A stretch of DNA of 64,000 bases, taken from NCBI GenBank assembly GCA_048887225.1, contig JBHLJY010000008.1, positions 32,001 to 96,000 of the forward strand, in the 5' to 3' direction. Below are positions 1 through 64,000 of this stretch, piece after piece. The translations under genes and the position numbers were made by a program. This DNA comes from Candidatus Hodarchaeota archaeon. Its GTDB lineage: Archaea; Asgardarchaeota; Lokiarchaeia; Sigyniarchaeales; SOKP01. The number at the start of each line of letters is the position of its first letter. The stretch's first letter is position 1. The notes beneath the pieces were generated by a model that did not search any database, was not told the DNA's origin, and saw nothing but the letters and a program-made list of their open reading frames with translations.

Positions 1-263
1 GGCAACTTAGCTTCCTTCGCTAACATTTTTATTTCCATAGCAACGCTTATGGCTTCTTCCAATTTTCCAATTAAAAAATTATTATTTTGGACAACTCTCA
101 AATTATCTATTCTATCCAGAAGCCTTACCTTTTTAGCCCTTTCTTCCTCAAATGGTTTTTCTTCTATAGGTTCAGCTCTTTCTTTCGCAATGGGCTTCTT
201 CTTTGTGGGCTTTTTGGCTTTTTTCTTCTTTTTTACTTCTTTTTTATCCCTTTTTAAACTCAA
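1..263 (-). CDS. Partial hypothetical protein with Lys-rich N-terminus and helical domain (runs off window start)
   Basis: Manual translation from TTG at 263: MSLKRDKKEVKKKKKAKKPTKKKPIAKERAEP...EEAISVAMEIKMLAKEAKL, open to base 1; starts 27 nt after the stop of the upstream gene. Confidence 0.7.
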   Translation of the reverse strand, partial: MSLKRDKKEVKKKKKAKKPTKKKPIAKERAEPIEEKPFEEERAKKVRLLDRIDNLRVVQNNNFLIGKLEEAISVAMEIKMLAKEAKL

Positions 264-290
264 TATCTTACACTTAAGACTTTTTTCTAT

Positions 291-2609
291 TTATTTATTG
301 TATTCTTCTAATTGATCTATTATATTATCGTAAATCATTAACGCTTCCGTTAAATCACCTTGGCTGAGGGCTAATATTCCATTTTTGCCTAAATCAATGA
401 CATTTATTTTGATCTTTTCTAATTTATACTGCTCTAGAAGCCTATATTGGTAATTTAATGCTTCCATTTTCATGGTGCCTATATTCCATTTTACCAATTC
501 TCCATACTCCGAGCTAGTTATTTCTGCGGGTAATAAATGTGTTGGCTCTTTGATAAAATAAAGATAATAAAGTGGAATAACATCTTCAACGATTACACCA
601 TCTAATACTGAACCATATGAATTTGTAAATGGTAATACTGCTTCGTAAAGACCTTCAAGTTTTTCGAGTTTATTCAAATTGGAGTGAATTTTTATAATTT
701 TTATATTTTCTTTAAAAACAAAGATAATTGTCCGAGAAACTCTTCTACGCAAACTATAATCAATTTCAACCTTTTCTTTTAGAGGTATATTTTGAATTTG
801 CCATTTAAGTTCCAAACCTTCTTTTGTAAGAGATTTATCAGGTAATTTCTTAACTGGTTTACCATTTAATTGCATATCGGTAATTTCAAAATTATACGGA
901 ATAAGATCAGTAATAATTGCATCTTTAACAGAATCTTTAAAAGGATTTATTATGCTTGATTTTACGCTATATTTAACCATCTCATCCTTTTCTTCTATTT
1001 TTTGGACTTCAAATTTTTTTTCATACTCAACAACATCTCCAGAAGCACTCGTTAATAAAGCTCTATTTGATATTTCTTTCTTTATATCAACTCTATGCTC
1101 GATAAGCAAATTACCTAATTGATCTAATATTTTGCTAACGTCATCCGATAAGTCTCCTAAAATCTCATTAACAGCAAATTCTTCAACTAAGGGCAATACA
1201 TTTTCATTGTCAACTACAATTATTTTTTCAAGATCTTTTGCCTTTTTAGTTAATTCGATTTGTTCATTCTGTATATTAACCTTTCTTTTATCCAATTCTT
1301 CCTTTATTTCCTCTAATATTTGATTATACTCTACTACTGAATCATGTTTTTTGATAGATTCAGCAAGCTGGATTATTTTTTCGCAATTAATTAACGCAGC
1401 ATTTAAAAAATCATTTTTAATACCCTCTTTAATTTTTTCTACTAATACCGCAATTCTTTCACGGACTTTAATATACTCCATTTCGGCCTTAATAACTTCT
1501 TTTCTTTTTTCTTGAAGTTTTTTACTATATTCTAAAATCTCTTTATCTTGTACGAATTCCATTGTTGAATTTAGTCTTGATATTGCTTCTTCAAATTGGA
1601 AACTTTCTTTCAATTTGGTGCTTTCCTCTAATGATTCTTCAATCTCTTTGATCGTCACATTTTTTCTCTTCCACTCTGCATAATCGATTTCAATTTTGCT
1701 CCAGTTCTTTTTTACCACTTCGTCAATTACTCTTAAAAGAAGATCTTCTGCTTTCATCATAGTCTCTTCTACATCAGAAATTTCAAATTTTTTCATCGCT
1801 GTTTTGAGTTTAATCTCTAATTGATCAAGTTCTTTACTAAATTTTTGTTGTTTCCTCTTAAAATTATACCAAAGATTTTCATCTCTTGCTAATAATTCGT
1901 TTGTTGACGGGATGGATGTTAAATCTATTATTTTTTCATATTTCTTTTTGAATTCTTCTATGATATTATGTGCTTTAAGAATATCTTTAGGATTATTGGT
2001 TTTTATTAGCTCATCAAATTCTTTTTTAATTTCGGTTGTGTCTTCTTCCACGGTTTCAGCATTCGCTTTAATTTTATATTTTTCTTTTATCTCTTTAATA
2101 AAATCTTCTTGCTCTCTTTCCAGTGCGCTATCAATAGTTTTCTTTGCTAATTCAATAATCTTTTCGGAAATTTTTATACAATCATCGTATAGTTCCCTCT
2201 CAACAAGCGAGGTTAATTCCTTTTTCAACGATTTTATTTCTTTTAGGAGTGGTTCTAATTTCAATTCTTGTTCTTTAATGTGAGCGTTTAACTCTTCCCA
2301 GTCAAGATCAAGAAATTGAAAGAAGTCTGATGGCTCAGAACCAGATTCTATGGTAATGTTGCGCAGAATTCTTAAATGAACGGGAAGTTTTTCAGAAAAT
2401 CTTGTACGGATTTCAGGAATATAATTTCTCAAAGTTTGAGTTACATTTTTACCTATCCAAACATACATTCTCTTTTGGATTGGGATATAAATTGCTAAAA
2501 TATCAAACAAAGTAAATAAATTAAGTAAATCTTGAGAAGTTTCTATCGAAATTTCCTCAAAATTTCCAGAATAATTTAATCTAAATACTTTTAAATTTAT
2601 AACTTCCAT
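291..2609 (-). CDS. Gelsolin-domain protein with long helical region and two C-terminal beta-sandwich repeats
   Basis: N-terminal gelsolin-like motifs (VFRL, MYVWIGK, IESGSEPSDFFQFL); helical middle; repeated ITDLIP..LKWQI / VEDVIP..VKWNI; ATG at 2609 preferred to GTG at 2618. Confidence 0.7.
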   Translation of the reverse strand: MEVINLKVFRLNYSGNFEEISIETSQDLLNLFTLFDILAIYIPIQKRMYVWIGKNVTQTLRNYIPEIRTRFSEKLPVHLRILRNITIESGSEPSDFFQFLDLDWEELNAHIKEQELKLEPLLKEIKSLKKELTSLVERELYDDCIKISEKIIELAKKTIDSALEREQEDFIKEIKEKYKIKANAETVEEDTTEIKKEFDELIKTNNPKDILKAHNIIEEFKKKYEKIIDLTSIPSTNELLARDENLWYNFKRKQQKFSKELDQLEIKLKTAMKKFEISDVEETMMKAEDLLLRVIDEVVKKNWSKIEIDYAEWKRKNVTIKEIEESLEESTKLKESFQFEEAISRLNSTMEFVQDKEILEYSKKLQEKRKEVIKAEMEYIKVRERIAVLVEKIKEGIKNDFLNAALINCEKIIQLAESIKKHDSVVEYNQILEEIKEELDKRKVNIQNEQIELTKKAKDLEKIIVVDNENVLPLVEEFAVNEILGDLSDDVSKILDQLGNLLIEHRVDIKKEISNRALLTSASGDVVEYEKKFEVQKIEEKDEMVKYSVKSSIINPFKDSVKDAIITDLIPYNFEITDMQLNGKPVKKLPDKSLTKEGLELKWQIQNIPLKEKVEIDYSLRRRVSRTIIFVFKENIKIIKIHSNLNKLEKLEGLYEAVLPFTNSYGSVLDGVIVEDVIPLYYLYFIKEPTHLLPAEITSSEYGELVKWNIGTMKMEALNYQYRLLEQYKLEKIKINVIDLGKNGILALSQGDLTEALMIYDNIIDQLEEYNK

Positions 2610-2686
2610 TATAAACACTTAATAATTTGCTAAATGTTTATTTTGCTTTTATCTATTTCTCTATAATTCAAAAAAGTTTAAAACGC

Positions 2687-3112
2687 TTATAATTTTTGAT
2701 CTTGATTTGAACTGAAAATATCTTCAATTGTTTTGGTAAAAGAATTGAATCGAGAAATATTCCCGTCAAAATCTTCAATATCTTCTTTAAATTTGATGAA
2801 AAAGGCATCCAATAATTGTTTCGCTAGTATATCTAAAGACTTTTTTATTATTTTAACATCATCGTAGCCTCCTTTATCGCATTTAAAAATTGAAAGAAGA
2901 TTTGACTTTTTATGGGTGTAATAAGAATAAAAATATTTCGACATCATGATTATTCCTAAATCATCCTTTAAGCCGAATTTCGTATAGTGTGCTATTTGAT
3001 CTAAGAAACCAGCTATTAATTGATAATTAATTTCTTTTTTTGCTTTCTCTAAAAAATTATAATAAAAGAGCGCTATACCCGCTTTATTAATTATCATTAA
3101 TTCTTGGATCAA
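2687..3112 (-). CDS. Longin/roadblock-like small protein
   Basis: 141 aa, MIQELMIINKAGIALFYYNF start and C-terminal FDGNISRFNSF helix, typical of Asgard longin-like domains. Confidence 0.6.
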   Translation of the reverse strand: MIQELMIINKAGIALFYYNFLEKAKKEINYQLIAGFLDQIAHYTKFGLKDDLGIIMMSKYFYSYYTHKKSNLLSIFKCDKGGYDDVKIIKKSLDILAKQLLDAFFIKFKEDIEDFDGNISRFNSFTKTIEDIFSSNQDQKL

Positions 3113-3287
3113 TTTAACTCAAATAAATTCTTTAATGCTGATATTAAAGATTATAAAATATTATTGTATACAAATTTTGTTTTAATCCTATTTAATAGTA
3201 ATAAAAAAAAAATTATTAAAGAATTAGTGTGTAATAATTGGGCGAATAAAAAAAGAAATATACTTCATTATTTCATTTAGGCAACTT

Positions 3288-5057
3288 TCAAGGAGATTTA
3301 TTAATTTTCTTGGCCGAAGGTTTTTCTTCTATAAGTTTACCCTTTAATAAAGAAATAGCTGAAAATTCTCTATATATTGAATTAAATGCCTTTTCACGAC
3401 TAGTAATATCCACGCTTGGCATTTTTTTCCTTTTCAGTGTTCTTCGATATTTTCGGACTTTCCTAACGGGTTTTGGATATTTTAAATATAATTGATAAGC
3501 AAGAAGATATCCTCCTAAACAAATGGCACCCGAGATAGCAGCTATCGCTATTAATACATTAAACCATGGTTCTTCAATAAGAGTTGTTTTAGTTTTGTCA
3601 TCATCATCATCGGCAGCCGGAGGGGGGGGATTGTAAAATACAGTGTAAGAGATCACAAAATAAACATCATCGATTGAAATGTTGATTATACGATCTAAAT
3701 TAAATTCATCTAACATAAGAACTTGAATCGTTAGCGTGATGTTTTTTTCTATAGGTATGTAATCTGTAACATCGTATCCGCCTGATTTTACTTCTGTAAA
3801 ATTGCCATTTAATTTGGAATGGTTATACGATCTTAATTTAGTGTAAGGATATTCCGCTTGCGAAATATTATTAATTAGAAATTTGATTTCTGAATTAAAA
3901 GATTCGGAGGGCCATGTTTGATCAATTTTATATTTAAAATTAAGTAGAGCGTTGTCAATTCTTACATAACTATAGTATGGTATATGTGTAAAATTAATCA
4001 TATTACCTTTTTGGCTCCAAGATACAGATGCGAACTGGTTTATTTTCTTTCTGTAAGTAAAATTTAAACTAAAATAATTGATTAGTGTAGAATTCCAAAA
4101 ATCCATATCTGAATTACAATTATCTTCACTATGTATATCTATACCTACGATTATTGTAAAATTCTGATCGTCTTTAGATAAGATAGAAGATAAATCATCA
4201 ATTAAATCTTGTTGGGAAAGCGTATTCATATTTGTATTTTCCATTTCTAAATAATATAAAGATTCCGTATCATTAGCTAGACCTAAATTTTTAGTTTTAT
4301 TCCATGCAATCTCTCGAGGCGGATCTAATATTGGGTCATAATTAGGTTCAGCAATTCTAACATAAAAATGAGCATAATCATAAATATCTCCCTGAATGGG
4401 AAACAAAATAGCACCTTCAGGACTATCACTTGGGTGGCTTACATCAATATTTCTATCAACTGTAGCATTAACAGTTGCTAAAACACTAGCTGATATTATT
4501 TCATAATCGCTTATATTTACTGGTAACTCAACGTCATGAACCCATTGAATGCTAGGTTCTTGTCTAGGTCCTTCACTCCAGTTATGTTGAGCCCAAAAAC
4601 CATTTGGCGTAATCCCATACCTATCACTACCACCTGCCCCTCTAGTATCGGGCCATTCTGGAAAGGCATTAAAATATGGATTATGTTTGGCTTGCCATTC
4701 TTCCGGTTTCGAAAAATTTGCTATATATGTGAAATTTAGTTCCTTCCCCGTTACTAAAAAGTCTGCTTGACCTGAACTATTGCTCGCTTTGACATCCGTA
4801 GAATCTATCTCAGTAGTGTTAAACCAATGATTTATTCCAGAGGAAAAATTAGTATTTTTGAACCATTCTTCATTTGTATAAGATTGTGAAGCTGAGGTGT
4901 TAGGTTTTTTTTGTTCTCCATTTTCTATAAAATCATCTGAAAAATGTGCTATGGGTTGATTCTGTATTCTGCATTGTAGAAAAATATTTAAAGAAAATAT
5001 AATAAAAATGATTATTATAAATAGTTTTCCTTTATTTTCAATGGATTTTTTTTTCAT
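3288..5057 (-). CDS. Membrane-anchored surface glycoprotein, paralog A
   Basis: N-terminal hydrophobic signal, many NxS/T sequons, PPPPAADDDDD linker, TM helix, basic tail KYPKPVRKVRKYRRTLK. Confidence 0.8.
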   Translation of the reverse strand: MKKKSIENKGKLFIIIIFIIFSLNIFLQCRIQNQPIAHFSDDFIENGEQKKPNTSASQSYTNEEWFKNTNFSSGINHWFNTTEIDSTDVKASNSSGQADFLVTGKELNFTYIANFSKPEEWQAKHNPYFNAFPEWPDTRGAGGSDRYGITPNGFWAQHNWSEGPRQEPSIQWVHDVELPVNISDYEIISASVLATVNATVDRNIDVSHPSDSPEGAILFPIQGDIYDYAHFYVRIAEPNYDPILDPPREIAWNKTKNLGLANDTESLYYLEMENTNMNTLSQQDLIDDLSSILSKDDQNFTIIVGIDIHSEDNCNSDMDFWNSTLINYFSLNFTYRKKINQFASVSWSQKGNMINFTHIPYYSYVRIDNALLNFKYKIDQTWPSESFNSEIKFLINNISQAEYPYTKLRSYNHSKLNGNFTEVKSGGYDVTDYIPIEKNITLTIQVLMLDEFNLDRIINISIDDVYFVISYTVFYNPPPPAADDDDDKTKTTLIEEPWFNVLIAIAAISGAICLGGYLLAYQLYLKYPKPVRKVRKYRRTLKRKKMPSVDITSREKAFNSIYREFSAISLLKGKLIEEKPSAKKINKSP

Positions 5058-5085
5058 TCTTATCTTTTCTTTTATTTTAATTTTT

Positions 5086-6855
5086 TTACTCTATTGTTTT
5101 TTTAGCTATTTTATCTGCTATAGGTTTTTTTTCGATGGGTTTACCTTTTAAAAAAGAAATAGCTGAAAATTCTCTGTATATTGAATTAAATGCCTTTTCA
5201 CGACTAATAATGTCCACGCTCGGCAATTTTTTCCTTTTCAATGTTCTTCTATATTTCCGAACTTTTCTAACAGGTTTAGGGTATTTTAAGACTCTTATAT
5301 AATAAACAAGATAACTACCTAAGCAAATAGCACCGGCCGTAGCAATTATCGCTATTAATAGGAAAAACCAGAACTCTTCAATAAAGGTTGTTTTAGTTTT
5401 GCCATCACCATCGGCAGCCGGAGGGGGAGGATTATAAAATACGGTGTAGGAGATTACAAAATAGATATCATCGATTGAAATATTGATTAAACGATCTAAA
5501 TTGAACTCATCTAACATAAGAACTTGAATCGTTAGCGTGATGTTTTTTTCTATAGGTATGTAATCTGTAACATCGTATCCACCTGATTTTACTTCTATAA
5601 AATTTCCATCTAATTCTGTATAGTTATAGGATCTTAATTTAGTGTAAGGATATTCCACTTGCGAAATATTATTAATTAAAAATTTAATTTCAGAATTATA
5701 AGATTCGGAGGGCCAGTTTTGATTAATTTTGTATTTAAAATTAAGTTGAGCATTGTCAATCCGCGTAGAACTATAGTATGGTTCGCTTGTATGGTTAATC
5801 ATATTTCCTCTTTGATTCCATGATACAGATGTAAATTGGTCTATTTTTTTTCTATAAGTGAAATTCAAACTAAACGAATTGATATAAATACTTTCCCATT
5901 GATCCCAGTCCGTTGGATGAAAATTATCTTCGCAAAAAATATCTACTCCAACAATAATGCTGAAATTTTTATAATCCTTTGATAGAGCGGACGTTAAATA
6001 ACTTTTAATATCAGACTCTGGAACAGTATTCATAAAAGTGTTTTCCATTACTCTATAATCCAAACCTTCCGATAAATTATATAATCCTAATATTTTGGTT
6101 CTGTTCCACGCAATCTCTCGAGGTGGTTCAGTATCGGGGTCATAATTAGGTTTTGCGATCCGTATGTAAAATTGTAGATGATCGTAATCAACACCCCAAG
6201 TATAATCAGGTGTAATTTGCACGCCTTCGGGAGTATCACTTTTATGATTCGCGTCAATATTTCTATTAACGCTTGCATTAACAGTCCCAGAAACTTCAGC
6301 AGACGTAATGATATAATCACTCATATTTACAGGCATTTCAACTTCATGAACCCAATTAACACTTGGTTTCTGTATGGGTGTTTCTTGAAAACTATGGCGA
6401 GTCCAAAATCCATCTTCTCTAATTTCATGTTGGTCACTACCATCATGAGGCCATACAGGATATGAAGGTCTATATGGATTATTTTCAGTATTCCATTCTT
6501 CGGGTCTTGAGAAGTTCACCACATAAGTAAAATTTCGTTCTTCACCTAACACTAAAATATCTGCTTGACCTGAACTATTGCTTGCTCTAACATCTGTAGG
6601 ATCTAATTCGGTGGTATTAAACCAATGTTCTATTCCAGAGGAAAAATCAGCATTTTTTAACCACACCACATTTTGATAAGATTGTGAAGATGATGTTTGA
6701 GGTATTCCATCCATTTTATTATCGATTAAATTCTCTGAATTAAAAGTTGAATGTTGATTTTTAATAAGACTTAGTACAAATATGTTGAAAGATAAAGTTA
6801 CTACAATAATAATCAGATACAATTTTTTCTTAGATTTATTCTTCATTATGCTCAT
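5086..6855 (-). CDS. Membrane-anchored surface glycoprotein, paralog B
   Basis: Same architecture as 3288-5057; start moved to ATG 6855 (or 6846) downstream of GGAG, matching paralog length. Confidence 0.8.
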   Translation of the reverse strand: MSIMKNKSKKKLYLIIIVVTLSFNIFVLSLIKNQHSTFNSENLIDNKMDGIPQTSSSQSYQNVVWLKNADFSSGIEHWFNTTELDPTDVRASNSSGQADILVLGEERNFTYVVNFSRPEEWNTENNPYRPSYPVWPHDGSDQHEIREDGFWTRHSFQETPIQKPSVNWVHEVEMPVNMSDYIITSAEVSGTVNASVNRNIDANHKSDTPEGVQITPDYTWGVDYDHLQFYIRIAKPNYDPDTEPPREIAWNRTKILGLYNLSEGLDYRVMENTFMNTVPESDIKSYLTSALSKDYKNFSIIVGVDIFCEDNFHPTDWDQWESIYINSFSLNFTYRKKIDQFTSVSWNQRGNMINHTSEPYYSSTRIDNAQLNFKYKINQNWPSESYNSEIKFLINNISQVEYPYTKLRSYNYTELDGNFIEVKSGGYDVTDYIPIEKNITLTIQVLMLDEFNLDRLINISIDDIYFVISYTVFYNPPPPAADGDGKTKTTFIEEFWFFLLIAIIATAGAICLGSYLVYYIRVLKYPKPVRKVRKYRRTLKRKKLPSVDIISREKAFNSIYREFSAISFLKGKPIEKKPIADKIAKKTIE

Positions 6856-7150
6856 ATCTGATAATTGTCTCCTTAGAAAATTCTTATTACAATTTCTACT
6901 AATATATAATATAATAAATAATTGCTTTATTTCCAAATAATCTTTTTATAATTTTATAATTAATTATTATAAAATACTTATTTATATAATTTTATGATGA
7001 AGTGTTATTAAACTATAATCATTAAAAGAGTTTTGAGATTTCAATTTTTTCAAATAAAAACTGAATTTGGAATAATAAACAAGAGATACGGATAAAAAAG
7101 AAAGAGACTTAATTATTTTTTAATTTTCTTGGGGAAGGTTTTTCTATTGT

Positions 7151-8878
7151 TTATTTAGCTATTTTATCGGCTATAGGTTTTTTTTCTATAGGTTTACTTT
7201 TTAATAAAGAAGTAGCTGAAACTTCTCTGTATATTGAATTAAATGCATTTTCACGACTAATAATCTCCACGCTTGGCATTTTTTTCCTTTTCAGTGTTCT
7301 TCGATATTTTCGGACTTTCCTAACAGGTTTTGGATATTTTAAAACTCTTATATAATAGACGAGATAACCACCTAGGCAAACAGCGCCCCCGATAGCAGCT
7401 ATAGCTATTAATAGATTGAACCATGGTTCTTCAATAATCGTTGTTTTAGTTTTGTCATCATCATCATCGGCAGCTGGAGGGGGGGGATTGTAAAATACAG
7501 TGTATGAGATTACAAAATCTACATTATCAATTGAAATATTAATAATTTGATTTAATTCAAACTCGTCCCCCATGAAAACTTGAATAGAAAGAGTAATGTT
7601 TTCTTCTATAGGAATATAATTAGTGACATCATAACCACCTGTAATTGCTTCTTGAAATGATTCATTAGCAGAACTTAGTTTAATAAAAGCATATTTTGTT
7701 TGTTCAAAGTCATTTATTAAAAATTTGATTTCTGAATTTGGAGAAGTAGTGGTTTCTGTCCAATTTTTATCAATTTTATAATCAAAATTAAGATTAGCAT
7801 CGTCAATTCTAGTATAACTGTAGTATGGCTCGTTTGTATGGTTAATCATATTCCCCATCTGATTCCACGACAAAGAAGTACCATAGTCTATCTTTTTCTC
7901 ATATGTAAATGTTAAGTTAAGTGATTTAAAACGCATATCTGTCCATTCATCACGATCTGTAGTGGATAAATTATCTTCACAGTACATAAATATCCCCAAT
8001 ATAACTGTAAAATTATTATGACCAGGATCGACTGCTAAAACATTAGTTATTGCGTCTATTATAGCTTGTTGGCCGTAGGTTCCAATTAATCCTTCCATAT
8101 CATAATACAGTAAATTTTCATTTCCTAATAAACGGGTTTGGTTAAAAGCAATCCTATATGTATTCAATTCGTTAACATCTAAATCACTTATTTCAACATA
8201 AAATTGTGCCCAATCATATGTTTCATATTGGTTTATAGCTACCTGACCAGGAAGCCATCTAGCCCATACATCATTAGGTGTATCAATATTTTGATCGACA
8301 CTAGCATTTATAATTGCCTCAAAATCTGCCGAGGTAATTATATAATCTGACATGTCAAATGGCATACTTACATTTATTTTCCAATGCATTCGGGGGGTAT
8401 TTTTAGGTTGTTCTCCTGGATCATTTTCCCACCACTCATGACCACAATAAGCTCCGTCAACATCAACTCCATAGCCTAAGTCTGGTAAAATGACCAAATC
8501 CGTCTTATTGAAAGGTACCCAATTTGAATATGTTGTTGAATTGAGAATTACTTGTTTTTCATCTTTATACCCTTTTATTAAATAACTAGCTACTCCACCA
8601 CCTGCACTTGCGCTAACATCAGATGAATCTCCTTGCGTAGTATTAAACCAAGGATCTTTCCCTGTGGAAAAGTCTGTATTATTCATCCATTCAATATTCA
8701 CATATGAGATTGATGTCACAGCCGAGGTGCGAGGATTTCCTTGTTCTTCAATTTCAATAGTGTTTAAAGAATTATTTTTATCATGTGTTTCAGTCAGTAA
8801 TAATAGAGATAAAGAAAATATAATAAAAATACTAACTATTTTTAAAGGTGTCCAAATACTTTTACTAATTAGATTCAT
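7151..8878 (-). CDS. Membrane-anchored surface glycoprotein, paralog C
   Basis: Same architecture and tail as paralogs A and B. Confidence 0.8.
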   Translation of the reverse strand: MNLISKSIWTPLKIVSIFIIFSLSLLLLTETHDKNNSLNTIEIEEQGNPRTSAVTSISYVNIEWMNNTDFSTGKDPWFNTTQGDSSDVSASAGGGVASYLIKGYKDEKQVILNSTTYSNWVPFNKTDLVILPDLGYGVDVDGAYCGHEWWENDPGEQPKNTPRMHWKINVSMPFDMSDYIITSADFEAIINASVDQNIDTPNDVWARWLPGQVAINQYETYDWAQFYVEISDLDVNELNTYRIAFNQTRLLGNENLLYYDMEGLIGTYGQQAIIDAITNVLAVDPGHNNFTVILGIFMYCEDNLSTTDRDEWTDMRFKSLNLTFTYEKKIDYGTSLSWNQMGNMINHTNEPYYSYTRIDDANLNFDYKIDKNWTETTTSPNSEIKFLINDFEQTKYAFIKLSSANESFQEAITGGYDVTNYIPIEENITLSIQVFMGDEFELNQIINISIDNVDFVISYTVFYNPPPPAADDDDDKTKTTIIEEPWFNLLIAIAAIGGAVCLGGYLVYYIRVLKYPKPVRKVRKYRRTLKRKKMPSVEIISRENAFNSIYREVSATSLLKSKPIEKKPIADKIAK

Positions 8879-9209
8879 ATTGGAAATAGTCCTTTTGAAT
8901 AATTTCTATTACATTATTTATTTTTATTTGGAAAATAAGAATTCATCTTATTTATATAATTTTTAATTTAATTATAAATAAAATCTTTGATTATGAATTT
9001 CATATGAGATACTTTTATACCTAAATCAAGCTTGACAAATGTTAATTAACTAAAAATAATATAATTTAAAAATATTGCATTTCAATTATGAACTTAAAAT
9101 GATATAATTTAATAAATCATTCTGTAATAAATTATTTTAGAGCAAAAAATTTTTAAAAAATTAAATACAATAGAAATTATTTAAAAAAAGAGTTAAGGCG
9201 ATTATAAAA

Positions 9210-10541
9210 TTGATTCAAGGTATATTATCATTTCAATTTGTTTTAAATCAAACTGATAAGGGGGAAATTTCACCGGAATTTAGACCTATTCAAGTTATTT
9301 TTAAAGAAGGAGAAGAGCTTTTCACCAAAGATAATTTTGCTGACTTAATTATAGAGAATGACCTTTTTGCTACGTTTTATCAGCATACGACGGGAATTTA
9401 CGGAGAAAAAGGTCCGGTTAGTAATTTTTATACAGGGCGCTTAAAAGAAACACCTTATCAAGTTTTATCCTATTTTCGACAAGAGAAGGATGGTTCACAA
9501 TTTATAACAATAGCAATATTCGAATTAGATGATGAGATTGAGCTATTCGAGGATATGATTAAGGACTTAGCAACTAGACTAGATGTCATATTTCAAACAC
9601 TATTAAGAGCTCAAAACTCAAGGCAAATCTCTCAAATTTCTAACGTAAATATCAGACTGGCTAATGAACTCAAATTTACAATCTTTCAAATTGAAAGATT
9701 AATGCGATTAGATAAACTCCAGAAAGTTGCTTTAATATATAATAGTCTCGAACGATTAAAAATACTAGAGATTTTACGCGAAAGACCAATTTTAAAAGAA
9801 GAGTTGAAAAGTATTATCGAAAAATTAAAACCTACTATAAACATTGATATACTTCTCAGACCTTTTTTAGAATTAAATTTAATTCGGCGGGATTGGAGCA
9901 AGGGAGAAAAGGATAAGGAAACTGGTATTATTAGAAATCAGGGAGAATATTTATTTTTAGTAAAAGATATTGTATTAGCACGCGTTCCTAGCGAATATAT
10001 AATAAACCATTTAAAAGAATCAAAAATAGAATTATTTGAATTATATAAACAAAAAGTAATTGAATTCTTTTCAAATTACGATCCATTGACAGAACCAATT
10101 GAAGAAACGAGAAAATTAGCGGCGATACTTTTAAATCCTGATATATACGATTTTTTTGCACTTCTACGCTCTAACTATTATCCTTTTGATAAAATTCCAA
10201 AAGTATTCTCAGATTTTGCTGTAACCGAAATTCTTTTAGATAATCTAAAGAAATTAAATGTTATAACTGAGATCACCGTGGAAGAAGAGGTAGAAGAAAA
10301 AGAAACACAAGAAATAAAAGAAAAAAAGAAAAAAGAAATAAAAGAAAAAAAGAAAGAAGAACGAAAATGGATATTATTATTAACAGATATAGAACCATTA
10401 ATTATATTTCCAGAATATATCCTTCCCTTTATTCGAGAATCCTTTAAATCTGATGATAAAAAAGTGCAAATATCACATGTAATAGCTAAGAAAGCTTATG
10501 ATTTATTGGAGGTTACTTTTCCAGAGAAAGTCGAATTTTAG
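9210..10541 (+). CDS. Hypothetical protein, putative longin-like N-terminal domain plus winged-helix domains
   Basis: 443 aa ORF; ERLKILEILRERPILKEEL...LLRPFLELNLIRRDW wHTH-like segment; N-terminal fold inferred from alpha/beta pattern only. Confidence 0.5.
   Translation: MIQGILSFQFVLNQTDKGEISPEFRPIQVIFKEGEELFTKDNFADLIIENDLFATFYQHTTGIYGEKGPVSNFYTGRLKETPYQVLSYFRQEKDGSQFITIAIFELDDEIELFEDMIKDLATRLDVIFQTLLRAQNSRQISQISNVNIRLANELKFTIFQIERLMRLDKLQKVALIYNSLERLKILEILRERPILKEELKSIIEKLKPTINIDILLRPFLELNLIRRDWSKGEKDKETGIIRNQGEYLFLVKDIVLARVPSEYIINHLKESKIELFELYKQKVIEFFSNYDPLTEPIEETRKLAAILLNPDIYDFFALLRSNYYPFDKIPKVFSDFAVTEILLDNLKKLNVITEITVEEEVEEKETQEIKEKKKKEIKEKKKEERKWILLLTDIEPLIIFPEYILPFIRESFKSDDKKVQISHVIAKKAYDLLEVTFPEKVEF
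10311..10358 (+). repeat. 24-nt tandem duplication encoding EIKEKKKK/EIKEKKKE
   Basis: gaaataaaagaaaaaaagaaaaaa followed by gaaataaaagaaaaaaagaaagaa. Confidence 0.8.
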
Positions 10542-10575
10542 GTGAGATGATAATTAAAAGAGGTGAATTAAAAAG

Positions 10576-12900
10576 ATGTATCTATTTAAAGACCAAGAAG
10601 AAGTAGAAATCTCTATTAATTGCAAATTATGTTTAAAAGAAATTAAATTCAAAATATCAGTTGAGGAATATAAAAATATAACCAAATTCCCCATTAAAAA
10701 AGAAAGTGTTCATGGAACTCCTCAACATCGACTAGTTGCGTATATTAGTAAGAATCTAGATATCGAAAATTTTAAAATAGAAGAAATGGAACTAGAAGAA
10801 GAAAAATCAACTTACGATGAGGAAGTAACACGGCAAGTATTAAGTAACCTTGAATTATCTGATGAAGAAATAGAGTTATATCTTCGAATTACGGGGCGAG
10901 ATGCAGTTTCTCTTGGCGAATTAGCGCTCTTAGCTGATAAGACTAAAGAAGATACCGAAAGAATGGCAGAACGTTTTGTTGAAAAAGGTTTATTTAAAGA
11001 AATTGTTGGAGCTACACCTCATTTTACTCCATTACCTCCATACGCAGCATTGGTTAGCCAATTAGAAACTTTTCGTACTTATATTACAGATCTTAAAGAA
11101 CAAGCACCTGCCGAATTAAATGAGTCATTTTCTCAACTTGAAGCACAAGCTGAAGGTATCAAAAATATTAAAGACTATACAGATTTCATGAATCAATTAA
11201 AACAAGACACACTATCAGACATTTTAACTCATAGGAAAAAATTTGATCAAACAGCTTCAGTAATAGAAGAAATTGTTGGACTTCAAGATTTTATAACTAA
11301 TCTAGAAAGTGAAGCAAGAAATATTATGGATAGCCAGACAGAGGTATTAACAAAACAATTTGATGAGCTTGGTAATAAAATATCACAAAGTATGGATCGT
11401 CAAGTTGAAGATCTAACAGCTCAATTTGATAAAATCAATACACAAATAAGTAACATTGTATTAACTCAAATTGATAATTTTAAAAATCAATTTAATGATA
11501 TGAAAGAAAGAATTTCAAATAATCTGCAAAAACTACGTCTAGGCGTGCTTCAACAAGCCGTTGATCAAGTAATCGAGACGAGCTTTACAGAATGGCTAAA
11601 TAAAATAACTGAAAATCTAAATGCGCAATTGAATGAAATCCAGAAAGCTTCTAAAGATGGATTAGTAAAAACAAAGATAAGCCTCAATAGGCAATTAGAC
11701 GAAATTCAAAGAGTTCAAAATGAGGGAATAGTAAACACAACTGATAAGTTTAATACAGAATTAATTTCGAAATTAAAAGAATCAATTGACAGTACTGTTA
11801 ATAATATCAAAGGAATTACTACAACAACGGCTCAGTCTGGAGATGCTGTAAAACAGCTTTTTGGGGAAATAAGTAAAAATTTTAGTAAAGCTGTAACAAT
11901 GGCGGAGGAAAAGCTTGGTGGAATGTCGGAAAATGTATTCGAGTCTTTTGATAATTTAAGAGAAACATTTTCGTCAAAAATAGTTGAATCGTTAAGCAAT
12001 ATTTTAAACGATATCATAGATAGGCTACAAATGAGTGAATTGGCTACAAAACAATTCTGGGACCAAGCTGTATCAGGGGTCGCAGGCGCTGCAGCATTAA
12101 CTATGAAAGATATATGGTTTATACGCTCTATTGAAGGAGCAAAAGCTCATGTTAACGACGAAATATCACAAGCTAAAATGAGGGTGTTGATCGTTGCCCC
12201 TCAAATAACAGATATAAATATTGATTCAATCAAAGCATGCAAACAACATGTAAATATTAGAATTGCTACGAGTTCTGATTTATCTAATCCAGAACATATT
12301 TCAATATTGGGAGAATTATCTGAAATGCCAAATGTTTCCGTTAGAAATCGTAAATTACAAAATTTATGGGGGATAAATAGGGATTACGAAGAAGTTGTAC
12401 TATGTGTTATCTCAAAAACAGAGTCTGGAACAGAAATTGCTGGTATTGGAAGTATAATTCAGGAACATATAAAGATATTTGTTCCCATCTTAGAAGATGC
12501 GTGGATTGGCGCTCAAAAAGGATTCGCTCCTCCTATGACAACATCCCAATCAAGTGGATCAGGTGAACTCACAGAAGAAAAAGTAGCGGCTCCAGAAATT
12601 GAGGAAGTAGAAAAACCAGAAAGTGCAATTTCTGATGTTGAAGCTTTCGAAGGAGCATCTTTAACAGAACAAATTGATGCTTTATTAAAAACTGTCGATA
12701 AAATTACTGGGACAAAAATAGCATCAAAATTAGAAATAATCAAAAATAATATTGAGAGCCAAAAGGGATTTTCAGTAGTTCTTACCCCAATTAACTTAGC
12801 TATTGCTACTTACAAATATGAAGATAATATATTAAGTTCAGAAGAGTTAGAAGAGTTAAAAACTAAACTAAATTTTTGGCGTAAAAAACTTAATATCTAA
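10576..12900 (+). CDS. TrmB-like regulator: CxxC/His N-terminal domain, wHTH, long helical linker, PLD-like effector domain
   Basis: CKLC...HGTPQH; LELSDEEIELYL...FVEKGLF...PLPP TrmB-type HTH; AKMRVLIVAP...RDYEEVVL PLD-like fold; RBS GAGGTG upstream. Confidence 0.6.
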   Translation: MYLFKDQEEVEISINCKLCLKEIKFKISVEEYKNITKFPIKKESVHGTPQHRLVAYISKNLDIENFKIEEMELEEEKSTYDEEVTRQVLSNLELSDEEIELYLRITGRDAVSLGELALLADKTKEDTERMAERFVEKGLFKEIVGATPHFTPLPPYAALVSQLETFRTYITDLKEQAPAELNESFSQLEAQAEGIKNIKDYTDFMNQLKQDTLSDILTHRKKFDQTASVIEEIVGLQDFITNLESEARNIMDSQTEVLTKQFDELGNKISQSMDRQVEDLTAQFDKINTQISNIVLTQIDNFKNQFNDMKERISNNLQKLRLGVLQQAVDQVIETSFTEWLNKITENLNAQLNEIQKASKDGLVKTKISLNRQLDEIQRVQNEGIVNTTDKFNTELISKLKESIDSTVNNIKGITTTTAQSGDAVKQLFGEISKNFSKAVTMAEEKLGGMSENVFESFDNLRETFSSKIVESLSNILNDIIDRLQMSELATKQFWDQAVSGVAGAAALTMKDIWFIRSIEGAKAHVNDEISQAKMRVLIVAPQITDINIDSIKACKQHVNIRIATSSDLSNPEHISILGELSEMPNVSVRNRKLQNLWGINRDYEEVVLCVISKTESGTEIAGIGSIIQEHIKIFVPILEDAWIGAQKGFAPPMTTSQSSGSGELTEEKVAAPEIEEVEKPESAISDVEAFEGASLTEQIDALLKTVDKITGTKIASKLEIIKNNIESQKGFSVVLTPINLAIATYKYEDNILSSEELEELKTKLNFWRKKLNI

Positions 12901-12989
12901 ATATCTTTTTTTTCTGTTCGAGGGTAATTCTTTCTAGTTTAGATTTAAAATAAAATATTTATTATTTTATTTTTAATTATTTTGTTTGT

Positions 12990-13985
12990 ATGACTCAAAG
13001 AATCATAACTGTAGAGACAGGGAAAATCAACGATTATTTGCATCACATAGATTTGAAAGAATTTGGAACACGAAGGATTTTATCTTCATTTATTGGAGAA
13101 TTCGATAATTTTTCGGTAATTATTGATAGTGGTTCTTCCCTTGAGGTTAAAAGGCTTATAAGATATGCTAAAAAAAACCAAATTCCTTTGTCATCATTTA
13201 AATATTTCATTACAACTCACCATCATTTCGATCATAATGGAGGAATGTGGAAACTTTACGAATTGATAAAAAAACATAATCCTAATGTGAAAATTATAAC
13301 AAATCAAAAGACTAAGGAATTGCTAAACGATTATGAATATCATCTCAACCGAGCAAAAAGCACCTTTGGAAATAATATTGGTGAAATGAGACCGATCGAA
13401 AAATCAGCTTTTAATATAATAGAACCAACAATAAATTTTAGTTCAAGTCCGAATTCTATTGAAACTATTGATACTTTTAGTTTGAATGGAAAAGAAATAA
13501 AATTATCTATATTAAAAACACCAGGTCATACTCCTGATCATCAATGTCCATTATTCATTAAAGATGGTGAAATTGACTTCATAGGTTTTGGAGAGGCCGT
13601 AGGTACTTTATATCACTCTACTAAGCTATTAACAATGCCTACATCAATGCCAGTCTATTTTCAATATAAAGAATATATGGAAACTCTTGAAAAATTGAAA
13701 AAATTACATCCCATAAAAGCTGGCTTCGGTCATTTCGGTGTTGTCAGCGGAAAAGCCAATGTTCGTGAAATTTTATTCGAACACGAATCTTTTATGAAAG
13801 AATATAGGGCTAAAATAATAAAATATTACGAACAAAAACCCGAAACAAGGTATGTAGTTAAAAGAATTCTTCCCTTTTTGGTTCATAGGACTGATTTAAT
13901 GGGTGGAGACAACCCAGTCCTTAGAAATATTATATTAGCTATAGTCTACGGTATGATGGTGGACTTAGGATATAGAAATATCTAA
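12990..13985 (+). CDS. Metallo-beta-lactamase-fold hydrolase
   Basis: THHHFDHNGG, TPGHTPDH and GHFG motifs. Confidence 0.85.
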   Translation: MTQRIITVETGKINDYLHHIDLKEFGTRRILSSFIGEFDNFSVIIDSGSSLEVKRLIRYAKKNQIPLSSFKYFITTHHHFDHNGGMWKLYELIKKHNPNVKIITNQKTKELLNDYEYHLNRAKSTFGNNIGEMRPIEKSAFNIIEPTINFSSSPNSIETIDTFSLNGKEIKLSILKTPGHTPDHQCPLFIKDGEIDFIGFGEAVGTLYHSTKLLTMPTSMPVYFQYKEYMETLEKLKKLHPIKAGFGHFGVVSGKANVREILFEHESFMKEYRAKIIKYYEQKPETRYVVKRILPFLVHRTDLMGGDNPVLRNIILAIVYGMMVDLGYRNI

Positions 13986-14045
13986 TTTTTAGTTTGAATG
14001 TTTAATTCAAAAACTTCTAATTTCAAGAATTTTTAACCTTTTATA

Positions 14046-15245
14046 ATGGATCAGAATATTGAAGAATTCGATTTAGTTATAATCGGCGGCAGTATTGCCG
14101 GTAATTATCTTACATATTTATTATCAAAATCCAATTTAAAAATAGCTGTGATTGAAGAGCACAATCAAATTGGGTTACCATTTCAATGTGCTGGTATTGT
14201 ATCGCAAAAATTAGGACAATTAATTAATCTTCCCGAAGAAATTGTTTTAAATCGTGTAAATGTTGCAAAAATTGTTGCTCCTTCCAGAAAATTTATAAAA
14301 TTATCTGGAAATGAACAACCCCTCATCATTGACAGGATTGCTTTAGACCAATTATTTTATGAAAAAATTAGAAATAATGATAATATTACTTATTTTCTTG
14401 GAGAGAAATTCAAATTATTAAAATATTTCATAGAAAATCAACAAAAACTTATTTTTGTGGAAACAAACAAAAGGGTATTAAAAGCAAGGATTTTGGTTGG
14501 ATGCGACGGCCCTCTCTCTTTAGTAGCAAGCTCTTTTGGAATTAGAAATAAACTTCTATATGGAACTCAAATTAGAATAAAAGGCAACTTTGATCAAAAA
14601 GAAGCAGTAATGTTCTTTGATCCTCGCTGGAAAGAATTATTTGGGTGGATAGTATCAGAAGGAAGCAACAATATATATAGAATTGGACTTTCATCTGCTA
14701 AGAATATAAATATAAATTTTAAGATTTTCTTAAATATGCTCCCTATCATTAGCGATGAAAAAATTGATCAGCAAGGCGGATTAATACCTTATGGAATTAT
14801 GAACAAATTAGCATTTGATAATGCTTTACTATTAGGGGATTCTGCATGTCAAGTAAAAGCTACAACAGGAGGAGGAATAGTTATGCTATTAATAGCAGCG
14901 AAATATGCGTGTTATTGCATTCAAAATTGCTTTAAATCCAATAAATTTTCAAAGAGATTTATTAAAAAATATTATGAAAAACCTTGTCGTGCGTCGATTG
15001 GTAAACAACTAATAACTCATTACTTAATAAGACAACTTTTTGAAAACTTTAGTAATAAGGATTATGAAAATTTGTTTCAGATTGTTAAAACCAATAAAAT
15101 CGAAAAATTAATATCTTTATATGGAGATATGGATTTCCCAAGAAGTCTATTAATTAAATTGTTAAAAAATTCAAAAATAATAAAATTCTTAATTCGATTG
15201 TTAATAAAAAAACCTTTTCTTGTTTTAAAACTAATCAAGTTATAA
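14046..15245 (+). CDS. Geranylgeranyl reductase family FAD-dependent oxidoreductase
   Basis: IIGGSIAG, PFQCAG, GCDGP, LLLGDSACQVKATTGGGI motifs. Confidence 0.85.
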   Translation: MDQNIEEFDLVIIGGSIAGNYLTYLLSKSNLKIAVIEEHNQIGLPFQCAGIVSQKLGQLINLPEEIVLNRVNVAKIVAPSRKFIKLSGNEQPLIIDRIALDQLFYEKIRNNDNITYFLGEKFKLLKYFIENQQKLIFVETNKRVLKARILVGCDGPLSLVASSFGIRNKLLYGTQIRIKGNFDQKEAVMFFDPRWKELFGWIVSEGSNNIYRIGLSSAKNININFKIFLNMLPIISDEKIDQQGGLIPYGIMNKLAFDNALLLGDSACQVKATTGGGIVMLLIAAKYACYCIQNCFKSNKFSKRFIKKYYEKPCRASIGKQLITHYLIRQLFENFSNKDYENLFQIVKTNKIEKLISLYGDMDFPRSLLIKLLKNSKIIKFLIRLLIKKPFLVLKLIKL

Positions 15246-15246
15246 T

Positions 15247-15633
15247 TTATCTATATGGAGAGCCCCACGTAAAAATCGGAATATGCCCAAACAAGAAATA
15301 CCAAACTACAAAAAAAGAAACAATAATAATGTCAACAACAAGGCCAAATCCTTTAACACCTTTAGGAATACCTAAACCTTCCTTATTTCGACATTGTACA
15401 ATGGCACGTACTCCTGCTACTAAATAAATCAGAGCAACTAAAAGAGAAACAATATATAAAAAAATCGCAAACAATGCAAAAGTATAAATTGGTCTTCCTT
15501 CTGGATCAACTAGTATATTTAACAATGTCCAATATTCAAATATTAAATAGGATGGAATGGCGATAAAGATAATTGCTGATAAAAAGAAAGCCAAGCTCCA
15601 AAGGATACCTTTTAATGCCATTTTAACATCCAA
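15247..15633 (-). CDS. Small 3-TM membrane protein
   Basis: Three hydrophobic segments; no recognisable family. Confidence 0.6.
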   Translation of the reverse strand: MDVKMALKGILWSLAFFLSAIIFIAIPSYLIFEYWTLLNILVDPEGRPIYTFALFAIFLYIVSLLVALIYLVAGVRAIVQCRNKEGLGIPKGVKGFGLVVDIIIVSFFVVWYFLFGHIPIFTWGSPYR

Positions 15634-15719
15634 TTAACATCTTATTATTTTTATTTAGTATATTCTTGATTATTTATAAGATTTGTTAGCGAATGAATTC
15701 TGAGCTCTTAGAAGCAGAT

Positions 15720-16232
15720 TTATTGAGGTTGAAAATCCTCATTTAATATAATCATTGTTGCGAGTTTTGCAGCATTTCCAACTAAATCAGGACAATAATC
15801 CATTAATCCACCAGGAGCCATAGCTGCTGCAATATCATCAGGTTCCCACATATCATATGCCCTCCCTGTAAAAGATACCTGCAAATTTTCACAACGACAC
15901 GTTCCATATTTTTCAACAAACTGAAAATGTAATTTCTTGACAAGTTCATAAGATTTAAAGGGTTTTAATGGGTTTTTAAAATCTGAATGGTCTCTCCCGA
16001 ATAAATAACTTATTACCATGGATGCACCAACAAGGGCACCACACGCACCATCTCTGGTTAATCCTAATCCATCAGCTAATCCACTCGCTGATTTGAAAAC
16101 ACTCTCATCCCAAATACCTAATGCTTCGAAAATAGCAGCAATAACGCATTGGGCGCATCCTGTACATTCTGCTTCGTACTTTTTTCCAAGTTCGAAGGCT
16201 TTATTCAAAATTGAGTCTTTTGATTCTGCCAT
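15720..16232 (-). CDS. C-GCAxxG-C-C family putative redox protein
   Basis: GCAQC, GACGALVG, GTCRC and C-terminal Cys. Confidence 0.85.
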   Translation of the reverse strand: MAESKDSILNKAFELGKKYEAECTGCAQCVIAAIFEALGIWDESVFKSASGLADGLGLTRDGACGALVGASMVISYLFGRDHSDFKNPLKPFKSYELVKKLHFQFVEKYGTCRCENLQVSFTGRAYDMWEPDDIAAAMAPGGLMDYCPDLVGNAAKLATMIILNEDFQPQ

Positions 16233-16323
16233 TTTTCTTCATTTTAAATAGATATTGGTAAAATATATAATCTGGTTATTGATTAAATTTATTAAATTTA
16301 TTAAATATATATAGGTTTTTAAA

Positions 16324-17472
16324 TTGAATTTTGAACTTACGGAACAACAACAACTTGTTAGACGAAGTGTAAGAAAATTTGCTGAAGAAATTCTAGCACC
16401 AGCAGCCCCTATATTTGACCGTGAAGCCCAATATAGTTGGGATATTATAAATGAATTATCTAAAATAAATGCTTTTGGTATTCAACTTCCAGAAAAGTAT
16501 GGAGGTGCTGATTTAGATAATATTAGTTATGCAATTACTATTGAAGAAATTTCACGTGTATGTGCATCAACTGGACTAATGTTGTCTGTTCATAATTCTG
16601 TAGGAGCTTATCCCATTTATAAATGGGGAACAGAAGAACAGAAGGAAAAGTATTTATACGACATTGCTCATGGAAAAAAAATTTCGGGTTTTTCTTGGAC
16701 GGAACCAAACGCAGGATCAGATGCGCAAGGAATTGAATGTACTATGGTTCAGGATGGAAATGACTTTATTTTAAACGGTTCAAAAATATTCGTGACTAAC
16801 GGTGCTATAGGGTCAGTTTTATTAATTGGAACGAGATATAAAACTAACGATGGTCAAAAAGGGATAGCAACTGTAATCCTTGAGAAAGATATGAAAGGAT
16901 ATGAAATAGGGCAACCTGAAGATAAATTGGGTGTCCGAGGGAATATTACTACAAGCTTATATTTTCATGATATTCTGATTCCCAAAGAAAATGTATTAGG
17001 TTCTCTTGACGATGGATTTAGAATTGCAATGCGAACTTTAGATGTAGGAAGAATTGGCATTGCTGCTCAAGCATTAGGAATAGCACAAGCTGCTTACGAA
17101 CATTCTGTAGAGTATTCACAGGGAAGAATTCAATTTAAAAGACCTATTTCGCAGTTTCAAGGTATATCATTTAAGCTAGCTGAGATGTCAACTAAAATTG
17201 ATGCTGCAAGACTGTTAATTTATAGGGCGTCATATATGAAAGATAAAAAAAAGAGATTTTCAAAAGAGTCTGCGATGTGTAAATACTTTGCAAGCAAAAT
17301 TGCCCGTCAGGTGACTCAAGAAGCTATTCAAATTCACGGGGGATACGGTTATATGAAAGATTTACCACTCGAAAGATATTATAGGGATGCGGCTGCAACC
17401 ACAATATACGAAGGGACGAGTGAGATAATGAAATTAATAATTGCTCAGCAGATCTTAAGAGGCAATTTGTAG
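16324..17472 (+). CDS. Acyl-CoA dehydrogenase (butyryl-CoA dehydrogenase-like)
   Basis: TEPNAGSDA, NGSKIFVTNG, RIQFKRPI, QIHGGYGY, IYEGTSEI. Confidence 0.92.
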   Translation: MNFELTEQQQLVRRSVRKFAEEILAPAAPIFDREAQYSWDIINELSKINAFGIQLPEKYGGADLDNISYAITIEEISRVCASTGLMLSVHNSVGAYPIYKWGTEEQKEKYLYDIAHGKKISGFSWTEPNAGSDAQGIECTMVQDGNDFILNGSKIFVTNGAIGSVLLIGTRYKTNDGQKGIATVILEKDMKGYEIGQPEDKLGVRGNITTSLYFHDILIPKENVLGSLDDGFRIAMRTLDVGRIGIAAQALGIAQAAYEHSVEYSQGRIQFKRPISQFQGISFKLAEMSTKIDAARLLIYRASYMKDKKKRFSKESAMCKYFASKIARQVTQEAIQIHGGYGYMKDLPLERYYRDAAATTIYEGTSEIMKLIIAQQILRGNL

Positions 17473-17524
17473 CATTTACAAATGAATTAAATTAGCTAAC
17501 AAGTCATACGAGGAAAAATTTTAT

Positions 17525-18334
17525 ATGCTCAATATATTTGTTTTAATAAAACAAGTTCCAAGCCTTCATAATCTCGAAATTGACCAAAGAACTGGAACAT
17601 TAATTCGTGAAGGTGTTAAAAATATTATTAATCCCGACGATTTATATAGTTTAGAGTTAGGTCTTAGTTTAAAAGAGCAATATGGAGGGGAAATCACTAT
17701 TATGACCATGGGACCTCCGCAAGCGGAATTTGCTTTAAGAGAATGCTTGGCAATGGGTGCTGATAAAGCTATTTTAATAACTGATGAGCAATTTTCTTAT
17801 TCAGATACTCTTCAAACGACTTTAGTTCTGAAAGAGGCATTTGATAAGATAAAGAATTACGATATAATTATTACTGGAAGCCAAACTTCCGATTCAAGCA
17901 CAGGACAAGTACCTTTTCAATTATCTGAAGCATTAGATATACCCTTAATTACAGATATTTTTACCATGGAGATAGAAAATAATCTTTTTAAATGTCATAG
18001 AAATTTTGGACATGAATCTCAAAATATATCCGTAGAACTACCAATCTTAATACGTGTTAGAAGACATTTTAACGATCCTCGACATATCTCCTTATCTGGA
18101 ATAAAAAAGGCATTTGAGAAGAAAATTGAAATTTACGACTTTAATACATTTAATTGTCCTGAATATCTCGATGGATGTAATAAATCCCCCACAGCAGTCG
18201 TTAGGACAGAAAGAATTGTTCTTAAAAGAAAGAATGAAATTATTGAAGGAAATATCAATGAAAAGATTCAAAAGTTAATAAAGATCATGCAAGAACATGG
18301 AATCGAAAGGATATGGACTGGGGAACAAGTATAA
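17525..18334 (+). CDS. etfB: Electron transfer flavoprotein beta subunit
   Basis: IKQVP, INPDD, TMGPPQA, AMGADKA, GSQTSDSSTGQVP. Confidence 0.92.
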   Translation: MLNIFVLIKQVPSLHNLEIDQRTGTLIREGVKNIINPDDLYSLELGLSLKEQYGGEITIMTMGPPQAEFALRECLAMGADKAILITDEQFSYSDTLQTTLVLKEAFDKIKNYDIIITGSQTSDSSTGQVPFQLSEALDIPLITDIFTMEIENNLFKCHRNFGHESQNISVELPILIRVRRHFNDPRHISLSGIKKAFEKKIEIYDFNTFNCPEYLDGCNKSPTAVVRTERIVLKRKNEIIEGNINEKIQKLIKIMQEHGIERIWTGEQV

Positions 18335-18352
18335 TAAGGAGATTGAGAGAAA

Positions 18353-19360
18353 ATGAGTAATTTAAGTGAATATAAAGATGTGTGGGTTTTTACAGAAATA
18401 AAAGATCATGTTGAGGTCCATGAATGTTCATTGCAGATTTTAGGAAAAGCAAGAGAAATTGCTGATAAATTAGAACAAAAGCTTGTAGCCATTGTAGTAG
18501 CTTTAGATGCAGAACAATATCTCCCAGTTATTGAGGAAAATGGTGTTGATAAAATTATATATTTAAGTCATCAAGATTTAAAGCATTATCACGAGCGCAT
18601 TTTCACAGATTTAGTATATGACATTGTTGAAAAACATAAACCTTCTATATTTTTATTTCCCTCTACGGAAGCAGGAAACGCTTTAGCAGCACGATTAGCT
18701 TATCGATTACGTACTGGATTAGTAAGTTCAGTCTTAGATTTAGAATTAAGTGATGAATTTGGAAATAATTTATTAATAGGAGATAAGCCAGCCTATTTAG
18801 GAAATGTTGTTGCACAAATAATTTGTCCCAATACGAGACCACAGATGTGTACAGTTACTTTAGGTACATTTCAAAAGAAGCAATTAAAGAAAGATAATGT
18901 TGAAATTGAGAAAGTTGAATATGAATATGATAAAAACAATATAAAAATTAAAATCATTGGTGCTCCAACTCGAAAGGACAAACCTACAGCTACTCTATCT
19001 GATGCTAAATTTGTAATCGGAGGTGGCCATGGATTAGTATCAAAGGATAATTTCGATAAATTAAATGAACTTGCTAATTTGACAAATGGACAGGTGGGAG
19101 GTACTCGGAGGCCAATTCTTGATGGGTGGATGCCGGAGCATTTACAGATTGGAATAAGTGGAGAGACGATATTTTCAGATTTATATTTAGCATTTGGAAT
19201 ATCTGGAGCAATCCAACATATTGTAGGCATAACTGACTCAAAAACAATTATAGCAATTAATAAAGATCCAAATGCCCCAATTTTTAAAGTTGCTGATTAT
19301 TGCGTTATTGGAGATACTAACGAGATTTTGGAAGGTTTGCTGAACTATTTTAGAATTTAA
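18353..19360 (+). CDS. etfA: Electron transfer flavoprotein alpha subunit
   Basis: RPQMCTV, QIGISG, GISGAIQHIVG, AINKDPNAPIF. Confidence 0.92.
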   Translation: MSNLSEYKDVWVFTEIKDHVEVHECSLQILGKAREIADKLEQKLVAIVVALDAEQYLPVIEENGVDKIIYLSHQDLKHYHERIFTDLVYDIVEKHKPSIFLFPSTEAGNALAARLAYRLRTGLVSSVLDLELSDEFGNNLLIGDKPAYLGNVVAQIICPNTRPQMCTVTLGTFQKKQLKKDNVEIEKVEYEYDKNNIKIKIIGAPTRKDKPTATLSDAKFVIGGGHGLVSKDNFDKLNELANLTNGQVGGTRRPILDGWMPEHLQIGISGETIFSDLYLAFGISGAIQHIVGITDSKTIIAINKDPNAPIFKVADYCVIGDTNEILEGLLNYFRI

Positions 19361-19446
19361 AAAAAGAGATTAATCCTCATTTTCAGGAATATTTCCTTTA
19401 ATTTTAGCGTTAAATAGAGTAGCTCTGTATACAAAAAGAGGGTAAA

Positions 19447-21123
19447 TTAAAATATAATACTTAAACCTGACGTGAGAGGACTTAATGTACATATAATTAA
19501 GATAAAAAACACGGTGTTCACTATGGCGCCAGATAATATATTTCTAGTTTTCTGATATAAAAGAGCCGAAATAAAAACAGATAATAAAAACATTGGCACT
19601 GCGAAATATAAAAACATTATATAAAAGAAATTCCCTAACAAAACACAGATAATTAAAATATAAGAAATAAAATATACCATTACAATAACATAGTGTAATA
19701 ATGCCGCCTTAAATAGATTTCTAAGCCCTTTCTCAAATTTTACTTGGATGATAGCTTGAAAGAGTATACTGAATATTATGAACATAAAAAAGCCGATGGC
19801 AAAATATATTGGGATCCATAGAAATTTGTTTAGTGAGGGAATAATTCCTAAATAATTTAATCCAATTGAGAGATATAGTATTGTGTATAATATCGATGCA
19901 ATAATCGCTCCTAATGCAATTTGTCTAAATAAATCCTCTCGCTTAACTCTAAATGGTTTTATAAGAATTTCTTTAATTGATAATTTGTTTTTTTTCCCAA
20001 TTCTCCATAATAAAATGAATATGCCAAATGCTTGTCCAAATAAAATTGCAATCGATAATCCTGCGGTGGATAATGGCAAAAACAGAAAAATCGTTAATAA
20101 TATAATAAACATTCCCGGAATTGCTAAAGCTATTGAATAGATAATTGTTTTTAGCGATAATGTCGTTATTGTTTCATCTTCCGTTTTTATTTCAAAAAGA
20201 TCCTCTTCTTTCAACTTAGCAATTAAATTTGAGAGTGGTTTTATGATTAGAAAGAAAAATCCAACACCACCAATGAGTTGCATAATTAAAAATAGAGCCC
20301 TTAAATTTGCATAAAAATCTTCTTCTATAGGATCTATATCAGGAAATGTGTTAATAACCCAATCTCTTGCTTCTCGTAAAAAATCTTGATCATATGCTGT
20401 CGCAAAATGGTCTGAATTGTCATCATAAAACAACTTTGTAGCATTCCCATCTTCGAAACTTCCATATAATTTGTTTACATTGACATCTTCCTCGTCTATA
20501 TTTAGTCTTTCTGCAATTTCTTCTTTCCTACCTTTAAGATTGAACGCTTGATCATATTTCGCTAAAATCATAAGAATATTTAAATATCTATTTTTACAAT
20601 CTTCATAATCTAAGCCTAAACTCGTTCCGATTCCAATAAAACATTTGAAATCATAATCATCTTTAATAATATCATTTCCAGCTAAACCACCCATAGAATA
20701 ACCAATATAACCATAATTGTCATTATCTATATCTCCTCTATCATTTAAAAATTTTTTTACTGCTTTTATATCATTTTTTAATTTGTTTCTTTCTAATTCC
20801 CCAGTACTTAATCCATGACCTCTAAAATCACATGATACTACAAAAAATCCCGAAGAGGCCAATTCAATAGCGTAACTTTTTAACATCTCTTTATTTACCA
20901 TTATCCCATGTCCAATTATTATGGCTTTCATCTTCTTATCACCATTAATTGGTTGATATGTGTTAAACGAAATTTGTACGTTATCTTTTGTCTCTACCAT
21001 TAGATTATATCTAATTTTAATATTTGAAGGTGTAATAAAAATAAGAATGGTTCCAGAAACGAAAATCAAGAAAAAAATAGAGATTAGAATTATTCTTTTT
21101 ATATCTAATTCCTTTAGATTCAT
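19447..21123 (-). CDS. Alpha/beta hydrolase with multi-pass C-terminal membrane domain
   Basis: HG, DFRGHG, GYSMG nucleophile elbow, later Asp/His; about 8 C-terminal TM helices. Confidence 0.8.
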   Translation of the reverse strand: MNLKELDIKRIILISIFFLIFVSGTILIFITPSNIKIRYNLMVETKDNVQISFNTYQPINGDKKMKAIIIGHGIMVNKEMLKSYAIELASSGFFVVSCDFRGHGLSTGELERNKLKNDIKAVKKFLNDRGDIDNDNYGYIGYSMGGLAGNDIIKDDYDFKCFIGIGTSLGLDYEDCKNRYLNILMILAKYDQAFNLKGRKEEIAERLNIDEEDVNVNKLYGSFEDGNATKLFYDDNSDHFATAYDQDFLREARDWVINTFPDIDPIEEDFYANLRALFLIMQLIGGVGFFFLIIKPLSNLIAKLKEEDLFEIKTEDETITTLSLKTIIYSIALAIPGMFIILLTIFLFLPLSTAGLSIAILFGQAFGIFILLWRIGKKNKLSIKEILIKPFRVKREDLFRQIALGAIIASILYTILYLSIGLNYLGIIPSLNKFLWIPIYFAIGFFMFIIFSILFQAIIQVKFEKGLRNLFKAALLHYVIVMVYFISYILIICVLLGNFFYIMFLYFAVPMFLLSVFISALLYQKTRNILSGAIVNTVFFILIICTLSPLTSGLSIIF

Positions 21124-21257
21124 AAAGAATTTCTCTTAGAATTAAAGTTAAGAAGTAATAATAAGTATTTAAGCATTTGATTTAAAAATTAACAATTTTT
21201 TATAAGCAAGTTAGTTTGTAAAAAAAGAAATTGAATATTAGGATAAAATAAAATTGA

Positions 21258-23057
21258 TTATTTTTTTCTTTTTAATTCCGCAATTGTTTTTTCAGCTAAT
21301 TTTTTTGCACTCTCGTATTGATTTCTCCATTTATTTACTTCTTGGTGCAAACTTGATATGTCATTTTTTAACATTGCTATTTCCTCATCACTAGCACCAC
21401 TAGTCTGTGGGATTTCTGAATCTGCTTTTTGTTTAAGATAATTATATTTTTCTTTCCATACTTGAATTTGTGTTTTTAATTCTTTTATAGATTCGCTATT
21501 ATCATCGCTAACTGATATCCCCTCATCCTTACTTATTGCAGCTTGTTCTAGTTTTAATGCTGCTAGTTCTTTTTCGAGGTCTTTAATTTTATCTTTTAAT
21601 TTAGTATTTTCTTCTAAAAAATCGACAGTGGTTTTAGGTTTCATCATTTCTTGATACATTGATTTACTTGATTCCAGTACCTCTTCTGACTTATTCCCTA
21701 GAATTTTATCTTTTCGCTTTTGTAATTCACTAACAGTTTGTTCTGAAAGAAAATCAAGGGGATTAAATCCCACGCCTCCATGTTTTGTTCTTCGCTTTCT
21801 TACTTTAATAAATAGAGGGATTCCTTTAACAGCTTCGCCACAAATGATCCCTTGTCCTTTATCTAAACCAGATATATCGCTGGAATTTTCTCTACTTAGA
21901 TCCTCCGCACTCTGAATCGTAATTCCAATATCTCTTATATCTGAAAGATTATGTACTACCCATGTACCACTTTGAGCTCTAATTGTGACATCTAAGAGTT
22001 GTGGTCTTTGGGTTCCAATTACAATATTAGCACCGAATTTTCGCCCTTCCTGTGCAAATAATTTTACGATTTCACATGTCTCAGTTTGTTTCTTACCAGC
22101 AAAAAGGTGCGCTTCATCTAAGAATAGATAAAAAGGAGGAATTTCTCTATTTGTGCTTGCTTGATATAATTTTTTGAGAAGTTTGCTTGCTATCACTTCC
22201 TGAACTTCAAGGTTTAAACCTCTCATATTAATAATTGAGCATAAATTTGGAGCAACAATATCCGTTGACTCTAATGAAAACAAATATTCAATGTCAACGT
22301 CAGCACTTTTATTCATTTTCATATCGGCATATTCAATTATTTTCTCAACAAATTCACTCGCATCAGGATCTTTAGTCTTGGGCATTTCGGAAATTTCGCT
22401 TTCTAAACTTTTTCCACATTGTTTACAATTTTTAGAATCTTTAGGAATTTCTTCTCCACACCAAGGGCAAAATCCCGATTTAACTTCAAAAGAAGCGGGT
22501 ACTTCTTTTTCTAACTCTTCGCTGGCTACTTTTAAGCTCCCATATTCTCCGTGCCTATCTAAAATTACAACAGGTATACCTTTTTTCATAAATTCCTCGC
22601 ATAATACTCCCATTGTATAACTTTTTCCTGAACCAGATTTTCCAGTTATAAAAATTCTTCCAAAATTCTTTACTAAAAGGTTTACATCAAAAGGATAACC
22701 TATTAACTTTCCTAACGAAACTGATTTTTCAGGAGGATTATATATTCCTAAAACTTTACTAATTTGCTCTTCAGTTGCAAGGAAAGCTTCTGTACCCATC
22801 TCAAAAGGCTTGCTTGGTCTATCACCTAAGACTTGTAATTTTGCCATCATCCCTTTTGGTTCGCTCCACATCTCGGTAATATTCAGGATGTAAGATGGTC
22901 TCGTTCCTTCCTCTATTTCTTTGCCGTATATAACAAAATAGCTGTTTCTCTCAACCTTAGGGTCAGAAAATAGTATTTGGACTGAATGCGTTGTAGTTTT
23001 TCCAGTTAACCTTCCTACTGCACCTGGATTCAATTCTAATTCTTCTTGATCTGACAT
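21258..23057 (-). CDS. HerA/FtsK-like (DUF87) ATPase with zinc-ribbon insert and C-terminal coiled coil
   Basis: GKSGSGKS Walker A, DRHGEY, LDEAH Walker B, EGRKFG, TQRP; CPWC...CKQC insert. Confidence 0.85.
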   Translation of the reverse strand: MSDQEELELNPGAVGRLTGKTTTHSVQILFSDPKVERNSYFVIYGKEIEEGTRPSYILNITEMWSEPKGMMAKLQVLGDRPSKPFEMGTEAFLATEEQISKVLGIYNPPEKSVSLGKLIGYPFDVNLLVKNFGRIFITGKSGSGKSYTMGVLCEEFMKKGIPVVILDRHGEYGSLKVASEELEKEVPASFEVKSGFCPWCGEEIPKDSKNCKQCGKSLESEISEMPKTKDPDASEFVEKIIEYADMKMNKSADVDIEYLFSLESTDIVAPNLCSIINMRGLNLEVQEVIASKLLKKLYQASTNREIPPFYLFLDEAHLFAGKKQTETCEIVKLFAQEGRKFGANIVIGTQRPQLLDVTIRAQSGTWVVHNLSDIRDIGITIQSAEDLSRENSSDISGLDKGQGIICGEAVKGIPLFIKVRKRRTKHGGVGFNPLDFLSEQTVSELQKRKDKILGNKSEEVLESSKSMYQEMMKPKTTVDFLEENTKLKDKIKDLEKELAALKLEQAAISKDEGISVSDDNSESIKELKTQIQVWKEKYNYLKQKADSEIPQTSGASDEEIAMLKNDISSLHQEVNKWRNQYESAKKLAEKTIAELKRKK

Positions 23058-23155
23058 TAGAAAATCACATTTAAAATAATTTTCAATTTTTTTTCTTTAA
23101 CACCATTAGGCTATAATAGACAATTTAAAATATTTAAATCTTTAAGAATCCAATT

Positions 23156-24067
23156 TTAAGTCTTCTGATAAACTATACTTTTTTTTACCATATGATGAGG
23201 TTTATACGATTCTTTTGCCTTTCTTAAACCGGAAATTCCTAAATCTTGTTCTCTATTTACATATATAGCATCTTTGCAACAATTTTTCAAAAATAAATTA
23301 TTGATAGCTTGGTAAGAACCTTCGTAATTAATATGAGCTTTTTCTATGTGAATTACCATAGTGTTTGTATTCAACATCTCTCCTAATGTATATCCAACGC
23401 ATTTGTCTTCCACGCATAATATTCCTCCTCTCAGATTTAAGTCAGAATAATTATTTAAAGCAGCGTTTATTGCCTTCTGTTCTTCCATTAAATCTTCATT
23501 GCTTTGACACTCGTTCATATCACACCATTCCAACTGTAGCGATCGAGTTTTTTCTATATAATCTTCACTTATTATATGAAACTCGTAGTTATACTCGGAC
23601 ATAAATTTATTTAACCATCTTCTTTTTTGGCGATACGTATTTCCTTGAAGTGAGATAAGCGCTTCTTTTTCGTAGATATAATCCCAATTATTTCTATCTT
23701 CTATGATATTTAGAGAATTAATATTCCTAATTTTATTAATTATACAATCTGGAACTCTGTGAATTTCAATATTATTCATTTCTTCAAATAAATCAACCAT
23801 AATCTTTTCTGGATTTTGACCAATTGGAGGTAAAAAGAAAAATACATCTTGTTTATTTGAAAAGGGTTTTTTCCATTTTTTAAGATAGTTTTCCGAAAAT
23901 ATTAATAAGTGTTCATTATATTCCATGAATAAAAAATTATAATAATTTCTCCATATGAACAAATTGGTAAAAGTCAGTTCAGAAATCTCAGGTGGAAATT
24001 TCTGAAAATAATTGTTAAATAAAGGGTGGTCACTTATCTCTAAAGGCTTAGCATTGGTAGGATCCAT
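23156..24067 (-). CDS. DUF2156 / phosphatidylglycerol lysyltransferase-C-like GNAT protein
   Basis: SELTFTNLFIW, WDYIY, HIEKA, VNREQDLGISGLRKAKESYKP. Confidence 0.85.
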   Translation of the reverse strand: MDPTNAKPLEISDHPLFNNYFQKFPPEISELTFTNLFIWRNYYNFLFMEYNEHLLIFSENYLKKWKKPFSNKQDVFFFLPPIGQNPEKIMVDLFEEMNNIEIHRVPDCIINKIRNINSLNIIEDRNNWDYIYEKEALISLQGNTYRQKRRWLNKFMSEYNYEFHIISEDYIEKTRSLQLEWCDMNECQSNEDLMEEQKAINAALNNYSDLNLRGGILCVEDKCVGYTLGEMLNTNTMVIHIEKAHINYEGSYQAINNLFLKNCCKDAIYVNREQDLGISGLRKAKESYKPHHMVKKSIVYQKT

Positions 24068-24127
24068 TATGAAATTGAATAGTAAAGAGATTTATAAATT
24101 TAATAATTAATCTTTTCAATAAATTTT

Positions 24128-24370
24128 ATTTAATATAATCATTTAAAAGATTACCCACTTCTCTATATTTTTTTAGAGCTTCAATAAATTATCGCCGTTG
24201 AGAACAGGAATACCCTCTTTATCTAATTCATTTATTGCAATCTTAAATTCTTTAAATTTATATAGCTCTAGAAGTTTATAGTGATAATTCAATGTTTCAG
24301 TATCCATCCGACCTACACTCTATTTAATCAAATCTCCTTGTTTCGAGCTTCTTGCTTCAGCGGGCAAAGT
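24128..24370 (-). pseudogene. Possible degraded gene fragment
   Basis: LPAEARSSKQGDLIK*SVGRMDTETL...GIPVLNGDN, then a frame switch to FIEALKKYREVGNLLNDYIK*; protein-like composition, no family recognised; boundaries approximate. Confidence 0.3.
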
Positions 24371-24433
24371 ATGCGTTGGTTCCTTTATATAAATTAAAAA
24401 AAATAAAAAAATAGTAGGGTTTTAATTAAAGAT

Positions 24434-25435
24434 CTATAACCTTTTAACAATTAATTCAGCCATTCGGTTTGAAAATCCCCATTCGTTATCGTACCATGAC
24501 ATTACTGAGATTTGGTTCCCAATTACTTTTGTCCACAAACCATTAAATACTGAACTATGTGGATTTCCAATAATATCTGAACTAACAATTGGATCGTCAG
24601 AATATTCTAAAATACCTTTTAATTGACCCTCTGATGCATCTTTCATCTTCTCATTTATTTCGGCAGCTGTTGTAGATCTATCTACATTGGCTTTTAAATC
24701 AACGACGCTACCGTTTACTGTAGGAACTCTAACCGCAATCCCGTCTAATTTTCCTTGTAATTCTGGAAATACTAAACCAATTGCCTTTGCGGCACCCGTT
24801 GATGTGGGAATCATATTCATTGCAGCGGCTCTTCCACGAATCATTTTATCTGGACTTCCTGCTCTCGCGATGTCTACATTTGATTGATCATTTGTATAAG
24901 AGTGAATTGTTGTCATAATTCCGTTAACAATTGTAAAATTTTCATGTAAGATTTTTACCACAGGAGCTAAGCAATTGGTTGTACACGAAGCATTTGAAAT
25001 AATTATATGTTCGGAGGTTATTTTATCATCATTGCAACCCATTACAACTGTCATATCCGGATTAGTTGCTGGGGCACTAATCAGAACTCTTTTTGCTCCT
25101 GCTGTTAAATGCTTAGAAGCACCATCTCTATCAACAAAACGTCCTGTAGATTCAACAGCTACATCAATGTTATTCACTGCATGTGGTAAATTCTCAGGAT
25201 CTCTTTCAGCTGTTATGGGTATTTCTTTTCCATCTATTATGAGAGTTTTATCGGAAGAGCTTACTGAACTCTTAAATCTACCAAATACCGTATCATATTT
25301 AAGAGCATAAGCAAGGTATTTTGGCTCAAAAAGATCATTTATTGAGACTATGTTAATATCTGGATTTCCCCAAGCAGCTCTGAAAAATAGCCTTCCGATT
25401 CTCCCGAAGCCATTTATGCTAACACGTTTAACCAT
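24434..25435 (-). CDS. gap: Type I (bacterial/eukaryotic-type) glyceraldehyde-3-phosphate dehydrogenase
   Basis: INGFGRIGR, ESTG, SNASCTTNCLAP, STGAAKA, RVPT, WYDNEWG. Confidence 0.96.
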   Translation of the reverse strand: MVKRVSINGFGRIGRLFFRAAWGNPDINIVSINDLFEPKYLAYALKYDTVFGRFKSSVSSSDKTLIIDGKEIPITAERDPENLPHAVNNIDVAVESTGRFVDRDGASKHLTAGAKRVLISAPATNPDMTVVMGCNDDKITSEHIIISNASCTTNCLAPVVKILHENFTIVNGIMTTIHSYTNDQSNVDIARAGSPDKMIRGRAAAMNMIPTSTGAAKAIGLVFPELQGKLDGIAVRVPTVNGSVVDLKANVDRSTTAAEINEKMKDASEGQLKGILEYSDDPIVSSDIIGNPHSSVFNGLWTKVIGNQISVMSWYDNEWGFSNRMAELIVKRL

Positions 25436-25637
25436 TTTTTATCACATCTTTTTGTTTAAATTGGTTCTATATATTAAAAATGATGATTTTAATATGTGTT
25501 CGTTTGTTTATTAACTTTTTAGTTTTAAGCTGATCGTATGTATACTAAGTTATTTAGATAAAAAATAATAGAACCTAAAATATAAACCTTATAGAAGTTT
25601 ATACAAAAAAATTATACGAAAAAGGAATTTGATTTTT

Positions 25638-26402
25638 TTATTCTTCTTCTACCTCTTCTTTTCCCAACAAACGGAGAACGGAATCTGCGAGTTTATTTTG
25701 ACTGCGACTTAGAATTCCCTTAATTTTCCCTTCTTTACCAAGCACTCTTAACATGATTCCATTCCAGACAGAAGAAGGTTCTCCCTTTACTTTTTTAAAT
25801 CTGTCTCTGAAAATTTTAACGCTAATATTCTCATAGTTTTCCTGAGCGTCTGAACATTTAAAGCATAAAATGCATTTGTTCTCGTCAACTTCTAAATTGC
25901 TATTTTTTCTTGATAAAGCGCCCACAGAACATTCATCTGCGAATTGGTCAATAACTTTAGTATCTTTTTCATTACAAGTTATTGTTATGCTCCCTTCTAC
26001 GGCCTTCCGGACTTTTTGGCCAGTATCTAATTCTCGAACCTCCTCCTCAAATTCTGGTAATGAGCCATTTTCTACTAGTAATAATTTCTTTTCGCCGTTA
26101 ATTAATAGCTCAAGAGTATATCCAGGGCAAATCCAAGTGCAACTCCCACACCAAATACATTTTTCTGTGTCAACTACGATTTTCAAATCTGATTCGATTC
26201 CCATTTGTTCAGGTGTACCAATTGCGGTTTTCTTCAATGGCTCATCATAAATAGAAACAGTTACAGGACATACACGATGACAAAAACCACACTCAATACA
26301 CTTGCTCTCATCATAACGTAACACCATGTTATGCGAGAGCATTTTGTACTCATAATCTGTAATATTTTCTTCTCTAGTAGCTTTTTTAGAAGGTAAAACC
26401 AT
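25638..26402 (-). CDS. Polyferredoxin-like 4Fe-4S protein (FwdF/FwdG-like)
   Basis: CIECGFCHRVCP, CIWCGSCTWICP and a degenerate CILCFKC motif. Confidence 0.8.
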   Translation of the reverse strand: MVLPSKKATREENITDYEYKMLSHNMVLRYDESKCIECGFCHRVCPVTVSIYDEPLKKTAIGTPEQMGIESDLKIVVDTEKCIWCGSCTWICPGYTLELLINGEKKLLLVENGSLPEFEEEVRELDTGQKVRKAVEGSITITCNEKDTKVIDQFADECSVGALSRKNSNLEVDENKCILCFKCSDAQENYENISVKIFRDRFKKVKGEPSSVWNGIMLRVLGKEGKIKGILSRSQNKLADSVLRLLGKEEVEEE

Positions 26403-26464
26403 ATTTCTTCACAATATTAATTTTTTTATTTCATGTAATTTTTTTATACTTTAGAAATTGATAA

Positions 26465-27604
26465 TTAAACTCTTTCCAACTCCATTTCTTGAATCGCTTT
26501 TCCAGACCTGAAAGGAATATCATCAACAGATTCCCCTGGACAATATCCGAACTTTTCGTTAAAAGCTTCGTTTAAAGACATGAAGTATAAACTTAAAGGC
26601 AGATTCTGAGGGCAGTTATTATAACAGTTACCACATTCAACACAGCGATCCGCAACATGTGCTATTCTTGTCAATTGATAAGTTTCTTTGTTTATAGTTT
26701 TTTCTTTTCTTTTTTTCGTGAGAATGCAATCTACACAATAACAAACTGGGCATCCACGGATACACATACCACACATCGTACAATTCAGAAGTCTCTCAAT
26801 TTTTTCTTCTTGAGGAACTTTTGCCCATTCTTCAAGGTCCTTCTTTCTTTTCTCTTTTGCCTTTTCAAGAATTTCATTCATTTTTGCTGTGTGAGTGTCT
26901 TTTATATCATCAGGTAATAGCTTTTTATCAATCTTAGATTTTTCTAGGAGATCATTTCCCTTGTCAGAATAGACTTTTAATATAATCTCATCAGAATCAA
27001 TGGGTATTCCAATATCACTTACGCTCAAATCTGCAATAACAGGTATTTTTCTTGTGCATCTTAAGCAATTATCAGAGGGTTGAATATTTAGTTCTTTGGT
27101 CTTTCCATCAGCAAATTTAAAAATTAGTCCGTTATCGCCAATTTTTTCTTTTATTATTTTACTGGGATCGATCTCCTTCATGTTCTTTATTTCTCGACCA
27201 ACATTAATAGCCATTCCCCTATCCTCAATTCCAATAATAAAAAGATTGTCTAGCTCAACTTGTTTTATTTTTGCCAATTCAATTAAAGCTCGTGTATCGC
27301 AGGGACGAGCAATAAGACCTATTTTTGCGTTTTTAGCACCTTCTACCGATTTATGTAAATATTTCGCAGCAGAGTCAGTTCGAGCATAGCCGTATGCAAT
27401 AAAATTATATAGAGGGAAGCTATTAGCATCTCCTAATTTATCAATTAATTTAGGTGTAATCGTAAATCTATCAACAGCATTCGTTTTTTTATCTACTCTT
27501 TCTTGTGCACTGATAATTTTATCTACGATTTTTTCCTGCAATAATGAGCCTAATAACTTAGGAAAATCTTCACTTTTTATAAGATATTCTGCTATTGGGT
27601 CCAA
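26465..27604 (-). CDS. FdhB/FrhB-family F420-binding beta subunit with C-terminal 2x[4Fe-4S]
   Basis: ARPCDTRALIELAKIKQVELDNLFIIG, NCLRC, CTMCGMCIRGCPVCYCVDC, HVADRCVECGNCYNNCP. Confidence 0.85.
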   Translation of the reverse strand: MDPIAEYLIKSEDFPKLLGSLLQEKIVDKIISAQERVDKKTNAVDRFTITPKLIDKLGDANSFPLYNFIAYGYARTDSAAKYLHKSVEGAKNAKIGLIARPCDTRALIELAKIKQVELDNLFIIGIEDRGMAINVGREIKNMKEIDPSKIIKEKIGDNGLIFKFADGKTKELNIQPSDNCLRCTRKIPVIADLSVSDIGIPIDSDEIILKVYSDKGNDLLEKSKIDKKLLPDDIKDTHTAKMNEILEKAKEKRKKDLEEWAKVPQEEKIERLLNCTMCGMCIRGCPVCYCVDCILTKKRKEKTINKETYQLTRIAHVADRCVECGNCYNNCPQNLPLSLYFMSLNEAFNEKFGYCPGESVDDIPFRSGKAIQEMELERV

Positions 27605-27672
27605 ACGTTTCCAACTCTTAATAATAAATTTTTATCTTAATTTCTAACTAATAATATTTAATTAATTTTTTT

Positions 27673-27746
27673 TATGCGTTAATGGAGCTTCCATTTCTTC
27701 TACTAAGTTCTCATTTTTTTAACTTAGTTTCATTAGCTAACACATA
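27673..27746 (-). promoter_or_regulatory. Eukaryote-like SECIS element in the 3' UTR of vhuD
   Basis: mRNA sense: UAUGUGUUAG-CUA-AUGAA-ACUAAGUU-AAAAAAAUGAG-AACUUAGU-AGAAG-...-UUAACGCAUA; lower helix, AUGA/GA core, perfect 8-bp upper helix, A-rich apical loop; starts immediately after the vhuD stop. Confidence 0.88.
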
Positions 27747-28208
27747 TTATGTTTTTGCCTTTTCTTTGGCTTTTTTCTTTTCAGGTGTGCCGCCTTTGGG
27801 TCTTAATGGGCTAGGACCTAATTCTCTTATCACTTTATCGAATTTAATTGCAGTTTGCTGAAATTTTTGACCCTCTGCTGCAGTGCAATATCCCATCATT
27901 ATTCGCTTTTCATTTAATCCAATCGACTTTAAAACTTCTTTTATGTATTCGACTTGACGGTAAGCGAAGTAATTTCCCGTCTCATAATCGCACTCTTTAG
28001 GGTATCAAGCAATTATCATCACACCATCTGCCCCGCGCCCAAATGCTCTCATAATGACATCAGCACCAACTCTACCGGTACAAGGGACTAAAACAGATCT
28101 TATTGAATCGGGATACTGTGCTCGAATTGTTCCTGCCATATCAGCAGAACCATAACCTCATTTCCAGCATAAAAATGCTATAATTTTAATATTTTCATCT
28201 TTTGCCAT
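27747..28208 (-). CDS. vhuD: Hydrogenase/Hdr-associated [2Fe-2S] subunit MvhD/VhuD, selenoprotein with two Sec (153 aa)
   Basis: Manual translation MAKDENIKIIAFLCWK-U-GYGSADMAG...VPCTGRV...GADGVMIIA-U-YPKECDYETGN...TAAEG...LGPSP; UGA at 28160-28158 (codon 17) and 28007-28005 (codon 68), both at conserved Cys sites; RBS GAGGTG; TAA stop. Confidence 0.95.
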
Positions 28209-28225
28209 TTCTTTTATTCACCTCT

Positions 28226-30190
28226 CTATTCCTCAATTGGTAATAACTCATCAATAAACGCCATGTATTGATCATCCCTAAAGTATGTTAGCTCAATTGC
28301 TTTCGATGGACAAAGTGCTGCACATGTTCCACAGCCTCTACATAATATGAGATCAACGACAAGGTTTCCTTTCTCGTTTACTGAAATAGCATTAAATGGA
28401 CACGCTTCAATACATTTATAACATTTAGCGCATCTTTCATCTGAAGGATCTGCTCTAATTAGTTCCATTGTATATTCTCCTTTACTCATTGGAATTGATG
28501 CTGTTGATGCTGCTCCTTTTGCTTGACTTACAGCTTTATCAATTTCTTTCTGCCCTTGAGCAGAGCCACAAATAATTATTCCAGGTACTTTAGTACTAAT
28601 CGGATCAAGGCGAGCATGATATTCTTTAAGAAATCCATCTGGGCTTCTTTCCATATTTAAAATCTTTGCGATTTGCAACGTACCTGCGGATGGCAATGAA
28701 GCAGGTGATAACACAACCATATGGAACTCTGCTGTTATTACAGCATCGGTGCCAACAGGCTCAAACTGCACTCTTAGATTTTTAGTCAAGGGGTCTTCTT
28801 CAATTTTCCCTACTAGCCCTTTAACGAATATAATTCCTGCATCTCTAGACCTTCTATAATATTCCTCGTAGTCTTTCCCACAAGCTCTCATATCAATATA
28901 AGTACATAGAATCTGCGAATCGGGATATTCTGATTTTATGAGTTTCGAGTTTTTAAGCGATAAATTACAACAAATAACGCTACACCATGGATTTTTTTTG
29001 ACATCTCTGGACCCAACGCAATTAATAAATAATACCTTGGTTGGGCGCTTACCATCGGAAGGACGTTGTAAATGTCCAAGAGTCGGTCCATTTGGTGCAA
29101 GAATTCGTTCTAACTCGATTTGATTAATAACATTCTCATATGTTCCATATCCATAATCATCTCCCTTATAGAGATCCCACCCCGTGGCTATTATAATCGT
29201 TCCTACTTCAAGTTCAATAATTTCATCTTGCTGACTAAAATCAATAGCTTCTTGTTCACAACCATCGACACAAGCAAAACATTCTACACAAGATACTCTT
29301 TCAATATTAGAAACTGCAGGAACAGCCTGGGCAAATGCAATATCAATCACTTTTCTTGCAGAGAGGTTTTCATCAAAGTAGTTAGGTACATATATTGGAC
29401 AAACTTCAGTGCAAGTACCACATCCAGTACATTTATCTTCATCTACAAATCGAGCTTTTCTTTTAACTTTCACTTTAAAATTTCCAATATACCCATCGAC
29501 ATTAACTATTTCGCTGTATGATAAAATTTCAATGTTCTCATGGCGATTAGCTTCTAACATTTTCGGTCCCAATATTCATATTGAGCAGTCATCAGTTGGA
29601 AATGTTCGATCGAGTTGAGACATACGACCTCCAATTGTCGTATTTTTCTCAATTAAATAAACTTTAAATCCTTCATCCCCTAAATCTATAGCAGCACTTA
29701 GCCCCGCGATTCCTCCTCCAACTACTAACGCAACAGGTTTTACTGGAACTGTCTTTGTAGGAACATCCTCTAATAATCTAGCTCGCGCGATACCAGCTCT
29801 TATTAATTCAATAGCTTTTCCTGTAGCGCTTTCTCGAACTTCAAGTGCTTGATGTACGAAAGAGCAATGTTCTCTTATATTGATAAATTCTAAATATCTT
29901 GGAGGTAATCCAGCTTCTTTTAAGATAGCATGAAAAACAGGTTGATGTGTTCTTGGAGTACATGCTGCAACAACAATTCGGTTTAGTTTATGATCGACAA
30001 TTTGTTCCTTGATATAGTCAGCACCGCCAGTAGTACATACTGATATATATTCATAGGCATAAACATTTTCTAATTTATTGATCTCTTCTACGATTTTTGG
30101 AACGTCCAAAATACCAGCAATGTTGATACCTCAGCGACACACGAAAACGCCGACGTTTGATTCTTCTTCTATGGTCTGATTTTCAGACAA
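28226..30190 (-). CDS. hdrA: Heterodisulfide reductase subunit A, selenoprotein with two Sec (654 aa)
   Basis: Joins track ORFs 29576-30109 and 28226-29572 plus an upstream segment in one frame: VGVFVCR-U-GINIAG (UGA 30133-30131) and TFPTDDCSI-U-ILGPKM (UGA 29578-29576); VGGGIAG, CVGSR..WCSVICC and ferredoxin motifs; TTG start 30190 (GTG 30199 possible). Confidence 0.95.
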
Positions 30191-30384
30191 TTTTTTCACT
30201 TTTTTAGCTATAACCTATTATTATAATTCTAAAATAATATTGATGATTAAGTTAATAGTTCTATCATTATAAAAATAATCGTTATAAAATTTCACGATAA
30301 TATTAATATTTTAAATGATAGGATCCATCAAAACTAACAAAAAAAAAATAAAGAATATTTAGAGAATAATATAAAATTTTATAA

Positions 30385-30930
30385 TTATTCCTTACTTTCA
30401 AAATCTTCAATTACTTCAGCAAAAAGTCGTTTTGCAGCATCAATTCGGTTTTCTTCGCCAATTTGGACGACATTCTTTAATGATATTGCTTCTTTAGGAC
30501 AAACTGCAATACATTGAGGCTCTACTTCTCCGACTTCAGGATCAATAAATTCTTCTCTCATATCTTTGCAAAGATCACACACTAAGGCTTTTTGTGTATC
30601 TATATGAAGCGAAATCACTCCAAAGTCACATGCCCTAATACAGAATCCGCACCCATTGCATTTATCCTCGTCTACGACAATTGAACCTTCCTCATCTTTA
30701 TCTAAAGCTTTTTCAGGACAAGAACGAATACAAGGTGCATCTTCACATTTTTGGCAAGCTAGAGCGATATTTAAGACAGGCTCAATTCGAACTCTATGGA
30801 TTCGAGTATTAATTGGATTGAACTCGCCGTCGTGGACAAATGAACAAACAGATTCGCATGTTTCACAACCAGTACATAAATCAGGATTAACAATAATAAA
30901 TTGATGTATTTTTTTTTTCTTAGCCGACAT
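30385..30930 (-). CDS. 4Fe-4S dicluster protein (small Fe-S partner of AOR, HydN/CooF-like)
   Basis: CTGCETCESVC, CQKCEDAPCIRSCP, CNGCGFCIRAC, CDLC..CIAVCP; start abuts the AOR stop. Confidence 0.9.
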   Translation of the reverse strand: MSAKKKKIHQFIIVNPDLCTGCETCESVCSFVHDGEFNPINTRIHRVRIEPVLNIALACQKCEDAPCIRSCPEKALDKDEEGSIVVDEDKCNGCGFCIRACDFGVISLHIDTQKALVCDLCKDMREEFIDPEVGEVEPQCIAVCPKEAISLKNVVQIGEENRIDAAKRLFAEVIEDFESKE

Positions 30931-32853
30931 CTATTTCTTTGCCTCTTTTTTTTTTAATTTTCCAATTACAAAATCCATTCCAAGTTTCTTCAGAGTTGCG
31001 TCTGTCGGAATTCCTGTTTCTTTATCCCATCCACGTGCCTCGTAATATCCTGAAAGTAAAGTTTGGAAACCATTTTCATCCAATGTGACTCCCTTTGCAG
31101 GTCCTCTTGTATGAGCTTCCTTAAAAAATCTCTCTGGTGGATGATCATCTTTCCTTGTCCAGCCTTCTCTTATATTGAAACATTTCGAAAGAGTTACGAT
31201 TGCATCTCCTCTTTCGAGAATTGTCTTTTCAGTGTGAGGAATGCCTGTTACAAGTTCAAAAACTTTTGCCATTTCTGCATCGTTCTCATAAATACCTCTT
31301 GTGAACTTACAGATAATATATGAGTCTATTAGAGCGTAAACATCTTCAATATTTTTTATTGCTTTTCCACGTTCAACAGGTTTATCGTAGCTGAATCGAT
31401 CAAATGTTCCTTTAGCGTCTAAACCGTAGGCACCATTTCTTAGATGACATGCTCCTCGAATTGCGACACTCTCTCCTACTGCAAATGAATTCATACCATG
31501 AATATCAAATGCAGGCATCTCTAATCCTTTAATTTGCATAGCGTAATAACTTGCGTTTGTCCTTCCCATTTTTTCTAATCTTATACCTGCCATTTTTGTT
31601 CCGTCGGCAAAAATTTCTCCAGGAAAGCCCTTACCTAGTATCATTTCTTCGTTGAATCTAACCAAATTCTTTGTCGATCCAAAGGGTAATTCGTAGCCTA
31701 AATCTTCTTTTGTGATAATTCCTTCTTCGAAACAATCACATGCCATAGCACATGTAACACCTCCAGAAATGGCATCAATTCCTAAATCATCGCATTGTGT
31801 TATACATTTAAAGATTGTTGGCCAATCAGAATTACCACAAGAAGTACCATATCCATAAATTAACTCAACATCAACGCTGGCAACGAGATTAGGATAATCT
31901 GGATGTTTTTTAGGAACTCTAGCTAAATGATCACATGCAATAGAACATTGCGAGCAAGCTACCTTTTTAACTACCCATTCCTCGTTTAAAACTTCTCCGT
32001 TAATTATATCTACAATCTTATCCCACGAGCCTTCACGATGATTATTAACTGGAAACATCCCAAGTTTGTTATAACTTAAAAGTCCTGCAGGGGTACCTTG
32101 ATCTCGATATTTTGCTGTAGCAGGACCATTAGCTATTTTAATTAACTTTTTAGCAAGTTTATAAAATTCTACTGGATAAGCAACTTTAACTCCCTTTGTA
32201 CCCCTAAAACAAACCGCTTTTAAGTTTTTAGATCCCATTACAGCTCCCATTCCAGTCCTTCCAGCTTGTCTGTTTCTATCATTTGTAATACATGCCAATC
32301 TGGACATTCTTTCACCTGCTGGTCCAATAGCCATGACTGCTAGTCTTTGATCTTCGAATTCTTCTCTTAAGATTTCTTCTGTCTCCCAACAACCCTTCCC
32401 CCATATTGTATCTTTACAAGGGACTAGGTACCTATCATCATCGTCAACTACCAAATAAACTGGTTCAGCAGCTTTTCCTGTAAAGACAATCATATTAACT
32501 CCAGCACGTCGGGCTTGGGCTCCAACGCTTCCAGAAGAGACTGCCATACCGAACATTCCAGTTAATGGTGATTTGGCAAAAACTCCAAATTTAGAGCTTG
32601 TTGGTAAAATTGTCGTAGGAAAAGGACCCTGGGCATAAACGAACACATTATCTGGACTAAGAGGATCAATCCCAGGTTTTAACTCGTCCCATAGGACCTT
32701 AGCTGCAAAACCATACCCTCCTATCCAATCGCGACAAAATTCTGGAGACAACCTTGACTCTTTTATTGAACCGTTTGTTAAGTCAACATCTAGTCTAATT
32801 TGAGAATAACCGTGTACATCGTCTGGAACAGCTACATCTTTTGACTTAGACAT
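30931..32853 (-). CDS. aor: Tungsten-containing aldehyde:ferredoxin oxidoreductase (AOR/WOR) family enzyme
   Basis: KSPLTG, IGPAGE, GRTGMGAVMGSKNLKA, CSQCSIAC, CDDLGID, RGACH, ICKF, YYEARGWD; ATG 32853 (GTG 32862 possible). Confidence 0.92.
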   Translation of the reverse strand: MSKSKDVAVPDDVHGYSQIRLDVDLTNGSIKESRLSPEFCRDWIGGYGFAAKVLWDELKPGIDPLSPDNVFVYAQGPFPTTILPTSSKFGVFAKSPLTGMFGMAVSSGSVGAQARRAGVNMIVFTGKAAEPVYLVVDDDDRYLVPCKDTIWGKGCWETEEILREEFEDQRLAVMAIGPAGERMSRLACITNDRNRQAGRTGMGAVMGSKNLKAVCFRGTKGVKVAYPVEFYKLAKKLIKIANGPATAKYRDQGTPAGLLSYNKLGMFPVNNHREGSWDKIVDIINGEVLNEEWVVKKVACSQCSIACDHLARVPKKHPDYPNLVASVDVELIYGYGTSCGNSDWPTIFKCITQCDDLGIDAISGGVTCAMACDCFEEGIITKEDLGYELPFGSTKNLVRFNEEMILGKGFPGEIFADGTKMAGIRLEKMGRTNASYYAMQIKGLEMPAFDIHGMNSFAVGESVAIRGACHLRNGAYGLDAKGTFDRFSYDKPVERGKAIKNIEDVYALIDSYIICKFTRGIYENDAEMAKVFELVTGIPHTEKTILERGDAIVTLSKCFNIREGWTRKDDHPPERFFKEAHTRGPAKGVTLDENGFQTLLSGYYEARGWDKETGIPTDATLKKLGMDFVIGKLKKKEAKK

Positions 32854-33054
32854 GTTTTTCACATTAAAAAGTATTTTTTTTAATATAATTTAAAAATCTA
32901 TTTATTAAAGAGGTTTATTTATTTTAATTTTGATTGTTAATTTGAATAACTCATTTTTATTAATATTTATTTAAATGTTAAGAAATAATTTAAAATTCCT
33001 ATTTTTTTATTATTCATTTTGAAAATAAAATAGAAGGAAAAAAATCAAATTAGG

Positions 33055-33924
33055 CTATTTTTTTGGATGACCTAAAGCACAAACTTTTAGACAAACTGAA
33101 CAGTAATTATTATTTATTAAGCTTTCAATGCACTTTGAGCGATCTATATGTGTGATTACACCTGATCCTTTAACTTTCTCAATAGGTTTTTCAAAGGCGG
33201 CCCCACCTTTGCAATTTTTTATGCAAGCTCCGCATTTTTCGCAAAATTCTTTCATTTCGCTAAAATCTCTTTTTGAACTTTTTGTAATCTCTGCGTCAGT
33301 AGAAATTATAGCCCATCTTTGGCGAGGGCCGAATTCTGGAGTAATGATAAGTCCATTTCTTCCCATTATTCCTAGATTAGCTGCGACAGCATGAGCAGTA
33401 AATAAAAGTTTTCCTCCAAACGGATGATGAGCCTCTGCTTTATAGCCAAGATCTTTTAAATAATTTGTTAATTCAATAGTTTTTTCGCCTAATTCTTTAT
33501 AAACTCTAAACGCTTCTATGGCACCTAAAACACTTGGTGCTGTCTTAATTTTCTCCCATACCATTTCTTGTCCAAGTACTATACCGTTTTTGCCGTAGAT
33601 TTTGAGATTTTTAAAAACATAATTTTCGTCTATAGGCGTATATCCTATTTGGTCAATTCCCATTTTTTTTGCTTTCTTTTCAAATTCTTCCCAGAACTCA
33701 GTCGTAGTTTCTGTTTTAACATTGTTTTCGTTACCATCTTTGGTTTTTCGAGCCTCTTGAAATCCTTTAAAAGTATCTTTTATATATTTACTAAATTCTT
33801 TTGCAGTTTTGGGATCCAATCTCTTTTCAGGTGTCATTTTCATTGTAAAGAGTTTAGTTGGTGCAATAAAGATTAATCCCTCATTTTTACCAATCACAGT
33901 GGGTTTAATTTCTTCGGTAGCCAT
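33055..33924 (-). CDS. Cobalamin/Fe-S protein of the reductive dehalogenase / epoxyqueuosine reductase superfamily
   Basis: AVAANLGIMGRNGLIITPEFGPRQR, FCEKCGACIKNC, C..CSVCLKVC; no TAT signal. Confidence 0.75.
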   Translation of the reverse strand: MATEEIKPTVIGKNEGLIFIAPTKLFTMKMTPEKRLDPKTAKEFSKYIKDTFKGFQEARKTKDGNENNVKTETTTEFWEEFEKKAKKMGIDQIGYTPIDENYVFKNLKIYGKNGIVLGQEMVWEKIKTAPSVLGAIEAFRVYKELGEKTIELTNYLKDLGYKAEAHHPFGGKLLFTAHAVAANLGIMGRNGLIITPEFGPRQRWAIISTDAEITKSSKRDFSEMKEFCEKCGACIKNCKGGAAFEKPIEKVKGSGVITHIDRSKCIESLINNNYCSVCLKVCALGHPKK

Positions 33925-33988
33925 GTTATTACCCTCATTATTAGATAAAATTTTTACTTGTTATCATATTCATTACATTATAAAGATA

Positions 33989-36900
33989 ATGGTTTTAAAA
34001 ATTAACAGCTCTTATTATAATTGTCCTTTTTGTAGCAAGAATTTAGAGTCGAAATATTCAAAATGTTACAATATATATTGTCAAGGACAAAAATTTAACA
34101 TAGGCAATTTAGTTGTATACAGATTAAATCCTGATTTAGGCATAGGACGAATCATTAAGATATTAGAGATCCCCGCCTCAAAATCTTTAGAAGAGGAAGA
34201 CACTTACTTAATAAAAAAATACAAGGTATTATTTAGAGATAATATAGTTAAAGTTCTTCATCCAATTGACCTTGTACATCAAGTTTTTAAAAAAAACGAG
34301 AGGATAATCACTAAAATCGGTGAAGGTGTTATTAATTCTAATGATTTTTTCCTTAAGGAGGGAACTTTATCTTATGAGGTGTTATATCCAGACGGAAAAC
34401 TAACCCAAATTCAGGAAAATGCAATATATTCAAAATATGAAACTCCAATAAAAAAATTAATCTCAAGAAACGAGATTAATCCAACTGAAAATTTTTTAAT
34501 TAAATATTGGGCCAATCTTTTCCACTCATATTATACTTCTTATCAAATTAAATGTATAACCAATTCAAGATTATCATTAATGCCTCATCAAATAAATATT
34601 GCTCATAGATTATCTGAAGAATATTTTCCAAGTATGATATTAGCTGATGAGGTTGGTCTTGGTAAAACAATCGAAGCAGGTATTTATATAAAAGAAATGC
34701 TAGCTAGAGGGTTAGCTGAGCGCGTATTAATAATAGTTCCTGCAACATTAGTCCAACAGTGGAAATTTGAGATGGAAAACAAATTTAACATTGATTTTAA
34801 GATCTACGACGGAAAAAAAATTAAAGAGTTAAATAGAAGGGGAAGTCCTGTTATTCCAGAATTACTTCATAATCCGTTCTATTATGATAATGTAATAATT
34901 TGTTCGCTACAATTCGTAAGGAATCCGAAATATCGAGAATTATTGTCTGAAATATTATGGGATATTGTCATTTTTGATGAGGCTCACCATTTAAGGAGAT
35001 ACCTGATAAATGCTGTAACGGGTAATTACCGTGAAACCCTTAATTTTACTTTAGCAAAAAAATTAAGTCAAAATTGTGAAAGTTTATTACTTTTAACCGC
35101 TACTCCATTACAATTACACCCATTTGAATTATATTCGTTAATAGACTTAATACATCCAGAAGCGTTTGATAATTATTCAGATTTCGAACATTTTCGAAAA
35201 AATATGCCATTTATTAATCTTTTAGTGTCAAATTTGACTCATCTTGACAATTTAAATACTTTTGAATTAAAAAACATGATAAAACTACTAAAAGAGCTTA
35301 ATTACGTTGATAAAAAGAAGAATGATGATAAAATACTCGCTCAACTGAAAAGTCTATCCTTTAGAAATAGAATAATTAATAAAATTGAGAAAGATCATAC
35401 ATTATCGAGATTCCTAATAAGAAATCGAAAAAAAAATGTTATCTCGAAAGATTTTTTGAATAGACGAATTGTTAAAACAATTATCGTTAATCCAACTCAG
35501 CAAGAATTAGATATTTACAATGAAATCCGCTTATATTTAGCGAAAATTTTTAACGCTTCAATTAATAAAAAGGATAATATTGGGCTCGGATTTGTTATTA
35601 CTACCCTGCAAAAATTATTGACGAGTTCTAAATATGCGTTTATGAGAAGTATTGAGCGAAGATTAGAGCAAATTAAAAATTTTAAAGAAATTAAATTTGA
35701 AACTCTTGAAGAAGAAGATCCTGAATACTACTTATTAGAACTTGAAGACCAATATATTGATTTAGGAGCAGATGAACTAAATCAAGATCAAGAAAGTGAT
35801 AAGGAAATTCTTGACCTCTTCAATCAAGAAAAGATTTTGAAAGATTTTTATGACAAATTAAAAAGAAGCCCTTACGATTCTAAATCTGATGAGTTAATTA
35901 ATCTCCTTTACCAAATTCATGAAAATAATAAAGATGAAAAGATAATAATCTTTACGCAATTTGTTGATACTTTATTTTTCATTAAAAATAAGCTAACAGG
36001 ATTAGGTTATTACGTTGAAACCTTCTATGGAGGTTTGAATAAGAAAGAAAAGGATGAAGCTGTGGAAAGATTCAGAACAACTAAAAACTTCGCGATTTTA
36101 TTATCGACTGAGATTGGTGGTGAAGGTAGAAATTTTCAATTTTGTAGAATAATGATAAATTTTGACTTGCCCTGGAATCCAATGAAATTAGAGCAAAGAA
36201 TAGGAAGATTAGACAGAATTGGACAGGAATCGAGAGAAATCTATATTTACAATTTCTTTTTAGAAGGAACTATTGAAACAGATATCGTATTTGCTTTAAA
36301 TAAAAGGATAAATTTATTTGAGGAATCTATTGGAGTATTAGAACCAATAATCGGAAAGATTGAAAAAGATATTAAAAACTTAATCTTTTCGTTTCCAAAA
36401 GAAAAACAGAGAAAAATAAGGGAATTTAGCTTCAATCTTGAAAAACAGATTCAGAAGGCAAAAGAAATTGAAATGCAATTAGATGACTTAATGATTGATA
36501 AAAAATCATTTCAAATTGATGGATTAATCTCATCTTTCGCTGTTTGTAATGATGTTAAACTTAGCCATACTGAATTATTCCATTTGATAAATTATTTTTT
36601 TAATTTGAAGGATCAAAGATTCGGTTATATAGAAAATATAAAAGAAAATAACGAATTTATTACAAAAATTTCTATTAATAGTTCTTTACTTCATTACCCG
36701 AAATTGCAATTATCTAGGGAATATTACGGAACTTTTAGTTTAGATCTTGCTAGAAATAAAGAGGAAATTGATTTTTTTGCTTTAGGACATCCATTAATTG
36801 ATACGATATTAGATTATTGCAGAAGTAATTTATTTCAGGGTACATTTACTATCCTTAATCTAAAGAGAGAATTTTTACCAACGAATTTAGAAATCAATAT

Positions 36901-37555
36901 TGATACTAATGGATCTCTCTATCTCTTTGTTTTTATAATTAAATTTCAAGGGTATATCTTAGAGAACCAAATTTCGGCCATAGTTATAGATGAAAACGGT
37001 TTTGAAATTAATAACATGGCAGATTTTATTTTAAATATAGAAAATTATAATATTATTTTTGATTTTAATGAATTTCCTCGAAATAAAATTTATTTAAATC
37101 AAAAAGTTTTCGAAGAGCTAATTCGAAAATCGAAAAATTCTGTAAAATCCAAGACTTCTCTATGGAAAAGAGAAATTAAGGCTCTAAACGATAAAATTTT
37201 TAATTTAGAGAGGTCTAAAAGAGAAAAAATATATGAACATAAACGGAAGGCTCTAAGTATTAAATTAGAATCCTTAAAACAAAAATTAGAAAAAATGATA
37301 AATCAAAGACCAACTGAACGACAGAAACAAAATATTAATAACTTAAAGGATAAGAAAAAGAAAAAAAAAAAGTTAGAAAAAATTGAAAAATTAGAAGAAG
37401 AAATTAGATTTACTGATATAGAGATTAGAAAGATAGGAGAAAAATTAGATGATCTTGCTTTTGAGTACGAAGATTTAAAAAATGATATGAAAAAAAGAAA
37501 TCTTGGTAAATTTTATACAAATTTATTGGCATTAGCTATAATTCTGATTGTTTAA
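33989..37555 (+). CDS. SNF2-family ATPase, RapA/HepA-like, with N-terminal Cys4 motif
   Basis: LADEVGLGKT, DEAHH, LLLTATP, EGRNFQF, DLPWNPMKLEQRIGRLDRIGQ, FFALGHPLI; start moved to ATG 33989 to remove the overlap with the divergent gene. Confidence 0.88.
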   Translation: MVLKINSSYYNCPFCSKNLESKYSKCYNIYCQGQKFNIGNLVVYRLNPDLGIGRIIKILEIPASKSLEEEDTYLIKKYKVLFRDNIVKVLHPIDLVHQVFKKNERIITKIGEGVINSNDFFLKEGTLSYEVLYPDGKLTQIQENAIYSKYETPIKKLISRNEINPTENFLIKYWANLFHSYYTSYQIKCITNSRLSLMPHQINIAHRLSEEYFPSMILADEVGLGKTIEAGIYIKEMLARGLAERVLIIVPATLVQQWKFEMENKFNIDFKIYDGKKIKELNRRGSPVIPELLHNPFYYDNVIICSLQFVRNPKYRELLSEILWDIVIFDEAHHLRRYLINAVTGNYRETLNFTLAKKLSQNCESLLLLTATPLQLHPFELYSLIDLIHPEAFDNYSDFEHFRKNMPFINLLVSNLTHLDNLNTFELKNMIKLLKELNYVDKKKNDDKILAQLKSLSFRNRIINKIEKDHTLSRFLIRNRKKNVISKDFLNRRIVKTIIVNPTQQELDIYNEIRLYLAKIFNASINKKDNIGLGFVITTLQKLLTSSKYAFMRSIERRLEQIKNFKEIKFETLEEEDPEYYLLELEDQYIDLGADELNQDQESDKEILDLFNQEKILKDFYDKLKRSPYDSKSDELINLLYQIHENNKDEKIIIFTQFVDTLFFIKNKLTGLGYYVETFYGGLNKKEKDEAVERFRTTKNFAILLSTEIGGEGRNFQFCRIMINFDLPWNPMKLEQRIGRLDRIGQESREIYIYNFFLEGTIETDIVFALNKRINLFEESIGVLEPIIGKIEKDIKNLIFSFPKEKQRKIREFSFNLEKQIQKAKEIEMQLDDLMIDKKSFQIDGLISSFAVCNDVKLSHTELFHLINYFFNLKDQRFGYIENIKENNEFITKISINSSLLHYPKLQLSREYYGTFSLDLARNKEEIDFFALGHPLIDTILDYCRSNLFQGTFTILNLKREFLPTNLEINIDTNGSLYLFVFIIKFQGYILENQISAIVIDENGFEINNMADFILNIENYNIIFDFNEFPRNKIYLNQKVFEELIRKSKNSVKSKTSLWKREIKALNDKIFNLERSKREKIYEHKRKALSIKLESLKQKLEKMINQRPTERQKQNINNLKDKKKKKKKLEKIEKLEEEIRFTDIEIRKIGEKLDDLAFEYEDLKNDMKKRNLGKFYTNLLALAIILIV

Positions 37556-39945
37556 AGTGTGAGATTATTTTTTTCCTCGGTCTTTGAGGAGGCTTTGCTA
37601 GTTTTAGCTGACGACTCTGAGACTCGTTTCTTTTTGACTCGAAGATATAGATATATTAAAAAAGCTACTGATCCTGCCACTATAGCAATGACAACAATAA
37701 TTATTGTTATAACTATTATATCTGTATCGCAAGTATTGTTTTCAATAACATTGCCTTCACTGATATCTTGATAAATACATTCTTTATTGCCCTTTAGATC
37801 ATTTTCTCTTACTATGTTATTATCACTTATGTACAAATATATTCCATAATTATCGTTATTGTGCACTGTGTTTTTCTCAATTGTATTATCATCGCTTAAG
37901 AATAAGTGAATCCCATTATCTTCATTATCGTTAACTGTATTATCCTCAATTTCATTATCATCACTATTACGTAAATATATTCCATCATTTTCATTTTCAT
38001 TTGCCTCATTATCTTTAATAACATTATCATCGCAAGTAGATAGAAATATTCCATTATCATCGTTTTCATTTGCTTCGTTATCCTCTATGGTATTATCATC
38101 GCTAGTAGAAATATAAAACCCATTATTTCCGTTTTTATTTGCTTTATTTCTCTCAATTGTATTATCTGTGCTCCCAGATATATACATACCATTATCTCCA
38201 TTAGATTTCGCAATATTACCTGAAATTATAGAGCTTGAACAATAACTTAGTTCTATCCCCTTAAAAATGTTAAAACTTGCTATATTCCCCGTAATTGTAT
38301 TAAGAAGACACGAGTACAGTTTTAAGCCACAATAATTATTCGAAGTAATTGTATTTGAAGAAACAATGAAGGAATTACAATCGTATAAATATAATCCATA
38401 ATGATTATTGCCCGTCGCTATATTGTTTAAAACTCTACCACTATTACTATTCCTAGTATATATCCCATCATAATTGCTATTTGCGGTATTTTGCGACACT
38501 ATTATTCCGTTGCTGTTATAAATATAAATTCCAGATTTTTGATTATTATTTGCAGTATTATCTGATACTAGAATATTATCATCATTATCAATATATATCC
38601 CATACTCATTGTTATTTGCGTCATTATCTGAAATATTGTTTTTATCACCGTTAATTAAATATATCCCATAATTTCTATTTCCCTCTGTATAACTTTCCCA
38701 GATTGTATTATTTATTCCGTTATATATATATATCCCATGGTAATTATTGGAGGAGGAATTAATGTTTGAGACTATAATATTATTGGAATGAAATAACGAA
38801 ATTCCAATTGAACCGTGAGTTACATTTAAGTCTTCCATAACTGAGTCATTACAATTAATTAAAATGACTTGCCCTGCATCTTTGAAGTCATTTGCCTTTA
38901 AATTATTTTGACTTTTATTGTAATATAGTTGTTTATCATTAACAAAGTTAGTATTGTCCATCGAAATCGATAACATTAAGTTCTTTAAATCCCCCTCAAT
39001 TTGTACACCACAAAGTGTCATATTGTTTCCTAAGATAGTTATGTTATAGCTCAAAAACAAAAATATACCATTATTAACGTTTTGAAATGCGGTATTATTT
39101 ATAATATTTGTATAATTGCTGCGTTCTATATATAAACCATGCAAATTATTTTTATCTACATTATTCTCTGAAAATGTATTATTAAGTCCTCTTACTAAAT
39201 ATATGCCATTGTCTAAATTTTCACTTATATTGTTTTTAACTATTGTAATGTTGTTACTTTGTCTTATATATATTCCATTATCACTATTTCTGGTAATGTT
39301 GTTATTTAAAATTCTAGTGTGATTACTAAATTCTAGATTTATCCCATCTCTGGAATTGCTGGTGATATTGTTATTAGTAATGTTATTAAAATTACTTGTT
39401 AAGAATTTAATGCCATAACTATTTCCATTTAAAGAATTACCTGATATTGTATTATTGGTACAATTAGCCATATATATTCCAAAATAATTAGAGGTGCAAT
39501 TATTATCAATCAATGTTCCATTATTAGTATCGATTAACATAATTCCCGCATTAGAACCACCTGAACCAGAATTAACTATCGTACAGTTTTCAATTCTAAA
39601 ATACACGCTAGAATTTCCGATGATTATACCACTTCCCGAGCCACCAGCGTCAATAGTAACATTCTCGATAAGATATACATTACCAATTAAATCACACCAC
39701 GATTGACTTGCCGCCCACGTCCAATTATGTGCATCAACACCAGTAGCACTTCCATCAATAGTAATATTATTAAGCACCCAAAATTCAGAAGGCTTAGGAT
39801 CTTTTAATTTGCTTTCTAATTTAACTTTTAAATCCTTGTTTTGATTAATTTGTTCATTATTTAAATTGATGTGATAACTACTTAATGCCAAGAAAAAGAT
39901 TCCTAATATTAATAATAAGAACTTTTTTTTTGAGATTTGTTTCAA
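37552..39945 (-). CDS. NosD/CASH parallel beta-helix surface protein with C-terminal TM anchor
   Basis: Many ~22-aa GIYLxxSxxNxIxxN repeats, N-terminal signal, C-terminal TM and basic tail. Confidence 0.88.
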   Translation of the reverse strand: MKQISKKKFLLLILGIFFLALSSYHINLNNEQINQNKDLKVKLESKLKDPKPSEFWVLNNITIDGSATGVDAHNWTWAASQSWCDLIGNVYLIENVTIDAGGSGSGIIIGNSSVYFRIENCTIVNSGSGGSNAGIMLIDTNNGTLIDNNCTSNYFGIYMANCTNNTISGNSLNGNSYGIKFLTSNFNNITNNNITSNSRDGINLEFSNHTRILNNNITRNSDNGIYIRQSNNITIVKNNISENLDNGIYLVRGLNNTFSENNVDKNNLHGLYIERSNYTNIINNTAFQNVNNGIFLFLSYNITILGNNMTLCGVQIEGDLKNLMLSISMDNTNFVNDKQLYYNKSQNNLKANDFKDAGQVILINCNDSVMEDLNVTHGSIGISLFHSNNIIVSNINSSSNNYHGIYIYNGINNTIWESYTEGNRNYGIYLINGDKNNISDNDANNNEYGIYIDNDDNILVSDNTANNNQKSGIYIYNSNGIIVSQNTANSNYDGIYTRNSNSGRVLNNIATGNNHYGLYLYDCNSFIVSSNTITSNNYCGLKLYSCLLNTITGNIASFNIFKGIELSYCSSSIISGNIAKSNGDNGMYISGSTDNTIERNKANKNGNNGFYISTSDDNTIEDNEANENDDNGIFLSTCDDNVIKDNEANENENDGIYLRNSDDNEIEDNTVNDNEDNGIHLFLSDDNTIEKNTVHNNDNYGIYLYISDNNIVRENDLKGNKECIYQDISEGNVIENNTCDTDIIVITIIIVVIAIVAGSVAFLIYLYLRVKKKRVSESSAKTSKASSKTEEKNNLTL

Positions 39946-40065
39946 TGTTAATCTTTCTCTTGAAGTAGATTTTGATAAGTTATTCTATTCAATATGAATT
40001 TAAAACTTATCTAATTTTTCATAATTTAAAGCTCAATTAATTATAAAACAAAAAAAGAGTGAAAT

Positions 40066-40581
40066 TTAAGTTTTAATTAATTTTCGAACTAATTGAAGAA
40101 ATGCTTCTTCAACATTATCACCTGTCTTTGCCGAAGTCTCAATATAAATACTTCCTTCATTTTCAGCAAATTTTTGGGCTTCACTTCTTTCTACTACTTC
40201 ACCAATATCTTCAAGCAAATCAGCCTTATTTCCGATTAATATAAAAGGAACTTTATTTCCAGCAAATTGGCGAAATTCATTAAGCCACTTTTTTATATCT
40301 TTATAAGTTTGCCCTCTAGAGAGGTCAAACACTAATAGAGCACCTCTAGCCCCATCATAAAAACGATTACGCATGAATTTAAATCGTTCCTGTCCGCCGA
40401 TATCCCATATTGTAATCCTTACAGAATCTGGACCTATTTCCACTGTTTTTGTTAAAAAATCTACCCCAATAGTCAATTCATATTTTTCAGAGAATCTATT
40501 ATGCACGAATCTTTCAAGTAAACTTGTCTTACCGACAGCTCCAGGGCCGATAAGGATTACTTTAAATATGAATTTAGACAT
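40066..40581 (-). CDS. Rab-like small GTPase
   Basis: GPGAVGKTS, TIGVDF, WDIGGQERF, GNKADL, ETSAKTG; no C-terminal prenylation Cys. Confidence 0.93.
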   Translation of the reverse strand: MSKFIFKVILIGPGAVGKTSLLERFVHNRFSEKYELTIGVDFLTKTVEIGPDSVRITIWDIGGQERFKFMRNRFYDGARGALLVFDLSRGQTYKDIKKWLNEFRQFAGNKVPFILIGNKADLLEDIGEVVERSEAQKFAENEGSIYIETSAKTGDNVEEAFLQLVRKLIKT

Positions 40582-40627
40582 ATGCTTACATTAAAAGTGA
40601 TTATATAATTTATAACTTAAATAGATA

Positions 40628-41440
40628 TTATTCTTTAATTAAATTATACTTTTTCCCATATTTTTTGAAGTGTTTTGTTCCGCCTCCCTCTTGGAGCACT
40701 TTAAAAGTAGATTCATAATCTAAAATTTTCATTCCTCCTACAATATCTACACCATTGTCGAATAATATATCAGGTATCATACTTGCTGAAGGACCAATTA
40801 CTACGATTTTTTGAGCATATCGGTTAAATAATGCTAAAATCTCTTCCATGGTATCATTTATTAAAGCAGTACCAGTACAAAACAGAATATCTGTTGACAT
40901 TTCCTCTTTATTCAATTTATTTATATTGGTTTTAATGGAAAATTTATCTAAAGAAAGTGAAACTGAGGGATTATTCTCAATAATAATAATTGATTTTGTT
41001 TTTTTGCTAACGTTCTGAATTAAAGGTGTTATTTGCCCAATAAAAATTATTTTCGTATCTTTATCGATTTTCAAGTATCTGACTAAATCTACCTTAATTT
41101 TCTTGTACGGATTTATAATTTCTAAAATATGTTGAGAAAGGGCGTTTAATGTAGCGACACCAATTATTTTTTCTAAACTTGGTGTTTTATAAGCCCATTT
41201 TAATAGTTTTAAAGGTGATTTTTCTGTTAATTTGCCAGCGAAATTAATTTTGCTACAATCCATTTTTCCAATTACGCTTGGCAAAGTATATGCCAATCCT
41301 AAAAAAGGATTGTACGCATAGGCGTGAAGTTCCACACCAGTATAACCTAACCCTATGACTATTCTCGCCACTTTCGGAGGTATTATCTTTCGATACTGAT
41401 ATATTTGTATGATAAGCTCTACTGTTTTTTCTAATATCAT
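40628..41440 (-). CDS. DUF364 (Rossmann-like) protein
   Basis: IGLGYTGV, ATLNALS, TGTALINDT, IGPSAS, GVDIVGG. Confidence 0.8.
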   Translation of the reverse strand: MILEKTVELIIQIYQYRKIIPPKVARIVIGLGYTGVELHAYAYNPFLGLAYTLPSVIGKMDCSKINFAGKLTEKSPLKLLKWAYKTPSLEKIIGVATLNALSQHILEIINPYKKIKVDLVRYLKIDKDTKIIFIGQITPLIQNVSKKTKSIIIIENNPSVSLSLDKFSIKTNINKLNKEEMSTDILFCTGTALINDTMEEILALFNRYAQKIVVIGPSASMIPDILFDNGVDIVGGMKILDYESTFKVLQEGGGTKHFKKYGKKYNLIKE

Positions 41441-41466
41441 AATTTTATAAGATCAATTACTTACAA

Positions 41467-42450
41467 TTATTTGGATTCAACAATTTTCTTCATAGAATTA
41501 ATAAAAAAATCATTATCTTCTATGGAACCGATTGTTACTCTAATAAATTCTGGACTTAACGAATAATTGTTTGATACATTAGAGACATAAATCCCTTGCT
41601 CTGCTAGTTTCTGGGCAATATCATATATTCCAGTTTTCATTAAAAGAAAATTAGTATAACTATCATAAACAGATATTTCCATGTTAGAAACTATTTTCGA
41701 AATCCTTTCTTTTTCTTGGTCTATTTCTTCAATATATTTTTTCATATAATCTAAATTCCTTAAGGCATGAATTGCTGCAATTACGCTAGGAGATGGAAGC
41801 ATTATGTCGAGACCTTGGAATTTTTCTTGAACTAGTTCTCCAGCAATTAAATAACCTATTCCTGATCCAGCCAAACCAAAGGATTTACTTAAAGTCCTTG
41901 AAACAGCTAAATTTGGATAATCCTCTATCCAAGGAGCGTAAGTTATTTTTGAAAACTCAAAATAAGCCTCGTCTATTAATAAAATCACATTTTCATTTTC
42001 TAACATCGTTTTAACATCTGTTTGAGTTAAAAGCAAACTTCCCGTAGGATTATTTGGATTATCAAATACGAGTAAGGTTGGTTTATTAATCTCATGAATG
42101 AACGATTCTATCGAGAGGTTAAATTCTGGTTCTCTTAATCTAATTTTTATAAGTGGAGAGGATGTTTTCTGCGCTGCATTATTAATTAAAAAGAATGAGG
42201 GGTCAGCTATGATAATCTGCCTCTTCCTTGAAAAAAGGAAGATAAATTCCTTAATTAAAATATCTGAACCTGAACTTAAAGATATTGAATTTGCAGACAC
42301 TTTTGAATAATCTGATATTAATTGAACTAATTTATTGACTTCAATTTGGGGCGTGTAACGGTTTATATTTTCAATATTAAGTTTTACGGCCTCAATAATC
42401 TCCTTTGGGGGAGGAAAAGGCATTTCATTTTGATCTAATCTAATTTTCAT
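41467..42450 (-). CDS. hisC: Histidinol-phosphate aminotransferase-like PLP enzyme
   Basis: IRLDQNE, NPNNPTG, IDEAYFEF, RTLSKSFGLAG, IRVTIG; ATG 42450 preferred. Confidence 0.8.
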   Translation of the reverse strand: MKIRLDQNEMPFPPPKEIIEAVKLNIENINRYTPQIEVNKLVQLISDYSKVSANSISLSSGSDILIKEFIFLFSRKRQIIIADPSFFLINNAAQKTSSPLIKIRLREPEFNLSIESFIHEINKPTLLVFDNPNNPTGSLLLTQTDVKTMLENENVILLIDEAYFEFSKITYAPWIEDYPNLAVSRTLSKSFGLAGSGIGYLIAGELVQEKFQGLDIMLPSPSVIAAIHALRNLDYMKKYIEEIDQEKERISKIVSNMEISVYDSYTNFLLMKTGIYDIAQKLAEQGIYVSNVSNNYSLSPEFIRVTIGSIEDNDFFINSMKKIVESK

Positions 42451-42562
42451 AAAATCAACTCCAATATATAAAAGCAATATATTATATTTTATTTAGTATC
42501 TTTCAGAGTATATTTTTAAATTTAATTAATGAATTTAAAATAGTTAGAGAAAATTAAGAGTT

Positions 42563-43492
42563 ATGATAAGTTTAGACAAAATTTTGAAGGATGGTAAGCT
42601 TCATATCTTTCTATTGGGTTCTGGGGGTCCAATAAACAATAAGGTAAGAGTCGCTTCAAGTATCGCTGTTATTGCTGGCGGGGAATTCATTCTTGTTGAT
42701 GTTGGACCAGGTACATATCGGAATGTTGACATTCTGAGGCTTCCAGCATCGCATTTAAGTGCAATTTTTCTAACTCACTTTCATTCAGATCATATCGGAG
42801 ATCTGGGAGAGGCGAATATGATGTCTTGGGTAATGGGAAGGACAAAAGCATTGGAAGTATATGGTCCTGAGGGAGTAGACAAAGTTGTTAATGGATTTAA
42901 AATGGCCTATGAACTTGATACAGGTTATCGAATTGCCCATCATGGAAAAGAGATTGTTCTACCAGAAGCTGGTACACCAATAAGCAAAATTATTTCAATT
43001 AAAGATCCTAATGAGAGAGAATTATTTTTCGATAGGAATGGATTAAAAGCTTATGCCTTTGTGGTGGACCATCGTCCTGCGAAACCTGCTGTAGGTTATA
43101 GAATTGAATATAAAGGAAATATTATTGTTATTACAGGTGACACTATAAAGACTAATAATCTTGTTAAACATAGCCATAAAGCAGATATTCTCTTCAGTGA
43201 GGCTATTTCTTTCGCAATATTAGATAATTTAATTGCTGGAGCTAAAAAATTTAATTTTCCCAGATATTCTAAAATTCTAACAGACATCCAAGATTACCAC
43301 ATGAACCCTACGGCTGCAGCCAAGTTAGCTAAAGAGGCTGAAGTAAAAAAACTTGTTTTTATACATATAACCCCTCCATTGATTAATAATATAGTTGAAA
43401 AAACGTTTTTGAAAGGCGTCAGTGATATTTTTAATGGAGATATTGTTTTAGGTAAAGATTGCATGAAGTTTAAGCTTGAACCAAAAAATTAA
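42563..43492 (+). CDS. RNase Z/arylsulfatase-like MBL-fold hydrolase
   Basis: LLGSGGP, THFHSDHIGD, TGDT, DYH, LVFIH. Confidence 0.82.
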   Translation: MISLDKILKDGKLHIFLLGSGGPINNKVRVASSIAVIAGGEFILVDVGPGTYRNVDILRLPASHLSAIFLTHFHSDHIGDLGEANMMSWVMGRTKALEVYGPEGVDKVVNGFKMAYELDTGYRIAHHGKEIVLPEAGTPISKIISIKDPNERELFFDRNGLKAYAFVVDHRPAKPAVGYRIEYKGNIIVITGDTIKTNNLVKHSHKADILFSEAISFAILDNLIAGAKKFNFPRYSKILTDIQDYHMNPTAAAKLAKEAEVKKLVFIHITPPLINNIVEKTFLKGVSDIFNGDIVLGKDCMKFKLEPKN

Positions 43493-43568
43493 AGAACATT
43501 AAAAAATCAACTACTTTAAATAAAAAGAAGATGGATTTTAAAATTATTTGAAATGGCTTAGAATTTAG

Positions 43569-44684
43569 TTAGTTTACTTCAAGAAATAAAAATTCATTAT
43601 ACCCAGTAATTACTTTAACATAACCCTTTAACAAGTTATCAATTTCAATATCGCCAGTATCAACTCTAAGGCAATTTAACCCTTTCATTTTGTCCTCTGT
43701 AGCTATAACTTTTATATTCTCCTCTCTAACTTTTTTAATTACTTTTGGAGTAAATTGTTTATTTCCTCTACCAAAAATAAAACCTTGGCCCCCAATAGGG
43801 GACACAATTATTTCTGTGTTAGGGTATTTATTTAATAATTCTAAAATCCCATTTTCATTAATATCTTTCCCGACAAGATGATTATTGAAAATTGCATCTA
43901 TACCGAGTAATGCTTTAGAGACATTAAGTTCATCTGAAATTGATTTAACAGTAGTTCCAGGCCCTAACAAATATAACCTATCCTTTTTCATATTTTCAAT
44001 TATAAATTTGGCGATATCGGTTTTATTCTCCTCCACTGATTTACCTGTTTTCGAACTCTGTTTGCCAGATTGTAATAAATTTTGGACTTTAGGAACTTTT
44101 AAAAAACCGTATAATTTTGAGTCTAGGATTCCATTTCTAAAAGAATCTTCGTTAATGTCAAGAACTTCTTTTTCTAAAGTGTCTGTTCCATTTATAAAAG
44201 CATCCAGCATCTCTGCAGCTGACCTTGGATTAATAGCAAACACAGAGCTAAACATTTTTACACCTGAGGGGATTGCGATAACAGGAATTTTTAATTCAAT
44301 CGCATCAAAAATGTCTCTGGCTGTTCCATCACCTCCACAGAATATTAACAATTCAATATTCTCTTCTAACATTTTTTTAGCAATTCTCTTAGTATCGGCT
44401 GCTGAAGTTTCATCTCCAATTTTTCCAATAACTTCAAATTTAAGCCCTTGATCTTTTACAATGTCTACACCCATTCTACCAGGTGCCACAAATAACCATA
44501 AATTTTCCTTATTCTTTATGTGATTTATTAATGTAATTGTTCTTTGGGGAGTTATTGGCTTCGCACCCATTTGTAATGCCTTTTTATATATGTGTCCATC
44601 AGTTCCTTTAAGTCCAACACTACCTCCCATACCAGCAATAGGATTAATAATTAGTCCAATTTTTTTCCTATTCTTATTGCTAAT
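43569..44684 (-). CDS. ATP-NAD kinase family protein
   Basis: Frame extends upstream of ATG 44630 as KIGLIINPIAG-MGGSVGLKGTDG; GGDGTARD, GQGFIFGRGN; proposed ATT start at 44684. Confidence 0.8.
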   Translation of the reverse strand: MSNKNRKKIGLIINPIAGMGGSVGLKGTDGHIYKKALQMGAKPITPQRTITLINHIKNKENLWLFVAPGRMGVDIVKDQGLKFEVIGKIGDETSAADTKRIAKKMLEENIELLIFCGGDGTARDIFDAIELKIPVIAIPSGVKMFSSVFAINPRSAAEMLDAFINGTDTLEKEVLDINEDSFRNGILDSKLYGFLKVPKVQNLLQSGKQSSKTGKSVEENKTDIAKFIIENMKKDRLYLLGPGTTVKSISDELNVSKALLGIDAIFNNHLVGKDINENGILELLNKYPNTEIIVSPIGGQGFIFGRGNKQFTPKVIKKVREENIKVIATEDKMKGLNCLRVDTGDIEIDNLLKGYVKVITGYNEFLFLEVN

Positions 44685-45286
44685 TTCAATTAACTCTTCT
44701 TTTTTTTACCTTATAATTTAAATAATCTTTAAACTAAAATATATTTATTCGTTAATTTTAAAGATTTCTCCAAGTTTTTTACAATTTTTTCAAGTTCAAG
44801 AAGTAAATTATTGTAGGTTTTTAAAAAAAATTTACCCTATTTGTTTAATTTTATCTCCATCTGGTAAATGTAGCAAATTGTAATAAGCTTGGAATTAATG
44901 TTGTTCTACAAATTCAACAATTTTATTGGTGTATTTTCCGATTGCATTTTCATTAAAAAATCTCTGCTTTCGAGATTCCGGTTATTATCTAGCGCTTTAA
45001 AAACGTTTTATCACAATATATTTTTCTTTTTACATAATTCGATTGAAGATGCTGATTCTTTAACTAAAATATTGTTAGATAACATAACTTAATTTATATT
45101 TAATTAGAAAGAGAAATTGTTAAATATGTGAATTTTGATAAAAGAATTATAATGATCTTTACTATGATAATATCTAATTAATCATGCAATTTTAATAATA
45201 AAGTTTAAAAAAGAGAGAACAAAATTGGTTTCGTTGCTTTTAGAGTAAGGATCAAAATAGTAAGAAGAATTTAAATAAAATTTATT

Positions 45287-47956
45287 GTGAAATTTGAAAT
45301 GAAAAAAAACACCATAATAAGAATATTTTTAGCATTTCTACTACTCTTTTCAGTTATTTTCTTCATATCACCACTTATTCTAAAAAATTCTGATCAAAAT
45401 TTTACTATTCAGGATGACTCATATATAGCAGATGATTCGTACAAAACCAACTTAAAGACCTCGAGTTCGAGTTGGATCAATGCCACAGTTGTTTCTGACG
45501 GTTTCGCTGGGAGTTATTGGAATAACGAAACTAGCACTTTTCCCGATATTGCCATGGACAGCAAGGATATCGTTCATATGGTCTGGCAGGATGACACGGA
45601 TGGAGTATGGGGTAGTGACATCGAAATAATGTACGCAAATTACTCGGCTGCAACAGGTCAATTGTCCAACGCCACGGTAATTTCTGATGGTTTCGCTGGA
45701 AGTTATTGGAACAATGATACTAGTAAAGTACCCAAAATTGCTGTGGATAGTTCGGACAACCTTCATGTGATCTGGGAAGATGATACGGATGGAGTGTGGG
45801 GTAATGACTGGGAAATAATGTATGCAAATTACACAGCTGCAACAGGTCAATGGTCCAACGCCACGGTAATTTCCGATGGTTTCGAGGGGAGTTATTGGAA
45901 TAACGATAGTAGCGCTTCTGTTCCTTTTGGAGTTGGCGCCGATATTGCCGTGGATAGCAAGGATATCGTTCATGTGGTCTGGAATGATGACACGGATGGA
46001 GTATGGGGTAATGACTGGGAAATAATGTACGTAAATTACTCGGCATCTCAAGGGTGGTCAAACGCCACGGTGATCTCCGATGGTTTCGAGGGGAGTTATT
46101 GGAACACTGGTTTGAGTGGGAATCCTAGTATTGCTGTGGATGGTTCGGACAACCTTCATGTGGTCTGGGATGATACCACGGATGGAGTATGGAGGGCGGA
46201 TGATAAAGACGCCGATATATGGTACGTAAATTACACAGCTGCAACAGGTCAATGGTCCAACGCCACGTTAATTTCCGATGGTTTCGGTGGGAGTTATTGG
46301 AACACTGGTAATAGCATTTGGGCTGAGATTGTCGTAGACAGCATGGACAATATTTATGTAGTCTGGGCTGATGGGACGGATGGTCCATGGAGGTCTGTAC
46401 TTTTTGACTCCGAAATATGGTGCGTGAATTATTCGGCTGCAACAGGTCAATGGTCCAATGCTACGTTAATTTCCGATGGTCACGCTGGGATTTATTGGAA
46501 CACTTTTATAAGCTGGTACTCTGAGATTGCCGTAGACAGCATGGACAACATTTATGTAGTTTGGGCTGATGCATCACCAGAAGTATGGGGTAATGATGGT
46601 GATATATTGTGCGTGAATTATTCGGCTGCAACAGGTCAATGGTCTAACGTCACGGTAATTTCCGATGGTTTCGCTGGGAGTTATTGGAACGATGGTACAA
46701 GCTGGTACCCCGCGATTACAATAGATAGCAGGGATAATATTCACGTGATCTGGGAGGATGGTACGGATGGTGTATGGGGTACTGATATAGAAATAATGTA
46801 TGTGATGGCGGATTTAACAGCTCCGAATGTTACAATTGGAACGCCATTGAGCGGTAGTTCATTTACGAATACCATGGACATCGACATCAATGCCACTATT
46901 ACCGACCTTGAAACTTCCGTTTTAAGTGCTAAAGCCCTAATTAACGCTTCTACACCCTTGGAAATACCAATGGAATTTATTGCAAATAATTGGACATGCA
47001 CATGGGATAATGTCAGCCTTTATGAAGCTGGTGATTACAATATTACCATCTGGGCAATAGATGAACAAGGAAATGTTAACCAATCTGTATTTGTAATTAT
47101 AACGATAACGGATATAATAGCTCCAAGCGTAACAATTGGAACGCCGTTGGACGGAAGTTCGTTTGAACCACCAACAGATACGAGTGTAGAAATAAATGCC
47201 ACGATAACAGATTTAGGAAGCTCAGTTTCAAGTGCAAAGGCAATGATAAACGGTTCGGCAACTTCCAATCCTTTCAATTTAACTATGGAATTTATTGCAA
47301 GCAATTGGACCTGCGGCTGGAACAATATTAGCCTTTCAGATTACGCTCATGGGGATTATAAAATCACAATTTGGGCTACTGATGATAAAGGAAATGTAAA
47401 TCAAACTGTATTTGTTGTTATTAAACTAATAAAGGATTTAGATCCACCTTTAATTAATTTCTTAAGCCCTCTAAATGAATCGACAGTCACAGGTCCTTTT
47501 AACATAACCGTAGAAATTATTGATGCGAGTCAACCAGCCGCTGTCAATGTGATAGCTACAATTTATAACGATACTATAACTCCCTTCAATTTGACGATGG
47601 TTCGAATTGGTGCTACAAACCAATGGACCGTAATGTGGGAAAATCTTACTTCTGCCTATAACTTTGGAGAGTATTATATTAATATTACTGCGATTGATGG
47701 TTCTTATTATCAAAACAGGAATTCGACTGGCTATTTGAATATTACTTATATAGCTTCAGATCAACCTCTTGGAGATGATGACGATGATGACGATGATGAT
47801 GACGAAGAATTTAATTTATTAACACCAACAAATTTAATGATATTAGGTATTATTGTAGGAGTAACTCTTGGCATTATACTGATAATTAGGAAAAGGAAAG
47901 GCTATAAGAGTTCTGATAAGAAAATAAGAGAAATTCAAGAATTAATTGAAAAATAA
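45287..47956 (+). CDS. Surface protein: 7-repeat beta-propeller, three Ig-like domains, poly-Asp linker, TM anchor
   Basis: Seven ~63-aa repeats WSNATxISDGFxGSYWN...IAVDS.D..HVVW; DxxAP/DxDPP-initiated Ig-like domains; DDDDDDDDDD, TM, RKRK. Confidence 0.85.
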   Translation: MKFEMKKNTIIRIFLAFLLLFSVIFFISPLILKNSDQNFTIQDDSYIADDSYKTNLKTSSSSWINATVVSDGFAGSYWNNETSTFPDIAMDSKDIVHMVWQDDTDGVWGSDIEIMYANYSAATGQLSNATVISDGFAGSYWNNDTSKVPKIAVDSSDNLHVIWEDDTDGVWGNDWEIMYANYTAATGQWSNATVISDGFEGSYWNNDSSASVPFGVGADIAVDSKDIVHVVWNDDTDGVWGNDWEIMYVNYSASQGWSNATVISDGFEGSYWNTGLSGNPSIAVDGSDNLHVVWDDTTDGVWRADDKDADIWYVNYTAATGQWSNATLISDGFGGSYWNTGNSIWAEIVVDSMDNIYVVWADGTDGPWRSVLFDSEIWCVNYSAATGQWSNATLISDGHAGIYWNTFISWYSEIAVDSMDNIYVVWADASPEVWGNDGDILCVNYSAATGQWSNVTVISDGFAGSYWNDGTSWYPAITIDSRDNIHVIWEDGTDGVWGTDIEIMYVMADLTAPNVTIGTPLSGSSFTNTMDIDINATITDLETSVLSAKALINASTPLEIPMEFIANNWTCTWDNVSLYEAGDYNITIWAIDEQGNVNQSVFVIITITDIIAPSVTIGTPLDGSSFEPPTDTSVEINATITDLGSSVSSAKAMINGSATSNPFNLTMEFIASNWTCGWNNISLSDYAHGDYKITIWATDDKGNVNQTVFVVIKLIKDLDPPLINFLSPLNESTVTGPFNITVEIIDASQPAAVNVIATIYNDTITPFNLTMVRIGATNQWTVMWENLTSAYNFGEYYINITAIDGSYYQNRNSTGYLNITYIASDQPLGDDDDDDDDDDEEFNLLTPTNLMILGIIVGVTLGIILIIRKRKGYKSSDKKIREIQELIEK
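45473..46804 (+). repeat. Seven intragenic tandem repeats of about 190-200 nt
   Basis: Recurrent gcaacaggtcaatggtccaacgccacg..tccgatggtttcg..gggagttattggaa. Confidence 0.92.
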
Positions 47957-48182
47957 TAATTATATTTCATTTTTTTTTAATTTTAATACCTTAACTGTTA
48001 TTTTATCAAATAAAATTGATTAAATATATATCTCTATTTATTTTTTTATTTTTTTAATATTTAAATCTTTAATTTGTTATATATTATCATAAGAAAAAAG
48101 CCTAGACACTAAAGGTTATTAAAAAAAAAAAATTTAAAATTGTGTGATATTTTCAATCTAATTAAAGACCATATTTTAAAAA

Positions 48183-48563
48183 ATGTATGAAATAATAATA
48201 GAAAATGAGACGATAGGTCAAATAAAAGCGAAACTGCTTCTTGAGAAAAATCCTCAAACATGTCAAGCAATATGGGAAAGTCTCCCAATAGAATTAAATT
48301 TAGCTCGATGGGGTGAAGAGTTATACGGAGCAATTCCTGTTAAAATTGACGCAGAAAATTCGCAAACAGAATGTGAAATTGGAGATATAGGTTATTGGCC
48401 AGATGGAAATGGTTTTTGTATATTTTTTGGAAAAACTCCAGCAAGTAAAGGCGATAAACCCGTAGCCGCAACTCCTGTTAATATATTTGCTAGAATTGAA
48501 GGTGATCCAAGTGTTTTTAAGCAATTTTCTTCCTTCAAAGGATATGTGAAAAAAGGGGATTAG
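48183..48563 (+). CDS. Cyclophilin-like (DUF369/TM1367-type) protein
   Basis: NPQTCQAIWESLP, RWGEELY, GDIGYWPDGNGFCIFFGKTP. Confidence 0.85.
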   Translation: MYEIIIENETIGQIKAKLLLEKNPQTCQAIWESLPIELNLARWGEELYGAIPVKIDAENSQTECEIGDIGYWPDGNGFCIFFGKTPASKGDKPVAATPVNIFARIEGDPSVFKQFSSFKGYVKKGD

Positions 48564-48582
48564 AAAAACTTTTTTCTAATGT

Positions 48583-48978
48583 TTAAAGGTTGAACCAAGC
48601 ATAAATAATAAAGATTGGCCCGAATATCAACATTAACAGAATTATAATAATGCCGATATATGTACCCAGTTCTTTTTTTTTAAATACTCCATTTTGGATA
48701 TCAAAAGCTAAATCAATTAACCCTAAAAACATCATACCACTTCCCGCTAGAGCTGAAAAGAAATAACCGAATTTTTGTTCCATGAGGATGCCAATCGCAG
48801 ATATAAACAAACATGGCATAATCCATCCTAAATCTGGTAAAGGAAATGATTTCTCGTGCTTAAAAGCTAGTTCATCCATTTTAGGATTTTTATATTCTGT
48901 AAAATAAAACACGATCCAAAAACCAATAAAACCGAATCCTAATAAGATTTGAAAAATTGCTATGATTAAATCTATCAT
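48583..48978 (-). CDS. Small 4-TM membrane protein
   Basis: Four hydrophobic segments, HEKSFPLPD loop. Confidence 0.65.
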   Translation of the reverse strand: MIDLIIAIFQILLGFGFIGFWIVFYFTEYKNPKMDELAFKHEKSFPLPDLGWIMPCLFISAIGILMEQKFGYFFSALAGSGMMFLGLIDLAFDIQNGVFKKKELGTYIGIIIILLMLIFGPIFIIYAWFNL

Positions 48979-49064
48979 TTTTTCCGACTCATATATAGAT
49001 TAAAATTTTTTTTTAATTAATGTAGGATTTAAACTAATATATAAATATAAAAAAAAAATAATAA

Positions 49065-50372
49065 CTATTCCAATTCTATTTGAAGATAATCGGCTTCAAG
49101 ATGCAACATCTCTTCTAGAATTATTTCTGCTTGAGATGCGCTGTCGACTACTGGATCTGCGAGGAGCGCCTGCAAAGCGACATCTTTAGACTTTGTAAGA
49201 ATTGCTTCTACAACTAGATCTTGAACAGAGGCTTGAGTTCTTAAGAGAGCAGCAAGACCTTTTGGATAATCACCTAGTTTTTCAGCATGGAGCCCATCTT
49301 TATTTATTATCGCTGGGCACTCTACAACGAGATCTCGGGGAAGATTTGTAAATACATCATCATTCGGGAGATTAACAGATGGTTCCTCGTAATTTGCATC
49401 AGTTAATATTCCCTCCATTATTGGTATTGCACGTTCATCATCAGGTTTTACTAGTCGAGCACCTTTCCCTTTTTCAATGAATTTTTTAATTTTTTCAAAC
49501 ACAGCTGCACAATATTCAGCATATTGCTCCCAGAATCGACGTCCACCTTGTATATCTGCCACATTCCAAGCCCAATGAATATATTCCCCAAAATGATTAT
49601 CCGTAGTATATGGTAAATATCCATACTTTTTTAAAATATATTTAATTAGACTAACATCAAGTTTTTCTTTTAAAGATTCAAAAAATTTAGGTACTTTCCT
49701 ACGCACATCTGGATATGCATCCTTTCCCGTGTCTTTATATTTAATCGTTAATGCGACTCCAAAATGATTTAATCCTCCTGCTTTAATCTCAAGGTTAGAC
49801 AAGGGAGTTCCAAGGCTTCTAGTAATCATGAAATTATTATGGTGATACTCATGACAAAGTCCCACAAATTTAAGGGAAGGGAATTTTCGCTTTATTGCAA
49901 GGCAGATTCGACTCATGGGGTTCGAAAAATTGATAAATAAAGCCTTCGGACAGATTTTTTGAATATCTAAGCAGATATCAAGAATAGGAGGAACAACTCT
50001 AAGTGAATGAAAAAAACCTCCAGGTCCACCGTTTTCACCAGTGATTTGCTTATTTCCAAATTTTTGGGGAATTGTTAAATCCATATTTAAGAGTTCAAAT
50101 CTTGGAGGAATTTCTATCGAATTAATAATGAATGTAGCGTTCTTTAAAGCTTCTTGTCGATTTATCGTAGATTCTAAAATAAAATCTAATTTTTTTTCTT
50201 CTATTGCTGATTGACAGGCTTGATAAGCTAAATTTAATGTTTCAGCGTTTATATCGTGAAGGCAGATTGTAGAACCTTCTAGAATTTTACTTACCATAAT
50301 ACTACCTACGGAACCCAGCCCAAACTGTAGGGATCCCGCACCAATTAGCACAATTTTTTCTTTATTTGACAA
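49065..50372 (-). CDS. Glycoside hydrolase family 4 (NAD-dependent alpha-galactosidase/glucosidase)
   Basis: IGAGS, GENGGPGG, NFSNP, GLCH, GLNHF, VVECP, ALLADP. Confidence 0.9.
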   Translation of the reverse strand: MSNKEKIVLIGAGSLQFGLGSVGSIMVSKILEGSTICLHDINAETLNLAYQACQSAIEEKKLDFILESTINRQEALKNATFIINSIEIPPRFELLNMDLTIPQKFGNKQITGENGGPGGFFHSLRVVPPILDICLDIQKICPKALFINFSNPMSRICLAIKRKFPSLKFVGLCHEYHHNNFMITRSLGTPLSNLEIKAGGLNHFGVALTIKYKDTGKDAYPDVRRKVPKFFESLKEKLDVSLIKYILKKYGYLPYTTDNHFGEYIHWAWNVADIQGGRRFWEQYAEYCAAVFEKIKKFIEKGKGARLVKPDDERAIPIMEGILTDANYEEPSVNLPNDDVFTNLPRDLVVECPAIINKDGLHAEKLGDYPKGLAALLRTQASVQDLVVEAILTKSKDVALQALLADPVVDSASQAEIILEEMLHLEADYLQIELE

Positions 50373-50476
50373 ACTAATTAAACACCATCCTTAACGGTAT
50401 ATATAGCTTTTTATTTCTAATAAAAAAATTAAGTTTATTACACTTCAGATTTAAATTATAAAAAAAAGAAAAAAAA

Positions 50477-51298
50477 TTAATATTGGACTTCTTTTAATTT
50501 ATATGGTGGTACACCAACTTCTCCAATTCCTCCATCAATAGGAAAGCAATGCCCAGTAATATAGTTAGATGCCGGGGATGCCAAAAATAAAACGAGGTTC
50601 ACAACATCTTCAACAGTTCCAAGTCTAACTAAAGGAATTTGAACTTTTCCATCTCTCATTGTCGTTCTCATAGCCTCTTCATCGTTTAAATAAATACCTG
50701 TTACGTGAAAACCTGGAGCAATTGAATTTGCAGTTATTTTTGGCGCTAAAGACTTTGCTAATAATTGAGTAAGAGCAATCACCCCTACTTTAGTTATACT
50801 GTATGCGGGAATTGCAGGATCTACAATCATACCTGCCATGGAGGAAGTATTTATCATTTTTCCTGATAATTCCTCATTTTCAAATTTTTGAGCTTTCATT
50901 TTTCGCCATAAGGATTTAGCGACTAACCACTGTCCTTTAAGGTTTACAGCCATTATTCGATCCCAATTTTCTTCCTTTACTCTACATATAGTTCTTCCAT
51001 AAGCAACCCCTATGCCAGCATTGTTAAATAATATATACACATTGTGCAAATCTTTATATGCTTGCTTTGCCATTGCTTCTACTTGGTCGGATTTCGAAAC
51101 ATCACATACAATAGGAATTACTTTTTGTCCAGATGCTTGAGCTACCTTTTTAGCCGTTTCTTCTAAGAGTTCTTCATTAATATCTACTAAAACTAAGTCT
51201 GCCCCTCTCTCTGCAAAGGCATATGCTACACCTCTTCCAAATCCAGAGGCCCCACCAGTAATGACAGCTCCCTTTCCTTCTAAAAATTTCTCTACCAT
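50477..51298 (-). CDS. SDR family oxidoreductase
   Basis: TGGASGFG, NNAG, YSITK; start moved to ATG 51298 to match the paralog. Confidence 0.9.
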   Translation of the reverse strand: MVEKFLEGKGAVITGGASGFGRGVAYAFAERGADLVLVDINEELLEETAKKVAQASGQKVIPIVCDVSKSDQVEAMAKQAYKDLHNVYILFNNAGIGVAYGRTICRVKEENWDRIMAVNLKGQWLVAKSLWRKMKAQKFENEELSGKMINTSSMAGMIVDPAIPAYSITKVGVIALTQLLAKSLAPKITANSIAPGFHVTGIYLNDEEAMRTTMRDGKVQIPLVRLGTVEDVVNLVLFLASPASNYITGHCFPIDGGIGEVGVPPYKLKEVQY

Positions 51299-51585
51299 TC
51301 TTTTAATAGCACCCTTATTTTTTTTTGAATGTATTAAATTATATTTCACCTTTATATGCTTTAAAGGTTTTAATTTCTATCTCAAAATATTATGATTAAC
51401 TAGAACTCAGATTAAAAAGAAAAAGGAATAACGAATTAAATCTCAATTTCAAGTTTTTATTCAAAAATTTGGAGTAGTTAAGAAATTTTGATATATCTTT
51501 ATCTTTTGATTAAAAATTTTAATTTTTTCATAAGAAAATAATTATCTACTTCATATAAAAGAAAAAATATTAGATTTAAGTTGTT

Positions 51586-52398
51586 TTATATTTCTACATC
51601 CAAATCATAAGGCGGAACGCCGACATCTGCAATACCACCGTCAATTGTGAAGCAATGACCTGTAATAAAATCACTTTTACTTGAAGCTAAAAATAGTAAT
51701 AAATTTACAACATCCTCAACTGTTCCAATTCTATTCAAAGGGGTTTTTACATGTCCATCTTCCATGCTCTGTAGCATGATATCTTCTCTATTACCATATA
51801 TTCCAGTAACGTGGTATCCAGGTGTTATTGCGTTTGAAGATATATGGGGGGCTAGAGTTTTTGCTAAAAGCTTATTAAGAGCTATTACACCAGCTTTACT
51901 TATACTATAGGCCGGAACAAAAGGACTTAAACTTATTCCATAAACAGAACTAGTATGAATGACTTTACCTCTTAAAGGTTTAAAATCTTGTCTGTTCATT
52001 TGTCGACATAAAAATTTATCCACTAACCATTGACCTTTAAGATTAACATTTATAGTCCTATCCCATGCCTTTTCACCAATACGAATTACATCAAGTCCAT
52101 ATGCCAATGCTGTCCCAGCATTATTAAATAAAATATATACGTTATCAAGCTCATTAAAAGCCCGATCTGCCATTTTCTTAACAGCTTTAGAATCTACGAC
52201 ATCACATACAATTGGTATCACTTTTTGACCAGTTTTTTCTACTACTTTTTTAGCTGTTTCTTCCAATAACTCCTCATTTAAATCTACTAAAACCAAATCT
52301 GCCCCTCTTTCTGCAAATGCATATGCTACACCTCTTCCAAATCCAGAGGCTCCACCAGTAATGACAGCTCCTTTTCCTTCTAGAAATTTATCTACCAT
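51586..52398 (-). CDS. SDR family oxidoreductase (tandem paralog)
   Basis: TGGASGFG, NNAG, YSISK. Confidence 0.9.
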   Translation of the reverse strand: MVDKFLEGKGAVITGGASGFGRGVAYAFAERGADLVLVDLNEELLEETAKKVVEKTGQKVIPIVCDVVDSKAVKKMADRAFNELDNVYILFNNAGTALAYGLDVIRIGEKAWDRTINVNLKGQWLVDKFLCRQMNRQDFKPLRGKVIHTSSVYGISLSPFVPAYSISKAGVIALNKLLAKTLAPHISSNAITPGYHVTGIYGNREDIMLQSMEDGHVKTPLNRIGTVEDVVNLLLFLASSKSDFITGHCFTIDGGIADVGVPPYDLDVEI

Positions 52399-52530
52399 TT
52401 TTTAACACCTTTTTTTTAAAGATTCTTAAATTATATTTTATTTTTATTTTATTAAAAAGTTAAATAATTAAAGTTTTCCAAACAGACCTTTATTTTTTAT
52501 AAGGAAGATCATTTGTTTGAAAAATAACTT

Positions 52531-53289
52531 CTAATCATTGTTTATATGTAGTTTTTTCCACCAAATAATAACGCTAATTGTTCCGCAAATTATAATTATT
52601 CCGAAAATTAATATTACATCGTAGCCCGGTATTGCTTCCTTTTGTAAGACAATTTCCAAAAATTCATCTCCATTTTGATCATAATATTCAAGTTTTTCCA
52701 TAACACCGTTAATATCGTATGTTAATTCCACTTCATATGTAGCAGGTATTTCCTCAGTAGCACTAATTTTCGCGATAAGCGACTCATCTTCAAGATAGAC
52801 ACGAATAATCTGATGATCAAATTCATCCTTAAAATCTTCGAGATAATTAGTATATGGAATTGGTATTAACCACATTTCTATGATTTCTTCAATTAATAAA
52901 ATATCATCAGCTTGGTCTTCAGGATCCCTATAAATTTTATATTTTTCTTCTTCATCCGCATCATGCTCAAAATCGCTAGAATCATCGGTGTAATCCCAGA
53001 TATAATAGGAGATTTTCCAATATTCTGTAGATTTATCAATATCCATAATTTGATATTTCCTTAAATCATCCTCTTCAAATGCAATTTTTTCTCCAACAAA
53101 AATAGCCTCGTACGTATCTTGATCAAATTTTTCAATTTTCCATATGAAAATCTCATTTTCATTAACATCAATGCTGTATTCTACACCAGAAGCATTGATC
53201 GTGAAAATAGCAATAAAAAAAAAATTAAAAAGAATTAAACTCAACGTTAATAAAGCGAAATTCTTTTTTTTCATAGTACTTGAAAACAA
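52531..53289 (-). CDS. Acidic secreted protein with Loki-CTERM-type C-terminal anchor
   Basis: N-terminal signal; C-terminal IPGY, TM helix, then KK. Confidence 0.75.
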   Translation of the reverse strand: MFSSTMKKKNFALLTLSLILFNFFFIAIFTINASGVEYSIDVNENEIFIWKIEKFDQDTYEAIFVGEKIAFEEDDLRKYQIMDIDKSTEYWKISYYIWDYTDDSSDFEHDADEEEKYKIYRDPEDQADDILLIEEIIEMWLIPIPYTNYLEDFKDEFDHQIIRVYLEDESLIAKISATEEIPATYEVELTYDINGVMEKLEYYDQNGDEFLEIVLQKEAIPGYDVILIFGIIIICGTISVIIWWKKLHINND

Positions 53290-53379
53290 TCTTTAAATAA
53301 ATTTAATTAATATTAAGAAAAATTAAAACTAAAACTTTTATTATTTGATCTTTCTTAGAAATTATTATAAAAGAATGAG

Positions 53380-54972
53380 ATGTTCAAAATGGTTGATAAA
53401 GTATTACCTTATTTAATGAACTTAGATGAAATAATACCAGCTCGATCCAAAGCAATATTTTTAAACGAAATAGCAATGGCTTTGATAGAATGCATAAATC
53501 TTTACGGGAAAAAAATCAATAAAATGGGTAAAATTTCTAAAATTGCGATGTGTTTTTGGCCCGTTCGATTAATACCATTAAACGACACAAGAGCTTTTGT
53601 ATGTAGCTACTTGTTTAATAAGCAAGAGAAGCTAAGCATAGGAAGTTTTGCTCAAACACCTCCACCTCCCAATAATGTAATAAAAGGAGCAGATCCAACA
53701 ACATTTTTAACTTCATTAACAACTTATAACGGAACCTATTTGAAAAGAGCTAAGAACTTCAAAAGGGCACCTGTAATCCAAGAAGCTTTATTTAATTCTA
53801 ATGAAGTTGGGTACTTCAAAAACTTTTTTCTTAATCAATATAATCTAAGTTCTTTTGGTGACCCATATTTTTTCTTAGAAGGAGATCCAATTGCTAAAAG
53901 CGTAAATCAAATAAGAATTGCTCAAGATGTATACAGTTATATAGAATTAAAAGATATTCAATTGCTCGATAAATATGCACAAGATATTATCAATTTATGT
54001 GAAAAATGGATTCAAAAAGGGGATAGCCAAGTAGATAAAATGAAAGTTAAAACAGTCGATACAAGAGACGAAGAGAAAAATCTTGCAAGGTTAACTAATG
54101 AATTAAAGGAAGAAAAAGAAAAAGATTTAGAGAATTCTCCTGAAGAATTAATAAAAAGCGCAAATTATAAGGTTCCAGACAAATCAGGGGAGATTAATAA
54201 ACATCTAAACTCCATTAAAAATATTATTGAAAAATTAAAAAATGCTGTTAGTCAAAAGGATCTAACTCTACTTGACCAGGGATTTAATGATTTACAATTA
54301 AGATATAAAGATTTGGGAAATGCAATTTCTAGATATGGTAATGAGATCTTACAATTAAGAAAAAATCTTGACCAAGAAGGGAGAGATATTCAAAGAGCTC
54401 AGCAAAAAAAGATTTCAGACTTAGAAAAAAGAGTGGCCGAAGTGGAAAGACAGATTGATGAAAAGCATAAAGGATTAAGTACAGATATCACCTCGGCAGA
54501 AGATATAATAACTCAAATAAAAAATGAAAAACAATCATGCTTGAATAATATTGAAGCGACAAAAGATAAAGATCTCACCAATCTTAAAAATTTCTTTAAT
54601 TCATATACATTAGAGATAAAAACTGAGAATATTGTAGTTGGTATTCCAATTTTTATATTCTATTTTATAGATCCCAATACAAACAAAACTACAGAACGTG
54701 CTCCAATCCTTCCTATTTTAATCGATAAAGGAAAAATCCAGAGAACAAGAATCACAGACAATTTCAGAAAGGAGTTGGGTAATTTAATGAATAAATTCCC
54801 CCCAATGATCGATTTAGTCGAAAATAAAGGCGAAAAAAATAATTTAATGGAATCCATTAAAAATTTTGATACTCTAGTCGAAGATGCTGTAAATGATTTA
54901 CGTATGCAAAAGATTTTAGCTAAGAAAGAAGCTGATAGAGCTAAAGAGATAATTAGTTCCTTAGTCTGGTAA
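53380..54972 (+). CDS. Coiled-coil protein with globular N- and C-terminal segments
   Basis: About 200 aa of heptad-rich sequence between FWPVRLIP and VVGIPIFIFYF beta segments. Confidence 0.65.
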   Translation: MFKMVDKVLPYLMNLDEIIPARSKAIFLNEIAMALIECINLYGKKINKMGKISKIAMCFWPVRLIPLNDTRAFVCSYLFNKQEKLSIGSFAQTPPPPNNVIKGADPTTFLTSLTTYNGTYLKRAKNFKRAPVIQEALFNSNEVGYFKNFFLNQYNLSSFGDPYFFLEGDPIAKSVNQIRIAQDVYSYIELKDIQLLDKYAQDIINLCEKWIQKGDSQVDKMKVKTVDTRDEEKNLARLTNELKEEKEKDLENSPEELIKSANYKVPDKSGEINKHLNSIKNIIEKLKNAVSQKDLTLLDQGFNDLQLRYKDLGNAISRYGNEILQLRKNLDQEGRDIQRAQQKKISDLEKRVAEVERQIDEKHKGLSTDITSAEDIITQIKNEKQSCLNNIEATKDKDLTNLKNFFNSYTLEIKTENIVVGIPIFIFYFIDPNTNKTTERAPILPILIDKGKIQRTRITDNFRKELGNLMNKFPPMIDLVENKGEKNNLMESIKNFDTLVEDAVNDLRMQKILAKKEADRAKEIISSLVW

Positions 54973-55007
54973 GCTCAGTCTTAAAATCTTTTTATTTTTA
55001 TTTTTAC

Positions 55008-55166
55008 CTAGATATATGACATCTCTTTTCCACAGCATTTAGGTTTAGTAATATAACCACATTTTTCACAACAGCATAATAATTCATCTTTAATAATCAT
55101 TGATTGATCACAGCACGATGGTATATCTTTTTCAGTTCCACAAATATCGCAAACCAATTTTGGAAT
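55008..55166 (-). CDS. 52-aa Cys-rich microprotein, tandem desulforedoxin-like motifs
   Basis: Manual translation (M)PKLVCDICGTEKDIPSCCDQSMIIKDELLCCCEKCGYITKPKCCGKEMSYI*; GAGGTG RBS 8 nt before ATT; below the track's length cutoff. Confidence 0.8.
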   Translation of the reverse strand: MPKLVCDICGTEKDIPSCCDQSMIIKDELLCCCEKCGYITKPKCCGKEMSYI

Positions 55167-55313
55167 TTTTATAACACCTCTCTTAATGACTCTACTAATA
55201 TCTAAACAAAATTTGCTAACTAAAATGCTCTTATTATATGATATAAAGCCTTTGAAGCAATTAATTTATAAAAAAAAGTGAAAAGTAGCAACCTCTTGTG
55301 AATTATTAGAAAT

Positions 55314-56132
55314 CTATTTGGAATTATTACTTTTTTCACAAAATTTAAAATCTGACACCTGCGACAATTCCAATAAACCCTCATGCAGAAATCTTACTCG
55401 TTTTTCCCATTCGAGAGGAGATTGAAATTGTTTTACCCATTCTTTATACCCTAACTCTGTAATTTCCACCTTAAACTTATCTGGGGTCTCCCATTCTAGC
55501 CCCTCCACTTCTATATATTGCTTTTTAGTAGCCCAATTCCAAAAAAATAAAGGCCATGTGCAATAAAAACCGGTTGCGGTTTCATTTTTTACTCTCATAA
55601 TTTTTTCGCCTAATTCTTTAGTAAAAATGCCACACACAGATATAATGTCCTTAGTTTCAAGGAATCCTAATGTTTTAGAGACAATTTCATTAATGATAAT
55701 TTCTGTTTTTTGTTGAGTTGAAGGATGAGTATCGAATGCTCTTGAAGTACGACCTATGTGTAAATAATCCACATCTATTTTTTTGTTAATTAAATTAGTA
55801 AGTTCGTTTGGATAAGCATGGATCCAATGGATTAATCTATCAAAATCGATATAAAAGATTTTTTCAGTTTGTTGTTTTTCTATATTATTTAAAGTTGTCT
55901 TAAGCGCTTTTCGATATATGTCAATTTGTCTCATACTTGACCCAATAATTACCATAAAACCCTCTCGAGATAGAAATTTGTAGACTTTTTCAGAAGTAGT
56001 AGGGGTTAAGCAAACGATAGTCTTTATGAAGAGTTTTTTAATGATAGAAGCAACTTTCTTCAATAAATTTTTCAGTTTAAATTCAGGATCATGATGGGTG
56101 GAACATAATAAAAAATTAGTTGATTTAATCAT
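55314..56132 (-). CDS. Hypothetical protein, possible GT-A-like fold
   Basis: THHDP, YIDFDR (DxD-like), GLEWETPD. Confidence 0.5.
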   Translation of the reverse strand: MIKSTNFLLCSTHHDPEFKLKNLLKKVASIIKKLFIKTIVCLTPTTSEKVYKFLSREGFMVIIGSSMRQIDIYRKALKTTLNNIEKQQTEKIFYIDFDRLIHWIHAYPNELTNLINKKIDVDYLHIGRTSRAFDTHPSTQQKTEIIINEIVSKTLGFLETKDIISVCGIFTKELGEKIMRVKNETATGFYCTWPLFFWNWATKKQYIEVEGLEWETPDKFKVEITELGYKEWVKQFQSPLEWEKRVRFLHEGLLELSQVSDFKFCEKSNNSK

Positions 56133-56170
56133 AATTTAATTTAAAAAATTTTTAGTTTAATGCTCTCAAT

Positions 56171-56416
56171 TTATTTCTCCCAGGATCGCATGATAACATG
56201 CGTGTTTGTGTTAATAATTCCATCGATTAAATCAATTTTCTTAGCAAAAGCTTCGTATAACTCGTCTGATGAATGTACCTCAATTTCAGCAAGAATATCA
56301 TAATCTCCCGTCAATGAAAAAATTTTTTTAATTTCGGGTATCTTTTTAAATTCTTCAATGACTTTTGTCATAGCCATATGATGAACCTGACAGAATATAA
56401 CTGCCCTTATTGTCAT
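56171..56416 (-). CDS. Stand-alone Lrp/AsnC ligand-binding (RAM) domain protein
   Basis: IPEIKKIFSLTGDYDILAEI...IDGIINTNTHV; no HTH; ATG 56416. Confidence 0.88.
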   Translation of the reverse strand: MTIRAVIFCQVHHMAMTKVIEEFKKIPEIKKIFSLTGDYDILAEIEVHSSDELYEAFAKKIDLIDGIINTNTHVIMRSWEK

Positions 56417-56433
56417 ATACGAAAACACTTACA

Positions 56434-57741
56434 TTAAGATATTTTATAGATTTTATTAATAAAAAGTATCCTTATATTTTTAATTTCCTCTAAATTCCTT
56501 AGTTTTTCGTTTATTAAACTATAAAATTCTCTAATTGAATTTGTTCTTATATTTACTAATATATCATGCGTTCCTACTAATGATTGGATTAAATAGATTC
56601 CATTAAATTTTAATATTTTTAGAGCTAAACCTTTCAATGTTCCCTTTTTTTTATTTATGAGTAAATAAGCGTTAACCTTATTTGATGACTCATGAACATA
56701 TCGTAATAATATTGACATTATTAATAAAAATAAGACGATTGTTAAAAACATTAAAGGAAAAGAATCAGCACCAAAAAATACTCCAAAAAAAATCCCACCT
56801 ATTGGCTCAATTATGGTTAAAATACAATTCCATTGACGATATGTTAGGTTATATGGACTCCATTTAGCGTAAGCAATAAATATTAAGAGATAAGGGACAA
56901 TAGTCGCAAGAAGAATTAAAAAGATAATCTCCCAAAGAAGTAAAATTTGATTAATAGACGAAATATTGTTAAAAAATTGCTCTATTTCAAAAGTTAAATC
57001 GGTTTGAACAGGGATTAAGTATAAAATAAAAATAAATGGAAACATTAAAGCAATTCCAGTTAGAAATGTTAGAGAAATTTTAATGAGCAGTCTTGGTATC
57101 TTATAATTATCATTTTTATTTATTATTTTTATCTCTTCTTTAGAATATACATCTCTATCTACTGTAATCTGAAAAAATGCTAGAAATAATGTAAAAAGAA
57201 TAATGTAAAGAAAGCCTATTTGTGTGAATCTAGCAGCGGATTCTTGTGATTTAATAAAAATTATAATCCCTATTGAAAAAATTAATATTATGATGTAAAG
57301 ACTTTTAAAAAAATCTAACTTTTCGGATTGAGCGCCATGTTCGTAAAACGCTATTATTATTATAGATAATTGAAATCCAATCATGGTCAATGATATAGTT
57401 GTAATTTTTAAAGCTAAGAAAAAGAAAATTAACTGCATAATTATTCCAAAAAATCCCATAATAGCAAAATAAAAAACATATCTAAGATTAAGAAAGCTTT
57501 CGTTTTTAGAGATGGTAAATCTAAATAATTCTTTTAATGAAATAGTTTCTTTTGTAGTATATTTATTATTTATTAATACATATAGAACTGCTAATGCAAG
57601 CAAAATAACACCAGAAACAAAAAACCGAAGGAAAATAATTGTTATAATTGAAATTTCATTAAATAATCCATATACGATAACGGGTATAAGACTCCATAGA
57701 GTATTAGCCGCTATGATATAAAAAATATGTTTATTTTCCAT
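56434..57741 (-). CDS. EamA/DMT transporter fused to a C-terminal Lrp/AsnC domain
   Basis: ANTLWS..FLRF..IIEPIGG DMT pattern over about 10 TM; C-terminal VNAYLLI...SLVGTHDILV...LRNLEEIKNI. Confidence 0.78.
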   Translation of the reverse strand: MENKHIFYIIAANTLWSLIPVIVYGLFNEISIITIIFLRFFVSGVILLALAVLYVLINNKYTTKETISLKELFRFTISKNESFLNLRYVFYFAIMGFFGIIMQLIFFFLALKITTISLTMIGFQLSIIIIAFYEHGAQSEKLDFFKSLYIIILIFSIGIIIFIKSQESAARFTQIGFLYIILFTLFLAFFQITVDRDVYSKEEIKIINKNDNYKIPRLLIKISLTFLTGIALMFPFIFILYLIPVQTDLTFEIEQFFNNISSINQILLLWEIIFLILLATIVPYLLIFIAYAKWSPYNLTYRQWNCILTIIEPIGGIFFGVFFGADSFPLMFLTIVLFLLIMSILLRYVHESSNKVNAYLLINKKKGTLKGLALKILKFNGIYLIQSLVGTHDILVNIRTNSIREFYSLINEKLRNLEEIKNIRILFINKIYKIS

Positions 57742-57815
57742 AATTTCAATTGTATTTATTTATAAAATTTTAAGCTTAATCTATTTATATGTAAGACTAT
57801 TATTAGAAATTATCT

Positions 57816-58736
57816 ATGCCAAGAATTTTAATTACAGGGGCCACAGGTTTTATTGGAGGTTATCTTGTGAAATATTTTATTAATAAAAGTTGTCAAATCG
57901 TAGCACATGGAAGTTCAAATGAATCTATTAATAAACTTAAAAGGCATCTAACGAATAATAATATATATTTTAAAAACATTGATTTTTGGGAACAGAATTT
58001 TTTAGATAATGACTGGGATTTTCCTAATTTCTTGAAAATTAATAATGTAATTCATTGTGCCGCAGCTACTAACGTAAGAGAAGGCACAATTGAAAATTAC
58101 GATAAATATTTTAGCTTAAACGTGTTAGCAACGAAAAAGTTAGCAAAAAAAGCCTTAGATGCAGATATTGATCACTTTATTCATTTATCATCTGGTCAAG
58201 TTTTTGGGATACCTCATTCCTTTCCCATTACAGAAAACACGCCTAAAACTCCAATTAATTTATATGGATTTACTAAATTAATGGGTGAAAATATAATACT
58301 CTCTTTTGGGAGTTTAGGCTTAAAATATACAATAGTAAGACCTTTCTCTGTGTACGGAAAAGGACAACACAATATACTTACAATAATTAAAAATAAAATA
58401 ATGAACGATGAACCTCTAACTATTTTTGGAGATGGAACACAATCTCGAGCATTTACACATGTTAACGATATATGTGACGCAATTGGCATTATTCTTAATA
58501 ATCAGAGATGTTTCGGTGAAGAGTATAACTTATCTGGTATAAAAGAATATTCAATCAATGAATTAGTTCAGATTTTCTCCAAAAAATTAAAAAAGAAACC
58601 AAAAATAGTGTATAAAGACGCTAACGTAAATGAATTAAAACGAAATATAGCAGATACTAGTAAAATTCAGAGGTTGGATTTTAAGTATAAAAAATCTCTT
58701 GACAAATTTATTGAAAATGAATTAATTCAAACTTAA
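57816..58736 (+). CDS. NAD-dependent epimerase/dehydratase
   Basis: ITGATGFIG, HCAA, YGFTK, RPFSVYG, GDGTQSRAFTHV. Confidence 0.9.
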   Translation: MPRILITGATGFIGGYLVKYFINKSCQIVAHGSSNESINKLKRHLTNNNIYFKNIDFWEQNFLDNDWDFPNFLKINNVIHCAAATNVREGTIENYDKYFSLNVLATKKLAKKALDADIDHFIHLSSGQVFGIPHSFPITENTPKTPINLYGFTKLMGENIILSFGSLGLKYTIVRPFSVYGKGQHNILTIIKNKIMNDEPLTIFGDGTQSRAFTHVNDICDAIGIILNNQRCFGEEYNLSGIKEYSINELVQIFSKKLKKKPKIVYKDANVNELKRNIADTSKIQRLDFKYKKSLDKFIENELIQT

Positions 58737-58739
58737 TTC

Positions 58740-60353
58740 TCAAGAAGTGCATTGTTCGAAGTAAAGTAATCGATCTAAAAAAGCGAGTGCTAAATAAAAT
58801 ATTATATTTATTTGAACTTCTGCGGCTAAATGTTCAAGTTCCCAAGAGTCTTTTTGTTGATTATGTTTCCCAAGATTTAATAATTCTACCACGCCGTAAT
58901 TAGCAATGAAATTCTCATAGTTGTATAAGAAAACTTTTTCTTTGCCAAAATGACGACAAATATCTAAATCATCAATATATTCTTTATCATCCATGTAATC
59001 AGTATCGTTAAAAATTTTTTTTAATGTTCCAATGAAAACATAATGTTCGCCGGCCGGAAAATCACCGCATTCCTTCTCAGACATTCCAACTCGATGATAA
59101 AAATTGTATGCAGATAAGATATTCAATTTCTCATCTTCCACCTGGCCAAAGATATTTTTTTTCACGTTCTCTGAAATATCTTCCACAGAATCACCCATAC
59201 TTACTATCGCCGCGCCTACTCTATAAATCATTGTAATAGAAAAGTCCCAAACAACATTGAGACTATATATATTTCGAATAAATAATTCAATATCTCCATC
59301 CCCATCTAATTCGTCTAAATAAGGGGTTATTCTTATAATTCCTGCCTCTTTTCCATCTTCTTGAATTTCTTCAACTAAATTTTCTATATTTTCATTAGCT
59401 TTTTTTATTTCTTTCTTTGTTGGATAATTCTCTATAAAATAATTAATACTAGTTATTATGGGTTTTTCTCTGACTTTTTCAATATATTTTACAGGAGGTT
59501 CAGCATCTACAACAAATGCTTTAACAAATGAACTTTCAAATATCCCCTCATCAATAAACCATTGTTTGAACTTTTTATAAAGAGGTAAAAATTCATCTGT
59601 ATTATCCATATTAATGAATGGATCCTCAGAAGCTAAAAGAGAGAAGTAAAGGTTAACACCATGAGCAATAGCTAATTTATATTTATCCATAAGACCGCTC
59701 TTATTAAAAGTTCGAGCGTTTATAGCAGGCATAAAACCAATATTATAACTTCTACAAATTTCATAGATGGACTCATCATCCGGCAAATCAAAAGGATCTG
59801 TCCAAAATATTAATTCCGGATTAGTCTTTGGTTTTATTGTAATTTCATTTTCTGGAACTGCCAAGTTAAATATACTTACTATTGCTAAGGAACTTAGAAT
59901 TAGAATTAAAAAAATTCTTATCTTATTTAACCTTGATTTTTTTTTTTTCTTTTTTTTTTTCTTAATGAATTTTAAGCAAAAATAATTTCCTATGATTCCA
60001 ATCAAAAAAAGGATTATCATTAGAGTTTTTAGAACAATTAAAGATTTTAAACGAATCAGGAAGATAATTCCAGCTCCAGAAATAAATGAAATACTACTAA
60101 AATACAATATTCTGAAATTTCTATGTTTTATTCCTAAATTAAATATAATAATATTTATGGAAATCGTTGCCATTTGCCAAAATAGAATATATTTAAAATC
60201 TAAGAACAGCAACCTTGAAAATACAGAAAGTAGAATCAGTTCAAAGAATGAGAAAAACAAAATTGAAATTATTAAAAAAAAATAAATTGAAATAAATTGT
60301 TTCTTAAGATACTTCCTAAGATGTAGTTCCTGTTTCATTCTTAGAGATTTCAT
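58740..60353 (-). CDS. Multi-TM membrane protein with large acidic soluble domain
   Basis: About five N-terminal TM segments, VVDAEPP-containing domain, C-terminal hydrophobic segment. Confidence 0.6.
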   Translation of the reverse strand: MKSLRMKQELHLRKYLKKQFISIYFFLIISILFFSFFELILLSVFSRLLFLDFKYILFWQMATISINIIIFNLGIKHRNFRILYFSSISFISGAGIIFLIRLKSLIVLKTLMIILFLIGIIGNYFCLKFIKKKKKKKKKSRLNKIRIFLILILSSLAIVSIFNLAVPENEITIKPKTNPELIFWTDPFDLPDDESIYEICRSYNIGFMPAINARTFNKSGLMDKYKLAIAHGVNLYFSLLASEDPFINMDNTDEFLPLYKKFKQWFIDEGIFESSFVKAFVVDAEPPVKYIEKVREKPIITSINYFIENYPTKKEIKKANENIENLVEEIQEDGKEAGIIRITPYLDELDGDGDIELFIRNIYSLNVVWDFSITMIYRVGAAIVSMGDSVEDISENVKKNIFGQVEDEKLNILSAYNFYHRVGMSEKECGDFPAGEHYVFIGTLKKIFNDTDYMDDKEYIDDLDICRHFGKEKVFLYNYENFIANYGVVELLNLGKHNQQKDSWELEHLAAEVQINIIFYLALAFLDRLLYFEQCTS

Positions 60354-60503
60354 CAGATATAGTTTAGCTATTACAAATAATTGATTGATTATTAAATATT
60401 TCTTAATTTTTAATAAAAATTACACTTTTTAGCAATAAAACTAAAAAATATAAATTCTAAAGGGTTTTTAAAATCAATTATTAACTATGAAACTTGAGTT
60501 AAA

Positions 60504-61022
60504 TTGAACGAAGAATTAGAAAAACTTTCGAAAGACAAGTTAATTGAATATATTGGAGATATATCCAAAAATTGGTTAGCCATTGATGGTACTTGGTTTT
60601 TAGCAGTAGAAGAAAAATTCGGTATAGAGAACGCTATTGAACTCGATGCAAAGTCGTGGGAACGATTTACCATCATTGAAGCTAAGAGAATTATGGAAAG
60701 ACTTAAAATTCCTCACGGAGGGGGAATACCTGCACTTATTAAAGCTCTGAAATTCCGAGTTTACGCTAATATCAACAAACAAGAAATTATTGAGGTTTCC
60801 GATAACAGATGTGTATTCCGTATGAATGATTGTAGAGTTCAATCTGCTAGGAAAAGAAAAGGTCTGCCTGACTTTCCATGTAAATCAGTTGGTTTAGTTG
60901 AATATTATGGATTTGCCCAGACTATTGATCCAAGAATTCAAACCAAATGCATTTGTTGTCCTCCAGATCCTCACCCAGAAGATTATTATTGTTCGTGGGA
61001 ATTTACAATTAACGATTTTTAG
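60504..61022 (+). CDS. DUF6125 family protein (V4R-like, Cys-containing)
   Basis: WLAIDGTWFLAVEEKFG, CRVQSARKRKG..FPCK, CICCPPD..CSWEF. Confidence 0.78.
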   Translation: MNEELEKLSKDKLIEYIGDISKNWLAIDGTWFLAVEEKFGIENAIELDAKSWERFTIIEAKRIMERLKIPHGGGIPALIKALKFRVYANINKQEIIEVSDNRCVFRMNDCRVQSARKRKGLPDFPCKSVGLVEYYGFAQTIDPRIQTKCICCPPDPHPEDYYCSWEFTINDF

Positions 61023-61132
61023 TTTTAAACAGTGTAAAAATGCGAATAGTTAAAAATAAAATATCATAAATATTAAAATATAAAACATTTGAAACAAAAT
61101 TTTAACAAAAAATGATTTGAGTGGAGAGATTC

Positions 61133-61543
61133 ATGTCTGAAAATGAAATTAGAAATCAAATAGCTTCGAAAGAAGATGAAATCACTAAAATTGAGGAGGA
61201 CGCTAATAAAAAAGAAGCTGCCGCTGATAATGAAGTTGCTGCTGATTTTGACACAAAAATAGCAGAAGTTGAAAGCACATTATCTGCCGAAAAAACTAGT
61301 TTAGAGGAAGCTTCCTCAAAAGCAGCAGAATGGATAGCAAAAAAGAAGGAATTATCTATTAATGTTAAAAGCTTGAGAGCTGAGTATAAACAATTAAATA
61401 AAGAAAAATCAATAGCTCTAAAAGCAAAATTAAAGGAAATTAACCTTGAAAAGAAAAATAAGATCACCCCACTTAACAAAGAAATTAAAGCTTTACTAAA
61501 AGAATTAAAAGTCTTGGAAAAAGTAACAAAACGAGGAGGATAA
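61133..61543 (+). CDS. Small coiled-coil protein
   Basis: Heptad-rich, acidic N-half and basic C-half; ATG 61133 after GGAG. Confidence 0.7.
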   Translation: MSENEIRNQIASKEDEITKIEEDANKKEAAADNEVAADFDTKIAEVESTLSAEKTSLEEASSKAAEWIAKKKELSINVKSLRAEYKQLNKEKSIALKAKLKEINLEKKNKITPLNKEIKALLKELKVLEKVTKRGG

Positions 61544-61777
61544 GACTAGTTAATAGGGAATTACTTTCTTTTCTTATTTTTTATTTATCCGTTTTCCTTA
61601 CGTTTTTTTATCAAAAACTTAATACTCATCTAATTTAATTTAGGCTGCCTACTTACTCAATGTTTCAAAATAAATTTAATTAACTATATTAAATGTTTAT
61701 TATTAACTTAGTAAATTTTTATACAATTCGACACTATCACCTTTTATTTTGTATTTTTATTAAAAGCAAGAGTAAAA

Positions 61778-62827
61778 ATGAGAGAGCCTTTTACATCAGA
61801 AAGAATATACTCTGAAGTCAAGCATGGTAAATTAAATAAATCCGAAGCCATCGAACTGCTAATTTCCTTAATTGAAGGCAGTAATGAAGCAAAAGTTCGG
61901 GAGAAATGTTTGGATGTATGCAAAAAATTAAGTTTAAAAACTGAAAGAATTTTCAAAATTCTTGAAAATAGCCTAATCTCAGACGAAAATCCATTAGTCA
62001 GGAGTGCAGCAGCAAGAGCAATTTTTAGTAATTTTCTTAAAGATGACTTAAGCTCGTTGAAATGGGCGATTCAACACGAAAAATCACCCATAGTGCTAAA
62101 AACTATTTTTGATTTTTTTAAAAATATCAATAACCAGAAATTTAAATTTTTGAATAAAGAATTACAAAAGTGGGTTGAGACATTCGCATTAACTATTGGA
62201 CTCGTTTCAGATGAAGCAAAATTTATTTTGGATTTAGAAGCTTTATTTGCTAAAGATGGAGAGAATTATGAAATTAATGCTGAAACCTATAATTATTATC
62301 AATCTTTAACTGATGATGGTGAACCATGGCTTGAAATAAAAAATAAGCACATCACAGGATTATCTCTCAATTTTTATAATTGGAGTTTTGTAAAAGAAAA
62401 TCCAGAATATGTTGATTATCTCTTAAGTTTAGTTCATCTAAATTTATTTTTATCTGCTCTTAAGAAGTTAAATATAAATATAAATAGAATTCGGGAAGTA
62501 CCTGAATCCATAGGATTGTTAATGTCGCTAGAAAGGTTAAATTTAAGTCGGAATAAGATCCGAAATCTTCCTAAATCAATAGGCTCGTTATGTTCACTTA
62601 AAACGTTAGATTTAAGTCGCAACAATATTCAAGAAATTCCTCAGTCAGTATTTAAACTGACCTCGCTCAAATGGTTGGATTTAAGTCATAATGATATTCA
62701 AGAAATTCCCGAATCGATAGTTAACCTTGCATCATTAACCATATTAAGGTTAAACCGTAATAATATCAAGGATATTCCAGATTCAATTAAACCATTCTTG
62801 AATTCACTTGAATATTTTAGCTATTAA
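61778..62827 (+). CDS. HEAT-repeat plus leucine-rich-repeat protein
   Basis: DENPLVRSAAA HEAT motif; five LxxLxLxxNxIxxIPxSI LRRs. Confidence 0.88.
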   Translation: MREPFTSERIYSEVKHGKLNKSEAIELLISLIEGSNEAKVREKCLDVCKKLSLKTERIFKILENSLISDENPLVRSAAARAIFSNFLKDDLSSLKWAIQHEKSPIVLKTIFDFFKNINNQKFKFLNKELQKWVETFALTIGLVSDEAKFILDLEALFAKDGENYEINAETYNYYQSLTDDGEPWLEIKNKHITGLSLNFYNWSFVKENPEYVDYLLSLVHLNLFLSALKKLNININRIREVPESIGLLMSLERLNLSRNKIRNLPKSIGSLCSLKTLDLSRNNIQEIPQSVFKLTSLKWLDLSHNDIQEIPESIVNLASLTILRLNRNNIKDIPDSIKPFLNSLEYFSY

Positions 62828-62945
62828 TAAAGGACAAAAAGAAATATTCTTGTTTTTTCTGATAATTAAACGATTAGATAATTATTTATATAACAAAAAA
62901 TAAAATTTCATCAATTATTTTAATTCAAAAATAAAGTGAAAAATA

Positions 62946-64000
62946 ATGGCAGAAAAAGAGGAAAGAAAAATTAATGGTGGAGATGTTTTAATAAAGTGCC
63001 TCCTTCAAGAAAACGTAAAGCATATGTTCGGAATCCCTGGCGGGCAGTTTTTAAATATGTACGATGCTATATATAGATGGGGTCGGGAACAAGGCATAAA
63101 TACAATCTTATTCCGACATGAACAAGCAGCAGCCCATGCGGCAGATGCCTATGCAAGAGTGAGCAACAAACCAGGCATATGCTTTGGTACAGTCGGTCCG
63201 GGCGCAACTCATCTTGTGCCTGGCGTAGCAACTGCGTGGAGCGACAATATTCCTATAATTGCCATAGTACCTCAAGTCAATAGTAAGTATGAAGATTCTT
63301 TTACTTTACAAGGAAATTTAGACCAATTAGCATTATTCAAACCGATAACAAAATATCAAAAAAGTGTTCGCAAAATCGAAAATATTCCCGATGCCGTTCA
63401 TAAAGTATTTCGCGAGGCTACTGGTGGACGACCAAGGCCGGTATTATTAGAGATTTTTGAAGATGCCTTTCTTGCGGATATTGAAGAGGATAAAATACCA
63501 ATCTTTTCTTCAGATGCTTATAGGGCCATTGGAAAACCTACTGTTGATAATGAAACTGTTAAAAAAGCGTTAGATCTTATAATAAAAGCTGATACTCCTT
63601 TAATTGTGTCTGGTGGTGGTGTTGCAAGAGCAGAAGCGTGGAATGAGCTGCAAGAATTTGCAGAATATTTACAAATTCCGGTAATGACTTCCCTCATGGG
63701 AATTGGTACAATATCAAATAAATCAAATTGTCTAATTGGTGCTTCAGTGGCAGGCCCAGGCCTGAAAGCGGCAGCAGAAGCTGATCTTATTTTAACTCTT
63801 GGCAGCAAGTTTTCATATGTACTGGGGCATGGTGAAGAACCCTTTTGGAAGAACAGCCAAATACATATCCAGGTTGATATTGATCCAACCATAATAGGGA
63901 GGGCCAAACCAATAACATTAGGCATTGTGAGTGATTGCAAATTATTTCTGAAGCAAATTCTTGAGGAGGTTAAGAAGACTCAAAAGGTGGAAAAACGAGA
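62946..64000 (+). CDS. Thiamine-pyrophosphate enzyme, acetolactate synthase-like (partial, runs off window end)
   Basis: Manual translation MAEKEERKINGGDVLIKCLLQENVKHMFGIPGGQ...RHEQAAAHAADAYAR...GPGATH; RPRPVLLE; SGGGV. Confidence 0.9.
   Translation, partial: MAEKEERKINGGDVLIKCLLQENVKHMFGIPGGQFLNMYDAIYRWGREQGINTILFRHEQAAAHAADAYARVSNKPGICFGTVGPGATHLVPGVATAWSDNIPIIAIVPQVNSKYEDSFTLQGNLDQLALFKPITKYQKSVRKIENIPDAVHKVFREATGGRPRPVLLEIFEDAFLADIEEDKIPIFSSDAYRAIGKPTVDNETVKKALDLIIKADTPLIVSGGGVARAEAWNELQEFAEYLQIPVMTSLMGIGTISNKSNCLIGASVAGPGLKAAAEADLILTLGSKFSYVLGHGEEPFWKNSQIHIQVDIDPTIIGRAKPITLGIVSDCKLFLKQILEEVKKTQKVEKR

Follow-up and report, generated by a model that had tools for sequence, protein, structure and literature searches.

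The hdrA and vhuD genes, which lie in tandem on the minus strand of the 64,000-nt stretch of Candidatus Hodarchaeota DNA analyzed here (the window), are very probably two intact selenoprotein genes, in which four in-frame UGA codons specify selenocysteine (Sec) with the help of a single shared SECIS element. The arrangement is already known: it was published in 2016 for Lokiarchaeota, where a multi-Sec HdrA and a two-Sec VhuD have one SECIS common to the tandem (Mariotti et al., 2016, Mol Biol Evol; PMC4989117), and it was surveyed across Asgard archaea in 2024 (ISME J; PMC11227280). The window provides a well-documented further case in which one eukaryote-like SECIS would serve several UGAs spread over 2.4 kb in two cistrons. 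Such sharing of a SECIS has been published as a case for descent of the eukaryotic Sec system from archaea. Two modest new leads are the clustering of Sec on four cysteines of HdrA and a conserved third arm of the SECIS.

With TGA read as Sec (U), hdrA forms one frame of 654 amino acids and vhuD one of 153, both otherwise intact (Table 1). The original prediction had placed four UGAs inside these two genes, and translation of the minus strand recovers each of them at the position given. That prediction had also noted that hdrA is split, and vhuD missed, in the list of open reading frames; with translation table 11 the list breaks up both genes, hdrA into pieces of 177 and 448 amino acids and vhuD into fragments of 44 and 50 amino acids. 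Standard gene callers likewise split hdrA and lose vhuD, and at least four other hdrA genes of the same genome suffer the same fate; reconstructions of Asgard energy metabolism therefore undercount these enzymes. The vhuD ATG begins 17 nt past the hdrA stop. An alternative in-frame start of hdrA, a GTG at 30199, is found three codons 5' of the TTG at 30190.

Each of the eight genes that lie between 24434 and 33924 stops at TAA or TAG, in line with what had been claimed for the cluster, and hdrA and vhuD are the only two of the eight with an in-frame TGA. The FrhB-like gene starts 69 nt past the SECIS and is a syntenic partner of the tandem, being located downstream of vhuD in 17 of the 20 loci that we compared. 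No hdrBC or hydrogenase genes adjoin hdrA-vhuD here.

Table 1. Coordinates of the hdrA-vhuD tandem, its in-frame UGA codons, the SECIS element and the downstream gene, in window positions.
Feature	Position	Strand	Description
hdrA	28226..30190	minus	654 codons, TTG start at 30190, stop TAG
UGA, HdrA codon 20	30131..30133	minus	VCR-U-G, CxC motif of N-terminal domain
UGA, HdrA codon 205	29576..29578	minus	DDCSI-U, canonical CxxU site
vhuD/mvhD	27747..28208	minus	153 codons, ATG start, stop TAA
UGA, VhuD codon 17	28158..28160	minus	LCWK-U-GYG
UGA, VhuD codon 68	28005..28007	minus	IIA-U-YPKEC
lokiSECIS-type element	27674..27745	minus	three-helix junction; fold and covariation
SECIS closing helix	27745-27739 with 27680-27674	minus	
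SECIS AUGA	27733-27730	minus	
SECIS helix II	27728-27721 with 27709-27702	minus	
SECIS apical loop	27720-27710	minus	11 nt, AAAAAAAUGAG
SECIS GA	27700-27699	minus	
SECIS third hairpin	27695-27681	minus	
FrhB/FdhB-like Fe-S flavoprotein gene	26465..27604	minus	not a selenoprotein; Pfam FrhB_FdhB_C and Fer4

The assignment of the two proteins to the HdrA and VhuD/MvhD families is upheld by comparison with solved structures and family models. The long protein matches solved HdrA chains with E values of 2e-207 (9sfi_A) and 1.2e-198 (5odc_A). It scores 748 bits over residues 13-650 with the NCBIfam HdrA2 model, below the curated cut-off of 1100, because this model contains a fused MvhD part. The NCBIfam models NF041778, NF040770 and NF041891 give 748, 608 and 577 bits, each below its cut-off (1100, 1400 and 1300, respectively). 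By fold and sequence, the long protein is a homologue of HdrA, with scores that fall short of the equivalog cut-offs for the methanogen enzymes. VhuD scores 143.3 bits (E 4.6e-42) with Pfam FlpD, above the cut-off of 22.3, and 136.8 bits with NCBIfam NF045873 (F420-non-reducing hydrogenase subunit VhuD), below the cut-off of 215. It also matches the MvhD-like tail of the HdrA2 model, and solved MvhD/VhuD chains in the PDB are matched with E values between 1e-31 and 1e-34.

Aligned with the Hdr-Vhu-Fwd complex of Methanococcus maripaludis (9sfi; PMC13518236), residue 205 of HdrA coincides with a non-standard residue, X, in chain A, and residues 17 and 68 of VhuD both coincide with an X in chain K. 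We read X in these chains as Sec. Three of the four sites are therefore classical, and the three Sec positions shared with Methanococcales are the equivalent of HdrA residue 197 and both VhuD sites. This agrees with two earlier statements on the locus, that the CxxU motif of HdrA is the classical site and that HdrA and VhuD are selenoproteins in Methanococcales. Residue 20 of HdrA aligns to a cysteine in 9sfi_A; the HdrA of Methanococcales has one Sec, whereas here a second Sec replaces the second cysteine of the N-terminal CxC motif.

We also considered site 20 of HdrA as a structural counterpart of site 17 of VhuD. This equivalence was abandoned because hhalign aligned the HdrA N-terminal domain to VhuD with an E value of 0.032 (probability 1.6%), and because MvhD chains ranked only 23-38, with TM scores of about 0.45, in a Foldseek search with an AF2 model (pLDDT 88.7), where they stand among generic flavodoxin-like folds.

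A six-frame search of the genome itself and 40 relatives of the same order detected HdrA in all 41 genomes. The copies in the 17 closest relatives (69-85% identity) have two to four in-frame TGAs apiece, and a deeper group of HdrA paralogues (about 41-46% identity) has none. From 20 genomes we extracted 20 hdrA-vhuD loci, comprising that of the window and 19 from relatives at 53-85% protein identity. In every locus vhuD is the next gene after hdrA, and in 19 of the 20 the two are 13-28 nt apart. Codon 205 of HdrA and codon 17 of VhuD are TGA in all 20 loci, codon 20 of HdrA is TGA in 18 and Cys in two, and codon 68 of VhuD is TGA in 19 and Cys in one. No residue other than Sec or Cys occurs at any of the four sites in these 20 loci. 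Because the columns hold TGA or Cys codons only, the four TGAs are not a matter of chance, and the residues of the relatives substantiate the proposal that each UGA occupies a family-conserved cysteine. The hdrA stop is TAA or TAG in 19 of the 20 loci; in the remaining one (L042), a TGA seems to close the hdrA frame, and 275 nt separate hdrA from vhuD.

The same comparison leaves a likelihood close to nil for the explanation that the TGAs arose through errors in sequencing or assembly, or that the two genes are decaying pseudogenes. The window does come from a metagenome-type assembly, and two raw reads were placed on the region in one run (X21), but the same TGAs are present at the same codons in 18-20 of the 20 genomes. 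Two other studies provide contigs that cover the whole region; they are about 96.5% identical to it, with 116 differences, and among the 40 of these that were listed none lies inside a TGA codon. The otherwise intact frames of hdrA and vhuD argue against decay.

The genome (3.27 Mb in 49 contigs, 30.5% G+C) was searched for Sec machinery, as the original prediction had proposed. SelD (180 bits, itself with one in-frame TGA), SepSecS (490 bits) and EFSec (249 bits) were all found with scores over the cut-off. PSTK is represented by a candidate with 156 bits in the NCBIfam model, under the cut-off of 290.5, and with 124 bits in Pfam KTI12, where it is the best KTI12-type match. A tRNA-Sec gene was located at G000:C4:44554-44703 by blastn with the tRNA-Sec of relatives (95% identity over 59 nt). 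It lies 73 nt upstream of the SepSecS gene, and EFSec is encoded about 5 kb away on the other strand. The tRNA has a UCA anticodon, an acceptor stem of 9 bp, a D stem of 7 bp that carries a 4-nt loop, and a discriminator G. Two inserts (introns) of about 29 and 30 nt interrupt the D arm and the T loop. Of 1159 junction variants from which both inserts had been excised in silico, ARAGORN recognizes 497 as tRNA-SeC(tca) and assigns no other identity to any variant. An intron-bearing tRNA-Sec gene that is about 5 kb away from the EFSec gene and on the opposite strand is a feature shared with Lokiarchaeota, for which one intron is reported in contrast to the two found here.

The tRNA-Sec gene is missed by standard tools because it carries the two introns. 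The Rfam tRNA-Sec model, which scores over its cut-off in 22 of the 41 genomes, finds nothing over it in this genome or in nine others of the genus, and the best matches below the cut-off in this genome are ordinary tRNAs, including a tRNA-His with an intron. ARAGORN, run with and without introns, reports no tRNA-Sec in the unmodified genome, and an Rfam scan of 30 kb around EFSec and SepSecS retrieves only an intron-rich ordinary tRNA. A descriptor scan for the 9/4 fold gave AT-rich chance matches only, and a scan for GC islands was too unspecific.

TGA is otherwise an ordinary stop codon in this genome: it ends 242 of the 1726 ORFs of at least 250 amino acids, and 4 of the 44 long ORFs in the window. 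These counts argue against a changed code, in which TGA would stand for a standard amino acid throughout, as does the restriction of in-frame TGA to two of eight neighboring genes. A related alternative is that the UGAs are read as cysteine, without selenium. All four sites are Cys-equivalent, so that insertion of cysteine would yield a working protein, but the presence of the complete Sec machinery together with a SECIS speaks against a non-Sec reading. We regard both of these variants as highly improbable, and Sec remains the preferred reading of the four codons.

The SECIS is a lokiSECIS-type element located directly behind vhuD, with its AUGA starting 14 nt past the vhuD stop. It is absent from the original prediction and sits, at 27745..27674, just beyond the region which that prediction covered. 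A single A separates the AUGA from helix II, another A separates helix II from the GA, and the 11-nt apical loop is A-rich. The fold of the window's sequence taken singly has an energy of -14.2 kcal/mol (z -3.0), and none of 200 shuffled sequences was as good. A strict pattern search detected the element behind vhuD in 16 of the 20 loci, with matches in L041 and L042 counted. The match in L041 overlaps the stop codon and is doubtful. In L030, L031 and L036 the element was seen by alignment to be present with one mismatch or with UUGA.

For covariation we aligned the element from 17 loci, one per genome, leaving out L041-L043, which have no alignable element at the expected place. Compensatory changes are seen in seven of the eight pairs of helix II. 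Paired cells make up 94.4% of the total, compared with 85.9% after shuffling of columns (none of 500 shuffles reaches the observed value), and fall to 32-45% when the partners are slid against each other. UGA and GA are invariant in the 17 loci, and RNAalifold returned the same three helices from the alignment when no structure was supplied. In the closing helix, AUGUGUU pairs with AACRCAU. A hairpin that is almost invariant, AUGG-N5-CCAU, is inserted between the GA and the closing strand. By its conserved sequence motifs (AUGA...GA) the element would be classed as a SECIS of the kink-turn type. A covariance model of the SECIS, run on the genome, recovered the window's own element alone among the 150 of 4069 candidates that were scored.

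The form of the element agrees with the published lokiSECIS (PMC4989117), with which it shares the AUGA, a stem of the 9-bp class, an 11-nt loop that begins with adenines and ends with G, the GA that follows, and the position just after vhuD. Helix II is 9 bp long in several relatives, and differs from the published lokiSECIS in that it consists here of eight Watson-Crick pairs and an A.A. The 2024 survey names, in the parts compared, an internal loop and a lower stem as features of the SECIS, and no third hairpin (PMC11227280). The conserved third hairpin and the closing helix therefore go beyond those portions of the published descriptions with which we compared them. We speculate that the reach of the shared SECIS, over 2.4 kb and across two cistrons, may depend on the third hairpin. 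The SECIS of Methanococcales is of the euryarchaeal type, unlike the element found here. The likeness to the eukaryotic SECIS extends to the AUGA before the helix, the GA after it, the adenines that open the apical loop, the 3' location and the action at a distance; in contrast to the eukaryotic form, helix II is shorter, a third hairpin stands between the GA and the closing helix, and two cistrons would be served. As far as the sections compared of Mariotti et al. (2016; PMC4989117) indicate, no SBP2 is known in these archaea.

The short spacer of 17 nt, the preference of hdrA for stops other than UGA and the published analysis, in the parts compared (Mariotti et al., 2016; PMC4989117), lead us to infer that hdrA and vhuD are translated from one mRNA with a common SECIS. 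EFSec carrying Sec-tRNA(Sec) would be recruited via this single element and would decode the four UGAs; these precede the AUGA by 274 and 427 nt in vhuD and by 1845 and 2400 nt in hdrA. With hdrA stopping at UAG and vhuD at UAA, termination would remain independent of the SECIS.

The distances of 1845 and 2400 nt, with a stop codon and a further start in between, are also the reason to consider that the SECIS behind vhuD serves vhuD alone, and that the UGAs of hdrA are decoded by way of another signal, for example in the coding sequence, or by read-through independent of distance. We think this unlikely. The spacer between the two genes (13-28 nt in 19 of the 20 loci) is too short for an element of its own, and hdrA avoids a UGA stop in 19 of the 20 loci, as expected if the SECIS acts on hdrA. 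In the portions compared of the analysis by Mariotti et al. (2016; PMC4989117), RNAz revealed no other significant structure in HdrA coding sequences with 200-nt flanks, and just one lokiSECIS was found per tandem.

A common SECIS for both genes is also what the Lokiarchaeota tandem has, and nothing of substance distinguishes the two cases as far as the finding itself is concerned. In both, HdrA has several Sec residues, one of them at the canonical site near residue 200, and VhuD has two Sec in about 150 amino acids, with vhuD directly 3' on the same strand, a very short spacer and an hdrA stop other than UGA. Together with the traits of the tRNA-Sec, the form of the SECIS suggests that the organism is of Lokiarchaeia type. 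According to published papers, the hdrA-vhuD neighborhood is the same in Methanococcales. Unlike in Methanococcales, an FrhB-like gene is located 3' here, and hdrBC and hydrogenase genes are not adjacent.

We take the enzyme to be an HdrA-MvhD electron-bifurcating module. Its partner is probably the FrhB-like protein encoded alongside, and the module is probably not a CoM-S-S-CoB reductase. We favor this reading because the conserved neighbor of the tandem is a gene for an FrhB-like Fe-S flavoprotein and not hdrBC. Residues 205 and 20 of HdrA would most likely function at the N-terminal [4Fe-4S] cluster and in the relay to the bifurcating FAD, and the two Sec residues of VhuD would most likely be placed at or beside its [2Fe-2S] cluster. 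The first HdrA structure appeared later than the 2016 analysis of the Lokiarchaeota tandem by Mariotti and co-workers. In the parts compared, that analysis describes the Sec sites as not being cluster ligands (Mariotti et al., 2016; PMC4989117). Cys197 of HdrA is reported to ligate the N-terminal cluster (Chadwick et al.; PMC9012536), and the 2026 paper on the M. maripaludis structure describes Sec197 and a cysteine as a possible selenenylsulfide relay from the N-terminal cluster to FAD (PMC13518236), both statements being taken from the parts of these papers compared here.

The distribution of Sec was also compared among 66 HdrA genes, comprising those of the 20 loci, 40 more with at least one TGA and six paralogues from the genome of the window. 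In this sample, which is biased towards Sec-containing genes and includes related genomes that are not independent, 64 genes have Sec at residue 205, 51 at residue 20, 25 at residue 77 and 10 at residue 52. Residues 254, 304, 307, 407, 408, 597 and 623 are Sec once each, and Cys18 is replaced by Sec in none of the 66 genes. Read at residues 18, 20, 52, 77 and 205, the patterns are CUCCU (29 genes), CUCUU (17), CCCCU (7) and CUUUU (5), followed by CCUCU (3), CCUUU (2), CCCCC (2) and CCCUU (1). The N-terminal CxU motif, which had been described as the less familiar site, ranks second among the Sec sites in HdrA of this order, with 51 of the 66 genes. Mariotti et al. (2016; PMC4989117) give, in the parts compared, five possible Sec positions in HdrA and up to four per gene. 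The clustering on cysteines 20, 52, 77 and 205 goes beyond those parts of the published accounts to which it was compared.

Residues 20, 52 and 77 are cysteines of the N-terminal domain, and residue 205 is the equivalent of Cys197, which reaches the cluster from the partner subunit. A tentative idea, on which we would place limited weight, is that Sec in the HdrA of this lineage is not randomly distributed and is aimed at one metal site, the N-terminal [4Fe-4S] cluster. If residues 20, 52, 77 and 205 are its ligands, the HdrA of the window would have a [4Fe-4S] cluster ligated by two cysteines and two Sec. Five genes, one of them a paralogue in the same genome, would then have an all-selenolate [4Fe-4S] cluster, and the low-potential branch of bifurcation would contain a natural iron-sulfur cluster with selenium ligands. 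The paralogue at G000:C12:40460-42385 of this genome has five Sec, an adjacent pair among them.

Sec positions were compared across 66 HdrA genes, comprising those of the 20 hdrA-vhuD loci (L024-L043), 40 further genes with at least one TGA (L058-L097) and six paralogues from the genome to which the window belongs (G000). Sec falls mostly on four cysteines, which are, in the numbering of the window's HdrA, 205 (64 of 66 genes), 20 (51/66), 77 (25/66) and 52 (10/66). Seven more positions carry Sec once each, and none of the 66 genes has Sec at Cys18, two residues from site 20. Locations of the features discussed here are summarized in the table.

Locations of Sec-related features and of the genes upstream of hdrA
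Feature	Location	Strand	Context
SelD gene	L006:1501-2283 = G000:C2:204406-205188		
tRNA-Sec(UCA) gene	L044:18554-18703 = G000:C4:44554-44703	+	
lokiSECIS, three-way junction	window 27674-27745	-	
hdrA paralogue with five in-frame TGAs	G000:C12:40460-42385	-	outside the window
L042	G031:C209:8047-13008		more distant relative, 58% identity
L041	G016:C32:27801-32714		orthologous hdrA-vhuD locus
4Fe-4S protein, aldehyde:ferredoxin oxidoreductase and reductive-dehalogenase-like genes	window 30385-33924	-	upstream of hdrA

The lokiSECIS, the RNA element behind vhuD, adopts the form of a three-way junction in the orthologue group of the window locus. Besides the published AUGA/helix/GA core, it has on the flanks of this core a nearly invariant AUGG-N5-CCAU hairpin (27695-27681) and a closing helix, neither of which features in the consulted sections of the 2016 and 2024 papers (PMC4989117, PMC11227280). 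Position 27701 (plus strand) is T in the window and A in contigs from three other metagenomes; on the RNA, the variant gives helix II a ninth pair, A-U, in place of the A.A at its base, matching helix II of several relatives.

The tRNA-Sec(UCA) gene of G000 contains two inserts: the D arm carries one of ~29 nt, and the T loop one of 30 nt. The discriminator base is G, and CCA is encoded directly after it; SepSecS starts 73 nt downstream of the gene. The gene was detected neither by the Rfam model nor by ARAGORN. Rfam tRNA-Sec matches above cut-off were found in none of the 10 genomes of the genus, for which such inserts are probably the cause. In the SelD gene of G000, a single in-frame TGA falls within the N-terminal FG-C/U-S-C/U-K motif, and the Sec machinery thus itself depends on Sec.

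Among the five TGAs of the hdrA paralogue on contig C12, two are adjacent, within a VI-CC-NL motif, and one lies in the last ferredoxin motif. The 110 nt past its stop contain neither vhuD nor an obvious AUGA-type SECIS; the 'always in tandem' rule would not hold for this gene. In L042, a TGA apparently terminates hdrA, with vhuD starting ~275 nt or more downstream, in conflict with the rule by which UGA is avoided as the hdrA stop codon. In L041, HdrA carries three Sec residues and VhuD carries two; no alignable lokiSECIS was found at the usual site behind vhuD, where a pattern search gave one doubtful match overlapping the stop codon.

Upstream of hdrA, the aldehyde:ferredoxin oxidoreductase gene matches AFOR_C with 330 bits, and the reductive-dehalogenase-like gene scores 76 bits against TIGR02486, below the cut-off of 160. 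The Fe-S protein and AOR genes keep their synteny in several relatives.
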